Shown in pieces: positions 1-11,684 of a DNA stretch of 11,684 nt (its first letter is position 1; the number at the start of each line of letters is the position of its first letter). A program made the position numbers and the translations under genes. Under the pieces are notes generated by a model. The model made no database searches and was not told where the DNA came from. It saw nothing but the letters and a program-made list of their open reading frames with translations. This DNA is from Octopus sinensis (Eukaryota): assembly GCF_006345805.1 (NCBI RefSeq), contig NW_021826955.1, positions 1-11,684 of the forward strand, written 5' to 3'.

Positions 1-245
1 TAAGGTGTTATTCCGGCACTCAACTGAGAGTCACACTGAATTATGTAGCAGAAACAGCTGTAATCTAATGAAGTTCATAAGATAATAATTTATTTTTCTG
101 TCATCACTCTTTTTTATTACCATTCTACACTCGGCTAACACTTCGTTCTGAAACATACGTATATTGAATTCTACACCAGGTTGTTAGTCTTGCAGTACCT
201 AGGCAATATATATGTGTGTGTATGTGTGCGTGTGTATTATAGTTC

Positions 246-365
246 AACAAGGATGTTGTTGAGAATGATTTCGAAGTATCAGCTAAGTAAGCCATCGTCG
301 GGCTGCAGCGCAACGATTACGTGGCTGGCCGAAACTTCGAAATCCCTATCAACAACATTGTTGTT
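246..365. repeat. ~120-nt imperfect inverted repeat (fold-back hairpin)
   Basis: AACAA(246-250)/TTGTT(361-365), ATGTTGTTGA(253-262)/TCAACAACAT(349-358), GATTTCGAAGT(267-277)/ACTTCGAAATC(334-344), with further pairing inward to ATCGT(294-298)/ACGAT(313-317). Confidence 0.85.
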
Positions 366-456
366 TAAGAATAATAAATTTGCTCTCTACAAAAGTATAG
401 AGCAAACCGCATTAATGTAAAATTGTTTTTACCATTATAACTGAACATAAAAGCAA

Positions 457-670
457 ATATATATAAATATACTTATATATAGATATGTATGTATACATGT
501 AGGTATGTATGCATGTATGTAGGTAATTATGTTTATATATGTTATCTATATATGTGTATATACATGCCTGTATATATATATATATATATATTTATATATA
601 ATTATCATTTTCCCAAAATTTTTGTTATGTATATATATAAATATATGTATATAATAATAATAATGATAAT
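457..670. repeat. Low-complexity (TA)n/(TATG)n/(TAA)n microsatellite region
   Basis: Direct reading of the di-, tri- and tetranucleotide runs. Confidence 0.85.
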
Positions 671-671
671 T

Positions 672-721
672 TCTTGGGGAAATTTTGAAACTGGGTTCTC
701 ATTCCTAAGGTATTTTTCGAT
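672..721 (-). mobile_element. Body segment of the hammerhead-carrying element, minus-strand copy, ending just before the ribozyme core
   Basis: Reverse complement ATCGAAAAATACCTTAGGAATGAGAACCCAGTTTCAAAATTTCCCCAAGA matches 1820-1869 at 45/50 positions without gaps. Confidence 0.9.
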
Positions 722-724
722 AAG

Positions 725-783
725 ATTATTAGTTATTATTATTATTATTATTATATTATTATTATTATTATTATTATTATTAT
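725..783. repeat. (TTA)n microsatellite; 3' flank/tail of the R4/Dong-type element
   Basis: TTA run directly adjoining the element's 3' UTR. Confidence 0.95.
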
Positions 784-951
784 GTTTTTTTCCTTCTTTC
801 TTCAAATTTTCTTTCTTTTCTCGCCGAGTGTTTTCCGTACGCCTAGGACAGAGAAGCTCATTGTATGCATTCCCAGATTACACGCGCAAATTCACAGGTA
901 AGATATGTATTTAAAAAATTTTTTAAATAAATTCATAAATGGATGTTATTT

Positions 952-1585
952 TCACTGCGATAATGCTCTTCTCAGTACATGAGTCGTTCCAGTTAACAAG
1001 ATTTTATGCACTTCCTGTTTGGATGGTAAGCCTGGTATCATTTTCAAATAGCTTTCAGTACCTTTTTGTTATCATTCCTAGAAATCCTACAATCACTGGT
1101 ACTATAGTCGCCTTGAGATGACACATTTTTTCAATTTCTATTAGCAGGTCATTATATTTACTAATCTTGTCAAATTCTTTCGCCGTTATATTGTGATCGT
1201 AAGGAATAAATTAATAAACACACCTTTTACGTCTGATCTTTTATAATAATATCTGGTTTATTAGCTTTTAAAGTTTTGTCGGTATGTACGGGGAAGTCCC
1301 AGAGAATCGACACATTTTCTCCCTCAGTCACAGCTTCAAAACCGCTGACAAATGGTGTTTATATAATTTGTCAGCGGTTTTGATTTTATAATGCCGACAT
1401 ATTGTCCAGTGTAAATACTGTCCGACTCTGTCATGTCTTGCTTTATATTCTACAGGTGCTAAGACACTATACCCTGAGATTAGGTGGTCTATAGTTTCAA
1501 TCTCATCGTTACAGAATCGGCATTTTAGGTCAGCTCCATGTTTTTATCACACTGGCTTGGTAGTTCCGGGTTAATAGTTTTGGTC
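952..1585 (-). pseudogene. C-terminal zinc knuckle + PD-(D/E)xK restriction-like endonuclease of an R4/Dong-type ORF, disrupted
   Basis: DQ/LLTRNYQASVIK/GADLKCRFCNDEIETIDHLISGYSVLAPVEYKARHDRVGQYLHWTICRHYKIKTADKLYKHH/EAVTEGENVSILWDFPVHTDKTLKANKPDIIIKDQT*KVCLLI/IPYDHNITAKEFDKISKYNDLLIEIEKMCHLKATIVPVIVGFLGMITK/GTESYLKMIPGLPSKQEVHKILLTGTTHVLRRALSQ* (/ = frameshift). CRFC at 1511-1522, last Cys replaced by Tyr at 1469-1471, RHD at 1430-1438, PD at 1251-1256, in-frame stop at 1227-1229. Confidence 0.9.
1336..1383. repeat. Perfect 18-bp inverted repeat with 12-nt loop inside the retrotransposon ORF
   Basis: TCAAAACCGCTGACAAAT (1336-1353) / ATTTGTCAGCGGTTTTGA (1366-1383). Confidence 0.95.
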
Positions 1586-1603
1586 TTATTATTATTATTA
1601 TTA

Positions 1604-1652
<49 letters not shown>

Positions 1653-1653
1653 G

Positions 1654-1688
<35 letters not shown>

Positions 1689-1720
1689 TATTATTAATTA
1701 TATATTATTATTATTATTAT
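1586..1720. repeat. (TTA)n microsatellite; 5' flank of the R4/Dong-type element
   Basis: Long, nearly pure TTA run (poly-Tyr artefact in the ORF track). Confidence 0.95.
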
Positions 1721-1794
1721 CGTTCACTGCTGAATCGAATTCGGAATCTTTGGGTTAGTAGCGCCGCGCTCTTAACCACTACGCCATATGCCAC
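1721..1794 (-). mobile_element. tRNA-derived Pol III head (SINE 5' end); probable head of the hammerhead-carrying element
   Basis: Minus strand GGCATATGGCGTAGTGGTTAAGAGCGCGGCGCTACTAACCCAAAGATTCCGAATTCGATTCAG. Box A TGGCGTAGTGG (1776-1786), anticodon-loop-like CTACTAA (Ser-like), box B-like GAATTCGATTC (1732-1742). No intact acceptor stem. Confidence 0.8.
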
Positions 1795-1976
1795 GGCATA
1801 TAATGATAATATTAATAACATCGAAAAATACCTTAGGAATGAGAAACCAGGTTCGAAATTTTTCCAAGACACCTGATGAAGGCTGGAGAGTATATCAGCT
1901 GAAACGTTGTGTTAACAACAAACAAGATGAGGTCAAATAACTGTACATAATTCCTCATCTCTTAAATATAGAACTG
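1795..1976 (+). mobile_element. Hammerhead-carrying short element (Penelope pLTR/retrozyme-like), plus-strand copy with the tRNA head deleted
   Basis: Begins GGCATAT like the minus-strand head, then an AAT-rich spacer, the body shared with 672-721, the ribozyme, a 3' hairpin AGATGAGG(1925-1932)/CCTCATCT(1953-1960), and the end ...TTAAATATAGAACTG shared with the copy ending at 5013. Confidence 0.8.
1868..1913 (+). ncRNA. Minimal type I hammerhead ribozyme (Penelope-like-element type)
   Basis: Stem I GACAC(1868-1872)/GTGTT(1909-1913); core CTGATGA(1873-1879) plus an extra A; stem II GGCTG(1881-1885)/CAGCT(1896-1900; CAGCC in the copy at 4908-4912); GAAA(1901-1904); loopless palindromic stem III ACGT; predicted cleavage after GUU at 1908. 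Confidence 0.8.
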
Positions 1977-2081
1977 TATTATACATACAAATGTGTGTGT
2001 ATTTGTGTGCATATGTGGTGTGTGTGTGTTGTGTTTGTGTATGTAATATATATATGTATATATATATATAATATATATATA

Positions 2082-2112
<31 letters not shown>
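1977..2112. repeat. (TG)n/(TA)n microsatellite
   Basis: Direct reading. Confidence 0.9.
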
Positions 2113-2466
2113 GAGGCGCAATTGCCCAGTGGTAAGGACAGCGGACACGCGGTTTCGATTCCAGAGCGGGCGTTGTGAGTGTTTATTGAGCGAAAACTCT
2201 TAAGGCTCCACAAAGGTCCGGCAGAGGGGCGGTGGCGAACACTGTTGTACTCTTTCACCACAACTTCCTCTCACTCTTTCTTCCTGTTTCTGTTGTATCT
2301 GTATTTCAAAGGGCCAGCCTTGTCACACTCCCTGTCACGCTGAATCTACATTAAGGGTACACGTGTCTGTGGAGCGCTCACCCGCTTGCATGTTAATTTC
2401 ATGAACAGGCTGTTACGTTGATCGGATCAGTTGGAACCCTCGTCGTCGTAACCGACAGAGTGCCAC
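2113..2466 (+). mobile_element. tRNA-derived SINE (family A), near full length, between (TA)n tracts
   Basis: Box A-like TTGCCCAGTGG (2122-2132) and box B GGTTTCGATTCC (2151-2162). The spacing is short, implying loss of the anticodon arm. The 3' half is homologous to 8640-8770. Confidence 0.8.
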
Positions 2467-2467
2467 G

Positions 2468-2740
2468 ATATATATTATATATTATTATTATTATTATTAT
2501 TGTGTATATATATATATATATATTATATATATATATATATATGCGTGTGTATGTATATATGTGTATATGTATATACTGTGTGTGCATATACACACATGTA
2601 ACATGTATATATTTACTTATTTATGTATATGTATGCATGTAAATACATGCGTGTGTTTGGTGTGATTGTGTGTGTGTGTGTGTGTATGTGCGCGTGCGTT
2701 TGTTTGTGCGTGCGCGTGCGTGTGCGTGTGTGTGTGTGTG
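2468..2740. repeat. Compound (TA)n/(TTA)n/(TG)n microsatellite
   Basis: Direct reading. Confidence 0.9.
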
Positions 2741-3095
2741 CTGACAAATCAATATTGCAGCAGAGAAGAAAATAGTTTGCGCTCAGCTCATTAAATTGAT
2801 GACTATAGAGTTTACTAATAAGAATTTTAAGGAGATTAATAAAGATCAAACAAACTCCGCCTTTGAAGTACATGAATTTTTATCTGTTAAATACAATCTC
2901 GCCTTTCATATTATTTATCTTTGTTTATCTTATATACTAAGTACTATCGTACCTTAAAGGAATAATAGTTCTGTGAGCCATAAAGAGGACGGCAGACATT
3001 GAGATCGTATCTTGGGTGACGCTCGTTCAATAAAAGAAGTTAAATGACTAATATCTTTATTCATCATTGCTTGTATAGTTGGTTCACTTCATACA

Positions 3096-3265
3096 GGCGA
3101 CTAATTGGCAGGATTTTTAGAGCGACAGAAAGACGTTTTGTGGTTATTCGTTTCGGCTCTTTGCTCTCCCAGCTCAGATCACGTCAAGATCAACACTAGG
3201 TCTTTCAGCGTTTCGTTGTCTATGAATAAAGTACCAGTTCAGAATTTGGGTCCATTTTATTTTTT
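3096..3265 (+). mobile_element. Old, diverged family C-like SINE
   Basis: Collinear with 5464-5625: GGCGACTAATTGGCAGGATTTTTAG...CAGCTCAGATC...TCTTTCAGCGTTTCG...AAGTACCAGTTC...TGGGTCCAT. Confidence 0.6.
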
Positions 3266-3295
3266 ATTCCTAGAGGAAATAGAGTGTGGTAGATT

Positions 3296-3376
3296 CATAC
3301 ACACACACACATACACACGCACATTCACACATACTCACATACACACATATACGCACATTCGTTATAAATAATATAT

Positions 3377-3407
<31 letters not shown>

Positions 3408-3435
3408 TAAAGAAAGACAGAAGGAAAGAGAGAAA
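3296..3435. repeat. (CA)n and (GAAA)n microsatellites
   Basis: Direct reading. Confidence 0.9.
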
Positions 3436-3582
3436 AAATATTCTATCATTTTAAGGTCATAAGGTACTTAATGAAGTAACATAAATCTGATATAATGGAG
3501 GCCTTTTGTGGGTTTTTAGACGAAAATTGTTCTTATAGATCAAAATTTACTCCAATTGTGGTACTGCTGCTGTTGTCATTAT

Positions 3583-3748
3583 TAGTCTTGCTTAAATCTA
3601 AATCAGACCCGACTTAGACTTATGGACAAAAGGCATCCCAATTACGACCATCTTGTCCTTCTCTCGAATAATGCGTTATCCAGCGAGTTCTCATTTTTCA
3701 AGAGGGTAGGATAACATTTGAGGGAGGTTTGGCTATTATAGATAGCAA
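3583..3748 (+). repeat. Diverged interspersed repeat of unknown class; further fragments at ~4000-4070 and ~4106-4128
   Basis: AAAGGCATCCCAATTACGACCATC (~3629-3652) vs AAAGGCATTCCAACATGACCATC (~4106-4128); ATTTGAGGGAGGTTTGGCTATTATAGATAGC (~3716-3746) vs ATTTGAGAGAAATTCAGTTGGTATTTCTAGC (~4038-4068). Boundaries approximate. Confidence 0.5.
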
Positions 3749-3840
3749 TTCAGATAATTGCACGCATGTGTGTGTGTGTGTGTGTGTGGTGTGTGTGTGT
3801 GTGTGTGCGTGCGTGTGCGTGTGTGTGCACGGGCGCGCGC

Positions 3841-4000
3841 CACGGACTTCTTTTCGGTTTTGTTCGGAATGCTAAATCCATTCGCAAGGCTTTGGTCAAT
3901 CTGAAGCTACAGTAGAAGACACTTGCCAAATGTGCCGCACTGGGACTGAATACGATACCACGTGGTTGAGAAACAAGCTTCTCGACCACACGTCACGCCA
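3841..4000 (-). mobile_element. tRNA-derived SINE (family B), 5' head and core
   Basis: Collinear with 8233-8375: CTAAATCCATTC.CAAGGCTTTGGTC...GCTACAG...AAGACACTTG...TGGGACTGAA...GTGGTTGAGAA.CAAGCTTCT. Confidence 0.85.
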
Positions 4001-4343
4001 AAGGACATCCCAGATTTTTTTAAAAAACAAAAATGTGATTTGAGAGAAATTCAGTTGGTATTTCTAGCTGTTATTGATAAACCCTCTTCAAGAAATAGTT
4101 TGAAAAAAGGCATTCCAACATGACCATCAAATTGTGTAGCAATACATAATCTGAATGCAGTATGATTAATTTGAAGAAGGTTAAAATGACAGTACCACAC
4201 AGGTGGAGTTACCGCGAAGAGATTTCACTCTATGTGAGACTTATACTTGAGTATTGGGGCAGTAACTCTCCGAAGTGATTTCTTGATTGGCTGGTTAATT
4301 ATAACTTCCACTGGTTAACCCAGTACATCAGATGTTAACGTCT

Positions 4344-4420
4344 GGTTAGGTTTGAATGGGATTAGATTAGGTTGAATTGGATTGTCCACGATCAGTTTTC
4401 TGCAGGACAAAGGCCTCAGC
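4344..4420 (-). mobile_element. Possible RTE-type 3' end followed by a pentamer tail
   Basis: Minus-strand GAGGCCTTTGTCCTGCAG (4400-4417; EAFVLQ) resembles RTE-clade 3' termini as I recall them. It is followed by AATCC/AATTC/AACCT/AATCT pentamers. Confidence 0.35.
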
Positions 4421-4546
4421 ATTGGGGGCCGTCAATTTGAGCTTGATATCATACTGGCCTACGCTTCCACACAGGTTCGACGTGGTTTGATAGAAAGTTT
4501 CAGTTGTTTTGTTTATATATATGTGTGTGTGGGTGTGTGTGTGTAA

Positions 4547-4605
4547 GGGCGCATGACTTAGTGGTTATGGTGTTGCATTCACGATAGAGAGATCGTAATT
4601 TCAGA
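4547..4605 (+). mobile_element. Truncated tRNA-derived SINE head related to family A
   Basis: GGGCGCATGACTTAGTGGTTATGGTGTTGCATTCACGATAGAGAGATCGTAATTTC: box A-like TGACTTAGTGG; breaks off inside box B. Confidence 0.55.
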
Positions 4606-4817
4606 GCTTCTGTACAGGCGAAAATTTTTTAAAAGGCCCTTCCAACAGCCTTTTATCAACAGATTTTTTTTTTATATCCCCACACTACCTGGGAATTTTT
4701 CTATTATAGTCTTATAAACATCTGATAATTAAAAGTCTATCTTTGGGAGTTTTGAGGATGAAATCCTCAAATTCCTTTCCGTATGTCTCTATTATGTTTT
4801 TGTTTTGACTTACAAAA

Positions 4818-4864
4818 TCCATCAATTCACTGTCACACTTGTTCACAACAGTGAAATTGATGGA
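4818..4864. repeat. 16-bp hairpin (one bulge), 14-nt loop
   Basis: TCCATCAATTCACTGT (4818-4833) / ACAGTGAAATTGATGGA (4848-4864). Confidence 0.85.
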
Positions 4865-4896
4865 GACGTTTCATCTACAGTCCGATAATTAATTTT

Positions 4897-5013
4897 GAAG
4901 GTTATATCAGCCGAAACGTTGTGTTAACAACAAACAAGATGAGAACAAATATCCGTCGAATGTAAATAATGTAAATAATGTACATAATTCCTCATCTCTT
5001 AAATATAGAACTG
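4897..5013 (+). mobile_element. 3' part of the hammerhead-carrying element (half ribozyme plus 3' hairpin)
   Basis: TATATCAGCCGAAACGTTGTGTTAACAACAAACAAGATGAG...TGTACATAATTCCTCATCTCTTAAATATAGAACTG matches 1891-1976. It lacks CTGATGA and carries three AATGTA(A/C)AT units. Confidence 0.9.
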
Positions 5014-6181
5014 CCTTGAACACTTGTTTATGATTTTGCACTTTTATTTGTAATGTTGGCAGCAGTGGGACTTTATTTTTCCTTGTTTCAGGGTATAACG
5101 TTTTTAAGTGATTTATAGATCCACATTTGTGGTATCTTGGCTTTCTACCCTCCATGAACACTGACAGGTGAGTACCATCCTGGAAATCGATTAGATCGGG
5201 CAGCTGGTCGATATGGTCCTGCTTGCATTGCAAGGTCAGTTCCATACCTATACCTAACCAGTTTTGTTTAGGTAGTTTATTGACCTCCAATATTTTGACT
5301 TCGTCTTCTACTAAACCTACCAAGACGGCCACCACCAACCAGGATATTTCTGGTGGAACATTCAGCACCCTATTCTTGGCAAGGCGTTGGCCGCGACAAC
5401 TGGTAATTAAGAAAAAGTTATCATTCCTCAAAGTGGTTGCGGAATTATATCTAGCTTCTTCTAGGCGGCGAGCTGGCAGAAACGTTAGCACGCCGGGCGA
5501 AATGCGTAGCCGTATTTCGTCTGCCGTTACGTTCTGAGTTCAAATTCCGCCGAGGTCCCCTTTGCCTTTCATCCTTTCGGGGTCGATAAATTAAGTACAA
5601 GTTACGCACTGGGGTCGATGTAATCGACTTAATTCGTTTGTCTGTCCTTGTTTGTCCCCTCTATGTTTAGCCCCTTGTGGGTAACAAAGAAACATATATC
5701 TAGCTTCTTCTTCCGTCCCAATTCTCACCTCAATGGTTCCAAACTTCTTTCCTCTGGTGATGTAGGTCTTTTGTTTCCCACACGCACCCAAGGCATTTTT
5801 GTACTTCGTTCTCAGGAGCATTTTCCACTCGCCGAGACTTGACTCCAATGCAACGGTATGTTACCGTACATCTAGCGATATTTTATTTCACGCAGATGGA
5901 AGGTTTAGAGCCATCCTTCTCTCATCTCTTTTTACAATTTTTCTTACCAATTTTAATTCTTCATCTATGCGGAAACTTTCCATATTTCCCGCCGCCGATG
6001 CAAAAGACGCAGAGGCGATATTTGCGTTTTTATGTTTCATTTCTTTCGTATTGTTGTTGTTGCAGCTGTCACTGTTGCTGTTGTTGTTCTCGTTGTCGAC
6101 ACCGAAAGTTTTGACGTTGCTCAGAGACGAAACATTATTCGCCTTGGTGACGTCATTAAGTTTAGGTCGTTCGATATTCAT
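5014..6181 (-). pseudogene. Decayed gag-like ORF1 of a non-LTR retrotransposon with a degenerate CCHC zinc knuckle, interrupted by a SINE
   Basis: ORFs 5888-6181 and 5591-5848 share a frame with two stops between them. Removing the SINE and one TSD joins ...RGKKFGTIEVRIGTEEEARY to NSATTLRNDNFF...VLNVPPEISWLV...EGRKPRYHKCGSINHLKTLYP. The knuckle reads Y-X2-C-X4-H-X4-Y at 5093-5134. Confidence 0.7.
5463..5694 (+). mobile_element. tRNA-derived SINE (family C), full length, with 17-bp target-site duplication
   Basis: Begins AGGCGGCGAGCTGGCAGAAACGTTAGC; box B GAGTTCAAATTCC (5536-5548); TSD TATATCTAGCTTCTTCT at 5446-5462 and 5695-5711. Confidence 0.95.
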
Positions 6182-6254
6182 ATTGTTAATTCTTTCCTCA
6201 TTCTAAATTTTTGTCGACAAGGAACGCGTTCCTTTGTCGAACATTATGATGACT

Positions 6255-6427
6255 TCTTGGGCAAAACACTTCATTTCACGTTGCTCCAGTCCACTCAGCT
6301 GGCAAAAATGAGTAACACTGCGATGGACTGGCGTCTTGTCCAGCTGGGGAAAACATACGCCATAGAAACCGGGAAACCGGGCCCATGAGCCTGGCTAGGT
6401 TTTAAAAAGGGCGCATTTATTTTATTT

Positions 6428-6428
<1 letters not shown>
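6255..6428 (+). mobile_element. 5'-truncated SINE (family D), core and tail
   Basis: CTTGGGCAAAACACTT...TCCACTCAGCTG...AAATGAGTA...CTGCGATGGACTGGCGTCTTGTCCAG...GAAACCGGG resembles central/tail domains of invertebrate SINEs (Nin/Deu-like) as I recall them; ends in a TTTA/(TAA)n tail. Confidence 0.55.
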
Positions 6429-6470
<42 letters not shown>

Positions 6471-6471
<1 letters not shown>

Positions 6472-6666
6472 TTTGTCACAAGGGCAGCAGTTTTTTTTGG
6501 GGGGATGAGTCAATTACATCGATCCCAGTGTTCTTATTTCATCGTCCGCGAAAAGATGAAAGGCAAAATCGACCTCACTGGAACTTGAACTCAGAACGGA
6601 GGGACGGGTGAAATACCGCTAAGCATTTCGTCCAGCGTGCTAGAAATTCTGCCAGCTCGCCGCCTT
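6471..6666 (-). mobile_element. Family C SINE between (TAA)n tracts
   Basis: Reverse complement begins AAGGCGGCGAGCTGGCAGAATTTCTAGCACGC and is collinear with 5464-5630. Confidence 0.9.
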
Positions 6667-6689
6667 AATAATTATAATAATAATAATAA

Positions 6690-6720
<31 letters not shown>

Positions 6721-6787
6721 AATAACAACAACAACAACAACAACAACAATAACAACAACAACAATAATAATCATAATAATAATAATC
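6666..6787. repeat. (TAA)n/(CAA)n microsatellite; another (TAA)n at 6429-6470
   Basis: Direct reading. Confidence 0.95.
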
Positions 6788-7078
6788 CTTTCTACTATAA
6801 GGAGTAGGTCGGTTACATCGACCCTAGTGCTTGACTCCGAAAGGATGACAGGCAAAGACAAACTCGGCGTTATTAGTATTGATACACACAATATTGTGCA
6901 AGCTTCCGCAGCCTTGAACATACGCTAATACGTTCAATGCTTATTTTATCTACCCTGAAAGGATGAAAGGATGAAGTTGACCTCGACGGAATTTGAACTT
7001 AACAGTATTTTACCGTTGCGATGTTCAAGACGACGGAAAAATACCGCTGAGACTTTTGCCCGGCGTGATAACAATTCT
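6788..7078 (-). mobile_element. Two partial, rearranged family C SINE copies (~6788-6870 and ~6940-7078)
   Basis: CCGAAAGGATGACAGGCAAAG and CTGAAAGGATGAAAGG...GACCTCGACGGAATTTGAACT...AAATACCGCT...CCGGCGTGATAACAATTCT match 7170-7274. Confidence 0.75.
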
Positions 7079-7290
7079 TTTCTACTCAAAGCACACGGCC
7101 CGAAATTTTTGGGGAGGGGCCCAGTCGATTAGATCGACCCCAGTACACAACTGGTACTTAATTTATCGACCCCGAAAGGATGAAAGGCAAAGTCGACCTC
7201 GGAGGAATTTGAATTCAGAATGTAAAGACAGACGAAATACTGCTAAGCAATTCGCCTGGCCTGCTAACAATTCTGCCAGCTCGCCGCCTT
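7076..7290 (-). mobile_element. Family C SINE, full length
   Basis: Reverse complement begins AAGGCGGCGAGCTGGCAGAATTGTTAGC; CTTTCATCCTTTCGGGGTCGATAAATTAAGTAC is identical to the plus-strand copy at 5463. Confidence 0.92.
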
Positions 7291-7519
7291 AGATTAGGTT
7301 AAACATTACAGTCAACTTTACTCACTACTATGTACTAAATTTACTATGTATGGTTAAGTTAAAAGTTCCACCTGCCAAAGGTCACTACTACACACTAAAT
7401 GCAGTGTGTATGATGCGTATATTGATTTATTGTATTTTCTAATCTGAAACTAAATTCCTACACTTAAAAGTGATAGAGATGCTAGATAGCAGATAGTGGT
7501 AAATATTGTCGGTAAATTT

Positions 7520-7520
<1 letters not shown>

Positions 7521-7574
<54 letters not shown>

Positions 7575-7821
7575 GTCTGTCTATCTGCCTGTCAGTCTGT
7601 CTGTCTTCTCTCTCCTCCCTCCCTCCCTCCCTCCCTCCCCCCCCCCTCTCTCTCTATTTGTCTGTCTTATCCATCCATGAATTTATCTATTTATATACAT
7701 ATGTGCCTATTGTTTGTACATGCGTACATACATACATACATGTATGCATGCATACATACATACATACATACATACATACATACATACATACATACATACA
7801 TACTACATACATACATACATA
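7521..7821. repeat. Compound (CTAT)n/(CTGT)n/(CCCT)n/(TACA)n microsatellite
   Basis: Direct reading. Confidence 0.95.
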
Positions 7822-8025
7822 TACTAGGGGTGCTGAAAAGTTCCTGCATTTAATGGTACCGCGAAAGCAGCTTTGAGGGTATCGCCCAACCGTCTGAGTT
7901 CTTTTACAGGACTTAGAAAAATTGAAGGACCACAATCTGAGAGGGGAATATGTTGAATAAAATCACAAGTAACTGAACCTCCTGTATTTTCTTTTACCCA
8001 AAGCCAGTAACTTTTCAGTGCCTGC
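7822..8025 (+). mobile_element. Mariner-derived non-autonomous element (MITE), ~200 bp
   Basis: TA at 7822-7823. TIR GGTGCTGAAAAGTTCCTGCATTT (7829-7851) vs AAAGCCAGTAACTTTTCAGTGCC (8000-8022) is 18/23 complementary. Residual transposase C-terminus LRGEYVE* at 7937-7960. Confidence 0.8.
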
Positions 8026-8164
8026 AAGCCTAGTATTTATTATATCAGTTCCTTTTACCGAACCGCTAGATATATATGGGTACATAAACTCACCAGCATC
8101 GGTTGTCAAGTGATGGCAGGGGGACAAACACACACACACACACGTACACACACACACACACATG

Positions 8165-8235
<71 letters not shown>

Positions 8236-8380
8236 AATTTCCGTCTACTAAATCCATTCACAAGGCTTTGGTCGGCCCGAGGCTACAGAAGACACTTGAC
8301 CAACGTGCCACGCAGTGGGACTGAACCCGAAAGCATGTGGTTGAGAAGCAAGCTTCTTACCGCACAGCCACGCCTGCGCC
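8026..8380 (-). mobile_element. Family B SINE with an internal (TG)n microsatellite; 3' end cut at the MITE
   Basis: Minus strand GGCGCAGGCGTGGCTGTGCGGTAAGAAGCTTGC...GGTTCAGTCCC (box A/B), core as at 3841-4000, then (TG)n at 8128-8232 and a unique tail. Confidence 0.88.
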
Positions 8381-8479
8381 TATATATATGTGTGTGTGTG
8401 TGTGTGTGTATGCTTGTGTGTTGAAGTGTGTGTGTGTTTGTATGCTTGTGTGTTGGAGTGTGTGTGCGTACGTGCTTGC

Positions 8480-8770
8480 ACGCGTTTGGTTAAGAAGTTC
8501 GCTTCGCAACCATGAAGTTCGTGATTCCCACTGTATGGACACCTCGAGCATGGGTCTTTAGCATGATCTCAGGTTAAACCAAGCATTGTGAGCGAACCGT
8601 GAGAATATGGAAACTACTTAGAAGTACGTCGGATGGGCTGTATTTGTAATTTAACAGTACAGCCTTGTCACATTGGGTTTTGCTGAATTTGCTTGAGAAT
8701 TACGTTAAAGACTCACGAATCTGTACACTAATTTAGTGACTAGGTCATCAGATAGATCGAACAATGGATG
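8480..8770 (+). mobile_element. Old SINE with family B-like head/core and family A-like 3' half
   Basis: 8480-8630 is collinear with the reverse complement of 8233-8365. CAGCCTTGTCACA at 8660-8672 is identical to 2315-2327, and GCTGAAT...TAC.TTAA.G...CACG..TCTGT continues the match. Confidence 0.6.
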
Positions 8771-9314
8771 AAGTAATCTGTCAGGTATCTGTTATGTACG
8801 ATGTTTCTAAGTTCATCGTAACTGCACGCTGATGTACTTCATGTTTATTATAATTCAAGTTAACGTACATCGTGTAATTTTTTGCTTTTGTCTTCATTTA
8901 TTTGTTGTTTAAATCACCACAACGCTCAAAAGCAAATTTGGGGGCCACAGGATTAGATGCTTCGACATATTGGCTCAGATTCAGTCATCGAAATAGCATA
9001 GGAGTGTAATTTTATCAATATAGCAACCAAATCTCTCTATACAAATTCTCTGCTTTTTAAGAACCACGTGACTTATGTTCAACATATTAACACTAATGTT
9101 CATATTCCTATGGCTTCGTCAGAAGATAGCAGAGTTTATGGCCATTTTTAACAAATGAAACAAATTGGAGGGAGAGAGAAAGTTATTCTCGAACCAGAGC
9201 CCTGAACAAAAAGCTTGTGATGAAAGCGCAGAAACACTAATGAATGGTGTTAAGCCGGACGACAGACTAATTTTATCATTTAAAAATCAGGAACGCTCCA
9301 TCCATCATACTTCC

Positions 9315-9454
9315 ACTCAGCTTCCATTTACCAAATTTCAGTCAAAACGTTTTGGTCATTCACAAAGATCAAATCAACTCTAAGGTGTCTCGAAGTGGCC
9401 CAAAGTTAGGAAATTATGAAGTAAACTTCTTTGTCACACAGCTACATCCGCGTC
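9315..9454 (-). mobile_element. Highly diverged family B SINE head/core
   Basis: CAGCTTCCATTTACCAAATTTCAGTCA...TTTGGTC...AAGGTGTCTCGAAGTGG...AAACTTCTT..CACACAGCTACATCCGCGTC is collinear with 8233-8380. Confidence 0.55.
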
Positions 9455-9760
9455 CAATTGACTAAAAAAAATGACGAAAATCATTATAGCTATATATTCC
9501 ATAAAAACCCCAGATAAGTTAGTAAGCTCCCGAGAAATAAATCCAAGCAACTGGTTCGATATTTAAATTGAAACCAATTCAACACCACGCTGCTACTTCA
9601 TTGAGTAAATCGAGAATTTAAAAATTGCTGTAGTATTTATACTTACCAGTCTCAGATTCTGAGTTTAATTGCTGCCAATGTTTATTTGTTCTATCAAATA
9701 GCAGTCAAGTATTTTGGACTCGATTCAATTTTCTACCAGCCTTACCATTCAAATAAAAAA

Positions 9761-9890
9761 TGGCCGGTTGGCAGAATCGATAGAACATCAGACGAATGCC
9801 TTGCAGAAAATTGTTCTTATTGTATGCTTTCTAAGTACAAATCCTAGTGATATCAACTTTGGCTTTCCTTTTCCAGGATTCTGAAAATAT
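9761..9890 (+). mobile_element. Highly diverged family C-like SINE; a weaker remnant at ~9610-9735
   Basis: TTGGCAGAATCGATAGAAC...AATGCCTT...TTCTAAGTACAAATCC...TCAACTTTGGCTTTCCTTTT is collinear with 5470-5590. Confidence 0.55.
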
Positions 9891-10571
9891 GATATAAATA
9901 TATGAAATAGAACATATGAGAGACGGCTTGTGTAATTGTTTGTCGCAGATGTTCAAATTATTGGCGACTCTTAGTTTAATGAGGCATAATTTCCCTAGAA
10001 GTGGCTATTACTCTATATGTAGATGCTAAGAACTTTCTTTCTTTCAATTCCTGATCGAACGTTATATGAAGCAAAATTTATTTTAAAATTCCATTAATTT
10101 CCTCCAGATTTTAATTAATTTAATTTTTTATTTTAATGAAATATGTCAAATAAGTTACAGGTTATATCATTTCTAAAAAGAATAATAAAATACTATACAC
10201 GATTACCAGGAGCTAGAAATGGTAAGAATTTTGTAGAATTCTGTACATCTTCCCAACATTCCTTAATTGCGAATTCAAATTTCAGATCCTGCTACGTTGT
10301 GGAGACATTACTATCTCTTAACGGCCATCTTTAGGGAAAAACGCATGAAACACACGTATTTGAATAAGTATAATACTATTCAAATGCTGGAATCGATTTC
10401 TCTCTGTATCTCTCACCCTCTTTCTCAATCTCTATCTCTGTCTTTCACTCTCTTTCTCTGTCTCTTTTTTTTTTCTCTCTCTCTCTTGCGATCGAATCAG
10501 CTACGATATATTGTGAGGAGACAACTCCTACCCATAAGAAATAAATGAAGTTTAACGATGAACAACTTTAC

Positions 10572-10653
10572 CTGAGCTAGCATCTTACAATATGTCCTAA
10601 TAAACCGAAGAACGCGGCGGACAAAAAATAATCGGACATCGACGTACTATTTG
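10572..10653 (-). other. Candidate non-coding/5'-UTR exon of a host transcript
   Basis: Acceptor TTTTTTTTTCTCTTTTGTGTAG| before 10653 and donor CAG|GTAAAG after 10572; all three frames contain a stop. Motif evidence only. Confidence 0.25.
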
Positions 10654-10875
10654 CTACACAAAAGAGAAAAAAAAATATGGCCCTGTGTCGATTTTAGCAA
10701 TCATGGAATCACAACAACTAGTTTCTCTCCTTTAAAAATACAAAGACCTTTGAAACCTACACAAAAGAGAGAAATCAAAATGTATTTCATGTTACATAGA
10801 TTAAAATAATTTATTATAATTGTTATTTCTCCAGGGAAAATTTCTGAAAGGTCTCTCCAGTTTTTTCATCACTTC

Positions 10876-11284
10876 GTGTGTATATGTGTGTGTGTGTGTG
10901 TGTACGTTCATGCGCGTGTGTGTAAGTGTGTATATATCAGAGGTATGTATTCACACACACACGTATACACACACACACACATACACACACACACTTATAG
11001 AACATTTTCTTTTGTTACATATTTTCTGTTTTTCTTTTTTATTCATTATACTCTTCTATTTATCACTCTCATTTCTTGCTTTATTTCATTCGGTCTTTCT
11101 TCTTCCAATCTTTCTCCCTCTCTCTCTCTCTCTCTTTCCGTATATCTCTCTCCTTTGCTTTCTCTCTATACAAACAGGAACACACACATGTGTATATATA
11201 TGTATGTTTGCAAGTATGTATGTATGTATGCTTGTATGTATATATATATGTATGCATGTATGTATGTATGTATATATATGTATA

Positions 11285-11315
<31 letters not shown>

Positions 11316-11477
11316 GTATTCTATCACGCACATAAATATATATACATATATATAAATATATATACATATATATATATACATATATATATACATACATACA
11401 TACATACAAACATACATGCACATGCACACACACATACACGCGCGCGCACAGACACACATGCACACACACACACCCAC

Positions 11478-11506
<29 letters not shown>
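10876..11506. repeat. Compound (TG)n/(CA)n/(CT)n/(TATG)n/(TA)n microsatellite region
   Basis: Direct reading; source of all ORFs called here. Confidence 0.95.
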
Positions 11507-11508
<2 letters not shown>

Positions 11509-11614
11509 ACAAATACTTTTGTAATTTTATAATCAGCAAAAAGTAATTCTCTGCCATCTCCACTTGCTTCCTCGACTATCATTCCTGCTCCTTCCTCTCT
11601 TCATTATTCTCAGC

Positions 11615-11684
11615 ACCTCACCACCACCACCATCCCCACCCCCACCCCCACCCCCACCATCATCATCACCATCATTAACATCAT
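11615..11684. repeat. (CAC)n/(CCCCCA)n/(CAT)n simple repeats
   Basis: Direct reading. Confidence 0.85.

Follow-up and report, generated by a model that had tools for sequence, protein, structure and literature searches.

The window, that is the whole stretch of 11,684 nucleotides of Octopus sinensis DNA that was analysed (contig NW_021826955.1), carries between 672 and 1976 a decayed head-to-head inverted pair of one repeat, with an R4/Dong-like fragment in one of its spacers. The left arm lies on the minus strand and comprises a body (672-721) that is truncated before the hammerhead, an (AAT)n spacer, which in family copies stands between head and body and here is divided into a part next to the body (722-783) and a part next to the head (1588-1720), and a tRNA-like head (1721-1792) that forms the 5' end of the element and is a predicted internal Pol III promoter. 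The arms meet at a palindromic junction (1787-1800, centre 1793-1794). On the plus strand, the right arm consists of a 7-nt remnant of the second head (1795-1801), an internal deletion and an (AAT)n spacer (together 1795-1819, by comparison with the intact pairs L018, L028 and L137), a body (1820-1867), a minimal type I hammerhead (1868-1913) and a long tail (1914-1976) that ends at the distal of the two 3' ends found in the family. The head of the right arm is internally deleted, the left arm is split by the insert and shortened, and no target duplication is evident around this pair, whose left arm is truncated there. A separate 5'-truncated copy with the 3' half of the hammerhead and a long tail lies at 4897-5013 (+). 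A preliminary description of this DNA had pointed out this third fragment, the match of the left body (672-721, minus strand) to 1820-1869 and the hammerhead and 3' hairpin directly following the right-arm body, and all three were recovered here, the match with the same 45 of 50 identical positions. Overlooked at that stage were the palindromic junction, the second-head remnant and an ATG at 1839-1841 in the right-arm body, the predicted start codon, which is the first in-frame ORF start in full-length copies.

The hammerhead has its core at 1873-1879 and 1901-1908, stem I at 1868-1872/1909-1913 and stem II at 1881-1885/1896-1900 (fold z -1.95), and cleavage is predicted after 1908. As in the minimal hammerheads of Penelope elements (PMC4209133), stem III is palindromic and has no loop, and one base bulges out ahead of stem II. 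The hairpin of the tail (1925-1932/1953-1960) folds with a z of -2.6. Across the family the hammerhead core is unbroken in 59 of 128 arms, and one common subfamily variant in the core falls on its single free position, 1877 in the window (T in 82 and A in 41 of 124 arms), where it exchanges Asp for Glu in the reading frame that runs through the ribozyme. Rfam detected neither a hammerhead nor a tRNA in the window, and ARAGORN and Rfam did not call the head at 1721-1792 (-) as a tRNA; the models of both overlook degenerate or minimal forms.

The insert in the left spacer (784-1587, minus strand) is a later insertion, the broken, 5'-truncated 3' end of a non-LTR retrotransposon that translates as a broken C-terminal ORF and has no match in a Pfam search. 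The preliminary description had named it R4/Dong; its nature as a broken non-LTR 3' end stands, and the same insert sits in the spacer of this element family at three further loci (L012, L015 and L148, 89-92% identity), while the R4/Dong-like label itself is tentative and follows motif resemblance. At least three families of non-LTR elements that target microsatellites have landed repeatedly in the (AAT)n spacer, the Dong-like insertions being accompanied by 3' ends of other repeats at L026, L030, L131, L152, L157, L207 and L208. Elsewhere in the window, another SINE-like repeat with a tRNA-like head occupies 2114-2460 (+) and recurs at L069; a further SINE-like repeat is present at 5463-5690 (+) and, on the minus strand, at 6494-6667, 6833-6999 and 7106-7291, in copies that are 76-89% alike; and a third interspersed repeat occurs twice (3872-3999 and 8248-8374, 80% alike). 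Octopus tRNA-derived SINEs, namely OK, OR1 and OR2, were reportedly described by Ohshima and Okada in 1994. An open frame of 210 codons at 4907-5539 (-), which overlaps the third fragment, may be a LINE ORF1 remnant, to judge by its resemblance. An imperfect 142-nt palindrome at 235-376 with a hammerhead-like 3' motif near 326-340 may represent two inverted copies of the end of a different PLE.

The unit of head, (AAT)n, body, hammerhead and tail, about 250 nt long, constitutes a single genuine dispersed family. An exact 31-mer spanning hammerhead and tail has 3,177 matches in genome G000 (control: 0), and three family loci, all of them inverted pairs, were found in 40 evenly placed 10-kb stretches, from which the family is estimated at about 20,000 loci (95% interval 4,200-60,000). 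Three sets of 29 loci each were compared after removal of one duplicate and of the loci belonging to the window itself. A head on the same strand and at most 400 nt 5' of a body or hammerhead was present in 23 loci of the set retrieved with the 3' part, in 22 of the set retrieved with the head and in 12 of the set retrieved with an exact tail motif. It had been considered earlier that the head might precede the body and hammerhead no more often than chance, i.e. that two independent insertions had hit one TAA tract; the linkage counts in these three locus sets reject this. Among loci found by the end of the ORF described below, 26 of 29 have the head linked to a body or hammerhead. Most copies lack the ORF, its 3' end lying upstream in five of the 29 motif-found loci, and all copies that were read are broken, differing by about 4-8% from the column majority. 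Copies are mostly single or inverted, with a head-to-head layout in 23, 18, 13 and 13 of 29 loci in four locus sets, and partial tandems occur in only a few loci (e.g. L017, L043 and L137).

The dispersed unit carries Penelope-type and not LINE-type insertion marks, in line with the possibility raised in the preliminary description that a Penelope RT and not a LINE mobilised it. Where both arms of a pair could be anchored, 24 of 27 pairs joined a long to a short tail and the other three a long tail to a truncated arm, and 15 of the 27 lay between target duplications that, with up to one mismatch tolerated, measured 10 nt or more, versus a rate of 0.000 in controls with mismatched flanks. A looser classification, which gave two long-long and one short-short combination among 42 candidate pairings, was rejected, these cases reflecting over-extended alignments and multiple copies. 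The two 3' ends are discrete and 34 nt apart, the short one in the loop of the tail hairpin and the long one just past it, and RNA reads leave the reference at the corresponding positions of L203 (600/601 and 634/635). An optional tail and an inverted partner copy are known from Penelope elements (PMC8557442), and for anole Poseidon, whose ORF likewise starts at the hammerhead, two internal RT starts were shown in vitro (PMC11167929). Variants are common to both arms of a pair more often than expected at three of five sites (23/25 versus 13.9, 14/16 versus 8.6 and 8/8 versus 4.7), with weak concordance at the other two (23/28 versus 21.7 and 10/14 versus 7.1). The perfect head-to-head junction motif has 528 strand matches in genome G000, fully palindromic ones being counted twice, and in many other pairs a complete head is joined to a truncated arm by microhomology. 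Because the orientation of the junction relative to long and short arm is mixed in about eight readable cases, fold-back and the joining of two cDNAs are not separated by it.

The unit seen in the window is the pseudo-LTR, at the 5' end, of an RT-encoding Penelope-type element. The full-length order is head, (AAT)n, ATG, hammerhead, tail, ORF, 29 nt and a second head, about 2.7 kb in total. One locus (L206) is complete, with head, spacer, body, hammerhead, tail, a 2.3-kb ORF and again head and body, a second (L203) is complete at its 5' end, and both begin at the head; pseudo-LTR units flank the ORF in L206 and L191. The long tail continues straight into the ORF in L191 and in all eight loci fetched for the ORF start, and the downstream head follows 29 nt after the stop codon. 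The ORF has about 835 codons and was read as a single frame of about 853 codons that contains one majority stop. This frame begins behind a stop codon lying where the head ends, has its first ATG in the body and reads through hammerhead and tail, so that body, hammerhead and tail are the N-terminal coding region of the protein; translated, this stretch aligns with an 847-aa protein (P0004) from residue 14-19 onwards. Tail length changes mainly in steps of 9 nt (56 of the 60 measured long tails). ORF-linked and solo copies alike carry both main combinations of variants, and the solo copies, which form no subfamily of their own at the five sites tested, retain the 9-nt in-frame tail indels; the sharing of variants indicates that the short copies derive from the coding lineage. 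A coding PLE that shares the tail, which the preliminary description had proposed to look for, is represented by L206. The proposal made there of a non-coding hybrid of roughly 250-300 nt stands in so far as a unit of about 250 nt is a real dispersed family, and falls as regards its independence and non-coding nature, the unit flanking an RT ORF of about 2.3 kb.

The ORF contains an RT domain (PF00078), and its closest PDB matches are group II intron-like RTs and telomerase RT. Homologous proteins measure 529-847 aa, the nearest being 52-68% identical, and in a quick tree, in which no named reference PLE was included, the element groups with P0001, P0002 and P0004-P0006 (SH-aLRT 97), apart from another PLE family of the host; the cluster of P0006 contains barnacle proteins. 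Pfam found no GIY-YIG match in the element's own copies, and PF01541 aligned with residues 740-809 of the homologue P0004 at an E of 0.23, below the Pfam cut-off. The C-terminal region matches a PF01541-positive locus (L064) at an E of 0.007, and we take it to resemble GIY-YIG motifs. The element very probably belongs to the endonuclease-type Penelope-like elements. The top PF01541 loci of genome G000 (30 of 147 examined) were considered as partners and rejected, being other PLE families with different hammerheads. These same loci (L061-L090) document several other GIY-YIG PLE families in G000, some with frames of 780-880 codons, each with its own hammerhead variant and a T-containing terminal region. 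No relatives of the element were found in viral contigs. PLE ORFs also turned up in contigs of bacterial MAGs (L323-L328), where they are probably contamination from animal hosts.

The head contains recognizable A-box (1786-1776) and B-box (1742-1732) motifs. An alignment of a sister copy to a genomic tRNA runs from one end to the other and scores 45, against 33.5 for the best of 200 shuffles. The best match of the family head among 34 tRNA loci of a few isotypes, out of 46 loci, is a tRNA-Cys (L306), with Arg and Ala nearly equal, and a wildcard motif for one candidate parent tRNA gave six matches, every one a variant of the family, for which reason no parent isotype is claimed. Counted from where copies of the element usually begin, the A box lies at tRNA position 8. 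Among 29 head-found loci three were classed as running into the UTR and a fourth was added by eye, and the rest start at most about 10 nt from tRNA position 1. A phage search with the head returned chance matches only, and a search for the A/B-box pattern near 80 metagenome relatives of the ORF, many of whose contigs stop near the ORF, detected no head.

Copy number steps up at the same place. Matches to 22-mers number 3,638 at the head start, 552 at the UTR-head junction and 709 in the ORF about 150 nt further upstream, i.e. they fall five- to sevenfold just upstream of the head in a step and not by gradual truncation. Pol III terminates at runs of four or more T. On the sense strand, L191 has no TTTT in 2,630 nt and the column-majority yardstick none in 2,698 columns, and 18 decayed copy segments have seven in 24,977 nt; under three synonymous-codon nulls the probability of finding none was 0.03, 0.007 and 0.002. 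Control PLE frames of the same genome, seven of which come from one family, have at least one TTTT in 11 of 13 cases, and so do 81 of 85 ORF relatives from other organisms (78/80 and 3/5, five of six being examined). The four relatives without TTTT represent three distinct elements with no head detected, and one of them (L209) has a T-rich pseudo-LTR of its own. Since ORFs free of T4 are also known from relatives in which no head was detected, we regard the absence of T runs as suggestive and not decisive (P about 0.01-0.1). The pseudo-LTRs of other PLEs seen contain T runs, and ORF, UTR and pseudo-LTR of this element contain no T4.

RNA data came from three RNA-seq runs of a related organism C, all from one study, of which about 6% each was analysed, together with one contig set. 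Depth per direction is about 1,400-1,900-fold over hammerhead and tail versus 0-20-fold over the ORF; it is equal on both strands, and 88-89% of reads run on into unlike sequence. In the three runs no sharp transcript starts appeared among those listed, and the commonest loose RNA end before the head is the 3' UTR of the ORF. This pattern is passive read-through of thousands of copies, compatible with the presence or absence of a rare Pol III RNA. No circular junction appeared among the joints listed from these standard RNA-seq data, a listing beyond which there were 39 weaker joints, and tandem arrays are rare in the loci seen; the retrozyme part of the preliminary description thus finds no support.

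Together, the start of copies at the head, the copy-number step and the absence of TTTT suggest transcription by Pol III from end to end. That Pol III uses the head for the whole element appears slightly likelier than even on these sequence patterns. The fuller reading, in which a tRNA promoter acquired by an autonomous coding retrotransposon would drive its transcription by Pol III over the full 2.7 kb, with terminator runs cleared from the codons and the front end behaving as a Penelope-mobilised SINE, stands in our view at about an even chance. As the best explanation of the locus we favour a pseudo-LTR of an RT-encoding Penelope-type element whose tRNA-derived head is likely the internal Pol III promoter for all 2.7 kb, an account that we consider fairly probable. 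Transcription would start slightly upstream of tRNA position 1, by a few bases, and continue through the ORF and the downstream pseudo-LTR. The endonuclease of the element would nick both target strands, and its RT would prime internally at two tail sites, as in vitro for anole Poseidon (PMC11167929). Two cDNAs, in most cases templated by a single RNA or by members of a single subfamily, would be joined at their ends into a head-to-head pair, with the short palindrome where the head begins, or some other microhomology, as the link. If the RT primes at the first tail of a full-length RNA, or on RNAs begun at any intact head, it would copy only the 250-nt front end, and such front-end-only copying would lead to the SINE-like excess of short copies. 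The pair in the window is one such head-to-head pair, later struck by the Dong-like insert and by deletions.

Alternatively, the element could be an ordinary Penelope transcribed by Pol II, from a pseudo-LTR promoter or by read-through, with the captured tRNA or SINE head as a passenger or with only the junction hairpin being of consequence, by stopping the RT. Pol II promoters do occur in Penelope pseudo-LTRs of the cases studied (PMC8557442), the RNA-seq pattern of read-through and the lack of TTTT in 4 of 85 relatives would fit as well, and two further points weigh against Pol III: the junction hairpin alone could stop RT and so create the copy-number step, and the translation of an uncapped RNA is unexplained. 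We nevertheless regard Pol II transcription of this kind as rather unlikely, as it has to accommodate full-length copies (L203 and L206) that begin at the head, an A box placed at tRNA position 8 from the usual 5' end, and the lack of T4 in ORF, UTR and pseudo-LTR when other PLE pseudo-LTRs carry T runs. A division of labour is also conceivable, in which Pol III would make only a short front-end RNA, i.e. a Penelope-dependent SINE from the element's own pseudo-LTR, and Pol II the ORF mRNA. It would match the observation that head-started copies are in five- to sevenfold excess and the view that Pol III is too poorly processive for autonomous elements (PMC10886601). Yet it leaves the absence of T4 in the ORF without explanation, and the solo copies, with no private subfamily at the five sites and with their in-frame 9-nt tail indels kept, do not look like a separate lineage; we consider it improbable.

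The original idea of an independent non-coding SINE/retrozyme hybrid, spreading via circular monomers cut by the hammerhead, could draw on the ORF end being present in only five of 29 motif-found loci, on the few partial tandems and on the precedent of schistosome repeats with a Pol III promoter and hammerhead (PMC6765202). The entire unit, however, lies within a coding element, and the ORF-linked copies largely refute the idea; copies end at the tail sites and not at the hammerhead cut, the layout is predominantly head-to-head instead of tandem, and no circular joint was among those listed. This makes such a hybrid highly improbable.

The accepted view assigns Pol II to autonomous retrotransposons and Pol III to SINEs (PMC10886601), and a coding Penelope on a tRNA promoter, if true, would break this split. 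The Pol III reading favoured here would then also provide one route for the birth of a SINE from the 5' end of its own motor, place LINE and SINE equivalents in one sequence, and raise the question of how an uncapped RNA is translated; ribozyme-assisted initiation has been reported for viruses (PMC13725137). The thousands of short insertions with two tail ends, common arm variants and target duplications also offer ample natural material for working out the second-strand step of Penelope integration. For annotation, many copies of the family would be classed as ordinary SINEs, and inverted pairs of about 500 bp would be expected to form double-stranded RNA in host transcripts. No tRNA-headed coding PLE was found in the openly accessible literature searched, and a consensus may already be filed, as SINE or as Penelope, in Repbase, in Dfam, in subscription journals or among the PLE consensus files of PMC8557442. 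In the octopus repeat library supplement of PMC13282606, a term search gave zero occurrences of hammerhead and of Poseidon, and 'tRNA' and 'Pol III' occur zero times in the main text of a retrozyme preprint (bioRxiv 10.64898/2026.07.22.740005).

Among known systems, Poseidon of Anolis carolinensis has the same pLTR-ORF-pLTR layout, a single RT ORF and, at its C-terminus, a GIY-YIG-like region (PMC11167929, PMC8557442), which in the element described here is putative; Poseidon's hammerhead overlaps the ORF start, its two 3' ends lie 30-40 nt apart and its inverted partner is 5'-truncated (PMC11167929). Unlike in Poseidon-clade PLEs, there is here a tRNA-derived head with A and B boxes, a leader of (AAT)n, a sense strand free of T4 and an exact end of most copies at the head; the available text of PMC11167929 mentions no tRNA head for Poseidon. 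The SINE-like Sm-alpha and Sj-alpha repeats of schistosomes are likewise short and carry both a Pol III-type promoter and a type I hammerhead, but they are non-coding tandems with the promoter 3' of the cut, whereas here the promoter stands 5' of the hammerhead and in a coding element (PMC6765202). A small-RNA-derived Pol III promoter within a terminal repeat is likewise found in the TRIMp3 elements Cassandra, Helenus and Ajax, which are, however, non-autonomous LTR elements of 0.3-1.3 kb whose autonomous partners are expected to use Pol II (PMC10886601). Animal non-LTR retrozymes are short hammerhead repeats related to PLE pseudo-LTRs (PMC7229834, bioRxiv 10.64898/2026.07.22.740005), although they are tandem units that give circular RNA (PMC7229834), in contrast to the dispersed inverted pairs with an ORF-linked head described here. 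Finally, the tRNA head, the length of about 250 nt and the tens of thousands of copies are as in tRNA-derived SINEs, but the family lacks a LINE-type 3' simple-repeat tail, has Penelope-type ends and consists of units that are the front end of the autonomous element itself.
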